In this document: one piece after another, positions 1 through 64,000 of the stretch
Position numbering within the stretch: the stretch's first letter is position 1
How the letters are laid out: every line of letters begins with the position of its first letter
Source: Octopus sinensis
Taxonomy: Eukaryota
Direction: 5' to 3'
NCBI RefSeq assembly: GCF_006345805.1
Contig: NC_043006.1
Location: 66,960,001-67,024,000 of the forward strand
DNA length: 64,000 nucleotides
Made by a program: the position numbers and the translations under genes
The notes under the pieces: model-generated
What the model was told of the DNA's origin: nothing
The model's database searches: none
Seen by the model: only the letters and a program-made list of their open reading frames with translations

Positions 1-275
1 GAAGCAAACAGGTGCAGGTGTGACCATGGACGCCAACTCCGCCGCCATCGACACACGAAAACTTATGCATTAAAATGGAATAAAAAATGATGTTAAATTA
101 TTTTTAAAATCGTAGACTCATCGTAAACGCGCGCTAATACTCAGACGGGCTCGATATGAATCACGACTATAAGATACCCGAATTTGGTTAAACTGCACCG
201 CAAAATGTGGGAGTAGTTAGGAATCTAAATCGAAGGGGACAGACACTCACACAACTACAGTTTTATATATATAGA
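1..275 (-). mobile_element. Non-autonomous Helitron, 5' part (cut by window edge)
   Basis: Reverse complement of the first ~280 bp of the element at 48018-48526; 5' terminus A|TCTATATATATAAAA at 275. Confidence 0.8.
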
Positions 276-712
276 TAGAGGGTACTATTATTCATAGGTA
301 CCGCACGCTAGGAGGGACTTTTGCAGTCAAAACTACTAAAATAAACAAATTGTTCCGAATGCAAAACTTCAAAGCGAGTCATTTAAAAACAGAATTTAGT
401 TACATATCACCTGTGATTTCGCAATCAATGCAGAATATGCATTCTATGCTCTTCAGTGCAAAGAACTCAAGACATATAAGAAAAAACACAACATCACATA
501 CCCGACAACCAACCGTAGAATTCGCCGCAGCATGTACGAATGTTTATCTTTACATATCTATGAAAGTGGCGGGCTTTTTCGCAATGCATTTCGGTAACAA
601 CTTGCCTACTCGGAACAAAAATTCAGTATTGAACTATTCCGGTGAAAAATATAAATTTAAAAATAAGGATAAAATCTTTATAAGAAATTGTCAGTAGTTA
701 GCGTGAAAAACC

Positions 713-1208
713 TCGAAGGTTTATAATGGATGCAGATTGTGTGTCAAATAGCTAGCTTGAGGCGATGGCCTCTTGGAGCTCTTCAGCGACAGCTTTAGTC
801 TTATATTTATAAGACTGCCATATTCGTATGGCGATAACTATTAATTTCCAGTAACGCTGCTGTAATCTCCCTTTAGAGAGACTTAGTAATTTTAATATTT
901 CTATTATTGAAAACAAGTGGATGTATTCCACTGAAACTAGGTAAATAGATACTTCGAACAGGGACAGTCAGTAGCGACACCTGCTGGGTCTGACTACGCT
1001 GCATTGATAAAGCGCAAATATCCTGAAACATGTCAGCAGCTGTCTGACTGGCAGGATGAAGAGGCTGACCTCCCCTGTTCGAAGGTTTATAATGACGCAG
1101 GTTGTGTGTCAAATAGCTAGCTTGAGGCGATGGCCTCTTGGAGCTAATCAGCGACAGCTTTAGTCTTATATTTATAAGACTGCCATATTAGTATGGCGAT
1201 AACTATTA

Positions 1209-1210
<2 letters not shown>
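713..1210. repeat. ~132-bp direct repeat pair (713-845, 1079-1210) ending in twin hairpins
   Basis: Near-identical TCGAAGGTTTATAATG...GATAACTATTAAT copies, each containing AGTCTTATATTTATAAGACT and GCCATATTNGTATGGC palindromes. Confidence 0.85.
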
Positions 1211-1239
<29 letters not shown>

Positions 1240-1308
1240 CATGTGAGCACCTCAGTGCAAAACAAGGGGGAAATAGTACTCGAATACCAAAGCTAGAGTA
1301 ATATTGTG

Positions 1309-1348
1309 ACTGTCTGACGAACAGGAACGCGAAACACTAAGCAACAGT
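1309..1348 (+). ncRNA. Degenerate minimal type-I hammerhead ribozyme motif (PLE terminus)
   Basis: ACTGT-CTGACGA-acaggaacgc-GAAAC-actaa-GCA-ACAGT; helix I closes with 5 bp; cleavage triplet mutated relative to sister copies. Confidence 0.55.
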
Positions 1349-1445
1349 TCTTATCTACATAAAATGTATGAATATACCTATGTGTATATATATTTGCGTA
1401 TGTGTGTATACATAGTTACATATATATGTGTGTGTGTTTAATTGT

Positions 1446-1484
<39 letters not shown>

Positions 1485-1794
1485 CAGCTGTGTACATACA
1501 CACCTACACTTAAATACATTTATTTATGCATACGTTACACTAATATATACACAATGTATATACCTGTAACATATGTAGCTGTCATTTGCTTCAGGCATTT
1601 GGCATGAGTGCCGCACGTTTATATATTTGGTGTCATTTATCAGCCTCGCTTCGATTTTTTAAATAGAAAAATATTTTAGACATTTGTCTAGCTTTGTGAA
1701 ATGATGCATATTTATATGATATGCATAACATTGTAAGTTTGTGCAACGCATTACTTCGCTTCATATTTACAAACATCCATGCAATCACCGTTTT

Positions 1795-1869
<75 letters not shown>

Positions 1870-2343
1870 GCATATTAAATACATACATATATACACACAC
1901 ACATATATATATACATATATATACACACACACATATATATACATATATATAAATGTATATATATATGCATATATATGTATGTATATATGTATTATATATA
2001 TGTATGTACATGTATATTTATGTATATATATATATGTGTGTGTGTATGTGTGTGTATGTGTATGTATTATGTATGTATGTATGTATAGGCTTGTACATAT
2101 TCATACACAGAGCAAGACGCAGACAGAGAGGAAGGGAGATTTGTTGTGGTTATGTGCCGAGAATCTGATTTGATTCGTGTATTTTCTCTACTTTGCAAAA
2201 TAAATACATAAATGAATAAATAAATAAATGAAAATAAAAAAAGACATTGAGAATGAAATATATCAATATTAATAAAATTAAAATTGTGATGAGATTGTAA
2301 GCGGGTGAAGCAACATATCTTTTGTTAAACAAAAGTTTCACAT

Positions 2344-2538
2344 AGCGCAGCAGTAACTCAGTGCTTGCTTACCAACCACGGTTTCAGTCCCATTGCATGG
2401 CCTCTTGGACAAGTGTTTTCTACTATAGACTCGGGCCAAGCTAAGCTTCGTGAGTGGATTTGGTAGACGGAAACTGAAAGAAGTCCGTCATATATGTGTG
2501 TATGTATATGTGTGTGTATGTGTGCGAGTGCGTGTGTA

Positions 2539-2569
<31 letters not shown>

Positions 2570-2735
2570 CTAACATCGCTTGACAACTGATGCTGGTGTA
2601 TTTATATCCCCGTAACGTAACGGTTCCGCAAAGGAAATCGATAGAATACGTATTTGGCTTCCAAAGAATAAGTCCTGTGGTCGATTTGCTCCTCTAAAAG
2701 CGGTGCTCCAGAATGACTGAAACAAATAAAAGAAT
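2344..2735 (+). mobile_element. SINE family A (major tRNA-derived SINE)
   Basis: Matches the 51004-51410 copy: ...GATTTGGTAGACGGAAACTGAAAGAAG, internal (TG)n, CATCGCTTGACAAC, TGACTGAAACAA tail. Confidence 0.85.
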
Positions 2736-2769
2736 TCAAAAATAAAATAAATAGCTGTCAGGACAAACA

Positions 2770-2922
2770 TACATCCATCGTGGAACTCCGTCGGTTACGA
2801 CGATGAGGGTTCCAGTTGATCCAAACAAGGGAACAGCCTGATCGTCAAATTAACGTGCAAGTGGCTGAGCACCTCACAGACACGTTACCCTTAACGTAGT
2901 TCAAGGGGGGATTCAGCGTGAC
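2770..2922 (-). mobile_element. SINE family C 3' fragment
   Basis: AACGTGCAAGTGGCTGAGCAC...CCCTTAACGTAGTTC is the reverse complement of the 3' part of 31634-31915. Confidence 0.7.
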
Positions 2923-2926
2923 AAAG

Positions 2927-3392
2927 AAAACCGGTGATTGTCGTACGCTGAGGACAGGTCAATAGCTAGAAACTGCAGTCCGTGCGTATCACTTAGGTTG
3001 ACGAGGGAAGGATGAACTCCCTTTGCAAATACTATAAGGGCACAGAAAGTGTGCCTAAAGCCAGCTGGAGACGATGTTCTCCTGGGGCTACAACCTACAC
3101 TACAACCCACCATTAGTGGTTAGCCATATTGAGATGGCAAGTATACCTCACATTGTCGTGCAGTTACTGTTTATACCTTGTTCAGAGATTTATTATTGCT
3201 TGCATACAGTTTTTCGAGATCAGTGACGAAAAGTTACTGGAAAAACGATATAAGTATTTGCATTGGGACTCTTTTCATCGAAAACCGGTGATTTTCGTAC
3301 GCTGTGGACAGGTCAATAGCTCGAAACTGCAGTCCAGGCGTATGACTTAGGTTGACGAGGGAAGGATGGCGAGGATGGCGAGTATACCTCAC
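2927..3392 (+). mobile_element. Tandem 354-bp unit bounded by two hammerhead motifs (retrozyme- or PLE-LTR-like)
   Basis: 2927-3012 repeats at 3281-3368; both copies carry CTG(A/T)GGA...GAAAC-TGCA-GTC. Confidence 0.65.
2943..2985 (+). ncRNA. Minimal type-I hammerhead ribozyme motif
   Basis: GTACG-CTGAGGA-caggtcaatagcta-GAAAC-TGCA-GTC-CGTGC: both core boxes, palindromic loop 3, GUC site, 5-bp helix I; helix II is weak. Confidence 0.65.
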
Positions 3393-3406
3393 ATTTAAAA
3401 TATTTT

Positions 3407-3540
3407 CTCTATCGAAGTCAACTTTACCTTTCATCATTTCAGAGTCGATAAACTAAGTACCAGTTGTCTACTGAAGTCGATCTAATCTACTGGCCCTCTC
3501 CCCAAAAATGTCAGGCCTTGTGGCTAGAGTAGAAAAGAAT
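3407..3540 (+). mobile_element. SINE family B 3' part
   Basis: GTCAACTTTACCTTTCATC...GTCGATAAACTAAGTACCAGTT core plus GGCCTTGTG..TAGAGTAGAAAAGAAT tail. Confidence 0.75.
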
Positions 3541-3876
3541 ATTTTCTCAACAGGTTTCACTCGTTGCAACGCGGTCATAATGTGACAATTCTTTCGAGGA
3601 CACAATGTGATAATTTCTACTTAATTACTGATTTCATTCTGATATATATTTTTATTGACATTATTTATTGAAGAGCTATAACTGTCGTACTTCAAGCGTA
3701 CATCATTTATATAAATACAGATATTGATCATTGTGGACATACTATGACGTCTAGCACTAGACCTGTAATACGGAACATTTCCCTGTTAAGGCACTTTCTC
3801 CACAGTTCCCCACTCAATCAAAGTTAGCGCCATGCAATTGGCATACAAGATCTTTGATTCTTCTATATGTCATTAG

Positions 3877-4296
3877 CAGTAACGTTAGTAGGGGGCAAGG
3901 GAGGCAAGTGCACTAGGAGCCGAATGAAAGGAGTGCATATTGAAGGGGCACCTCATCAAAAGCAAGAAAGATGAGACTTTAAACGATTGCTTTATTTATT
4001 ATTACATCACATTTCACACATTAGGGTTTTTTAATGTCTCAATCGGGAAAGTTGGTGTATTTAACGGTTAAAATAATGAGGTTTCGTACAAGTAAATATT
4101 CAAATAATATATTTTAAATTACAGGCTGTACCGAACCGGCAGGTAAATGAACACTAGTAAGGTATTTATTCCTAAGATATTGCTTTAAAACATGAACTAC
4201 TTGTAATAAGTAAGTACTATGTAATCTTGAGGATTTTGTAATGTCAGTTTGCCCTAGATATGTCACTGGACACGGTTTACCCTAGCTATGCCACTG
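3877..4296. mobile_element. hAT-type MITE
   Basis: Degenerate TIRs CAGTAACGTTAGTAGGG / CCCTAGCTATGCCACTG; 8-bp flanks GTCATTAG / CTCATTAA (6/8). Confidence 0.6.
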
Positions 4297-4579
4297 CTCA
4301 TTAAGCCAAGCATATATTTTTTTTTATATTGATGACAATCACATACTATGATGTTTCCACTGAATCATCAGTTTAAATTTTTTGATACCCTAACCTGTTA
4401 AAATTAGGTTTAAGGATTATAGCCATGCTATTATAATCACTTTGTATTATTCATTAAAGAAGTTAAAACCGAATTGAAGATAGTGAGTTTGATATTTTGC
4501 CAACCTCTCGTCTTTGGGGATCAAATACTGGTGAGAGGATCAAATGCAGCCGCTGAAATTGTAATATTGCATCTTCCTC

Positions 4580-4960
4580 GACCATATATTCCTGGGAGGG
4601 TCGTGAGGGCAGTGTTCTCAAAAACGCCTTTTGTCGGGTCCTGTCAGAAACAATCGTCTCCAATTGATCCGGCTGGATCTCCAAGTGAGACCAACCGCTA
4701 TCATAGATGTTATCGAACCAGTATATTCTACCGGAGGTTAGTCTTTGCCCTTAAATCCTGTCCAGCGATCATTTCCTGCAGCAAGCCTGTTGTATCGGTG
4801 TTGTGAATTCCCGGTTCGAAGAAGTAGTGGTTCTACTTGGAGCGCCTCTCTGATCTCCAATCTAGGCAAACTATCGAGTAATGATACTCTAAAAGACCCT
4901 TCGGAGGAACCCCATTTGTTCCGCTTGTATTCGCGGTCGTATTATCTCGGTCACTGCCCA
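4580..4960 (-). mobile_element. RTE-clade LINE 3' fragment (Rex3/Expander-like), frameshifted
   Basis: Minus-strand translation RPRIQAEQMGFLRRV..LEIREALQVEPLLLR..WFDNIYDSGWSHLEIQPDQLETIVSDR..LRTLPSRP resembles the RTE ORF C-terminus. Confidence 0.75.
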
Positions 4961-5504
4961 AGATTATTCATAATTTGTAAGAGTAGGCAAGACACCGAAT
5001 TGAAAATAGCCTGAAACATAATTTACGAAGTTAAAAGTTGAGTCAACTTTTATGAAAAGGTAAACCGATAGAGAATTTTAAATAATAAATACTCCATCAA
5101 AGCAGGAAAGGAACAAATCTATTCACGACTTCAAACATTTTAAGTACTTCAAAGCTAGGACTGAAAAACTGAACACCTAAGGCAACTTGACAAATGGCCA
5201 TTTTTCAAAGAAATAAACTCAATAAGATACATTTTTCTTTTGATATTGAAGAATTGTTTGACTATCAAAATATATTCAATGAAAGATGATATAAAATCAA
5301 AATTATATTGATTAGTTGAGCATTAAATATTTAGTACTCGAATACTTTTTCTATAGAATAGAGATCATATAAAATCAAACTCCAAAATTTGTTGTTTTGC
5401 TCTTAGGAAAAAATTACTTATACCAGACCCTCCTCGGTAGAATCTCTGACCCAATTCAAAAACCACGACCCTAATGCGCCAAGTTACAACACACAGACAG
5501 ATAC

Positions 5505-5610
5505 CTACCAACCACATGGTTCTGGGTTCAGTCCCACTGCGTGGTACCTTAGGCAAGTGTCTTCTGCTATAGTGAATTTGGTAGACGGAAACTGAAAGAA
5601 GCCTGTCGTA
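5505..5610 (+). mobile_element. SINE family A 5' fragment
   Basis: ACCAACCACATGGTTCTGGGTTCAGTCCCACTGCGTGG...GGAAACTGAAAGAAG. Confidence 0.8.
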
Positions 5611-5628
5611 TATATATACATACATATA

Positions 5629-7103
5629 GGATGTTTTCCTTTTGATGGACGGAATTCAACACAATTTCTAGTTAACTAAACAATTTGAAACTTCGTATAC
5701 TGGTAGAATGTGTCAAAAGAAAACATTATTTTCACTTGGCTTTTTTGAGAAAATTGTAATTTGTAAGTTTAACGTAGTTTAATTCTTCGAATTTTAACCA
5801 ATGAATTGCCAGCATTTGAGCTCAAATCATTTGCTGCGTCTAAAAATTCAGACAACATCCTGTTACAACGTAAACAACGCGCGCACACACACACACACAC
5901 ACGTGTTATTCATCCTTCTCTCTTCTGTCTGTCTCACTCTTTTAGTCATCCGCACTTGCTGCGTTATCGATATTGATAAACAAACGAGGAGGCATGTGCT
6001 AGAAATAACAGCCATATCTCTTAAATCGATGAATTTCGTCGCCCAATAAAAATATTAACGATATTTTTTGAATATCTTCTTTATTTTTTTTTACCGAAAA
6101 GGCTTCTCCCATGGTTTTGAAGGGCCCAAAACAACAAAAACAAAACAATAATATGCCTAAATCGGTCTAGAGTGGGCTATGAGGGTGCGCGTGGAGTGTG
6201 GATCGTATTGTAAAAATTTGCGAAATATTTTTTCATAAAAGGATGCCCCAGCTTGTCGGAGGCTGTGATATAAATTGGGAAAAAAAATCCTCGACACCAG
6301 TGCGTAATTGGTACTTAATTTATCGACCCCGAAACAATGAAACATTTCTTGTTTATTTACCTTTTGTGTAAATTTGTTCCGGCAAGGGGCAAAACACAGA
6401 GGGGACAAAGCATGAGATACAAAAGTATGAAGTCGATTCTATCGACACCAGTGCGAACTCACGAACGTGTATGTATGCTTGTGTGCGTATGTGTGTGTAT
6501 GTATGTCTCCGTTTGTATGTGTGTGTACGTTTGTATCTGTGTGTACGCTCATATATTAATTACTATGTGCTTGTGCATATGTATATGCATGTGTTTGAGA
6601 GAGAGAGAGAGAGAGAGAGAGTGACAGTGTGTGTGTGTAAGTGTACGTGTGTACGTATCTGAATATATGTGTGTGTGTATGCGGCGTGCGTATGTGCGTA
6701 TAAGCATGTATCTTTGTGTATGTATATGTATATTTGTCTGTGTGTGCGTGTGTATGTATATTTACTTCTATATGCAGGCGCGCTTGTATATGCAAGTGTT
6801 TGTATGCGTTTGGGATCTTTTCCTTTTGTTATTTAAGAGATATGGCTGTTATTTCTAGCACATGCCTCCTCGTTTGTTTATCAATATCGATAACGCAGCA
6901 AATGATTTGAGCTAAAATGCTGGCAATTCATTGGTTAAAATTCGAAGAATTAAACTACGTTAAACTTACAAATTACAATTTTCTCAAAAAAGCCAAGTGA
7001 AAATAATGTTTTCTTTTGACACATTCTACCAGTATACGAAGTTTCAAATTGTTTAGTTAACTACAAATTGAGTTGAATTCCGTCCATCAAAAGGAAAATA
7101 TCC
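5629..7103. mobile_element. Two inverted copies of a GG...CC-terminated non-autonomous DNA transposon (5629-6290 and 6813-7103), possibly Merlin-like
   Basis: TIR GGAT(G/A/C)TTTTCCTTTTG; about 270 bp of near-identical inverted sequence between the copies; outer 8-bp flanks TACATATA / TACAAATA. Confidence 0.65.
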
Positions 7104-7112
7104 TACAAATAC

Positions 7113-7167
<55 letters not shown>

Positions 7168-7527
7168 ACTCTTTTACTTGTTTCAGGCATTTGACTGCGG
7201 CTATGCTGGAGTACCTCCTTTAGTGAAGCAAGTCGACCACATGGGCTTATTCTTTGAAAGCCTTGCACTTATTGTATCGGTGACTTTTGCCGAACCACTA
7301 AGTTACGGAAACATGAACACACCACTATAGGTTGTCAACCGATGTTGGGGGATAAAAACAGACACACAAACATATACACACATGTACATATATATAAATA
7401 CATATATACGACGGTCTTCTTTAGTTTCCGTCTACCAAATTCACTTACAAGGCTTTGGTCGGCCCGAGGCTATAGTAAAAGACACTTACACAACGTGCCA
7501 CGCAGTGGGAATGAACCTGGAACCATG
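7168..7527 (-). mobile_element. SINE family A
   Basis: Reverse complement of family A, lacking the extreme 5' end. Confidence 0.85.
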
Positions 7528-7802
7528 TTGTAATGTGTAGATGTATGCAGATGCGTGTATGTGTGTGTGCGTGCGTGTGTGTTTGTGAGTTTCTGTATGA
7601 GTGCACGGTTGCATATGTGTGTGTTAGGAAGCAAAACAGTCGCTGGAGGGAAGGATGTCAAACAACTGGCAAGTAAACTGGAGGATGTATTTCATTACTT
7701 CGTGAGCGACAAAATAAGTCCCAACTGAGACATGTGTCGATATAATCAACCAGCTCCTTTTCCAGGAATTTCATGTCTTTTACCTATCATGAATAGAAAG
7801 GA

Positions 7803-7990
7803 TCAAGTTCCACTTGAAAAGGAAAGTGAGGTTGGCGAGTATTCTTCTTGAAGGTAGGTGAATGTGGCGAGGATGAACCATGTGAATGGGTCTACTCTGA
7901 ACATGCTCTTGTAGGCCGGAGGAGTGGTGAGGGAGTGAAGTACCTGCTTGAGGTATCCTTAGCGGTTGGGGTAACCAGTTTGTTTCAGGT
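7803..7990 (+). mobile_element. L1/Tx1-type LINE ORF2 C-terminal relic
   Basis: KFHLKRKVRL...VNVARMNHVNGSTLNMLL* parallels KYHLKRKVRV...WVNVARM in 49646-50217. Confidence 0.6.
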
Positions 7991-8650
7991 TACACGGTTT
8001 TTTGGTAAAAGAATTGCGCCCTAGACGTCTTTCAATTTTCGTCTAGCAAATCCACTGACAAAGCTATAGCAGAACACATTCTCCCAAATTGCCACACAGT
8101 GGGAGCGATCTCGGAATCTTATGGTTGGGAGGGCAAACTTTTTACCACACATCCACACTTGAACCTATTCCAGAAAATATTTTAATAATAAAAAGCAAAA
8201 AAAAGAAAAAAGCCAAACTACAGGTATTGTAGACTAATCTAAGAACACACAATAAAGCAGATTTATATGGTACGCACGAAACCATACGTAAGGACGTGTT
8301 CAATACAAACATGTACTCAGATAAAGAATCGGTGCGATACAAGTTGGATACCTAACACGATATCCTATAAGCTGGCACAGAGATATATCATGTAAATTTA
8401 TTCCGAATAAAAACAAGCATTGTCATTCTTTTCGTAGTTATCGATTTCGGATATCACACATTTTTATTCCATAGCTTTTGTTGTTTTGTATTCTTATCAA
8501 ATTTGTTGTGTTTATGTTCCTTCTTTTGGTCGACGATGTCCTTGTAGTTGTTGTTGTTGGTGGTGGTGAGACTGACGGTGATGATGATGATGATGATGAT
8601 GGTTTTATTTTCCAGTAGCACTTCCTCATGCGCACGAAAACAGAGACAGC

Positions 8651-8688
<38 letters not shown>

Positions 8689-8800
8689 TACATAAACATA
8701 TACATATACATATCTATATAATGTGTGTATGTACATATGAATATACATAAATATGTGCTTATATGTATGTATATATATATATATCTATATCTATTTATCG

Positions 8801-8850
<50 letters not shown>

Positions 8851-9359
8851 CACGTGCGTGTGTGTCACACACACGTATATGTACCCACATACATTTATAT
8901 GGGCAAATAAACAACCAACAATATTCGTTAACGTCTGCATATATATAACATTTTTATGCATTCGCACTAACATACGCCCATATCTACCTTGCTAACTATC
9001 TATATATTATTCACTTTCTCTTTTCTACTCCGTTTATCACACATACATACATCCCACAGGTGTATATATATACATATATATATATTATATATATATATAT
9101 ATATATACACCCACATATGTCATAAGTATTTGGATACATAAATAACGCAATCGACACACAACACACACACACACACACACATATATATGTATACATATGT
9201 GTGTGTGCCTCTGTGTGTGTGTGTATTCCATTATCTATGAATTCAAATGCTGATGATTTAACTGTTTTCTGTAGATTCGCCACTCTTTATTTGGTGTTTT
9301 TGACTCACTCACCGTACACATCTTTACATCTATATACGTCGTTATATATACATACATGC

Positions 9360-9560
<201 letters not shown>

Positions 9561-11254
9561 ATATGTGTGTGTGTATACATAGATATATATGTATGTATAT
9601 AATCATATATATCTATGAATATATATATATATTTATATACGTACTCATACTTATATATCTGTATGCACGTACATATACGCATGTATGTATACGTGTGTGT
9701 ATGTGTATGCATGTATGTATGTGTGCGTGTGTATATGTCTAAAATATCACACATACATATAACATGTATGTAAGTATGTTATTTCATTATCACCATTGCT
9801 ATCAACAATATTTTATACTTCTGTCGTCATTTTTCATGTCACAGTTTTTTCTTCCTGAAACGTTTCAGCTCTTGACATATGCTCCTCCCTCTTTTCCCAG
9901 TTGGCATTGGACGTCATCCATTAATATTATCACAATCATCATTAATATTATAGCTATTATTATTGTCGTTGATGTTGTATTTGTTGCTATTGTTACGATC
10001 AGTTTTTTCTTGTCCCTGTTGTTGCGAACGATCACGTATCAAATTTGCCCGCTTAAAACATATTTTCTTGCAGCTTTATTTGATGGAGAAAAATGGTAGA
10101 TTTATTGTGTTCTCTCTGATCGCCGACAAAGGAGTTTGGCATATTTGAACGTACTTCCATTACGCCGATGAAGAAAAGAATGTTTGTCCAGAGACATTTT
10201 TATGGCTATCCATATTTTCTTTTATCGCAAGCATCCATTTAGCTTTGTGTATATTGTGTGCCAATATGGCTATTTCTGATGTAGTAGGATGAGGCATTTG
10301 CCGTATAGGTGGTAGCAGAAAATACGGCCACAAATATTTGAAATCTCAGAAATATTTACAAATGAAAGATGAGTGAAGATAAAGCAGTGACAAAAGTATT
10401 GGGACTCCGTTATTAGCGCTGCCAGTTACAATTTGTCAAAGGGGAAATATCCTAAATATAAAATTAAGTGGCCATAAGCAGAACCAGTTACCGCAATAAA
10501 TCATTCAAGACTAGATTTGCACTTAATATCGGTTAGAGTCCATTCCGAACAAGGAACACCGATTGTAACCGTACGTCACAAAATTATATCCCTTTCCTAT
10601 GAATTTATGCAGGAAATAGTGAAGTTGAAGATGGTAAACATTAGTTTCTCAAACAGCAAGGAAGACTTTGATACAGCTCTGGCTGATGTGAGAGACGATG
10701 TCGTTCTCTTGTGTCCAAAGACGGTCGTGAACAGATACAGCATTACAGAAAACGAATCTAGGTTTCTTGCCATATTTTCCCACCGGTAATAGGCATAAAA
10801 CGTCACCCGGGGCAGCTTGAGTGCTTTCGAGAGTGTCCACTATATTATGAAGATTCGGGTGAAATATCCGCTTGAAGAAAAATTCCTTTCTCGCACCCAA
10901 TAGACTCGAGAGTTCTATAAATAGCTATAAACTCTATCTTTTCTCCTGAGGAAGCGATAACAGAAAAACATGGTCAGCTGGATGCTGACTTGCAGTAACA
11001 TGAAGGTGGATATGGTCAGTATGGACTTCCTGGTTCTGATGACACTCTGTTGACGATAGGCAATTACTGAGTAAACCTATTTAGGAAGCCATGAAAAGGT
11101 AAATCAGACTAATGGAGCAAGGTGAAAAGGTCCGAATGCTCGATGGGTGGAAGTAATGGCCACTTGAGGACATTCTTACAAGGGAAAGATAAGATGAAAG
11201 AGGGCGGCTGACAGTAATACAGATGGAGAACACAATATAATAGAAAACTCCAGA

Positions 11255-11320
11255 CTGCAGTTGGTGTCATCTTTGTTCCCATTGCACTGTCGATTGTATC
11301 TCCTAAGATATCCAAATTGA
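11255..11320 (-). mobile_element. Inverted scrap of Penelope RT (SAMGTKMTPT motif)
   Basis: Resembles the PLE RT motif GTAMGTKMAPT, which is missing from the adjacent + strand copy. Confidence 0.55.
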
Positions 11321-11634
11321 AAGAACAAACAAGCGGAATAGATTCATGTTCAGTGCAATTTTCAGAGAAAAGAAATGAGTTCAGAAAAAAAGGGTAAGCA
11401 GAAGGCTGCCGATCTCAAACAAATTGCTATGTGATCCCGTCTTGTGTATCTGCTGTGGATTTATCTGAGTTGACAACAACGGAGTAATGTAAGGATTGAT
11501 CGAGGAGTTGCAAGTCGAATACAGCGATCCCAAACCTTAAAATCTGCAGCGTTGCTTTATCAACATATATTACGTTTAAATCACCTCCAATATATATGTG
11601 TGTGTGTATATTCCAGCAAACCCTGTAAAACAAA

Positions 11635-12670
11635 ATATTACAGATGAGGAACAAAAAGCATTACAATGTCTACAAGAAGACCATCTATAGTCATTAAAGA
11701 AACTGACCAAGGACGAGCCATTGTAATAATGGACAAGACCCATTACAGGGAAACAGTCTTAGAACAACTTAATGACCAAATTTACCAACAAATTCAAGTA
11801 TGACCTAACAAAAGAGGAGTTAGATTACCTCCCTAATTTTGAAGTGAAAACAAATAATTTTTATGGACTTCCTAAAATCCATAAATCCAAACAGATCAAC
11901 AACAGCTTAAAAGACTTCCGTAATCCATATATAAAGATTCCCAAACCAACTGATCTTAAATAACGTCCAACTATTGCAGGACCAGCAGCCAGCACCCAAA
12001 TATTAAGCAACTTGTTGGACATACTTTCAAAACCTTTATGCAGATTAGTTTCCACTTTCATCAGAGATGGCATGCACTCCTTAAACCATATCTCAGAAAG
12101 GGTAGATAGAGAGAGAGAGAGTATAGTTAGATTTGACGTAACTAGTTTCTATACATATATTTCTCTTATATATATGGACTATAAGCAGTAGAATTATATT
12201 TTGAAACTTAAGCAAGGAGGACTTTACAAAATTTTCTTAAATTAATAAATAGCTTTCAAGTCTCATTCCAATTTACTATGGAAATGAATGAAAATGAACT
12301 CCCCTTTCTGGACATCCTTATAATTAAAGAAAATTAGACAGTTATAACTGACCTCTACTACAAGAACACAGACACACACCAATATTTAGATTGTAGGTCT
12401 TGCCACCCTTCCCATACTAAAAGGAACATACCATTTAACATGGCAAGGCGCATATGCTCACTAGTCACACATCCTATCAGACGAGAGAAACGACTGGCAG
12501 AGCTTAATAACAAAAATATACAAAGTTTAATCAAACATGCCATAACAAAAGGAAAGTGCCAGAAATAAAAGTCAGAAGGCATAGGATATTTTTTAAAATA
12601 TAAAACTGTATAAAATATTTTTATACACAAAGGGGAGACCATTGACAGGACTCCTTACATGCTAAAAGGG
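11635..12670 (+). mobile_element. Penelope-like element reverse transcriptase pseudogene, internally deleted
   Basis: IKETDQGRAIVIMDKTHY, FYGLPKIHK, RPTIAGP, FDVTSFYT, IQFTME..LPFLDILI, TDLYYKNTDTHQYL..SCHPSHTKRNIPF motifs; stops and frameshifts. Confidence 0.9.
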
Positions 12671-13695
12671 CTAGTTAGAACGTAAACCATATGTATATAT
12701 GTGTATATGTATGCATGAATGCATATTTTCTGAGCACCAATTTTGCTTCTTGTCCTTTCCGAAACGATAGAATGGAGTACCAGTAAAGTATTATGGTCGT
12801 CTTGCCCCCTCCCTCAAAACTTGTAGCATTGTGTCAAAATAATTAAGAATAACTGCTATCATTGTTTTTCTGAAGTTGCACGTATCCATGCAACTGGTTG
12901 AATTTTATTTCTTCTCGGACCACAACGGATGGCTTAGGATGTTCGACATTTTGTCTGTTCTCTTATATAAAAAACCCAATTTATATGGAATATTTCTCTG
13001 ACTTTGTTTCAAAGATATTCCAAACATTTCTTTCTGAACCAACCAAACAAACTGTGCTTACATTTTTCCCATTTCCAGTTTCAAATTTAGTTTTCCCAAA
13101 ATTTATTTTCCAAAACTAATCCTGGAATGCTGGAACTAAATGTTATCAATGTCTCGATGTTGCCAACTATTAGCGAGGTCTAGGGAATCGTGGCAAACGA
13201 TTTTTGAGCAACGCTTGGAGAAACTAACTCTCAACTGGAATAGATCCAGTGCAGAAAATGTTTACTGGTTCAACGAAAATTATACAGAAAATCATTGATG
13301 CAAAGTGGGACAGATATGAACGCTATACAAAACGCATTCTACTATAAAAAAAAATCTTTTTTTACGCTTTTTATAGCAACTCAAACTTTGTATCAGATAC
13401 TTTCAAATAATGCTTGCCGAACCAAGTAAAGCGGCTTTCTACACAGCAACAACAACACAAACATTAACGTTTATCTTTTCAAGGTTTATACCCAAATTTT
13501 GCGGCAGAGATTCTAAGGCCGCCATAAATAATTGCCAAGTGCATAACCTTGTTAAAAGCTCCGTTCTTGCCTTTGGGATATATCATTGCTACTGCTGTTG
13601 TTACTACTACTACTACTGTGAAGACGACGAGTTGGCACGATGAACAAAATGTTTTACGTTCGAAGCTTTGTGCTGAAATTTCAAATTATTATCAA

Positions 13696-14520
<825 letters not shown>

Positions 14521-15492
14521 CACCAGCATTACGTTCTTAGGCCAGGTGAACGATTGACCCAGTTCCGTTTCATCGCTTTGTTTTGCTGTGCTTCAAGACA
14601 AGTCTGTTGTTCTTTGCTCAAACGATTGCAATCTGCCTTGGAGTGTTGTTTGACTGCCTGTCTGTGTGTACACGTGCCTCTGTGTGCGTGTGTGCGCGCG
14701 TGCACGTTTAACGTATCTGTCTATATGTGCGCGTTTGCTTGCGTGTGGGTTTTGCTTAGGCGCATGTACTCTTATTTGTGATTGTATCAACAATTATATG
14801 TATATGACTCCACCAGCCAATCTGCATAGTATGTGTTTGTGTCTAAAACTATCTCTGAATGTGTCTAGAAGAACGCCGCTCTGTTTTGAAGTTTCTTAAA
14901 TTCCTCTACATCTGCGTAAACAATTATTTTACTGAGAGAAGTTAAACTTCAATTAAATTGGTTTTTTTCCTTCGGCTGTTTTTTGTAACTTGGATAACTA
15001 ATCCATGGTGTGAAACACTCTCATAGACCGTCAGGACAAATCTTTGACAGGTTAATCGATTAAGCAACTAATTGTTCAGTTGAGGGGTAATATAAGTGAA
15101 GTAAAATATAACCAGTGCATGTGCATCTATTGACAATATGACCGTCCCGAAATGTAGTAATACCATTACCTTTTTTCTCAAAACATCTGGAAACTAAAGT
15201 ATAGTTGAATTATCAAGATTTCTGTAATCTACAAAATGGCTGAAATTGCAATGGAGTAAATACATGTATTGTATGTTCCACTGAGAGATAAACTATCTTG
15301 ATGTAACACATCTATATACTATGGTTAATACTAGCAGAACTTATGAATGTATGTAGGCATCAAAACAAATCCCTGCTAATACATGCTATACAAACAAGAT
15401 CAACACCATCCGTATAACTAACATGTGTTGCCCTACCTCTTATACTTGACAACAATCAAGTCACATACAATAATATCTTCAATATCTTCTAC

Positions 15493-15897
15493 AGGCGCAG
15501 GAGTGTCTGTGTGGTAAGAACCTTGCTTCCCAACAACATGGTTCCGGGTTCAGTCTCACTGCATGGAACCTTGTTCAAGTGTCTTCTATTATAGCCTCGG
15601 GTCGCCCAAAGGCTTGTGAGTGGATTTTGTAGACGGAAACAGAAAGAAGACCGTCGTATATATATGTATCTATGTATGTGTATTTATGTATGTGTGTGTT
15701 TGTGTCTGTGTTTGTCCCCCAACCATCGCTTGACAACCGATGAGGGTGTGTTTACGTTCCATCACTTAGCGGTTAGCCAAAAAGAGACCAATAGAATAAG
15801 TACTAGGCTTACAAAGAATAAGTCCTGAGGTCGATTTATTCGACTAAAGATGGTGCTCCAGTATAGCCGCGGTGAAATAACTGACGCAAGTAAAGAA
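15493..15897 (+). mobile_element. SINE family A, full length
   Basis: AGGCGCAGGAGTG head, GGTTCAGTC B-box-like motif, complete tail. Confidence 0.9.
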
Positions 15898-15974
15898 ATC
15901 CAGAATGATTGGTAAACGAAGTAACCATTTCTACAGAGATTCCCCATCAATCTATCAATAAACCGCTAGCGAAT

Positions 15975-16350
15975 CGTCTGTCTTTACGTTCTGAGTTCAA
16001 ATTCCGCCGAGGTCGACTTTACCTTTCATCCTTTCGGGGTCGATTAAATAAGTACCAGTTACGTACTGGGGTGGATATAATCGACTTAATCCGTTTGTCT
16101 GTCCTTGTTTGTCCCCTCTGTGTGTAGCCCCTTGTGGGCAGTAAAGGAATACGAAACGTTGGCATGCCGGGCGAAATGCTGAGGGCTATTTCGCTTTTCT
16201 TTACGTTCTGAAATCAAATTCCGCCGAGGTCGACTTTGCCTTTCATCTTTTCGGGATCGATAAGTTAAGTACCAGTTGCGTACTGGGTTCGATATAATCG
16301 ACCAGTACCCGCCCCTAAAATATCGGGACTTGTGCCTAGAGTAGAAGAGA
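15975..16350 (+). mobile_element. SINE family B, two tandem units
   Basis: TTACGTTCTGAGTTCAAATTCCGCCGAGGTCGACTTT core occurs twice with different tails. Confidence 0.85.
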
Positions 16351-17019
16351 ATAAACCGCCAGCAACACGTTATCTTCACGCCAAACATTGTCATATGGAC
16401 CAGTGACCACTATTAAAAATTGTATCATCCGAATAATTTATCTTGTTGCTTATTTTACCCTGCTAAATAACATCATCCACTCCTTCCGTCCACCGTTTTC
16501 TTGCGTACAGAATCGGATTCAACATAATGTAAGCCTCTAAGTAGCGAATAATTGATTCACTAAGTCCTGTTTAATGACACAACACAACAGAACAAAGAGT
16601 AATTCTATATATATATCGATATCTTCTTCATCTAAAAGTACACGCGCGCACACACACGCGCCCCCGGGCACGCACACACAGATATATCTATTTGTCCTTT
16701 ATACTCTACTTGCTCAGTTATTACACTACGGCCATGCTGGGGCAGCATCTTGGCGGATGTAGTCGAACAAATCAAGTCCAGTTTGGTACTTACTTTTTCG
16801 GGCTCCTTTCCAGAACTACAAGGTTACAGGTAAACAACAACCAAAACCATTTGTCAAGCGATTGAGGAAGGAACACACATATGTGTGTATGTATCATACA
16901 TACATATATATATAATATATATAATATATATATATATAGATATATAATATATATAATATATATATATATATACATACATACATATATATACATATTTATA
17001 GGTATATATATATATATAT

Positions 17020-17129
17020 ATGTTCCTCTTTTTTGTATCACCTAGCTGTCTGGATGTTTTGCGTTCTTGTCCCATTTTGTATATATATACATATATATAT
17101 ATATATATACATATACACACACACACATA

Positions 17130-17167
<38 letters not shown>

Positions 17168-17778
17168 TAGCGGAGTACGTACACTTTCGTCTCATATATG
17201 GCAGCGTATATTTATCTAAATCTTGTAGGATTCTATTCTTCCCTTCTTTTATTCTTTCTTTCTCGGTTCGGCCGCTGTCCGTGCAGCATTTATATTCTTC
17301 CCTGTGCCTGTGAAAACTTGTACCCCTGCCGTAAGGCCACACATGCCAGCTTAATTTAATTCCTCCCATAACACCTGCTGTTATGGCCTGTTATTTGTAT
17401 TTGTTTAACATTGTCCGTTATTTTCAGTCCTTGTTTTCGTATACATTCGCTGCTTTCTTCTAAGGAATCTAATTCTCTTAGCTTAGTTTTTCCTTGGGTC
17501 TGGGCAGATTGAAGCAATCTCAAGTATAACCAGCCGAAATTGCAAAGATAATCTGGAACTCGACTGAGGAAACAAAACTTCAAATGACCCGTCCTTGCTT
17601 TCTGTGTATCATCAGTCTGGATGTTTTGTTGTCCCCCTTTTTGCATCACATATCTGGATGCGTTGCGTTCTTGTTCTTGTCCCATTTTCTATTATATATA
17701 TATATATATATATAGTGTGTGTGTGTGTGTAATATATATATATATATTATATATATATTATATATATATATATATAAT

Positions 17779-17817
<39 letters not shown>

Positions 17818-17831
17818 ATAGATATATAATG

Positions 17832-17864
<33 letters not shown>

Positions 17865-17900
17865 GTAGTGGCGTACGTACACTTTGATCTCTTATATGTA
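17020..17900. repeat. Partial tandem of a ~520-bp unit separated by (TA)n tracts
   Basis: Unit end GTTCTTGTCCCATTTT at ~17063 and ~17673; unit start TACGTACACTTT at ~17176 and ~17874. Confidence 0.7.
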
Positions 17901-17927
17901 AGTATATAGATAGATAGAGAGATAGAG

Positions 17928-17986
<59 letters not shown>

Positions 17987-18346
17987 TGTATGCACATACA
18001 CACAGAGAGATATATAATGATAATTGCTTCATATTGACAGATGATAGTCATGCCATCAGCACACACACCACACCCAACCATATAATACAATCCCTCCGTT
18101 GATGAGCGCTCGGATGTCTTTCAAGACCAGATGCTGCCTGACAGCATTTAAAACACAAGTGACAGATGTATGTATAACGTACATTTATGTTCATCCGCGT
18201 GTGTGTTATTATTTGTGGAACGTCACTTTCAGTGCAACCTGTTACACGGTTGTGTCAGTCATTAGAGATGAGGCCAGCACCCTGAAAAGACTAGGCTGAC
18301 ATATAAGGAAGTTGAGCAGAAGCCGAGAAGAAGAAGCATAAGAATT

Positions 18347-18745
18347 CCTTTCTTCTCTAGGCACAAAGCCCGAAATTTTGGGGGAGGAGGCCCATCGATT
18401 ATAATTACCCCCAGTACGCAACTGGTACTTAATCTATCGACCCTGAAATGATGAAAGGCACAGTTAACCTCGGCGGAATTTCAACTCAGAACGCAAAGAC
18501 AGACGTAATACCGATTTCTTTACTACCCACAATGGACTAAACACATCGAAAACAAAGAAGGACAGACAAAGGGATTAAGCCGATTACATCGACCCCAGTG
18601 CGCAATTGGTACCTAATTTATCGACCACGAAAGGATAAAAGGCAAAGTCGACCTCGGCGTAATTTGAACTCAGAACGTATAGGCAGACGAAATACCGCTA
18701 AGTATTTCGCCCGGCGTGATAACGTTTCTTCCAGCTCGCCGCCTT
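18347..18745 (-). mobile_element. SINE family B dimer with tRNA-like head
   Basis: Head AGGCGGCGAGCTGG...GTTCTGAGTTCAAAT on the minus strand followed by two core units. Confidence 0.85.
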
Positions 18746-19016
18746 AAGAAGCATAAAAATTGTTTAAAGAACAGCTGATCTTTAATTGCTACATAGCAAG
18801 AGTTCACGGGAAGATAGAAAAGCCAGAGATGGTAAACGAAGGCTGGGAATGATAAAACCATGGTTTTGTCAGAATGTGGTAGAGAACACCTGCACTACTT
18901 CCTCTTGACTGAGGCCAAGAAGACCACGTTACGGAGTTACATCTTGATAAAAATATAATCTTTAGCGTTCAGCTACATGAATGTTTCCAAAGGTCTGGTT
19001 GTCATGAAAACTTGTT

Positions 19017-19400
19017 ATTTCTTTATTGCCCACAAGGGGCTAAACATAGAGGGGACAAACAAGGACAGACAAAGGGATTAAGTCGATTACATCGACCTCA
19101 GTGCGTAACTGGTACTTAATTTATCGACCCCGGAAGGATGAAAGGCAAAGTCGACCTCGGCGGAATTTGAACTTAGAACGTAACTGCAGACGAAATACCT
19201 ATTTCTTTACTACCCACAAGAGGCTAAACACAGAAAGGACAAACAAGGACAGACAAACGGATTAAGTCTATTACATCGACCCCAGTGCGTAACTGGTACT
19301 TATTTAATCGACCCCGAAAGGATGAAAGGCTAAGTCGACCTCGGCGGAATTTGAACTCAGAACGTAGCGGTAGACCTAATACGGCTACGCATTTTGCCCA
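19017..19400 (-). mobile_element. SINE family B, two ~183-bp tandem units
   Basis: ATTTCTTTA(T/C)T(G/A)CCCACAAG unit repeated. Confidence 0.85.
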
Positions 19401-19583
19401 TCGAGATGGTGGTGTGGATTTCCACCTCGGCATCCGAAACTCAGAGTTTTATCTTGGCTACCGAATAATTGTCACATAACATTTCATAGATAAATTTCCT
19501 CTATTTACATAATATTGCGGTTTCTTTCTTTCTTTTGTTATCTTACCGTTTTTACCAATATATATATATATATACACACACAC

Positions 19584-20758
19584 ATTAGGTTGAAAAGGAA
19601 CTGCTGTTGAATTTTAAGATGTAGGAAAAGAAATTCTTGTTTGGTTTTAATTTATAAATTTAATTAAGATAATATTTTCTGTCATTATTGATAACATTAT
19701 ACCACCTATTGTTGATCTCTCGGGCGTAAAATGCTTCAGGTTCCGAAGCAAAGAAACACTCAACATCATTTTAAATTTCTTTACAATTAATAATGATTGC
19801 CCTCAAAATAATGTTGCAATGATTTGAAAACTTGATAGCCAGATGCAGCGGGATCAGTAGAGTAAGGAGCCAGACGCAAGACCCCCTTATTTTGTACCTT
19901 AATTCTTTCATAGTTGGTTAATATATGGCCTTGCATCAACGTGTAAGAGCAACATCCATTTACGCTTATATTCAATAATTTTTCTGCAATGTTTCCTATT
20001 GATCCAAACATTTCTCGGCATTAATTGTTTCATTTTGGTTTAAAATTTCACACCAAACACAGAACGTAACATTTTTTTAATGTTGTCCTAGATGGGGATG
20101 GATTCTCCTACTTTATTTGATACTAAATTTTTCTAATTCTTTTCCTCCCGTAGGGTACAATTATAAAGAACAACCTTTTCATCACAGACAATGATTCAAA
20201 CCAGGAAAGATTTGGTAACCAGTCTACACTTCAATGCCGAGCATAGTGCAACTGTTCGATTAGGATGAGAATCAAAGAGCCTTTTAGACCCTTTTCCTTG
20301 TTTTTGAAGGTTATTTATGATTGAAGTGTGACTTGAATTCAAATACTTTTGGTTCTATATTTGAATCAAGTTTTGGATTGTCCTCAAATACAGTTTTCAG
20401 AAAAACAATATTGACAGAACTTAGTCTGTGAGAAAAAGAAAATATGTCCCAACCAAAGTTGGACAAACCATCTTTGGCATATTCGAGCGTGTACAGTGAT
20501 ATTACCGTAAACAAAACGAATATTGCTTGTTGCTTCTATGACTGAAGACCCATTTGTTTGAATCCACACACAATATAGTGTCTGATATGGCTCTGCTATA
20601 ATCTCACTTCAAAATGGTAAAATCGATATGAATTTAACCGTTACAGTATAAAGTAATCTGCAAAGAAAACGATCGATTGTAAAAAGTTATGCTTATTAGA
20701 GTATTTCTACTGAAAAATGTACCCTCAAAATGATCGTACAGTTTCTGTACAGCCTGAT
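19584..20758 (-). mobile_element. Decayed near full-length mariner transposon
   Basis: Degenerate TIRs ATTAGGTTGAAAAGGAACTG / CAGTTTCTGTACAGCCTGAT; N-terminal EATSNIRFVYG..CQRWF; C-terminal APYSTDPAASGYQVFKSLQHYF (YSPDLAPSDY motif). Confidence 0.85.
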
Positions 20759-20968
20759 TTTCTCAGCTGTTCTTTGTTTTTTTTAACACTCAACGACTAA
20801 AAAGAGAGCTTTCGTAGACGAAATATTGCCACCTAAAACAATTAACCAAAATACATTAAGTATATGTATGTGACACCGATAAGGTTTATATACATATAAT
20901 TTTATATACAAATTTATATATATATAAATTTATACATACATATATAGAGAGAAAGATAGATAGATAGA

Positions 20969-21468
20969 TAGATTCAGATGAATATGGTACTTAAGTTGAA
21001 GCGCTATAATTTAGTATGGTATTATCCATACAATTTCAAAGTAAGGTGATTAAAATCAAAATAAGCAAAATATATCCTTATATCCAAAGGTAATGCAGTA
21101 CGATCGTTTCATGCTACGAGTTTTGCTACACAAACACGCACACACACACATACACACCCACATATGTATGAATGTATGTATGTATTACAAGGATATATAT
21201 ACATTAATACATACATACATTCATACATATGTGGGTGTGTATGTGTGTGTGTGCGTGCGTGTGTGTGTGTAGCAAAAATTTAGATTCATAAGTTGAGGCA
21301 CCAGAATTTTGTACGTTATTATCCATACAATTTCAAAGTAAGGTGATTAAAATCAAAATAAGCAACAAGGATATACAAAGGTAATGCAGTACGATCGTTT
21401 TATGCAATTCCATTTAATGGAGTTGCATGAAACGATCGTACAACATTACCTCTGGATATCCTTGTTGC
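20969..21468. repeat. Duplicated PLE-terminus-like unit with two fold-back palindromes (21121-21277, 21362-21468)
   Basis: TATTATCCATACAATTTCAAAGTAAGG...GTACGATCGTTT occurs twice; hammerhead half GAAAC-GATC-GTA at 21429-21440. Confidence 0.75.
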
Positions 21469-21772
21469 GTATTTTAATATATATACACATATACCTACAT
21501 TCATAATATTTACATACATATACATATTATATATATATATATGTGTGTATAAACAAACACACACACATATGTTGATAGTTAAATAGATATACACTCTTAC
21601 ATGTACGCATACACTAGCACATACATACACAAATTCAGACCTGTATTTAATATATTCAATTAGTGTTTAAGCTTCATAAAAATAAATACAATATTTTAAG
21701 AGCACAGTTATTAGCATATTATTAATTACCCACGTATTACACAATATTCGTAAGTGAATATAGTTACATATA

Positions 21773-21827
<55 letters not shown>

Positions 21828-22085
21828 TATATAGAGGAGAGAGAGAGAGAGAGAGAGATCGGTTAAATCGATTTTTCATGGCAACATGTTATAAAGAGCA
21901 GAAAAAATCCTTTTCACAGAGGTTTCATAATTTAATTGTGTTCTGCACCTGTTTCCACCGTTAGAATACAATCCTAACCTTTTATGTAATTTCACTATAA
22001 AAACAATTTATTTAAATGGAATTGTAAAACTAATGTCTGTATATATGTATAGACAGACGACAGCCAGACTGACAAACCGACAGGC

Positions 22086-22086
<1 letters not shown>

Positions 22087-22164
<78 letters not shown>

Positions 22165-22270
22165 AAGATAGATAGATAGATAGATAGATTGACTGATTGA
22201 TTGATTTATTGATATATAGATAGATAGAGACAGACAGACAGACAGACAGAATATATATATATATATATAT

Positions 22271-22358
<88 letters not shown>

Positions 22359-22366
22359 TAGATAGT

Positions 22367-22458
<92 letters not shown>
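22087..22458. repeat. (GATA)n compound microsatellite
   Basis: Directly visible. Confidence 0.95.
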
Positions 22459-23339
22459 CAGGTATGTCATTCTAGCTGAGTATACAAATTATTATTAGGT
22501 TTATAAACTTTGCCGGCATTTTTAGCAAAACATTAAACGCTCTTCAAATATTCCACTAAAGGCTCCAAGTGATGTAATATTTAATTTTCTGGTTACAAAT
22601 ATTATGTATATTGTAGCATCTATATTTGATGCACGTTTGACTTTATCACATAATTTCGACAAGGGAAAATTCACAAACGATGTGTTGCAGGCAATCAGAG
22701 TGCGCAATACTGCAAATTTTGGTATAAGAAGTTTTAAATGTCAAGACGTCGATAAATTTGTTCCTGATACAGAAGGTGACGAAGGAAGTATTAGGACATT
22801 GGGCAGTAGCTTACATCCCCACTGTTTCTTTGGTTTTTCATTCTTCTTTATGAAACCACATTTTCGAGTATTTTACCCGAATATAAGATTGTTGGTCCAT
22901 AAATTCTGTGAATCTATGAAAGTATTTGCATGTAGGGTCATTGATTTTAGTTAATCTTTGGATAACATTTATGTTATATAGTGAAACAGTACACCCCTCC
23001 CAGTAAAATGTGGTAGTAGGCAGCCATTATAAATACACCAGTTAGCCAGTCGACAGTAGATGGTCAGGAAGGTTGAGAGTACGTGTGGACTATGTTGATA
23101 ATCGTGTCTGTGCTGATATAGTGATTGTACCGTGATACTGAGTGGACGTTAAAACGATCCAACCTTTTGAAGATACTAACTCTGTATGACTGGGGGTCGT
23201 ACAGTACCAGATAGAACAATTCTATTGACAACTTCGGAATATAACAACTGTCGCCAAAAGACAGATAAAGCAGCGGCAAAAGATCGATTTACAATTTACT
23301 TTCTATTTCGTCTTAATATGGAAACCCTGGTCAGTGTTT

Positions 23340-23540
23340 CGAGGTGGCAGAATCGCCAGACAAAATGCTTAGCGGCATTTCTTCTGACTTAACGATATGA
23401 GATCAAATACCGCCCGGTTCGACGTTGCCTTACATCCTTAATGGGGTGGATAAAAGTAGTACCAGTTGAGCTTTGAGGGTCGATGTAGTCGATTTATACT
23501 TTTGCCAGGAATTTGCTGGGATTGTTTCAAAATTTAAAAT
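23340..23540 (+). mobile_element. SINE family B, diverged
   Basis: TGGCAGAATCG..AAAATGCTTAGCGGCATTTC head and decayed core. Confidence 0.7.
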
Positions 23541-23829
23541 CAACATAGAAACTCTGATGTGCTAAGAGACAATTCATAAGAATATTTAGATTGTAAATAT
23601 AGTATCTCGAATGTATGTATTCTATATAGTATATACTGCTATCGAAAACATACATGCACATAGAGAACGTGAACCAGAGTAAGTCGGATAAACATCGAAA
23701 AAGTGTGCAGCCCTGTAGACAACAGATAGTGACAGATCAACCAATTACCACACCAAGAGATCAACGTTTTGGACACGTATGCATAAAAGCGCAATTTAAT
23801 GAAAGATAAAAGGATATCTTCACTGGAGA

Positions 23830-24440
23830 GGGAATGGTTGTGTGGAAAGAAGCTTGCTTCCCAACCAGATAGTTCCAGGTTCAGTTCCACTGTGTGTCAC
23901 CTTGGGCAAGTGTCTTCTTCTATAGCCTCGGATTGACCAAGTCTTATTAGTGGATTTGGTAGACTGTAAGAAGTCCGTGGTGCTCGAAATACAAAAGTAG
24001 AGAAACAGCCAACAAATGATGAAGTATAGCTTTTAGTGTTGTTTGTCTTGTTTTCCATTTGTGTCTTTCGTTGTCCGAAAAAATATTTCATATTCCATGT
24101 ACTCGTACTTCGTATTTGTTGTTGTACACGTTTTGTGACGTCTTGTGGCCACATATGCATACATATATATACATATAGAAGATGTAAGTATGAACATATA
24201 CGTATGTATATATGCATATATATGTGTGTCCGTGTGTGTGTGTGTCTGTATTTGTCCCCACCGCCATCGCTTGGCGAGCGATTTTGATGTATTTACGTAT
24301 TCTAAACAAAGCTGCTCGGCAAAAGAGACCGATAGACTAAGTACTTGGCTTACAAAGAATAAGTCCTGGGGTCGATAGGTTGGACTACAGGTGGTGCTCC
24401 AGCACGGTCGCAGTCAAATGACTGAAACAAGTAAAAGTTA
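23830..24440 (+). mobile_element. SINE family A interrupted at ~23980-24150 by a fragment of the 59270-59790 repeat family
   Basis: SINE 5' half ends GAAGTCCG; the insert GCTCGAAAT..AGTAGA..ACAGCCAACAA matches the minus strand near 59375-59408; the 3' half resumes after (TG)n. Confidence 0.75.
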
Positions 24441-25259
24441 AAAAAAAAAGAAGAAATAATAATCAGAACTTAATTGTTTTTCACAGTGTAAACCTGGGCG
24501 ACATGCGTAAATCAAATAGAAAACGCGCAGCAAACTCAGAGGAACCAGATCTTTCTGAGGGAAACAAATTCAAGAGACAAACATACTATTATGCACAAGT
24601 CCAAAAGAACTCAATAGAAAACTTTAAATACTTCAAAAGGAAGAAAATTCTGCAAAAAAAACAGAGATTAAAAGGAAAAGGTTTTAATAATTTAATAATA
24701 CGAAAATTATGTTGTATTATTTAATATTACAGCATGACTACGCGTGGAATATTACACACGAACAGATGTCAGGAAAACAGAGACATACAATGCAGAAACA
24801 CATACATATATATACACAAATACATACACAACACACACACACGCACGTACACACACATATTATATATATATATATCATATTATATATATATATATACTTA
24901 TACTATATATATATAATATATATGAATATATAATACATTTAAATGTTTATGCATTCGTATATATACATACCATTCAAACATATATAAAACAATACACCCA
25001 TACTACGCACACACATGTACATGAATATATGAATGTAGTTATGCATGCCTTCTGCGGTTTCGATATAAAACATACATACATACATAACATACATACATTC
25101 ATACATACATACATACATCTGCAAGCATGTTGAAAGGAAATTAAAATAGAACTAAAAACTGTTTTCGTTTTAAACTTGTGGGCTAATTTAATATAGTTAC
25201 AAACGTAACAAGGCATTCATGTAGGTACATATATATACCTGTATATGTGAACGTAGGGA

Positions 25260-25308
<49 letters not shown>

Positions 25309-25784
25309 CAAATATTTACATATGTATATAGGCGTGCTTAGGTGTTTATGTACATGGGTATATGTGTGTATACGGATGATGTACATTTGCATGTGTTTAT
25401 ACGTGTGTGCGTATGTGTGTGTGTCGTGTGCGTGTGTGTGTGCCTTCGTATGTCTAATAGCCAAAAGGAATTCAAGAAAGGAATTTTTTATTCAAGTTTT
25501 TCAGTTTTAGGTTAATTCAATAAATTCCTGAGAAGTATATCAGAAATTGAAAGGTTTTTTTCCAAGGAAATCCAAATCTAAACAAACAAGCAAAGAAACA
25601 AACAAAAAAATAAATAAATAAACAAATAAAAGCCATCAGGGAAGAAATACACATAAAATTCCTCATTTCTTTCATATAACAAACTCTCGTACTTTTTTTA
25701 TCGTTTATTATGCTTATTTGTTTTTCTACTTTGCAAATTCAATGTTGTGTTTACTGTCATGCAAACACATACACACATATAATG

Positions 25785-25819
<35 letters not shown>

Positions 25820-26799
25820 GTATATAGATATATATATATATATATATAATATATATATATACGCACTTGTAGAAAAGTATTTACTGCGCTGTGTTATTCT
25901 TTGTAGCCGCACTTTCGTAAACAGATGCAAAATTCACTCTTAATAAACACATCCTAATAAGACATGCGATGTTATCGCAATGTGTTGGAAATCTGTCGTC
26001 TTTATTGCATATATAGACCACTTCATGTGTGTGTATATGTATTTACACACATACATACATACATATGTATTTGTGTGTGTGTGTGTGTGGACCAAAACAG
26101 TTTGATTCAAATTCGTTGGTACTCCGGGTTTCAAGCGTAATGTTAGTCTTCAGCTATTTTTAATTTGAATGAATAGAATTAGATTTTTATTACCGTGAGG
26201 TGAGCTGCGATTAGTCTAGGAAGGTCACGTGGTGTCGTAATTTGATGTTTGTATATCGGTATATCAGCGACAACAATTAGTTGGAAAATACCGCATAATG
26301 AACAGAAAATCGACTGCGTGGTGGGCAGGAAATCCAAAAGGATAAAAGTGAAACATTGTGAGTTTGTAGCTTTTTGAAAGTGGTGAGGTGATGAGTGGAT
26401 GTTTGGGAATGGGATTTTAGAGATTCTTTAAGAAAAGAGAAAGAAGAAAATTCTTAGATTCGTACTCTCTGTTTTTTCCTCCATAGATTTCCAAGAAAAA
26501 AAATTCGAAAAAAAGTAGAAAATGAAAAAATTGGTTTGCGGGTGGGGAGAAAATTAAAATACTGATAACGTATTTCGGGGCGAAACCCTAATCTCTTGTA
26601 TTGAAATCGGAAGAAATTTATGAAAAAAAATCAAATGGAAGGCGGGGCAAAAATGTCACCTCGGACATGGTAGAAGCAACAGCTAAAGGATAGGATTTCT
26701 GCGGGAATTTCGTTTTCAATTTATATCGCAAACCATGTTTTTAAATACACTCATCACAAACACGAATTACAGAATAGAAAAAAACACGAATTACAGGGA

Positions 26800-27718
26800 A
26801 GAACAGAAATTGAAAGAAAGGAGAAAGTAAAAAGGTGACATTTGCTTTGATGTGAGAGCAGAAAGTGAAAGAAAGGAAAATGTGAAAGATGTATGTGCGT
26901 GAATATGAAATGGACGTGTGTGTGTGTATTCATATATCTTTCTGTGTGTATGTGTGCATGTGCAAGTGAGAAAAAATGAGTGACTGTATTTCCTCGTAAC
27001 ATACAGAGAAATAGATGTCTCTTAAGGTACACACGTCGTCGTGGGATAAAATTCCATTTAGAATAGTTGGATTATAGAAAGATTATAATGTTAAGTTTTT
27101 TCAATACAAATATGTAAATTAAAATATAGTTTATTTGTTAGCCGAAAGATTACTGAAATTTTTGATACCCCATACGTCAAAATCGGCAACTCACTTTTCG
27201 AATGTATTCCTTAATTTCTGTAAGAATTTTTATTATTTCTTTATGCTTTGAAGAGAGCAGATATTGAAAGAGAAGAGAAAGTAAAACCACCACATGTGCT
27301 TTGAAGCAAAGGAAGAAAGTGAAAGAGAGAAGAAAGTGAAAGAGAGAAGAAAGTGAAAGAGAGAAGAAAGTGAAAGAGAGAAGAAAGTGAAAGAGAGAAG
27401 AAAATGAATGATGTATGTACGTACATATGGAATGGACGTGTGTGTGTGTGTGGGGGGTATATGTGTGTGTGCGTGTGCGCATGTATTTCCTCATAACATA
27501 TAGAGAAATAGATGTCTTTTAAGTTACACACTCATATAGAAAATTTGACATCGTCGTCGTTGTCATCGTGGTATAAAATGTTTACGAGAGTTGACTTACA
27601 GAAAAGATTATAATGTAAAAGTTTTGTAATGCAAATCAAGTTTAATTGGTAGTTGTAAGATTACTGAATCTTTTCATACTCCATACGTCAAAACCGGCAA
27701 CTCAGTTTTCGAATGCAT
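26800..27718. repeat. Old diverged tandem duplication (~26800-27207 / ~27256-27718) with a 17-bp minisatellite in copy 2
   Basis: Shared blocks TGTATTTCCTC.TAACATA.AGAGAAATAGATGTC and CCATACGTCAAAA.CGGCAACTCA.TTTTCGAATG; (GAAGAAAGTGAAAGAGA) about x5. Confidence 0.85.
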
Positions 27719-27913
27719 AAGAAAGACACGTGCACACATGCATACACGAACATAAAAACTTTTTTTATTTATATAGAAGACGTCCCTGTCTGTCTGCCTC
27801 TCACATTCCGTGTGGTTATCTCTTTCTGATATCAGTCACAATTATTATGCTACATTTCCGCGAGCCTAACACTTTTGACCATACTTTCATACATAAATGC
27901 ATACATACATATA

Positions 27914-28014
<101 letters not shown>

Positions 28015-28069
28015 TGATATATATATATATATATATATATTTACATATATTTAACATATATATATTGCC

Positions 28070-28351
28070 GTTGTTGTTTGTTCTTTCTCGAGCCATGCCT
28101 GGCTCATAATGGCCGGTTTCATTGGCGTATACGTTCCCCACCCGGCCCGTCGCAGGTGAGCTACTAGATGCAGGAGGAAAGAATGAAAGTTGTGACGAAA
28201 CAGTCAGCAGAAGTTCGCCATTAGCTTCTGCCGGAGCCGCGTGGATTAAGGTGTTTCGATCATATACAGACATATCACTCGGTCTGGCATTCGAAGGCGC
28301 GATCCTTCAACCGCGAGTGCGCTGCTCTAACCACTAGACCATGTACCTCCA
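28070..28351 (-). mobile_element. SINE family C (tRNA-derived)
   Basis: Reverse complement of the 53485-53781 family, with an (AAC)n tail. Confidence 0.85.
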
Positions 28352-28353
28352 CC

Positions 28354-28390
<37 letters not shown>

Positions 28391-28391
28391 T

Positions 28392-28555
28392 CATTTATTC
28401 TATTGCTAGTTTCAATGATTTTACTGTGCCATGCTGGGGCACCGCCTTTTATCGAACAAATCACTCCCATCACTTATTCTATCGGGGTTATAAACATATT
28501 ACCATCGGTTGTCAAGGGATTGTGGGTGGACACACACAAGCACAAACACACGTAC

Positions 28556-28588
<33 letters not shown>

Positions 28589-28659
28589 GCTATCTATCTA
28601 TCTATCTATCTACTATCTATCTATCTTCTATCTATATATATATATATATATCTATATAT

Positions 28660-28697
<38 letters not shown>

Positions 28698-28853
28698 CGA
28701 TGGCTTCAGCTTCCATCTACCAAATTCACTCACAGGGATTTAATCGGGCTGAGGCTATAGTAGAAGGCACCTCCAAAGGTGCCACGCAGTGGGACTGAAC
28801 CCGGAAACATGCGGTTGGGAAGCAAACTACTTACCACACAGCACTCCTGTGCC
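28392..28853 (-). mobile_element. SINE family A with expanded internal microsatellite
   Basis: Head and tail recognisable on the minus strand. Confidence 0.8.
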
Positions 28854-28956
28854 TGACATAAATATAAAAAAGAAAACGCTAGATATGTGTCACTTCCTTT
28901 TACCTGTTTCCAATGGATTTCCCAATTCATTAACATTATATCATTATTAAAACTGT

Positions 28957-29249
28957 GAGGTATACTTGCCATCTCAATATGTCTAACCACTAAGGGTGGG
29001 TGTTACTGTAGCTTGTAGCCCCAGGAGAACATCGTCTCCAGCTGGCTTTAGACACACTTTCTGTGCTCTTATGGTATTTGCAAAGAGCACAGAAAGTGTG
29101 TCTAAAGCCAGCTGGAGATGATGTTCTCCTGGAGCTACAAGCTAGAGTAACACCCACCCTTAGTGGTTAGCCATATTGAGATGGCAAGCATACCTCACAT
29201 TGTCGTGCAGTTACTGTTTATATCTCGTTCAGAGATTTATTACTGCTTG
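28957..29249. mobile_element. Fold-back insertion of the 354-bp unit family with 14-bp TSD
   Basis: ~117-bp inverted arms (28954-29070 / 29083-29199); sequence matches 3020-3200; ATTATTAAAACTGT at 28943-28956 and 29250-29263. Confidence 0.85.
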
Positions 29250-29944
29250 ATTATTAAAACTGTTTTCTTCAAATGAATAGATGAACTTCAGTATTAATGA
29301 CATTGAAAAGCATTTAAACTCCATTGTGTGCGCATATTTTCTGATTCAGCGATCATCGATGGTCGTAGAATGAGTTTGCCAAATCAAAACAAATAAAAAG
29401 TTGGTTTTATAGCGGATGACATCACACTGTCATATGTGGATAGGGTTTATTAAACATTTATGGTCTTGAAACCGGTTGGTCGGTATGGTAGGGTGGGGAA
29501 ACGGACAGTCGAACGTCTCCTATCTACAATTAAGAAGAAATAGTTCCGTTTATCTTATGATACAATTCAACAAGAGATATAGGGTTAATGATGAATGATA
29601 AGGTTCACATTTGTTTATATGTGTTTCCATTCAAGATCGTTCCATGCCAGCTCTATTAATCAGTGTATGTGTGATGGCGACATTAAGACCAGAATTCTAC
29701 CAAAATGTTGCTTTCATGTTCAGCTCTAATAAAATCAATTTTACATTAATGTGATGGTTTATCTTATACTTTTATAGAGTCCAAATTTATTATTCTTTTG
29801 CAGGAATGTTATTGACAGTGACTCTGAAGTTTCAGCAAGCTAAGCCATCACTGGAAAGTTCGAAGTCACTGTCAATGATTTTATTGCTATTATTGTTAAA
29901 GAATGATACATTTGTGCCCTGCCAAAGATGTATATATATATATG

Positions 29945-29979
<35 letters not shown>

Positions 29980-30214
29980 TGACAGACAGACAGACAGACA
30001 GAGACAGAGAGAGATATACATATATATATATATATACATACATATACATTTATATATATATACATATATGTTCATATATATATATATACATACATATATG
30101 CAGATATGTACATACATATATACATATAGATATATGTGTATTTATATAATAAACATAATATATATATAATATCTTAATATATATATATATATATATATAT
30201 ACAGATATATATAT

Positions 30215-31080
30215 ATGTGGTGGGTTGTGTTTGTATTTGTATATGTGTGTGGGTGTATATATATATACATATATATATGAAGGTGCGCATGCGTGCGTAT
30301 AACAGAGTTTGTATGTGTGTGTGGAAGAGGGCTGGTAACCTTATGTGTGTGTGTGTGTGTGTATGTGTAGGTGTGAAAATGTGGGCCTGGGAAGTGGTCA
30401 GTGCTGGTGTGTATGTGGTGATGTCATGTGATGTGATGTTTTGTGTGGTATGGTGGTGTATGGTGTAGTGGTGTGTGATGAGGTGTTATGGTGTTGGGAG
30501 ATGGAGTAGGTGACAGTGGGGAAAGTAAAAGTGGGGGCGTGGGTTAGGCTGAGGGTGAGGGTAGGGGTGGGGTATGTGGATAGGCAGAGGGTGGTGTTAG
30601 AGATGGGCTATGTGTGACTGGGTGTAAGGGAGGGTGGGGTGGGGTGGGATGTTACGGATAGGGAAGGTGTGGTTGGAATGTGTAAGGGTGGGGTGGGGTA
30701 ACATGGGAGGGGTGACGATGAAGGGGAAGAAGAAATTGGGTAGGAGGGAAGAGAAGAGAGAAAGAGTGTAGGAGTGAAGAAAAGTAGCAATCGGAGTAAG
30801 AGCGGAGAGGTGAGTGGGAGGAAGTAGGGGTTCGGGGGAGAGAGGCGAGGGTAGGAGGTTAGATGAAGAGGGGAGGAGAGTTGAGCTCATGTGGCGCAAA
30901 GTAGCGCAGACAGAAGATTAATCCCTGTTCACGGCGCATAAGGGAGTCCAGATGGCCTCTTTGCAACGACAATCCGAACACGGACAGGTGTCGAAAAGAG
31001 TGACTGGTAGAGCGGAAATGGCGCGAGACCGGGGTGTCATTCCTGAGTCGGATGTCTGGGAGGTGTTCCACGAACCGGTC
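30215..31080 (-). mobile_element. 5'-truncated Penelope-like element: GIY-YIG endonuclease C-terminus (30859-31080) plus long low-complexity 3' region
   Basis: DRFVEHLPDIRLRNDTPVSRHF..H..LSVFGL..RREQGLIFCLRYFAPHELN matches the PLE EN pattern RF.EH..PV..HF..E..I..L....P.GLN; left boundary uncertain. Confidence 0.8.
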
Positions 31081-31081
31081 T

Positions 31082-31121
<40 letters not shown>

Positions 31122-31172
31122 GACCCCTGCGCTAGGATGACACGCAAATTCGTGAAGCGTTCCATATTTTTT
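31081..31172 (+). pseudogene. RNU6: U6 snRNA copy lacking the first ~16 nt
   Basis: ACATATACTAAAATTGGAACGATACAGAGAAGATTAGCATG.CCCCTGCGC.AGGATGACACGCAAATTCGTGAAGCGTTCCATATTTTTT; ACAGAGA box intact; two internal substitutions against metazoan U6; no 5' stem-loop or promoter. Confidence 0.95.
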
Positions 31173-31446
31173 GCTTTTGAATCTCTTTAACAATTCACAA
31201 TAATGACTTTTATTAATTTTATTCCTACCTCAGTTCATCTAATTATGTATATCTATCGTTACTTTTCATAAAAAGCCTTTACTTCTTTTGATTTCCAATG
31301 TGCATTTTCATCTATTTTTCTTCTTACTTTCCTCTTACATTTCCACGTGTAGTTTCCAATTTCAATTTGTACATATATATAAACAATAAATTAGAGAAAA
31401 ACAGTTGACAATCTAACAAATATATTATAATGTAATATAGTATACT

Positions 31447-31487
<41 letters not shown>

Positions 31488-31488
<1 letters not shown>

Positions 31489-31619
31489 GGAGTAAACACA
31501 TAATGTGAACAAGTGGGAAAAAAGAGTACTCAAAATACCAGTGTAGAGTAATATGCTTTATTTAAAGCAGCAGAAAATTCAACAAAACCTGTTACTCTGA
31601 GTTTCCCGTTGCCGTTCAT
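31488..31619 (-). mobile_element. PLE-type 3' terminus with truncated hammerhead motif
   Basis: Minus strand ATGA-ACG-GCAA-CGG-GAAAC-TCAGA-GTA-ACAG followed by AATAAA; flanked by (TA)n. Confidence 0.6.
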
Positions 31620-31633
31620 ATATATATATATAG

Positions 31634-31915
31634 TGGAGGTGCAATGGTCCAGTGGTTAGGGCAACTGACTCGTGGTCGTAGGATGTTTATTGAATGTTTA
31701 TTGAGCAAAAAACACCTAAAGCTCCATGAGGCACCGGTAGGGGGTGATGGTGAACCCTGCTGTACTGTTTCCCCACAACTTTCTCTGCTTCTTTCTTCCT
31801 ATTTTCTTCCTATATTTTAGAGGGCCAGCCCTGTGACACTCTGTATCACGCTGAATCTTCCCGAGAACTACGTTAAGGGTACACGTGTCCGTGGAGTGCT
31901 CAGCCACTTGCACGT
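31634..31915 (+). mobile_element. SINE family C variant
   Basis: GGAGGTGCAATGGTCCAGTGGTTAGGGCA A-box head; B-box region deleted. Confidence 0.75.
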
Positions 31916-32160
31916 TGATAAATGAGCTGCGATGTCACTGATGCCAAGCCTTTGCCTTTCCTTTGTATAACATTGGTGTCGTGGAGAGGGGAGGCTGGTT
32001 TGAATGGACGACTGCTGGTCTACCATAAACTTTGCCCATTCTTGTGCAATCTGGATGAAATCGCATGGTCATTATGACCGAAGGGGGTGACAACAATATA
32101 CATATATATATATATGTATATATCTATATATATTATATATATATATACTATATATATATA

Positions 32161-32205
<45 letters not shown>

Positions 32206-33797
32206 CGCAAATGGACACACATATGTGTATGTGTTTTTATATTTATGCTTCTCCTTTCGCTACTGCTAAGTTTCTTTAAGATGTTGGCTTGTCACACCAG
32301 TCGAGCAGTTCCGTAAGTGAGACTAATAAAATATGTAGCGAGACCGATTTATTTCATCGAAGTCCTCAAAGAAGCACGCTATCATATTCACAGTCCCATG
32401 ACAAGACCAAGTGAACGAAAAGGATGACAAAATATGAGACATTGTTGCATGTTGTGTTTCGGGACTTGAAAATATCAACCACTAAATGCAGAGATTACGG
32501 AAGAAATCCAAATATTTTCGTAATCTAAGTCAGTGAAGAATTCCTGACGGTAAACATGACCAGACCACATGTTCTAATAACAGAATGAATGTATAGATGT
32601 CACTCTTTCTCTCTCTCTCTTCCTCGGTACCTCACATACTCTCTCTCTCCCTCTCTCTCTCCCTCCCTCTCTCTCTCCATATATATATATATATATATAT
32701 ATCAGCACGCGCTCGCACATACACACGCACAAATACACACACACATACATATATATATGCATGTATGTATTTATATAGAAACATAAAAATAATTATAGGG
32801 TGACTAAATACATACATACATATATATATGCATAACACACGAACACATACATATACATAGATATATATGTATATATATAAATATTCGTATATATATTAGA
32901 AATATATATACATATGTATATACATATATATGCATACATATATATATATATATGTGTGTGTGTGTATGTGTTTATTTATTTATGTATATATAGATGTATA
33001 TATATATATATAAATATATATGAATATATACGTTCATATATATATATATATATATATATTAATACGAAGAAATGTGTGTATATATCATATATATATACAT
33101 ATGTTTGCATATGTGTGTGTGAGTGTGTGGGAGTGTGTACGAGTGTGTGTGAGTGTGTATAAGTGTGTGTATGTGTGTGTGTGTCTATGCATTTAGAGAA
33201 ACGCACACATATAAGTACTAATATATCCAAAGTGAAGCGGTAGGGGGAAATAAAACAGCAATTTGTTCCATTGTTACAAAAAGTGTATATTTTAGTAAAT
33301 TACTCATCAAACAGAGAAATTCAGATCGATAAATTTCCATGAGATCCATAATCGAATAAGACTGTATGGAATTTCCGATTGAAATCAATCAATATGTGAA
33401 AGCTTCGATAAACCGCAATGTTTCGGGACTGTTCTCAGAAAACAAATTCTTCCCCGCTATACACACGAGATTGAAATCTGGTACACGTTTCTATACAAAT
33501 ATATGTTCTATAATATATATACATATATATATATATTATATATATAATATATCTATATATCTATATATATAATATATATATATATATTATATCTATATAT
33601 ATAGATGCATACATACATGTATATATCTATCACATGGTAAATATATTTGCTTCAGTGCACATATATCTACACACACCACACACAATACATATGTATATAC
33701 ATATATACATCTATATATATATCTATGTATATAATTTATATATGTATCATCATATATGAATATATTGTGCATATATATATATGTATATGTATATATA

Positions 33798-33835
<38 letters not shown>

Positions 33836-33973
33836 TGTGTGTGTGTGTCTATATACATAGCTATATATATGCATATTAGATGCGTGTGTATCTATCTATA
33901 TATATGCATACACATACACAATCGGAGAAGTATATTCTTATATACATATGCACACATAGTTATACATACATAA

Positions 33974-34004
<31 letters not shown>

Positions 34005-34213
34005 ATGGTGTGTGTGTGTGTGTGTGTGTGTGTGTGCATATATATATATGTACATATTCATGTCTGTCTGTCTGTATGTATGTATGTATATATATATGCA
34101 CGCTTTTCTCTGTATGTATAAACAAGTGCATTTTCTTGTGAATTCTTTAAGTGTATACTTACATATGAGCCTAATCATACACTCACACACACACAGACAC
34201 ACATACATCTATT

Positions 34214-34248
<35 letters not shown>

Positions 34249-34290
34249 CAAGAGAGAGGAGAGATTAGATAGACAGACAAAGAGACAGAC

Positions 34291-34362
<72 letters not shown>

Positions 34363-34942
34363 GCATACATACAAACATACATGCATGCATACACACACAC
34401 ATACATACATGCATACATACATACACACACACATACATACATGCATACATACATACATACATACATACATACATACATACATACATACATAGTCAGACAC
34501 GCATGTATACATGCATATAAATACTAACCGACTATTTTCTTCTCGTACGTGTGCCCAATTTAGACTTATGAGCACGTGCCTTTTAAAACTTATGAAGTGG
34601 GAGGTCGGGAACGTGAGCAATCATGAGTGTGTGTGCGTGTGTGTATGTGTGCGCGTGTGTGTAGGTACATGGATATTAATCTACATGTATACAATATATA
34701 GAGATATATTTAAAATATATTTGTGTATATAGTCATTTATATATATATATATATTATATATATATATATATATATGTAATATATATATATAATATACATA
34801 TCATATATATATTATATAATACTATATATATATAGATAAATATATATATAATATATATATATATAATATATATGTATATATATGCATGTATGTTATATAT
34901 GTACAATATATATAATATATTTATATATATATATATATATAT

Positions 34943-35106
34943 ACGACGGGCTTCTTTCAGTTTCCATCTACCAAATCCACTCACAAGCAATGGTCGGCCC
35001 GGGGCTATAGCAGAAGACACTTGCCCAGATGCCACGCAGTGGGACTGAACCCGAACCATGTGGTTGGTAAGCAAGCTACTACCACACAGCCACTCCTGCG
35101 CCCCGC

Positions 35107-35107
<1 letters not shown>
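34943..35107 (-). mobile_element. SINE family A 5' half
   Basis: Near-consensus head on the minus strand, embedded in (TA)n. Confidence 0.9.
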
Positions 35108-35145
<38 letters not shown>

Positions 35146-35288
35146 GCACATATTAATTCAATACTTACTTATCTATCTATCTGTATATATACCACGCTCT
35201 CCTGCAGCATACCTCCATTTACATTCTTTATCTCACATATATACGAACTCACAGACACAACTTATTCACACACATACACACACAACCA

Positions 35289-35324
<36 letters not shown>

Positions 35325-35891
35325 ATATATATATATATATATAGTAATAAAAGCGGAAACATACTCAGCTGCGCAATCAGTCTCACGCACAGCACGCGCA
35401 CGCGTACACAAGTAAGCGCATATTAAGAGGTTGTATTTAGTTTGTCATCTCTACATATTGATTGGAGATAATCCAGTAGAATTCTACTGTTTAGCTAATC
35501 CTATTGAAAAATAAAAAAAAAGCTCTTTATTGATAGAATGTTTTCTCTTCGTTTTATTCTTTGTTTTACGTTGTTTTTCGTGTTCATATTTTTGGTTTTC
35601 CACAGAGATTGGTGACGGGAAGAGCAAAAAAAAAACCGTAAACACCCGCAGTGCATACTTACGCTTTCACACCAGCATACAACTGCATATAAATGTTGTA
35701 TACGCACACGTGTATAACCTACACGCTCTCATACGCACGCATGCGTACTCGTACTCAATGATGCCCAAGCACAAAACACCCGGAAAGCACAGACATAGAA
35801 ACATAGTCACATACTCTAACACATATATGTATTTATTAAGACTTACAAACACATCCTTTGTCCTGCCGTGCAATGACACGTTAAAAATTTC

Positions 35892-36052
35892 AGGCGTGGC
35901 TGTGTGGTAACAAACCTGCTTCGCAATAAGTCTCACTGTGTGTGTTCAATCTCACTATGTGGCACCTTGGGCAAGTGTTCTTCTACTATAGCCTCGGGCC
36001 GACCAAGCCTTGTGAGTGAATCTGGTAGACGGAAACTGAAAGAAACCCGGTT
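35892..36052 (+). mobile_element. SINE family A 5' half
   Basis: GGCGTGGCTGTGTGGTAA...GGAAACTGAAAGAAACCCG. Confidence 0.85.
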
Positions 36053-36079
36053 ATACATGTGTGCGTGTATGTATTATAT

Positions 36080-36602
<523 letters not shown>

Positions 36603-36665
36603 TACCAGCTTAATCGCATAAATGCGAAACAAAGTGGATAAAATAGTACTCGAATACTAAACAAA

Positions 36666-36704
36666 ACTGTCCGACGAAAGGGAATGTGAAACTCTGAGTA
36701 ACAG
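36666..36704 (+). ncRNA. Degenerate minimal hammerhead motif (same family as 1309-1348)
   Basis: CTGT-CCGACGA-aagggaatgt-GAAAC-TCTGA-GTA-ACAG. Confidence 0.55.
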
Positions 36705-36710
36705 CTTTTA

Positions 36711-37290
36711 TATTGGGTTGGCAACTAATTTCTTGCAGTTTTTTCTTTAATTTAGAATATATTGCGTTTTTAAATTTTCGAATCTACTTTTTTCGAGAAT
36801 TCTATTTTTGAGTCATTTTGGGATCTATTTTGTTCTTTTTCTATTTAATTTTAGTTAATTTTTGTTTATTTTCAGATCATTAAAATGGAATGTCAAGTTA
36901 AGAAAAAGGAGCATTTTCGACACTTTTTTGCTTTTTAATCAAGGTTCATAGTCCGCAAAAGCTACTCGTGACATTTGTGTTGTGTATGGAGAGGGTGCCA
37001 TAGCTGAAAGAACCGCTCATGATTACTATGCCAATATGAAAATGGAAATTTTTACCTCAAAGCTGTACCTCGTTCTGGTCATCCAACTGTGTTCGATGAA
37101 GAGCGATTAAGCCAAATTTAACACGAAAATTCGCGTCAAACGACAAGAGAAAATGGAAGGCTCCCACACTGCTATAGAGAAGCAACTTCACTCGATGGGA
37201 AAGGTTCAGAAGTATGGAGCATGGGTTCCGCATGCTTTAAGTGACAACAAAAATCAACGAGCCACAATCTCCGCTGCTTTGCTTGCTCGT
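36711..37290 (+). mobile_element. Mariner 5' half (left TIR plus frameshifted transposase N-terminus)
   Basis: TA|TTGGGTTGGCAACTAA TIR; ATG at 36885: MECQVKKKEHFRH..ICVVYGEGAIAERT..PRSG..GKVQKYGAWVPHAL (WVPHEL motif). Confidence 0.9.
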
Positions 37291-37700
37291 GTTGTTTTCA
37301 AGCTCTTCCTTGCCACCCAACTGCACTTAGCACGTCATTTCCTTCATGTGGATTTCTCTCATGTGGTGATGTCGAGCGTGCCCTCAGGCTTAATTTATCA
37401 CATATATGTAGCTCCTGTGTCTGCTAATTGTTCAGCATGGTAGCGGCATACTCACTGAGAACTTTTTGTTGCGTTCAAAAATCACATACCACTCACCCAA
37501 TTTTCCACACCATGTTTAGGGCCTGGAATCTTCCAGCCAGATGCATGACATCTCACCTAGTCGAATTAGCTCTTAATTTACTCTAGAAATGTTTTGTTGT
37601 CAATGCTGTACTTCCCCGTATCACATGTTTCAACTTAACTGCATCATATATACAAATTATACGGTTTAAAATCCCGAGCAACGCCGGGTATGTCTGCTAG
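37291..37700 (+). mobile_element. Helitron 3' end
   Basis: Hairpin CCCGAGCAACGCCGGG (37673-37688) then CTAG|T at 37697-37701; 5' boundary unknown. Confidence 0.7.
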
Positions 37701-38575
37701 TGTATATACATCTACGTATATAAATGTGTGTGTGTGTGTGCTTATGTCTGTTGGTATGTACGCATGCGCACCTCTATGTCCCTGTCTATTCAACATTTAC
37801 TCCGCAGTAGATATTTTACTGATATATAAAAATTTATATCTCATGTGTCACGCAATAAACAGATTACTTGTTTCACAATTACTTACGTCAGCTTTAACTA
37901 AGTCAATATCATTATCTTTATGATATTTACCAAATTTTGCCTATTAAGCAAATTTGTTTATCAATTAAGTTTCTCTGCCGTCCGTGTTAAGCTCACCTAA
38001 ATCACAGCTTTGCAATTAGAAACAACGAATTTTATCAGCGGTTTTAATGAAAAATAAAATGGAACTTTCAGTGGAGTATAGAGTGAGATAAGTGCAGGAA
38101 ACCATTGTATATTTGAAGGGGCGTATTAAGATAGGTGTAAATTAGTAAAGAATACATAAATTTCACCGAATTCCATTTTATTAAATATATGGAGAATTAG
38201 AATTACATATATTCTGTAAAATATCCAATTTTATATTATATGTATGACAAACACGCGCATACACATAGACACACAAATGCACGGGCAGATAGACACACAC
38301 CACCGCACGCACACATGTACACACATAGGAACACACACACACATTGAAATTAGATACAAGTGTTAGCCTATTCTTTGAGATTTTATGTGTGTGTAATATA
38401 TAACATACAGATGGCTATATAGACAGAGTGACAGGCAGACAGACAGCTAATAGATGGATAGATAGATAGACAGATAGATGATTGCTAGATAGATGGACAG
38501 ATGATAGATTGATAGATAGATAGATAGATGATAGATAGATAGATATGCATACACTTGTATGTGTGTGTTACATAC

Positions 38576-38643
<68 letters not shown>

Positions 38644-38688
38644 GTGTGTCTTTGCGTGCAGCGTGTGCAAGTATATGTATCATGTATG

Positions 38689-38727
<39 letters not shown>

Positions 38728-38728
<1 letters not shown>

Positions 38729-38887
38729 GCAAGAATGGCTGTGTGGTAAGTAGCTTGCTTAGCAACCACGTAGTTCAGTGTTCCGTCCCAATGCATGGTA
38801 CCTTGGACAAGTGTCTTTTACTATATCTTCGGGCCGACCAAAGCCTTCTGAGTGGATTTGGTTGACGGAAACTGAAAGAAGGTGGTC

Positions 38888-38941
<54 letters not shown>

Positions 38942-39187
38942 ATGTGTGTGGTGTGTGTGTGTGTGTGTGTTTGTGTTTGTGTGTCTGTGTCTTTGTCACC
39001 TCACCATCGCTTGACAACCCACATTGGTGTGTCCCCCGTAACTTAGCGGTTCGGCAAAAGAGATCGACAGAATAAGTACTAGGTTAGGCTTACAAAGAAT
39101 AAGTTCTCGGGTCCATTTGTTCGACTAAAGGCGGTACTCCAGCATGGCTGCAGTAGAATGACTGAAAGAAATAAAAGAATAAAAGAA
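38728..39187 (+). mobile_element. SINE family A, full length
   Basis: Head, internal (TA)n(TG)n and tail all present. Confidence 0.9.
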
Positions 39188-39844
39188 CATATATATTCCG
39201 TGAGAGCGAGAGAGAGAGAGAGAATTACAGAGATTCCGTCAACCCAATACACACATAAAACATTGATTGGCTCAGAGCTCTAGTAGAAGTCGGAGTGTCA
39301 GTTATTTTATGCAAACTACAGACTTGTTGAATGCCAGACTTAAGGGCCTGACAATCCTCAGGTTCAAAGGATACGTTCTCCGCTGGGAATGAAATATTTT
39401 GAAAAGTTGCTTAGTTAAAATATTTAAATTCTAGAAAATCACGTATGATTAGAGCAGATTTTTCGCTAAATCTTTAACGGAACGTTAAAGATTTTCGTAA
39501 GTAAATGTACTTCGATCAGATTTAGTGAAGTAAAGATTTGTCATCGTGCCAGACTAAGAGGAAAATATAAGCGAAATAAATTAGATGGCCACCGTATTTT
39601 AGTGAATGTGCTAAAAGTAATGGAGTTTACAGTCTGTGAGATGTTGTTGGATAGTTAGGTACAATGTAACAGAGTTATTAACCGGTCAGTTAAACATTGT
39701 CTGTATTCTTTATCGATTCTATAGATTGACATTATCTATAAAATATTACATATGTGTGTTGTGGTATGTGAGTGTTTGTGTGTATATGCAAGTGAGTCTG
39801 TGTAAATGTTCGTGTGTGGTTTTGTGTCTGTATACAAGTGAGTC

Positions 39845-39876
<32 letters not shown>

Positions 39877-40545
39877 AACGTGTTTATAGCCAAGGGTTGG
39901 CGTTAATGAATGGAAAAAAACAGTCACAGTTAGTTAGATTCATGTATTGATTAGAAAGACAATTAATGAATGGTTTGTTGGAGTTTATCTTCTTGTTCAT
40001 TAGACCTCGGCCAGCCCTGGCTATTCAAATGTACGGAGAGGTGAATTCCATTGGTGACCATCACATCTAATTTCGTACAGCGTTTGTAATCCAGTGCTCA
40101 CTGCCATTCTTTCTTTAAGGTAAGCTTTGACGACTAGCGACAGATTTGACTGCTATATTTAACAGGCCGAACGATCAATTAGAAGATTTCTTGTTGGACT
40201 GAGAAGAGACCATATCGGGCAAAGTTACTTGCTAGAACGATTGACACAGTGTGTGGAAATCAGGTTATAGAGTGTAGATGTTCAGAGGTAGTTGAATGCA
40301 GTGAAAAGATTTTGACGTTATAGACACATTGTATAGATAAGTTGGATAGGTAGAAATACAGTATAAATGTTAAATAAAAGAATATAACAATATATCTATA
40401 TCTATATATATATATATATATTAGAAATTGTCAACTAAATGTAGCGGTCTCAGGGAGGACGATGCTAATGTTGTTTTTAGATGCAGGAGGAGATCTCCTC
40501 CAGCTAGCTAACGACACACTGTCTGTGTCCGATTAGTATTTGCGA

Positions 40546-40700
40546 GAAGAAGAAGAAAAAGAAGAAGAAGAAGAAGAAGAAAAAGAAAAAGAAAAAGAAG
40601 AAGAAGAAGAAGAAGAAGAAGAAGAAAAGAAGAAGAAGAAGAAGAAGAAGAAGAAGAAGAAGAAGAAGAAGAAGAAGAAGAAGAAGAAGAAGAAGAAGAA
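40546..40700. repeat. (AAG)n microsatellite, preceded by a diverged minus-strand relative of the 354-bp unit (40440-40545)
   Basis: CTCCAGCTAGCT..GACACACTGTCTGTG..GTATTTGC resembles 29035-29082. Confidence 0.8.
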
Positions 40701-41195
40701 TGCGGGAGTAATATACTAGTAGTACTATGTTAAATGGACAATTGTCCTGTGAGTGACTTGTGGATTGTAGTAGTCATTGAATCCTTGAGATATTCCTTTT
40801 GAAAGTATTGTTTTTAGCATTTGCGTAGGTGTTATTCTAAACAGCAGTAGAAGTAAAGTAAGGAAGGAGGTGCCGGAGAGGAAGAAGACGAAGAAGAAAG
40901 AGAAGAAGGAGAAGAGAAATAACAATAATAAAAGAATGCGGAAAAGGTACGAAAGTAGTAGGATGTTAAATGATCAAGTGACCTAAAAGTATATCGTTGT
41001 GGATTAGGACTGTATGTATGTATGTATGTATGTATGTATGTATGTATGTATGTATGTATGTATGTATGCATGTATGTATGTATGTATGTATGTATGTATG
41101 TATGTATGTATGTATGTGTATGTATGAGTTGCGTCACTGTGTGTATGGGTATGCATACATGCATCTATTTCGTATGAATCAATGTGTATGTAACA

Positions 41196-41910
41196 GGCAC
41201 AGGTGTGGATGTGGGATAAGAAATTTGATCCCCAAACGAATAGTTCTGTGTCCAGTCCCATTGCGAGGCACCTTGGGCAAACCTTGTGAGTGGATTTAAC
41301 GGACAGAAACTGAACGAAGCGCGTCATACATATATATATGTGTGTTTGTGTGTGTGTATGTCTTTGTACTTGTCAACCACCATCGCTTGACAACCTGTGT
41401 TCGATTGGTTATGTCTCCGTAACTTAGTGGTTCAGCAACAGGAACGGATAGAATACGTACCAGGGTTAAGAATTTAAGGATTCATTCGTCTAAAACTCTT
41501 CAAAGTGGTGCCCCAGCATGGCTGAAGTCAAATAACAGAAACGAGTAAAACATAACAGATATATATATATATGTATCCCATAGGCGCATGCGTAGTTGTG
41601 TGGTAAGAAGCTTGCTTCCCAACCACATAGTTCCTAGTTCAGTCCCACTGCGTGGCACCTTGGGCAAGTATCTTCTAATATAGCCTCGGGCCAACCAAAC
41701 CACTGTAAGTGGGTTTAGGTGTTTGGGCCTCTACCATCGCTTGACAACCGATCTTCTTGTGTTTACGTCCCTATAACTTAGCTTCTCTGCAAAAGAGACG
41801 ATAGGATAAGTACTAGGCTTACAAGAAAAGTGCAGGGTCGATTTCTTAGGCTAAAGGGCGGTGCTCCAACATGGCCACAGTGAAAATGACTGAAACAAGC
41901 GAAAGAATAA
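41196..41910 (+). mobile_element. Two tandem SINE family A copies (41196-41550, 41582-41910)
   Basis: Two heads and two tails. Confidence 0.85.
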
Positions 41911-41917
41911 ATGTAAA

Positions 41918-41991
<74 letters not shown>

Positions 41992-42344
41992 AAAGAAGCA
42001 AGGAGAGAACGAAAAAGTAATATAATATGAGAAAAACATAGGTCACGTTGAGAATATTCTCTGAGAGAAATAAAACGGTGTTAGCCGTTTTATGTTTATA
42101 AATATGATATACATATCGATATAGTATTGTTATCTATTTATTTATGTTTTTGTATTAATGCGTAATAGTCTATGACGATATGTGTGTGTGTGTGTGTGTG
42201 CGTGTGTGTATAAATGTAACCAATGTTTATGATGACATATATATATATATAACATATATGTGTAGACACAATTAAGAACAAATCTATATATCTCTTTAAT
42301 TATATATCTATATAATTATATATGTATGTATATATATATATATA

Positions 42345-42388
<44 letters not shown>

Positions 42389-44291
42389 CTATATCATAAA
42401 TATACCCCTTCATATATATATATATATATATATACACCCCTCATATATGTATTTATATATATATATATATATATATATACATACTTCCCTGCATACAAAC
42501 ATACACACATGCATATATACCTACATACAGTGAAGATGTGTGGCTCACTGGTTAGGCTGTTGCTCTCACGACCGCTTGATCATCGGTTCGATACGCCAAC
42601 CGGGCGGAGTGTTGTGCTCTTGAGTAAATCCCTTTATTTCAAGTTGATCTGGCGGTGGAGAGGGCGAGAATCCTTGGCGCGCGTCCGTGAAGATGCTTTA
42701 GGATATACTTTCCGGCTCTCTACATTCTGAGTTCAAAATTTTGCTATGACATTATGTCTAAATAAATGGAAGAAATGAACTGATTGGATGTCGCTGGTTT
42801 AGTACGGATGATTGGGGATGCAGCATGTGTTGGAGACAGTAGTTTTTGTTGTTGGAGGGAAACTCACATAAGCACACATATACTCGCACACGTATAAGTA
42901 TATACATACAGATAGAAACAGAGGGAGAGGGGAAGAGACAGGGCGAATGGCAGTGAATTGGAGAGATGGGGCGAGAAAGAGCGGAAAGAGAGAAAAAGAG
43001 AAAGAATGACAGAGAGAGAGAGAGAGAGAGAGAGAGCACGATTTGCATATACGTTTTCCTTTCTCTTCATATACAGAGAATTATGCTCACAAATATAAAC
43101 TAACAGAAGATAGAGAGGAAGGAGGAGAGAGATATACAGGAGAGTGTGAGTCAGGAGAGAGAGTGGAAGGTACAGGTGGAAAAGTGAAGGATTGGAAAGG
43201 AAGAAAGAAAGAAAGAAAGAAAAACAGAGGAGACGAGAGAGAGAATGAGACGTTTAAACGTCTGTCTGGTTTACTTATAAGTCCGCAGTGAATCAGCGAT
43301 GCGATATAAATGCCTCAAAATGGCTGCACCGAAACGTCACGTAATCATTTATGCGTATTTTGCCTGACTAGAGTACTTCAGTAAAAAAGGCTAAGAACTG
43401 TAGTAGAATTACTTCATATTTTTATGGTCGATGATACAACTCGTTATTAGTGATTCATATTGCCTAGATAGACGTTTTAAGAGACTAATGTAACTATAGC
43501 TACAAGAATTGCGTAAATTTTAACCAGAGTGAATGACACGGAATTATAATCAGTTTAATGACACGTGTATATATGTAGGTGTATATAACAATTATATCAT
43601 GTAAATGTCATTTCAATGATTTGAGAAAATAAACAAAGTAAATGATATTGACTTTCCGTTTCTTTCGATATTCTAGTGTGTATTAGGGAGTCGCAAAAAG
43701 CTGCGCTGTACTTTTACAGCCAGGTCACTGATATCATTTCCTTGTAATTCGAGTCTCATTGGTCATAGAAGGTAGAAATAAGGAAGTAAGGATTGTTTCG
43801 AATCCTATGAGTCACGGGGCAGATTGCCCCTGTTTTCGAGATCGCAACATTTCCTTTGTACGGGCCTCCAGTCCGTCGCAGTGTTAACCATTTGCCAACG
43901 GAGTGGCCAGGAGCAACGTGAAATGAATTGTCTCGCTCATACCACCACGACCTCTCCCGTTTTGGGAATCGAAAACTCGATATTGCAGTCATGAATGCAT
44001 CACCCAATCACGGTTGAGCCGTAGAAGAGAGGTGAAATTCTTTCGATAATTCATGATACAAAGTATTATTGATAAGGAAACTAATGAAAAAGTGACACTA
44101 ACACTTTGTACGTGTTCTTATATAATTAAATGTAGTTTCATTCTTGCGATTTTCTTCAGATTATTTTTTCGATATGAGCCGAACATACCGAAATTTAATC
44201 CTTTCAGTTATTTCTTACTTCTTTGTGTTATTCTACTGTTGTACTGAATACTGCGTAACGTTATTGCACATTTGTAAACCGTTACAAAAAA

Positions 44292-44535
44292 CTCTTAGGG
44301 TTATCATGTGGCTTGAAAGAGCAAAACATTTGTTCAGGGTGTTGCATTCATGATTGTAAAATTGTGTTTCAGAGTGTCCAATATATTTTTCTTTTTCGTT
44401 TCGTTATTTGATAGAACTGAGGTGACCATGGCTTCATATACCATTGCGCTAACCATGCATGTCTGTTTGAACTGGCAAGTATCTTGGTTTCTGAAGATAC
44501 AGTTTGGAATGGTTGTCTAGTATAACTGACGCATA
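44292..44535 (-). mobile_element. Rearranged inverted copy of two pieces of the downstream PLE
   Basis: 44292-44368 is the reverse complement of 44798-44874; 44367-44535 is the reverse complement of 45193-45363. Confidence 0.85.
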
Positions 44536-44552
44536 CAGACAGACAGACAGAC

Positions 44553-44618
<66 letters not shown>

Positions 44619-44759
44619 GTAGGTAGGTAGGTAGGTAGGTAGGTAGGTAGGTAGGTAGGTAGGTAGGTAGGTAGGTAAGATAGATATATATCTATCCGGG
44701 GCGTAGGTATGCCGCAAGAATACTAATTTTTCCAGTTGAATAAACTGGAGCAGTGGTTT

Positions 44760-45660
44760 TCTCAAAACATAATGCATCACCCAGTTCAGCAATCGATAAC
44801 ACAATTTTACAATCATGAATGCAACACCCTGAACCTAAGTTTTGCTCTTTCAAGCCACATGATAACCCTAAGAGCATAAACCAAACTGTCATATCCAATA
44901 TTAGTGCTTGCATTTCTAAGCTTTGAGGAAATATTCGATCAGGCAGATCCCTAATATAACGCCTAGGCCAACAGCGGCTTCAAAGTGAAGGTAACTTACA
45001 CCCCTACCATAAAAAGAAAGAAGCTTTAAAATGTGCATGGTGCATACCCCACTTCTTCAAACTTAAGACAAATGTATGTAGAAAATTTCTTGGTTGATAA
45101 GCATTTCGCGGATAGACATATGTATAAGAAAATTTTAATAAACATTTGGTGAAACTTTCTAACAGCTGCTACCCGAACTTGAAAAACATTGTTATGCGTC
45201 AGTTATACTAGACAACCATTCCAAACTGTATCTTCAGAAACCAAGATAGTTGCCAGTTCATACAGACATGCATGGCTAGCGCAATGGTATATGAAGTCTT
45301 GGTAATCTCAGTTCTATCAAATAACGAAACGAAAAAGAGAAAAATATATTAGACACTCCGAAAGTAACTTCAAGAATAGATATGCCAAATATCAACATTC
45401 CTTCTTGCTCGAAAACAAGAAGAAAATTACAAAGCTAGTTAGCCACATCTGGGACTTGAAAGTTAAAAAATCCCCCACGGTAACAAGACACATTGAGTGG
45501 TTCACGTCTGCATTAATGTGTCAAGCAGGTACAGGTCATTTAAGATCTCCACCGACCTTCTGGATTGAGATAGAAAATTTTCACACAAGGCAAATATCTC
45601 AAGTTTTCGTTATCCAAATGTAGAAGGCCACCTTCTCCTGATGAGGTATAAAGTTTTACT
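44760..45660 (+). mobile_element. Penelope-like element relic (RT C-terminus, linker, GIY-YIG endonuclease)
   Basis: EIFDQADP.YNA..NSGF; KTNVCRKFL..VDKHF..FNKHLVKLSNSCYPNLKNIV; MVYE..V...YI.HSE..FKNRY..HSF..TKLVSHIWDLK. Confidence 0.8.
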
Positions 45661-46029
45661 CACTTTGATCTTACCCCGTCGTTTTAACCCGCAGCAACCA
45701 CTGTTAATTCTAACCAACCAAAGGGACACAACTATTCCTCTACTTCAAGATTACTTGTTTTTTTCTTTCTTTGTTCTCGTTCTTTCTGGTTTTTGTTTTT
45801 TTTCGCAGAGAGCAGCTATGTATATTTTGAACGTGAATGCTTGTTGGATATTACACAGCACATTTTAAAATCTTTTCCGGCGACTGTATTATCGGCACAT
45901 GAAACTTATGGTGACGCACATTATTTAAATCTTGCGTTTATTAATTGATGTTTTAATGAAATTATAATAATCTCGCACTGGAATGGAGTAATTTTGTTTG
46001 TGGATCCTACCAATAACGGAACAGTACAC

Positions 46030-46076
<47 letters not shown>

Positions 46077-47462
46077 ATGTATGTATGTATGTATGTATGT
46101 ATGTGTGTGTGTATGTATGTATGTGTGTGTGTATGTATGTATGTGTATGTATGTATGTATGTATGTATGTATGTATGCATGTATGCATGTATGTATGTAT
46201 GTATGTATGTATGTATAGACGCATGTGCAATAAGCAACAAACAGTACAAAGAGGGAGAAAAATAACTTAGATACGTTAGAAACTTTAGACTACGGGGTCA
46301 GATGAAAGAGTACTTATTTAAAAGGGTAAAAGAAACGGGTAATAATAAACCTAGAATAAAAGAATGAACATCAAAGTTAAAGAACGAGACGCTAATGAAG
46401 GTGATTGATAACAAGCAGCAAGGCAAATGCAAGAGCTTAAGTACACAACTGAGAATAGAATAAAAGAATTAATGAATACTGAAAATATGAGACTAGAATA
46501 AAAGAATTAACGAATACAGAAAATACAGATAAAGGGGAAATATCGAGGGAATGAAAGAGATCGAATAAGTGCGAGATAGAATTAAAAAGAAAGATAGGAG
46601 TAAATAAAGAATGAGTGATACTCTAAAGTGGTGACAGGAATGGTTAATGATAGCAAAGGACAAAATGTAATATAAATATACAATTGAAGAAAGATTATAG
46701 TGAATGTAGGGATAAAAGAATGAAAGATTTAATTAATGAAGCAAATGGTGGTACAACATGAAAAATAGCTTGAAGGAATTAATAAAAATATATTATAATA
46801 ATAATAAGAAGAAGCAGCAGAAGAAAAAGAACAACAATAACAATAATAATTATAATAATATTTAGAATAATAAAAGAATGAATGAAAAGGTAAGGTAATG
46901 CCAAAGGAAAGGAGATTATAGCGAAGAGAAAAGCTCAAAGGAAACACAGAAGGGTAATAGAATAGACGAATGAAAAAAAATGAAAGAAATAAGGAGTGAA
47001 TAAAGGGAAGCATAAAGCGAATGATACGAATGATGGAGGGGAGGGAAAATTGATAGAATTGCAGAATAAGGGTAAGAATGGTTGGATGAGAGAGTATAAG
47101 TCTTGTAGGGAAATTAGTTTTTAAAACTTATTGACGGTGTTGAGATGAAATCCGATTATGGAATATGGTTGGTTTAAATGTAAGACGAAGAACAAATACA
47201 AAAGTGGGGCTTTAATTTAAAAGAATGAGAGAAAGAGAGGTAGAGAGAGAAGTAGGGGGGCTAATAAATCAGGTTATAAGGTAAGTGAAAGTAGTAAGGA
47301 GAGAAGGGAAAAAGGGGAAAGAGTCAGGCAGAAAGAGAGAGAGAGAGAGTGATATAGAGGGAGTTATATGGAAGACAAGAAAGTGAGAATAGGAGCGGCT
47401 GGGAGAAACGAAGTGGAGGTAGTGAACAGAAGAGAGTCACAAGTATGGGTGGATAGATAGAA

Positions 47463-47503
<41 letters not shown>

Positions 47504-47591
47504 AAGAAGAAAAAGAAAGAAAAAACGGAAGAAAGAAAGAGAAACACATGACAAGAAAGTGAGCGAAGACGAGAAAAACCGAGAACAAAAA

Positions 47592-48008
47592 CAGGAGTGG
47601 CTGTGTGGTAAGCAGCTTCCTCACCAACCACATGGTGCTAGGTTCAGTCTCACTGTATGACACCTTCGGCCAGCGTCTTCTACTATGGCCAGCCAAAACC
47701 TTGTGGGTGGATTTGGTAGACGGAAACTGAAAGAAGCTAGTCATATGTGTGTGTATGTGTGTGTGTGTGTGTGCGCGTGTGTGAGTGTGTCTGTGTCTGT
47801 GTATGTGTGTTTGTGTGTTTGTGTTTGTCCCTCACCATCGCTTGACAACCGATGTTGTGTTCACGTTCCCGTAATGTAGCGGTTCTGCAAAAGAGACCGA
47901 TAGAATAAGTACTAGGCTAATAATAAATAAGTCCCGGGGTCGATTTGTTCGTCTAAAGGCGGTGGTCCAATATGGCCGTAGTCAAATGAATGAAACAAAT
48001 AAAAGAAT
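47592..48008 (+). mobile_element. SINE family A, full length
   Basis: CAGGAGTGGCTGTGTGGTAAG head through TGAAACAAATAAAAGAA tail. Confidence 0.9.
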
Positions 48009-48017
48009 ATATATATA

Positions 48018-48526
48018 TCTATATATATAAAACTCTAGTTGTGTGAGTGTCTGTCCCCTTCGATTTAGATTCCTAACTCCTCCCACATTTTGCGGTGCAG
48101 TTTAACCAAATTCGGGTATCTTATAGTCGTGATTCATATCGAGCCCGTCTGACTATTAGCGCGCGTCAACGATGAGTCTACGATTTTAAAAATAATTTAA
48201 CATCATTTTTTATTCCATTTTAATGCATAAAATGCATCGTGTGTCGATGACGGCGGAGTTGGCGTCCACGCTCACAGCTGCACCTGTTTGCTTCTCCCCC
48301 TTCTTCCCTCCCTCGTGAAGCTGTGGGGAAGGGAGTGTAAAGAAATCAACGTCGTAATGCGTTGTGAAGGAGACCAGCGTTCTGTTAGAACAACGACTTC
48401 ATGGCTTGAAGACACCAAAACAAAAATGGCTAAGAAAGCCCGAATTTATAAGGGAAGTAACTCTCTAAAAATGCTTATATAGTTATTTCCCTTACAAACT
48501 CGAGCAACGCCGGGCGATACTGCTAG
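48018..48526 (+). mobile_element. Complete 509-bp non-autonomous Helitron
   Basis: 5' A|TC, subterminal hairpin CTCGAGCAACGCCGGG, 3' CTAG|T, no TSD; second copy at 1-275. Confidence 0.88.
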
Positions 48527-48532
48527 TATATA

Positions 48533-48847
48533 TATAATTTCTTTTTCGTAATGAGATAAAAAAAAACAATGCTGTGTAGATTTGAGAACATTTATAAATA
48601 GAAGGTCTTATAGCTGTTTCGAGGATATTTATTATATCACTTCATTGGAGACGGTGTGAGAAGTTGGTTAAGTAATAGTTAATTTACATAAGATACGAAT
48701 CAACTATTACTTAACCATCTTCTAACACCGACTCCGATGAAGGGATATAATATCCTAGAAACAGGTGTAAGAACTTCTATTTATAAATGTTCTCAAATCT
48801 ACACAGTCTTGGATTTTTTTTATCTCATTGCGAAAACAAAAATTATA
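48533..48847. repeat. ~315-bp imperfect palindrome, each arm carrying a hammerhead-like motif (48605-48652 minus, 48730-48773 plus)
   Basis: Arms of ~150 bp; arm consensus GTCT-CCGATGA-AGGGATAT..ATATCCTC-GAAAC-AGCT-GTA-AGAC. Confidence 0.85.
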
Positions 48848-49082
48848 GACACACGCTGATATATGACCTAAGTTGGTCCCCTTATTCGCATAATCACCGA
48901 ATCTGAAACTTAACTATGGTCTATCCATAGCTCTTATTCAGCATTACCGGACAACTTTATATAATAGACACACGCTGATATATGACCTAAGTTGGTCCCC
49001 TTATTCGCATAATCACCGAATCTGAAACTTAACTATGGTCTATCCATAGCTCTTATTCAGCATTACCGGACAACTTTATATA
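48845..49082. repeat. Apparently exact 119-bp tandem duplication
   Basis: ATAGACACACGCTGAT...CAACTTTATATA at 48845 and 48964. Confidence 0.92.
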
Positions 49083-49341
49083 TATATATTTACCGAGAGT
49101 GAGAGAGAGAGAGAGAGAGAGAGCGGGGACTGACAAACAGACAGACAGACAAAAACAGTGACAGAGAGAAAGAGAGAGATGATGGTGAACAAGACATTGA
49201 CAGACAGGAATAGCAGGAGAAAGACGTTCCGAAACAAGAATATAGAGAGGAGATGGATTATAAGAAGTCTGAACTCGAAACAAGAAACGAGAAGGAAAAA
49301 AAGAATGCTAAACAGCAAAAATAGAAATAAATGTATTAAGT

Positions 49342-49342
49342 G

Positions 49343-49416
<74 letters not shown>

Positions 49417-49420
49417 AAGG

Positions 49421-49507
<87 letters not shown>

Positions 49508-49573
49508 GCAGAACAACAGACAAATAGATAGATAGACAGATACACAGACAGAGAAACAGACAGACATACAAAG

Positions 49574-49645
<72 letters not shown>
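49342..49645. repeat. (GATA)n compound microsatellite
   Basis: Directly visible. Confidence 0.95.
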
Positions 49646-49646
<1 letters not shown>

Positions 49647-50217
49647 TGTTTCTTTATTAGCCACACAGGGCTGCACACAGACGGGATAAATTACAAGGTA
49701 GAGCTTTTCTTTTGGGGGATAAAAAAGAAGGGGGTTTGGTTTCGATCAAAATGGATCGTAAAAGGAAAGAAAGAGGAAAGCAAAAAATAAAGAAAAAAGT
49801 GGGGGATAAAAATAAAAGGAAAAAGAAAAAATCGATCAATAGGGATCGTTATCACAGAAATGTCAATATAAAGTGTAAAGAGGGGGACAGGTGAGGTTTA
49901 CCCGTGGAAAGAAAAGTCTACAGAAAAGACCACGGTAACCTCGGTCAATGAAGTCACATATATTTTTTTTACAAATAAGCAACTCTCTGTATTAATTTTT
50001 ACGGTTCATAGGATCATAGTCAAGGTGACTTCGTAATTCATACGTGTCATCCTTGCTACATTCACCCATCATTTTTTAAACATTCATTAGACAAAACATG
50101 CCTCCCTACTCTCACTTTCCTCTTCAAGTGATACTTGAAGAAGTTGATGAGAGATTGACAAGAGAGGAAAGTGTTTGTCTCTAATCCTTTCAGGCGCGTC
50201 CACCAGATACTTTCTTT
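49646..50217 (-). mobile_element. L1/Tx1-type LINE 3' end (ORF2 C-terminus plus 3' UTR)
   Basis: KESIWWTRLKGLETNTFLS.QSLINFFKYHLKRKVRV..WVNVARM; AATAAA at 49653-49658 (minus). Clade assignment is from memory. Confidence 0.7.
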
Positions 50218-50352
50218 TTTTATTTTTTATTTCGTTCCTGTTGAATTTTATCCTTAATATTTGTGGTTATAGAACCTAGCTGTTCTTTCTAGCATATTGA
50301 ATTCCTATAAGTGGATTCCTCATGTGTTTAAATATACACTATATCGTATGAT

Positions 50353-50425
<73 letters not shown>

Positions 50426-50796
50426 TTACCGGTAAAAACATAGGAACATTTACGATTCGACTCAAAATGAACGAAAGACGTAAATCTATATTTAACTCAC
50501 ACGCTTCGTGTCGTCATAATTCATTTACTCCCTGCTAAAAAATTTTCTGTTCGGTTTTCCTGGATTTTAATCTGCGCCGATATATATTGCACACCACGCA
50601 GAAATTGATTCTTACCTAAACTTATAACCGAATCCTCTGGGGGAGCGTACTGAGAACACCGTTTAATTCTCTGACACCAAATTTTCTACCAGCCCTATCA
50701 AACTGTTTAACCTTCTCTCTCACTCCCTCTCTTTATATATATACATACAAATATATATAGTCACACACACACACACACAAACGCACATATATGCAT

Positions 50797-50851
<55 letters not shown>

Positions 50852-50852
<1 letters not shown>

Positions 50853-50990
50853 TCAAAATAAGCAACAGGATATCCAGAGGTGATGCTTATTTTGATTTTA
50901 TTCACCTTATTTCAAACTGTACGGATAATCCGCACTAATTTTGGGTGCTTCAATTTAGGTACCTAATTTATCTCAACCTTAATTATTTCG
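50852..50990. repeat. Copy of the 20969-21468 family with a short fold-back (50852-50896)
   Basis: ATCAAAATAAGCA...TGCTTATTTTGAT inverted arms. Confidence 0.75.
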
Positions 50991-51003
50991 CATATGTATA
51001 TGT

Positions 51004-51410
51004 AGGCGCAAGAGTGGCTTTGTGGTAAGTAGCTTGCTTACCAACCACATGGCTCCAGGTTCAGTCCCACTGCGTGGCAACTTGGGTGAGTGTCTTCTAC
51101 TATAACCTCGGGCCAACAAAAGCCTTGTGAGTGGATTTGGTAGACGGAAACTGAAAGAAGCCCGTGATATATATGTATATGTATATATGTGTATGTTTGT
51201 GTGTCTGTGTTTGTTCCCCCAACATCGCTTGACAACCGATGATGGTGTGTTTACGTCCCCGTAACTTAGCGGTTGGCAGAAGACACCGATAGAATAAGTA
51301 CTAGGCTTACAAAGAATATATCCTGGGGTCGATTTGCTCGATTAAAGGCGGTGTTCCAGCATGGCCGCAGTTAAATGAATGAAACAAGTAAAAGAGTAAA
51401 AGAGAGTAAA
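51004..51410 (+). mobile_element. SINE family A, best full-length copy
   Basis: tRNA-like head (TGGC..TGTGGT A-box-like, GGTTCAGTCCC B-box-like), internal microsatellite, (GTAAAAGA)n tail. Confidence 0.92.
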
Positions 51411-51864
51411 GAGAAAGTATATATCTATATAATCTTTTATACTTTTACTCTTCTGACCTCAACCATGCTGGAGCACCACTTTAAATATGTTTGTGTGTGT
51501 GTGTGTGTGTGTGCGTGTGTACATATATAAGAACGGAGATAGCAAGTCACTTTAATTCTAAAACCTTTCTTCCACATTTATTATTCTACATTCTCCATGG
51601 ATATTTTCCGGATTTTACAGATAACTGGAATTGAAGCATAAAAAAAAGACTCCCACCTTCCAGTTTCCAAACATCCGATATCGGTAGAAGTGTTTCATAT
51701 TGTAATCACCATGATTATATATTCCAATATTCCAATTCCCTAATGGTTATTGTATTGCACTCAGGATCGCTAGATCATGCGTTTGATTCCCAGACGGAAC
51801 GGTTGTTGTGTTCCTGAGCAAAACATTCCATTTTATGTTGTTCTAGTCCTGAAATGGGTAAAAC

Positions 51865-52168
51865 TGTTTCAGTTATTAGACTGCAGCGATGCTGGAGCAT
51901 CGCCTTGAACAATTTGTTTCAATCGAATCGACCCCAGTACATATTTATTTTTTTGTTTTTGTTAAGTCTAATACTTATTCTATCGATCGCTTTTTCCGCA
52001 CCGCCAATTTATGGGGACGTAAATACACCAACACTGATTGTTAAACGAGAGTGGGGAGAGTAAATACACACACACACACATGTATGTATGTATGTATGTG
52101 TGTGTATGTATGTATACATGTATGTATGTGCATGTATGTATGTATGTATGTATGTATGTGCATGTATG

Positions 52169-52202
<34 letters not shown>

Positions 52203-52411
52203 TGTATGTATGTATGTATGCATGTATGTATGTATGTGCATATATACGACGGGTCTCTTTTCAGTTTCCGTCTACGAAATCCACTCATAAAGCCCTGGTC
52301 GGCCCGATGCTTTAGCAGAAGACACTTACCCAAGTTGCAAAACAGTGGTGCTTAACTCGCAACCATGTGGTTGGGAAGCAAGCTTCCTACCACCCATCCA
52401 CGCCAGTGCCT
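51865..52411 (-). mobile_element. SINE family A, diverged, with (TATG)n expansion
   Basis: Head and tail on the minus strand. Confidence 0.8.
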
Positions 52412-52494
52412 ATATACAAACATTATGACGCCGCACTATGTAATTCTTACACGGGTAACTATGTAATTCTTACACGGGTACGAAAGGGTGCCCT

Positions 52495-53249
52495 GTGCAT
52501 TTTATACTGGTACATATTTTCTTTGCAGAACTTCTACAGATGCCGAATAATGAACCCTGTCTTCTACTGACAATTGCCTCAGCACCTCAAGTGCAGGACC
52601 CTTCAAACTAGTGGCAAGCTGAACCTCTCTTTGCCTCTGGTCCCTCTGATTCTGGTCAACCGGTGCCTGAAGTTAGACTCGGTAGGCCTTCCAAGACACT
52701 TTGCCATCGAATTATTGTGGCTTCTTCCTAATGTGGATTCCAGTGTCACCTTGCACTTCATAGGATCTGGGCCTAAACACTGGAGCATCATGTTGTGGTA
52801 CAGTATCAACATCCACTTCTTTCTCAGCCACCTTACACTCGGTAACAGAAAGCTCTTCCTCAGACTCCATCCTCTTACCAAACCTGCCTATTTGTTGCTT
52901 GCACCATATAACATCACCACTCACTTCATGTAACCCCACCTTAAATTCTTGGTGATCCTCTAGCAACTGCTGTTGATCTCACTCCATTCTTCTCATAAAT
53001 GTTTGCAACTGAACTTAAAGATTTGTGCTGCGTTTTCTGCTCCTCTTGGAGCCCATTTTAATTATCATTGTGCTCCTTTAAAGTTTTCACAATTGTACCC
53101 AGAGATAACACTTCCGTATTTGTCTGGCTCATTGTACGTACTCCTTCCGCCGGGTCCATAGCGAATAATCGGGTCACTATAACAATGAATATTCCAATTC
53201 TGACACCAGTTGTTATGCCGCACGCAGCCTCCAGAAACCGCCTATAACA
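52495..53249 (-). mobile_element. Ty3/Gypsy LTR retrotransposon relic: LTR end, tRNA-Leu PBS, gag pseudogene
   Basis: ..ATAACA-AC-TGGTGTCAGAATTGGAAT (16/18 to the tRNA-Leu PBS TGGTGTCAGAAGTGGGAT); KPQQFDGKVSWKAY..QLATSLKGPALEVL gag motif; internal stops. Confidence 0.82.
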
Positions 53250-53484
53250 CAACAGGTTGTGTCCAATAGCTCAGAAGACCACATAGACGAGCTCAGCCAT
53301 CCAACTTGCTTAGAGCGGCAGAAACAGGAATCAAAGAAATCAGAGGCGTTGAAAATAACAAACAAACCCGTTGAGTATAAACAAAATGCAAGAACTTTAA
53401 TTAAGAGGCCAATAACATTTATGGAATAAATTAACAGTTCTTTAGAAAGTTTTTTGAGAGTTCTTCGATTTACCTCTGAAATGT

Positions 53485-53781
53485 GGAGGCACATGGCCTA
53501 GTGGTTAGAGTAGCGGACTCGCGGTCGAGGGATCGTGGGTTCGAATGTCAGACCGGGTGATGTGTGTGTTTATGAGCGAAACACCTAAGCTTCATGCGGC
53601 TCCGGCAGAAAGTAAAGGCAAACGTCTGCTGACTCTTTCGCCACAACTTTCTCTCACTCTTTCCTCTTGCAGCTCACCTGCTACGGACCGGCGTCCCGTC
53701 CAGGTGGGGAACCTATACGCCAAGGAAACCGGGAAACCGACCCTTATGAGCCAGGCATGGCTCGAGAAGGAACAAAGAAGA
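53485..53781 (+). mobile_element. SINE family C, full length with TSD
   Basis: A box TGGCCTAGTGG, B box GGTTCGAAT; TSD ACCTCTGAAATGT(G) at 53472 and 53782. Confidence 0.92.
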
Positions 53782-54160
53782 ACCTCTGAAATGTGTAGAC
53801 TTCTTTCACTGAGCTCTTCTATTGTTCACCAATCTAGTGATTAATATTCTATCGTTTTTTATCTCTTTTTTTTCGACTGGACTCTTGTTACTTCAGAATT
53901 GTCGGTACCATTCTGCCTGCTTTACGTTGCCAAGTTCACTATTTTCGCAGCCAGTTCAAAACCTTCCACCGTTTAAAATAACCACCGAAACTTCACACTC
54001 GACACCAAGTACTATGTCAACTATTCCACACGAATTTTTCCCAGCACCATCTCACATATCGACTGCATGGCACCGGCTCCTACATGAAAAACCGCTCACA
54101 TCGCCTTCATCACGTCGCCCGTCGCACATCGCCTTCCCGTACGAACTACAAATGCACACG

Positions 54161-55097
54161 ATTTCTTTATTACCCAGGACGAGCTGACAAAGATAAGAAA
54201 CAAACAACACATTGGGGACATAAAACGGAAAAAAAAAAAACGTATGATAAAATGAGTGAGTGAAAGTGAAAGATGAAAGTGATGTTACCCGCCCCATCGA
54301 ATAACATCACTTACCTGTCCTCGTCCCCTATGTCCTCATCTTATAGTCTTTCGAAAAATACATAGTCCCTTATTTTCACCCCGTACCGATTTTCCAGTTC
54401 TCCTTTTTCTTGTCCAGGTCTCTTTCCTTTCTTACTAACAAAAAAAAACATATTCAGTTCATTTCCAAGTTCTTTCACTTGCTTTCCCGTTAAAGGCACC
54501 TCCATACACTCCTCTTCATCCCAACTATCCGGCAATTTAACTTGACCCCAGTCCTTCAATATTTCCAACAGGTCCTCGTCTTCCTTGTCTAATAAATCTA
54601 AAGCGGGAGGGGAATTTAGTAAGTTGTTCTGTGTGTCTGTTCTTTGTTTTCTTGTTGGCGTAGAGTGGGTAGGTTTTGTGTCTGCAGGGGAAGGCTGTGA
54701 CGAAGATGGTGTGGGTGGTGCTGGGGTGGGTTGGGGTTCATTTTAACTTGCCTTCTTTCTTTTTCTCTTCTTCTTTTTACTATTGGTTTCCCATTCTGCT
54801 TTATCTTCCAACTTTTCCTCTTCTGCCTCTATCTGTTCCTATAACGGCTCCCGGGTATATTCTACCTCTTTTACGGTTTCCCTCGTTCCTTCCTTCGCAG
54901 TTAGCGCTTATGTGACCTTTCAGGCCACATTTAAAATATCGAGGTGCTCTGCCCTCCACCCATACTCGTAGACTTATGTCTCCCATCGTAATTACCTCTG
55001 TTAAGCGTTCAAGGAGTTGAGTTTCCGCTTGTACGCTCATCTCTAATACTACTCTCTTCCAGTTGCCTTCATCCGTAATCGTGGCCTGAAGTATATC
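54161..55097 (-). mobile_element. 5'-truncated ORF1-only (HAL1-like) retroelement with 20-bp TSD
   Basis: LRVWVEGRAPRYFKCGLKGHISANC (decayed CCHC knuckle); ORF stops at 54341; ~180-bp 3' UTR with AATAAA; TSD ACGAACTA(C/T)AAATGCACACG at 54141-54160 and 55098-55117. Confidence 0.8.
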
Positions 55098-55564
55098 ACG
55101 AACTATAAATGCACACGTGGCCACATAGCATTTGTAGTCTTTATACTTCTCCCACACCGTAAGAGCGTGCAAAAAATCATATCGCCTACGCTTTAAACAG
55201 TCACGTGACCACAAAAAATTTTTGGGGTCTTCACTTTCAAAACCAGAGAGCAGTGTTCTAATTCGCATCGTGCGTATGAGAAATTATCTGAATATAATAC
55301 TTTTCGTTCGTAACAATATATACGTATAGAGACGCCCACCATTATAAAATATATCCTTATTTACAACGATAAATTGAGATTTGAAGGAGATTTGACTGTA
55401 TAAGTGCACAACCGTATAAGTGATTCAATATGTCTTATCAAACTCCTTCTAATGTAACATGCATTATCTGTTAAGAAATAGAATAACATAACAGGTTTAC
55501 TCAAAATCTGTCGTTGTGTTTCTGTAATACATAATAAATTAACTATTGACATCGGATTTGTTGG

Positions 55565-56150
55565 ACGTGCGGTTAAGAATTTCGCTTTGCAACGACGTGG
55601 TCTTGGGTTCAGTTCTACTGAGCAGCACCTTGGGGAAGTCTCCTCTACTATAGTTCCGGACAGACAAATGCCTTGTGATGGAAGTTGGTAGAGGGAACTG
55701 TGTGGAAACAAATTGGCTGTGTGTGTGATTGTGTGTGCGTTTGTGTGATTGTGTGTACGCGTGTGTGTACGCGTGTGTGTGCGTGTGTATATATATATAT
55801 GTGTGTGTGTATGTCTTAGGATATTTTCATTAATATAATTTTAATACAGAATTGGTAAGGAACTGGGTGGAGACAAATTGGCTGTCTGTGTTTGTGTATT
55901 GTGTGGGGGGGCGTGTGTGTGTGTCTTTTGTGTCGCTGTGTCTGTGTTTGCTACCACACCGTTTGGCAACCAGTGTTGGTCTGTATCCGCTCACGTAACC
56001 TAGCGCTTCAGCAAAAGTTACCGATCGAACAAGTGGCAAACATTAAAACATGTAAGTACTAGTGTCGATTTATTCGACGAAACTCTTCGCGCCTATACTG
56101 TAGCATGGCCGCAGTGTAATGACTGAATCAATTAAGAGACTAAAAGAGTA
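55565..56150 (+). mobile_element. SINE family A, old and internally rearranged
   Basis: Decayed head and tail motifs. Confidence 0.7.
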
Positions 56151-57279
56151 TTATTGTTAATATAGAATATTTTCGTTAATATAGTTTTAATACAGAATTG
56201 TTATTGTTTTTCTTAAAAACTTTTTTCCAGATCTGTCGATTAAATTTTCGTGTTCGTTTTATTTTATGTTTATCTCCTTGAATATTGTTTGTTTTGCAAA
56301 ACATTTTACATTGACGTTTTCTGTTTAGTTTTATCTGTTCTCATGTAATTAAATAGTACAAGTTCTCTAATAACTTGTTGGAGCTCACTAAAAGACGTGA
56401 AAACACTTGTCACTTGATAGCAGCAATTGCGGGAGAAGAAACAAAGAAATAGAGAAACAAAAGGTATTCTCATTTCCTCATCAATGTTTCAGCTTTAAAA
56501 ACAATTAAAGAGAAATTAAAATGTAAAAAAAAATTGTAAAAATTCATTTTATATTTTATTAATATTCACTCAGCGCTCCATCATGGCTTGAGTTAGATTG
56601 GTTGAAGTAAGCTATTTGTGTATAGCACACGTTGTATCAATAGTCATAACTGAATGAACAAGTGCATCTTCACACTTCGTTTACAAATTCACATGCATAT
56701 AGATTGATAGATAGATAGATAGATAGATAAAGAGAGAGAGAGAGAGAGAGAAGAGAAAGAAAGAAAGAAAGAGAAAGAGAGCTAGAAAATATATTATAGC
56801 TCTACTAAGACGACTCTATACGATTTTCCTCATAACACGTGTGTCTGAAAAAACGAAACGGCGAAAGCCCTTGCACGCACTCCGAAAGCATTTTCCAAGC
56901 GGTTTGCGTCATTCAGTTTCTTTTAAGAAATTTTTCATAAAGTGAATAATTTGTAGTTTCGAAATATCTCTCTTCAAATATTGCGACTATGTCAAGAATT
57001 CTTTGCACAAACTTTAAACATATATATTATTCACACATACGTATATATGAATAAGCATATATGCGTGTGAGTTTACTAAGCATATATTTATTTTCACTGT
57101 AAAGCTAGGAACCGTGCCAAAACAGACTAGTATGTCGTATCGTTGTCAAAGCAAGCCCAGCTCCGACATAATAATGGTAATATTTTATTTAATATCAGAC
57201 CGAAACAATTTAATATTTATGATCATTTTTCTTTATATTTTTTTCTTTGTATCAGCTAGTGGTCGTAAGATTTGATTAG

Positions 57280-57600
57280 TCGAACAAATCGACTCCGGTA
57301 CATTATTATATCTTGTATTTATTCTATCGGTGTCTCGTGACGGTTCGATGTGTTACGGGAATGTAACCAATTCAACAGCGGTTATCAAGCTGTGGGGGAC
57401 ACCACCACCCCCACACACACTGCCAGACACACACACATACACACACACACACACGCGCGCGCGCACGTACACATAGAGACACCGGTATACTTACGACAAA
57501 CTTTACTCACAAGACATTGGTCGGCCCGAAGTTTTAGTAGAAAATATTTTGCCGAGTAGCTGCGCAGTGGGACCGAACTTGAAAATAAATGGCTGCAAAG
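57280..57600 (-). mobile_element. SINE family A, old copy
   Basis: TTATTCTATCGGT, TTGGTCGGCCCGA and GCAGTGGGACCGAAC remnants. Confidence 0.7.
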
Positions 57601-58464
57601 CCAGTTTCTTTCCTGTTTTGAATTTCTTCGGTCTAGAAATAGAAGCAGTGCCCATGGGCTTCGCAAGTTCGAACTAGATCCATGAGATTGACAACAATAA
57701 ATGACCCTCTTGAACCGATCGGAAGGAAGATTATCAGCAGGGAGGGACTACTACCGAGGCAACATTCTGACAAGGATGGATCGAACCAAGTGATTAATGA
57801 GTGGTCTCAAAGGAGTGAAGACACTACAAGTTTGATGTCAGCGAGTGAGGAACGAATACCTGAGTAGAGGTAGCATGAGCCCATCCACCCTCGAATAGCA
57901 AAAGCCGTTATAATTATAGTCAGAGGGAGTAGTCGTAAATATCACATCTGTTGTCCAGAGGCTGGGGTGTAACAATGACTTTATTCCAAACAGCCGGGTG
58001 AACTCTTATGGATAGCGTTTAGAATAAATGTGTACAACAGCACGGTATCTTCTTAAATTTGAACACAGCATCAGATCGTAGGCCTCGTCTGAGATTTATA
58101 TAATGCCAATATTTGTTGGAAGAGGAAGTAGATTCTGACCCTGAAAACAAAAACTAGTTATCGTTATTTAAATGAATTGTACAATCCATCTTGTTTACAT
58201 TTCTTAAGTAAGTAGCTTATACTGTTTTTTTTTTCCGCAAGGCCTAAAGACATATGGTTTAAGTTTTAAGTACAGTTCTTCCGACCTAATTTCACAGTTA
58301 ACTTTCTAAATATATGCGTTTATTAAACACGTATAGATGATTACACACACACACACACACGCACATATGCACACACATACACACGCATATATATATATAT
58401 ATATGTATTATGTATGTATGTATATATACACACACCACACAAGCATATATATATATGTATGTAT

Positions 58465-58521
<57 letters not shown>

Positions 58522-59167
58522 TCATATTGATATATTTATTTATATATTTATATCAGATCGTAAATACGTGACAAATTTATTGATTCCGAATGCAATTCTA
58601 TAAAACCTTTTAAAAGCAAAGCAATCGTACTTGGGGGCAGTTGAGGAAGAATGTCAGTAATTCGATCCTGAGTTGTTTGAGAAAGCTTATTAACAATATG
58701 ATTAAGGGATTAAAGAATTACGAGATTATTCTGACAGAAACACTGATTCTTCCATCTTCATTCTAAACAAACATAGATGCATTCTTCTTGTAATTGTTGT
58801 TATCATTGCTGTTCATATTTTAGTTGCCGTCGTTATTGTTCTTGTCTGCTATTATTGTAGTTTTTGCTATTAATGTAAATTGTTGCTTTTACTCTTCCTA
58901 TTGTTATTGCTGTTGTTGTTGTTGTTGCTATTGTCGTTAACGTCGTTGTTCTGGTTGTATTTGCTGTTATTAGATTCCTTGCTGTTATATTTTGTGTTGA
59001 TTTTTAAATCTTCATTCAAGAAATGATTGGAGTTCAGCAAAATTAAACATGTCTTCCTTTTCGTTTGGTTTATTTTATTTATTCATTTATTATTAGAGAG
59101 AGAACTTTACGAATATACATAATACAAATATATATATATATATATATATATTGGTAAAAACGGTAAG

Positions 59168-59204
<37 letters not shown>

Positions 59205-59269
59205 CATACACGCAAGCACATATATATATATATATATATGTATGTGAGTCTGTGTGTGTGTGTGCATAC

Positions 59270-59790
59270 ATGGGTACAGGAAGTCACCAATGGTGCAAAT
59301 AACATGAAATGCGTAAACAAACGAGGGAAAATGGAAAACAGGACAAGTAAACACAGAGAAAGGACCATTTAAGAGTTGTTGGCTGTCTATCTACTCCTCA
59401 TTTCGAGCATTCAACGACAATATGAGTCTTCAAGGATAGTTGCTCCCATAAATTCGAAAATAAAATTTAGGATTTATAGAGAATCGAAGTAGGGAACAAA
59501 ATGAGGACAATGGAGACATACTAGAAAACCGAATGGAAACGTGAAAGCATGAGAGAAATTTGTTTTTGAGAAGAGAAAGAAAGGTGAGAGAGAAAAACAC
59601 GCCCGTTCTTTTAAACGTCCGAGCAGGAAAAGAAAGATGGTCACGTGAGAAAAAGAATGATGGACGATGGTCATGTGTGAGCAATGAGAGGGAGTAGGGA
59701 TGCAGGACGTCACTAACGGTGCAAATAACTGGAAGTACGTAAACAAAGAGAAAAAAGGGAAACAGGACAAATAAATCGAGCGAGAGAAAA
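59270..59790 (-). repeat. ~426-bp-period partial tandem repeat between (TA)n tracts (PLE-terminus-like)
   Basis: CAGGA.GTCAC.AA.GGTGCAAATAAC at 59277 and 59703; degenerate hammerhead-like motif at 59387-59439. Confidence 0.65.
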
Positions 59791-60604
59791 ACAGTAACAT
59801 TACTATATATATATATATACATATATATATATCTATGTATGTATGCACGTACTTATGTATGTATAAATGTACTATGTGTATTTATTTATATACATACACA
59901 TACATATATACAGTAAACTTTACACAAATTTAGCACTAAAGTATATCTTAGCATATCTAGATATGCAAGTATAAGATTGAGAAGGCATACATAAAAGAAA
60001 ACATACAAATCTGCACATACATGTATATGTACATATATACATACATACATAATCTGTTGTTGATGTTGAAATTTCATTGAAGGAGCCTCGGATCTGGGTT
60101 AGAAACCGGTTCTTTTTCTATTGTCAAGAAATCTGAAAATAAAACTGAATAATGACATACATACATACATGCAAACACATATCTTTAATTCATACACAAC
60201 AAATGAGCACAATATTTGGGACTATAAAAATCTTATGATTTAAAAGATGACAGTTGAAATGCATTACTTACATTTACAATCATGCTACCAAGCAGGCAGA
60301 TGGTCACTTTTTATTCTAAATTAAAAAGTGAAAGGGCAGAACATACATATACACATGCATATGTTGACGTACGAAGCAGACGTTCAAACATGTGAAATCG
60401 TACCACTCCTACGTTGATTAAAAACAATCACGAGCTGCCTAATGTGAATCTCATCTGAGGTTTCTTATAGACACACGCGCGCGCATACACGCATACACGC
60501 ACATAAACACACACATATATGATAGATAGGCAGACAGACAGACAGACAGTGAGAAAGACAGATACATACAAAATATATCCCGTTGTTGATGTTGAACCTC
60601 AAAT

Positions 60605-60800
60605 GTTTGTCCTCCCACTATCACTTGATAACCGATGTTGGCGTGTTTCTGTCTCCGAAACTTAGCGGTTCGGCCTTAAGAGCCCGATAGAATACGTACT
60701 AGGCTTACAAAGAATAAGTCCTGGGGTCGATTTGTTGGATTAAAGGCAGTACTCTAGTATGGCCGCAATCAAATGACTGAAACGTATAAAAGAGTAAAAA
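60605..60800 (+). mobile_element. SINE family A 3' half
   Basis: CTTAGCGGTTCGGC..GGCTTACAAAGAATAAGTCCTGGGGTCGATTTG. Confidence 0.85.
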
Positions 60801-61645
60801 ATGTATACATACATACATACATACATACATACATACAAAAATGAAAACATGCATACAAGCATATATACATACATGCATGAAAACATACACAGATGCACTC
60901 ATTCTTGTTCATGTTTCCGTGTGTGTATTCCGTGTCTACATGTGTGTGCGTGAGTATATGAACACATGTCTGTATATGCGTGAATATATGCAGTTGTAGT
61001 ACACGCGCTTGTGTGACGCTATATTTCCACGTTTGAATGTGTATGTATATATGTGTGTTTGTATGTTTGTGTGTGTGTATGTGTTTTGTATATGCGTTTA
61101 TATTTACATGTGTTGGTATGATACTCTGTATATATGTGCATATATAAACACGTTTATATGCGTATGTAACTGCATGTGTAAGTCAATGTATATTTGTAAG
61201 TTTGTCTGTAAGTGCGTGCATATATTTCTGTGAATATATCTATTCTTCTGTGCGCATGTGTATGTATCAAGCTATGACTATACATTTGAGAATAGTAGAT
61301 GTATATATACGCCTCGTGTATAATATAACTGTATGTATGTGCAGTGAGACGACTGTCTTTATTAATAAATCACACAGCTGCAAAGTATGAGAGGTCAAAA
61401 GTACTATGAAGTCAAATGGCCTGTATTGACATCGTTGTATTATATACAGGACTATTCAGAAGAATCGCCCAAACAAGTCATCAATACAGGCTTCCATCCA
61501 ACGTCGTTCACCCTTTCAACCCTCTGACTCCAAGCAACCCATGTCTCCTCTAGAGATGCGAGGGTTCGGATATGAATATGGACCCTATTGATGAGAAGTG
61601 TCATTTTTTCAGAAACTAGGGAAATTGTGGTCTGACCTCTGTACG

Positions 61646-61679
<34 letters not shown>

Positions 61680-61970
61680 GTATATATGTATGTATATATG
61701 TATATATGTATGCATGTATGTATGTGTGTAAATATATATAGACATATATGAGCGTGTGTGTGCGTGTATTTATGTATATAAGTGTACATATATATTTACG
61801 CATTTATAACATGTATATGTATACTTATAAGAATTTGTGAGTGTCTACAATCATAAAAATTGGCAATTATAGTTCGCACTTTCTTCTTCTTCTTCTTCTT
61901 CTTCTTCTTCTTCTTCTTCTTCTTCTTCTTCTTCTTCTCATCATCATCCTCATCATCATCATCGTCGACG

Positions 61971-62020
<50 letters not shown>

Positions 62021-62023
<3 letters not shown>

Positions 62024-62390
62024 TTGTATTAATTTTGTAACGTGCTTTCACTTCATTACCGAGCGCAAATCTGAGTTCCTTGGGTATGTGCTGTAGTTTG
62101 TTGTGATGATCTTATTTTCACTGTATTGAAAGTGTTTTATGTAGGATGTGTGGTGCCTAGTAGTGCTATTTTCTGTATGTTATATATATTTGTAAGTCCT
62201 GGTGTTTTTGTTATGTATTTGTCTGAAAGTCTTTTTCATGACACCTAATGCACCTACTATGACAGGGATTTTTTCTGTTTTTACGCTCCACATTCGAGTT
62301 TCCTCTATTTCCAGATCTTTACATTTTGAAAGTTTCTCCGTGTCTTTTGGAGAAACATTGTCATCTGTTGGTATTGATTCTTCGATTAGG

Positions 62391-62393
<3 letters not shown>
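62021..62393 (-). mobile_element. R4/Dong-clade LINE 3' end (restriction-like endonuclease C-terminus) inside (TAA)n
   Basis: FLIEESIPTDDNVS..EKLSKCKDLEIE..RMW..IPVIVGALG..IQKIALLGT; (TTA)n on both sides. Confidence 0.85.
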
Positions 62394-62436
<43 letters not shown>

Positions 62437-62639
62437 GCATCAGAGAACAGAGCATGCCATCAAAGTAACACTGGGTGTAAATTTTACAAAGCCGAGTATA
62501 CCTATCATGTCTACCCGTCTGTCCAGGTTACACTAGGCACATGCATCACAACCATCTATGCCGGCATGCTACATTCACTTACTATATTAGTAACGCTTTC
62601 CTATTTTGAGTTGCATAATCTACATTGGGAATCTACTTG

Positions 62640-64000
62640 GTTTTTCTCTGTTCAGGCTTTTATCCAATTAGTCCTTAATGTTTGATCTTGCGCAGCTACT
62701 AACACACTTTCTGTCTTTCTCTTCAGCTTTCCTTTCTGCAGCCGTAACCTTGTCTTACTACATCTATTTACTGAAACTATCTTTGGAAATCTAGCCAGGA
62801 ACGCCTTCTCCTGCCACACAGATAACTTTTGTTCTTTTTTCTGGTTTTTAAACTCCTTTGGTGTTTTGGTTTCCCCATGTCTTGCTGTGACTGTAACAGC
62901 TTTGAATAAACTTTCTTCACTTTTACGTATATAGGAGTCTATATCTATTCTAGCTAACTCCACACAATCTTCCACTGAAATTAACCCTCTCCCGCCTTCC
63001 TTTCTAGGTAAGAGTAATCTTGCTATTCTTGCCCATGTATGTAGTCCTCCATTCATATTGAATTCTTTCCTAGTTCTTCCGTCTAGCTTTGCTAATTCAG
63101 TTTTTGTCCAGTCTACAAAAGCTGCTGAGTATCTAAGAAATGGTACTGCCCAAGTATTTTCAGCCTTCATTAGATTCGGACCATTTAATTTTACTTCATT
63201 AACTTCATTACCCTTCTGATGTACTCCTTCTCAATTTTAGCTTTCATTTCTGTAGTTAGTACTCTGTCAGATTCTAATATTCCTTGATACTCTCTCCTCC
63301 TTTCAATGATTTTAATGTCTGGCCATCTGGTAATGGGATGCCTTCGCTGTTGACTACCTGTCTCCTTCTCATGACTAATACTGCACACCTCTAACTTTGC
63401 CAATTTCCATGTCTATAGCTTTGCTGAAGAGTCTTACAGTCTGTATTAAGGAATCTGTTTTTCATTCTTACTAAAATGCTTCAGGTCATCTATGTAGAGC
63501 AAATGGTTAATTTTTCAATTACTGGTTCTGAACTGATACCCTGCCTTTGCCTTCCTTAATACTAAACTGAGGGGGAGCAAACATAAAACAAATATTAAAA
63601 GAGACACCGAGTCCCCCTGAAAAATTCCTCGTCTGATATTAACATTCTCTAAGAGTGTGTCTCATGAGTAGAAATCTACTTTCCATTTCTTCATGCTACA
63701 GCTAATTAATTCTCTTATGTTGTATAGTCAAATATTCACTTATCCATGAGTTTGGGATCATATCATAGGATTTCCTATAACCTATCCATGCTATTGTTAG
63801 ATCTTTCTTTTTAGATTTTATTTCATTTAGAACTGCCTTCTCTAGGTATAATAGATCATGCGTTCCTCTAGCCTTCTTCCTGCAATCTTTCTCTTATTCT
63901 GGTAGTAACTTTTGGTTGTCAAGGTGCTCTAAATGTTTCCTGAAAGCATTCCTGTTAACAGTTTCCCCACTGATAGTAAGCAAATGATTGGTCTATAGTT
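62640..64000 (-). mobile_element. R4/Dong-clade LINE reverse transcriptase pseudogene
   Basis: RGIFQGDS, NHLLYIDDLK, NTWAVPFLRYS..LPRKEGGRGLISVEDCV..AAQDQTLRTN; frameshifts; continues past the window end. Confidence 0.9.

Follow-up and report, generated by a model that had tools for sequence, protein, structure and literature searches.

A decayed hammerhead retrozyme in the Octopus sinensis genome, probably spread by Penelope-like elements

In a stretch of 64,000 nucleotides of the Octopus sinensis genome (contig NC_043006.1, positions 66,960,001 to 67,024,000; hereafter the window), a short segment carries two hammerhead ribozyme motifs in direct repeat, which raises the question of what kind of element they delimit and how such an element spreads. 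As originally predicted from the sequence, both motifs are of type I and lie 354 nt apart. The cores begin at 2948 (CTGAGGA) and 3302 (CTGTGGA), GAAACTGCAGTC ends at 2980 and 3334 and has no other plus-strand occurrence in the window, and positions 2926-3014 match 3280-3368 at 93%. Cleavage, predicted after 2980 and 3334, would release a noncoding monomer of 354 nt (2981..3334, plus strand), whose ends are predicted to pair and which is 91.5% identical to the unit of a tandem array found elsewhere in the genome. The longest stop-free frame of this monomer is 72 codons, in agreement with the earlier claim that no coding domain lies between the hammerheads.

The first hammerhead (2930..2999, plus strand) is composed of helix I strands at 2930-2947 and 2981-2999, a core at 2948-2954 and helix II at 2955-2968. 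At this locus, helix I has 6 bp and an extension, helix II is short, and helix III consists of 2 bp with a palindromic loop. The second hammerhead (3284..3353, plus strand) has an A6>U change in the core, as had been suspected, as well as a damaged helix I, and is likely inactive. Helix II had been described as mismatched in both copies. Its private G.G mismatch is indeed decay, whereas the C.A pair at its base turned out to be the norm of the family. Because the G.G mismatch is present in both ribozymes and the second also has A6>U, the window copy is probably a fossil, and the suspicion that the locus is dead holds.

The whole decayed insertion occupies 2927..3395 (plus strand). It is truncated on the 5' side near unit position 300, continues through the monomer, and closes with a partial last unit (3335..3395) in which unit positions 1-34 are followed by a deletion and a 22-nt stretch (3374-3395, matching 3133-3154). 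The predicted start at 2927 was correct; the end, placed at 3392, has to be moved past the internal deletion to 3395, the usual 3' end of the family. No target duplication was found at 2927-3395. One contig of run X16, a run that may be the assembly's own source, covers 3275-3446 with two differences.

Several other features were found in the window. A relative of the unit had been predicted at 40440-40545; it is present, but its extent is 40463..40543 on the minus strand, where it matches unit positions 45-125 with 74% identity and appears old. Broken frames at 62655-63412 (minus strand) presumably represent a relic of a LINE reverse transcriptase, and no Pfam match was obtained for 62655-63230. 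A near full-length match to U6 snRNA (31063-31171, plus strand, 100.8 bits) is a candidate gene or processed copy, and an exact 119-bp tandem duplication at 48845-49082 is possibly an assembly artifact.

To place the monomer in its genomic context, we searched the octopus genome with the unit. Of 3434 candidates, 40 were scored, and these yielded 104 matches. The unit is 352-354 nt long, noncoding, has a GC content of 44%, and is dispersed over many chromosomes. The matches include a tandem array, for which the original prediction had proposed to look, of 352-nt units that are 97-100% alike (G000:C30:13628679-13630974). The hammerhead core pattern has 800 exact matches in the genome and a control pattern has none. 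Among 265 distinct arms, the 232 of sufficient length for scoring have a median identity of 94% to the majority base. In 100 kb of unselected DNA there was one family fragment, which is too few for a copy-number estimate. Family sequence is also present in five sequencing runs that are presumably RNA, in contigs some of which continue into unrelated flanks; assembled contigs are uninformative about ends, strand, level and circles. Older relatives with 73-82% identity to the unit (L092:1275-2010 and L083:6455-6770) suggest that earlier families existed. A 50-nt tandem array of approximately 12 copies, which consists solely of the ribozyme's 5' half (unit positions 300-346), was observed within a two-armed insertion (L023:1895-2491, on G000:C1318), and an unrelated hammerhead-like motif matching a simple descriptor was observed on the minus strand of L090 near position 772.

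The core, the three helices and covariation were all found in the ribozymes of this family. Of 191 passing sequences, a sample enriched for U-A through a targeted search, 160 have C-G at core positions 3 and 8, 28 have U-A and 3 have other combinations. When one helix II background was fixed and positions 3 and 8 were left free, all 94 sequences were U-A, and among the first 100 of the 800 core matches listed, we counted by eye 62 C-G, 33 U-A, 4 U.G and 1 C.A. One helix II pair varies as A-U (104), G-C (75) and G.U (14) in 198 passing sequences. At the base of helix II, G10.1-C11.1 is usually conserved in hammerheads; here 159 of the 198 have C.A and 26 have G-C, and the main subfamilies may cut weakly because of it. 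Core position 4 is C instead of U in 15 of 194, including subfamilies at L007, L009, L020 and L029. Since subfamilies keep the ribozyme through compensatory change (C3-G8 to U3-A8, and A-U to G-C in helix II), these alignments point to selection on cleavage. Each change probably arose once and was then inherited by whole subfamilies, so that the changes count as few events. The U3-A8 form is described in the available text of PMC3088659 as an active natural variant of the C3-G8 core.

The structure of the insertions provided a clue to mobilization. We collected 173 distinct insertions from 210 sequence-search loci and the second copy in the window, among which a few duplicated loci may remain. 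Of 246 3' ends, 195 lie at two internal sites approximately 45 nt apart and away from the ribozyme cut: 95 at unit positions 168-178 (site A, where the window copy also ends) and 100 at 211-226 (site B), with the other 51 elsewhere. These ends have no shared tail and are not LTR-like. Head-to-head, two-armed insertions account for 73 of the 173; when both ends could be assigned to A or B, 38 of 40 were A+B and 2 were A+A (P = 7e-10), and 33 of the 73 have at least one end outside these sites. Among the 100 one-armed insertions, 43 have their 3' end at A, 43 at B and 14 elsewhere. The second insertion in the window (28954..29249) is an example of the A+B type. It is 94% identical to the unit, lacks the ribozyme, and joins a minus arm (unit positions 41-172, site A) to a plus arm (57-222, site B) between target duplications of 13-14 bp (28943-28956 and 29250-29263), in line with the relative and target duplication predicted there. 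Outside simple repeats, duplications of 8-15 bp flank 33 of 71 insertions (shuffled control: mean 1.8, maximum 5). Insertion flanks are 81% AT, compared with 65% in unselected DNA, and TA runs adjoin 59 of the 195 ends.

Insertions of Penelope-like elements (PLEs) are reported to include a truncated arm in inverted orientation and to have a tail at only one of their ends (available text of 10.1101/2021.04.23.441226). In vitro, a PLE was found to start reverse transcription at two internal sites on both nicked strands, the gap between which equals the tail length (PMC11167929, as far as its available text goes). Considering these similarities, it is very probable that PLEs mobilize the octopus family. 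Together with tandem arrays, one hammerhead per unit and target duplications, this insertion structure also upholds the original assignment of the unit to a non-LTR retrozyme family: the genomic features, namely tandem units within 150-450 bp, GC below 50% and target duplications longer than 4 bp, support a metazoan non-LTR retrozyme.

What, then, is the template that is copied? In a sample of 100 arms anchored downstream of the cut, in which the ribozyme was not a selection criterion, 86 read through the cut site, which argues for a circle or an uncleaved multimer as template. Only 5 of the 100 5' ends fell within -2..+3 of the cut, two of them with an identical flank, and there was no excess over neighboring bins. 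An earlier sample, in which no end downstream of the cut could be detected, had 3 of 26 at the cut. Cleaved linear templates leaving 5' ends at the cut were rejected for lack of such a pile-up; taken together with the read-through, this means that a cleaved linear monomer is not the usual template. A recombination hot spot at the cut site was also rejected, as subfamily markers are linked across it (r2 = 0.84).

When the arms of single insertions were compared at subfamily sites, 44 of 56 pairs agreed, compared with 10% of random pairs in a control that was not age-matched. Mixing of subfamilies was observed in 6 of 56 arm pairs and in 5 of 40 within-arm repeats, so that one monomer circle would not be sufficient for these insertions without template switching. 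Single arms joining C3-G8 and U3-A8 units were seen at L017:1284-2126, L016 and L022, suggesting either template switching or mixed source arrays. Folded as circles and compared with shuffles, three of four natural units gave z values of -4.1 to -7.5 and the array unit gave -0.8; the window monomer (2981-3334) scored -4.1, with its start predicted to pair with its end. A rod-like fold is predicted rather than proven, because only 3 of 88 predicted pairs show a double change in 17 units.

A ligated retrozyme circle has been proposed in the available text of PMC7229834. In the octopus family, such a circle would be the simplest explanation, because the ribozyme is conserved and cleaved templates have left no trace; on balance we lean toward a one-unit RNA circle, with modest confidence in this step. 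A serious rival, though the less likely one, is that the unit is a nonautonomous PLE passenger copied from uncleaved linear multimers, whose ribozyme does no more than trim long transcripts, or rarely cuts, with no circle being formed. Read-through at the cut site fits this equally well, the mixed-subfamily arms would fit heterogeneous source arrays, and the C.A at the base of helix II is atypical. Moreover, as far as the available text of PMC11167929 goes, uncleaved RNA was the main substrate of the anole PLE in vitro, and hammerhead mutants did not block its insertion. On the other hand, compensated core and helix II changes in amplifying subfamilies imply that cutting matters, the two ends of the monomer are predicted to pair, and long arrays are rare, with 159 of 173 insertions spanning less than two units. 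Efficient cutting of multimers should also give 5' ends at the cut, where none are piled up.

PLEs that could act as helpers were sought in the same genome, covering two related families with long open reading frames (ORFs) as well as one additional type known from old relics. Autonomous elements do occur. A young family (L085:1091-5593; also L081-L088 and L093-L097) has a unit of approximately 4.27 kb, an ORF of 775-777 amino acids and terminal repeats that are about 99% alike. In the one ORF scanned, GIY-YIG was above the Pfam cut-off and RVT_1 just below it. This family has two 3' ends approximately 45 nt apart beside TA runs, which blur the exact ends, and a minimal hammerhead of its own with C at core position 4, different from that of the unit. 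It is a candidate helper. Local alignments between the unit and its terminal repeat scored no better than shuffles and short BLAST matches were at chance level, and identification of a helper by sequence likeness to this family was therefore rejected.

The window itself contains a broken PLE-type reverse transcriptase relic (11964..12565, plus strand), whose pieces (11964-12188 and 12338-12565) have no Pfam match but are related to intact ORFs with reverse transcriptase and GIY-YIG elsewhere in the genome. A second segment (45306-45620, plus strand), which we take to be a relic like the endonuclease end of another PLE type, has no significant Pfam match and many old relatives, among which the longest open frame is 420 codons. 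The proposal that these relics mark candidate helpers gained no support, in that the unit is not a terminal repeat at their relatives' loci (0 of 25 loci of the 45306-45620 type) or in the young family.

Could the unit instead be the pseudo-LTR (pLTR) of an autonomous PLE, its copies being 5'-truncated PLE ends? The tails and inversions are of the PLE type, Xenopus retrozymes are related to pLTRs according to the available text of 10.64898/2026.07.22.740005, and our comparison covers only two related long-ORF families and old relics of one type. However, the unit is preceded by another unit or by unrelated flank, and the young PLE differs in both hammerhead and terminal repeat. The original prediction had named constant attachment of the unit to a PLE or LINE ORF as a point against it; in a sample of 210 element loci, a single one had a PLE protein match, which lay downstream in opposite orientation and unattached, and no shared upstream body was found in 100 one-armed insertions. 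Among the 5' flanks of these 100, only two pairs stay similar as far as the junction; one of the pairs comes from a single locus, the other from two loci on different chromosomes. Conversely, 2 of 40 PLE loci have old unit-like copies, placed as separate insertions. We thus consider this origin improbable for the present copies. An extinct pLTR is a possible ancestor of the octopus unit, and vertebrate retrozymes are derived from pLTRs in the available text of 10.64898/2026.07.22.740005. A satellite or LINE-mobilized SINE whose ribozyme-like motif arose by chance or is a relic is very improbable: no hammerhead family is among the 150 of 221 Rfam matches listed for the window and most copies have diverged by 2-12%, but the copies are dispersed over many chromosomes, their fixed 3' ends are internal and have no common tail, many insertions are two-armed, and the core is compensated.

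A reasonable hypothesis is that the window copy is a decayed member of a genome-wide hammerhead retrozyme family that likely owes its spread to PLE reverse transcriptase and endonuclease, probably acting through a circular one-unit RNA; we hold this reading as a whole with good, though not full, confidence. Tandem copies of the unit would be transcribed, and the hammerheads would cut the multimeric RNA, possibly as dimers because helix III is short and palindromic. The monomer, with its ends paired, would be ligated into a circle. A PLE protein would nick both strands of AT-rich DNA and start cDNA approximately 173 and 218 nt after the cut, at one site per strand and usually on the same RNA. 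These cDNAs would run back through the junction, stop variably, and join the target or each other. More tentatively, and with less than even confidence, a PLE protein dimer might prime twice, at two fixed sites of one ribozyme-made circle, rolling from both nicked strands; the enzyme might be recruited by structure and not by pLTR homology, and the C3-G8 and U3-A8 cores might have driven separate waves of amplification.

In the literature, as far as the available texts go, PLEs and retrozymes have been linked through co-occurrence, shared hammerheads and pLTR similarity. The octopus insertions now provide good genomic evidence for this partnership, since their scars match the two-site internal initiation described for a PLE in vitro in the available text of PMC11167929. 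They also lead to predictions: cDNA would start approximately 173 and 218 nt past the cut, each strand using one of these sites, and would run through a ligated junction. Within the family, paired variants of the core of a single ribozyme occur naturally. We found no cephalopod retrozyme in the part of the literature covered; octopus is absent from the main text of PMC7229834 and of 10.64898/2026.07.22.740005.

Compared with the metazoan non-LTR retrozymes of coral, mussel and axolotl in the available text of PMC7229834, the octopus family likewise has one type-I hammerhead per unit, and its unit size is close to that of the mussel (350-390 bp) and axolotl (350 bp) repeats. Both are noncoding, with target duplications longer than 4 bp and PLEs in the same genome. 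The window motifs share the layout of the canonical metazoan type-I hammerhead (PMC4209133, available text), and axolotl HHR_Amex2 has a weak helix II base as well. Cleavage and circles have been shown for retrozymes of the coral, mussel and axolotl type, whereas in the octopus family both are predicted; its copies are mostly short dispersed insertions instead of long arrays. The pair-preserving swap from C3-G8 to U3-A8 is the same as in the natural variants described in PMC3088659, but the octopus genome contains both forms among the amplified subfamilies of a single element. With PLEs, to the extent that the available sources describe them, the family shares truncation on the 5' side, incomplete tandem repeats, an inverted 5' arm, a one-end tail, two internal reverse transcription starts downstream of the hammerhead, and AT-rich or microsatellite targets. 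It differs in having no ORF, a canonical rather than minimal hammerhead, a tail of approximately 45 nt instead of the 30-40 nt quoted for PLEs, and a sequence that does not resemble the PLE terminal repeat compared. Two fixed start sites combined with a two-armed structure distinguish the octopus family from the metazoan retrozymes as described in the available parts of PMC7229834 and 10.64898/2026.07.22.740005.
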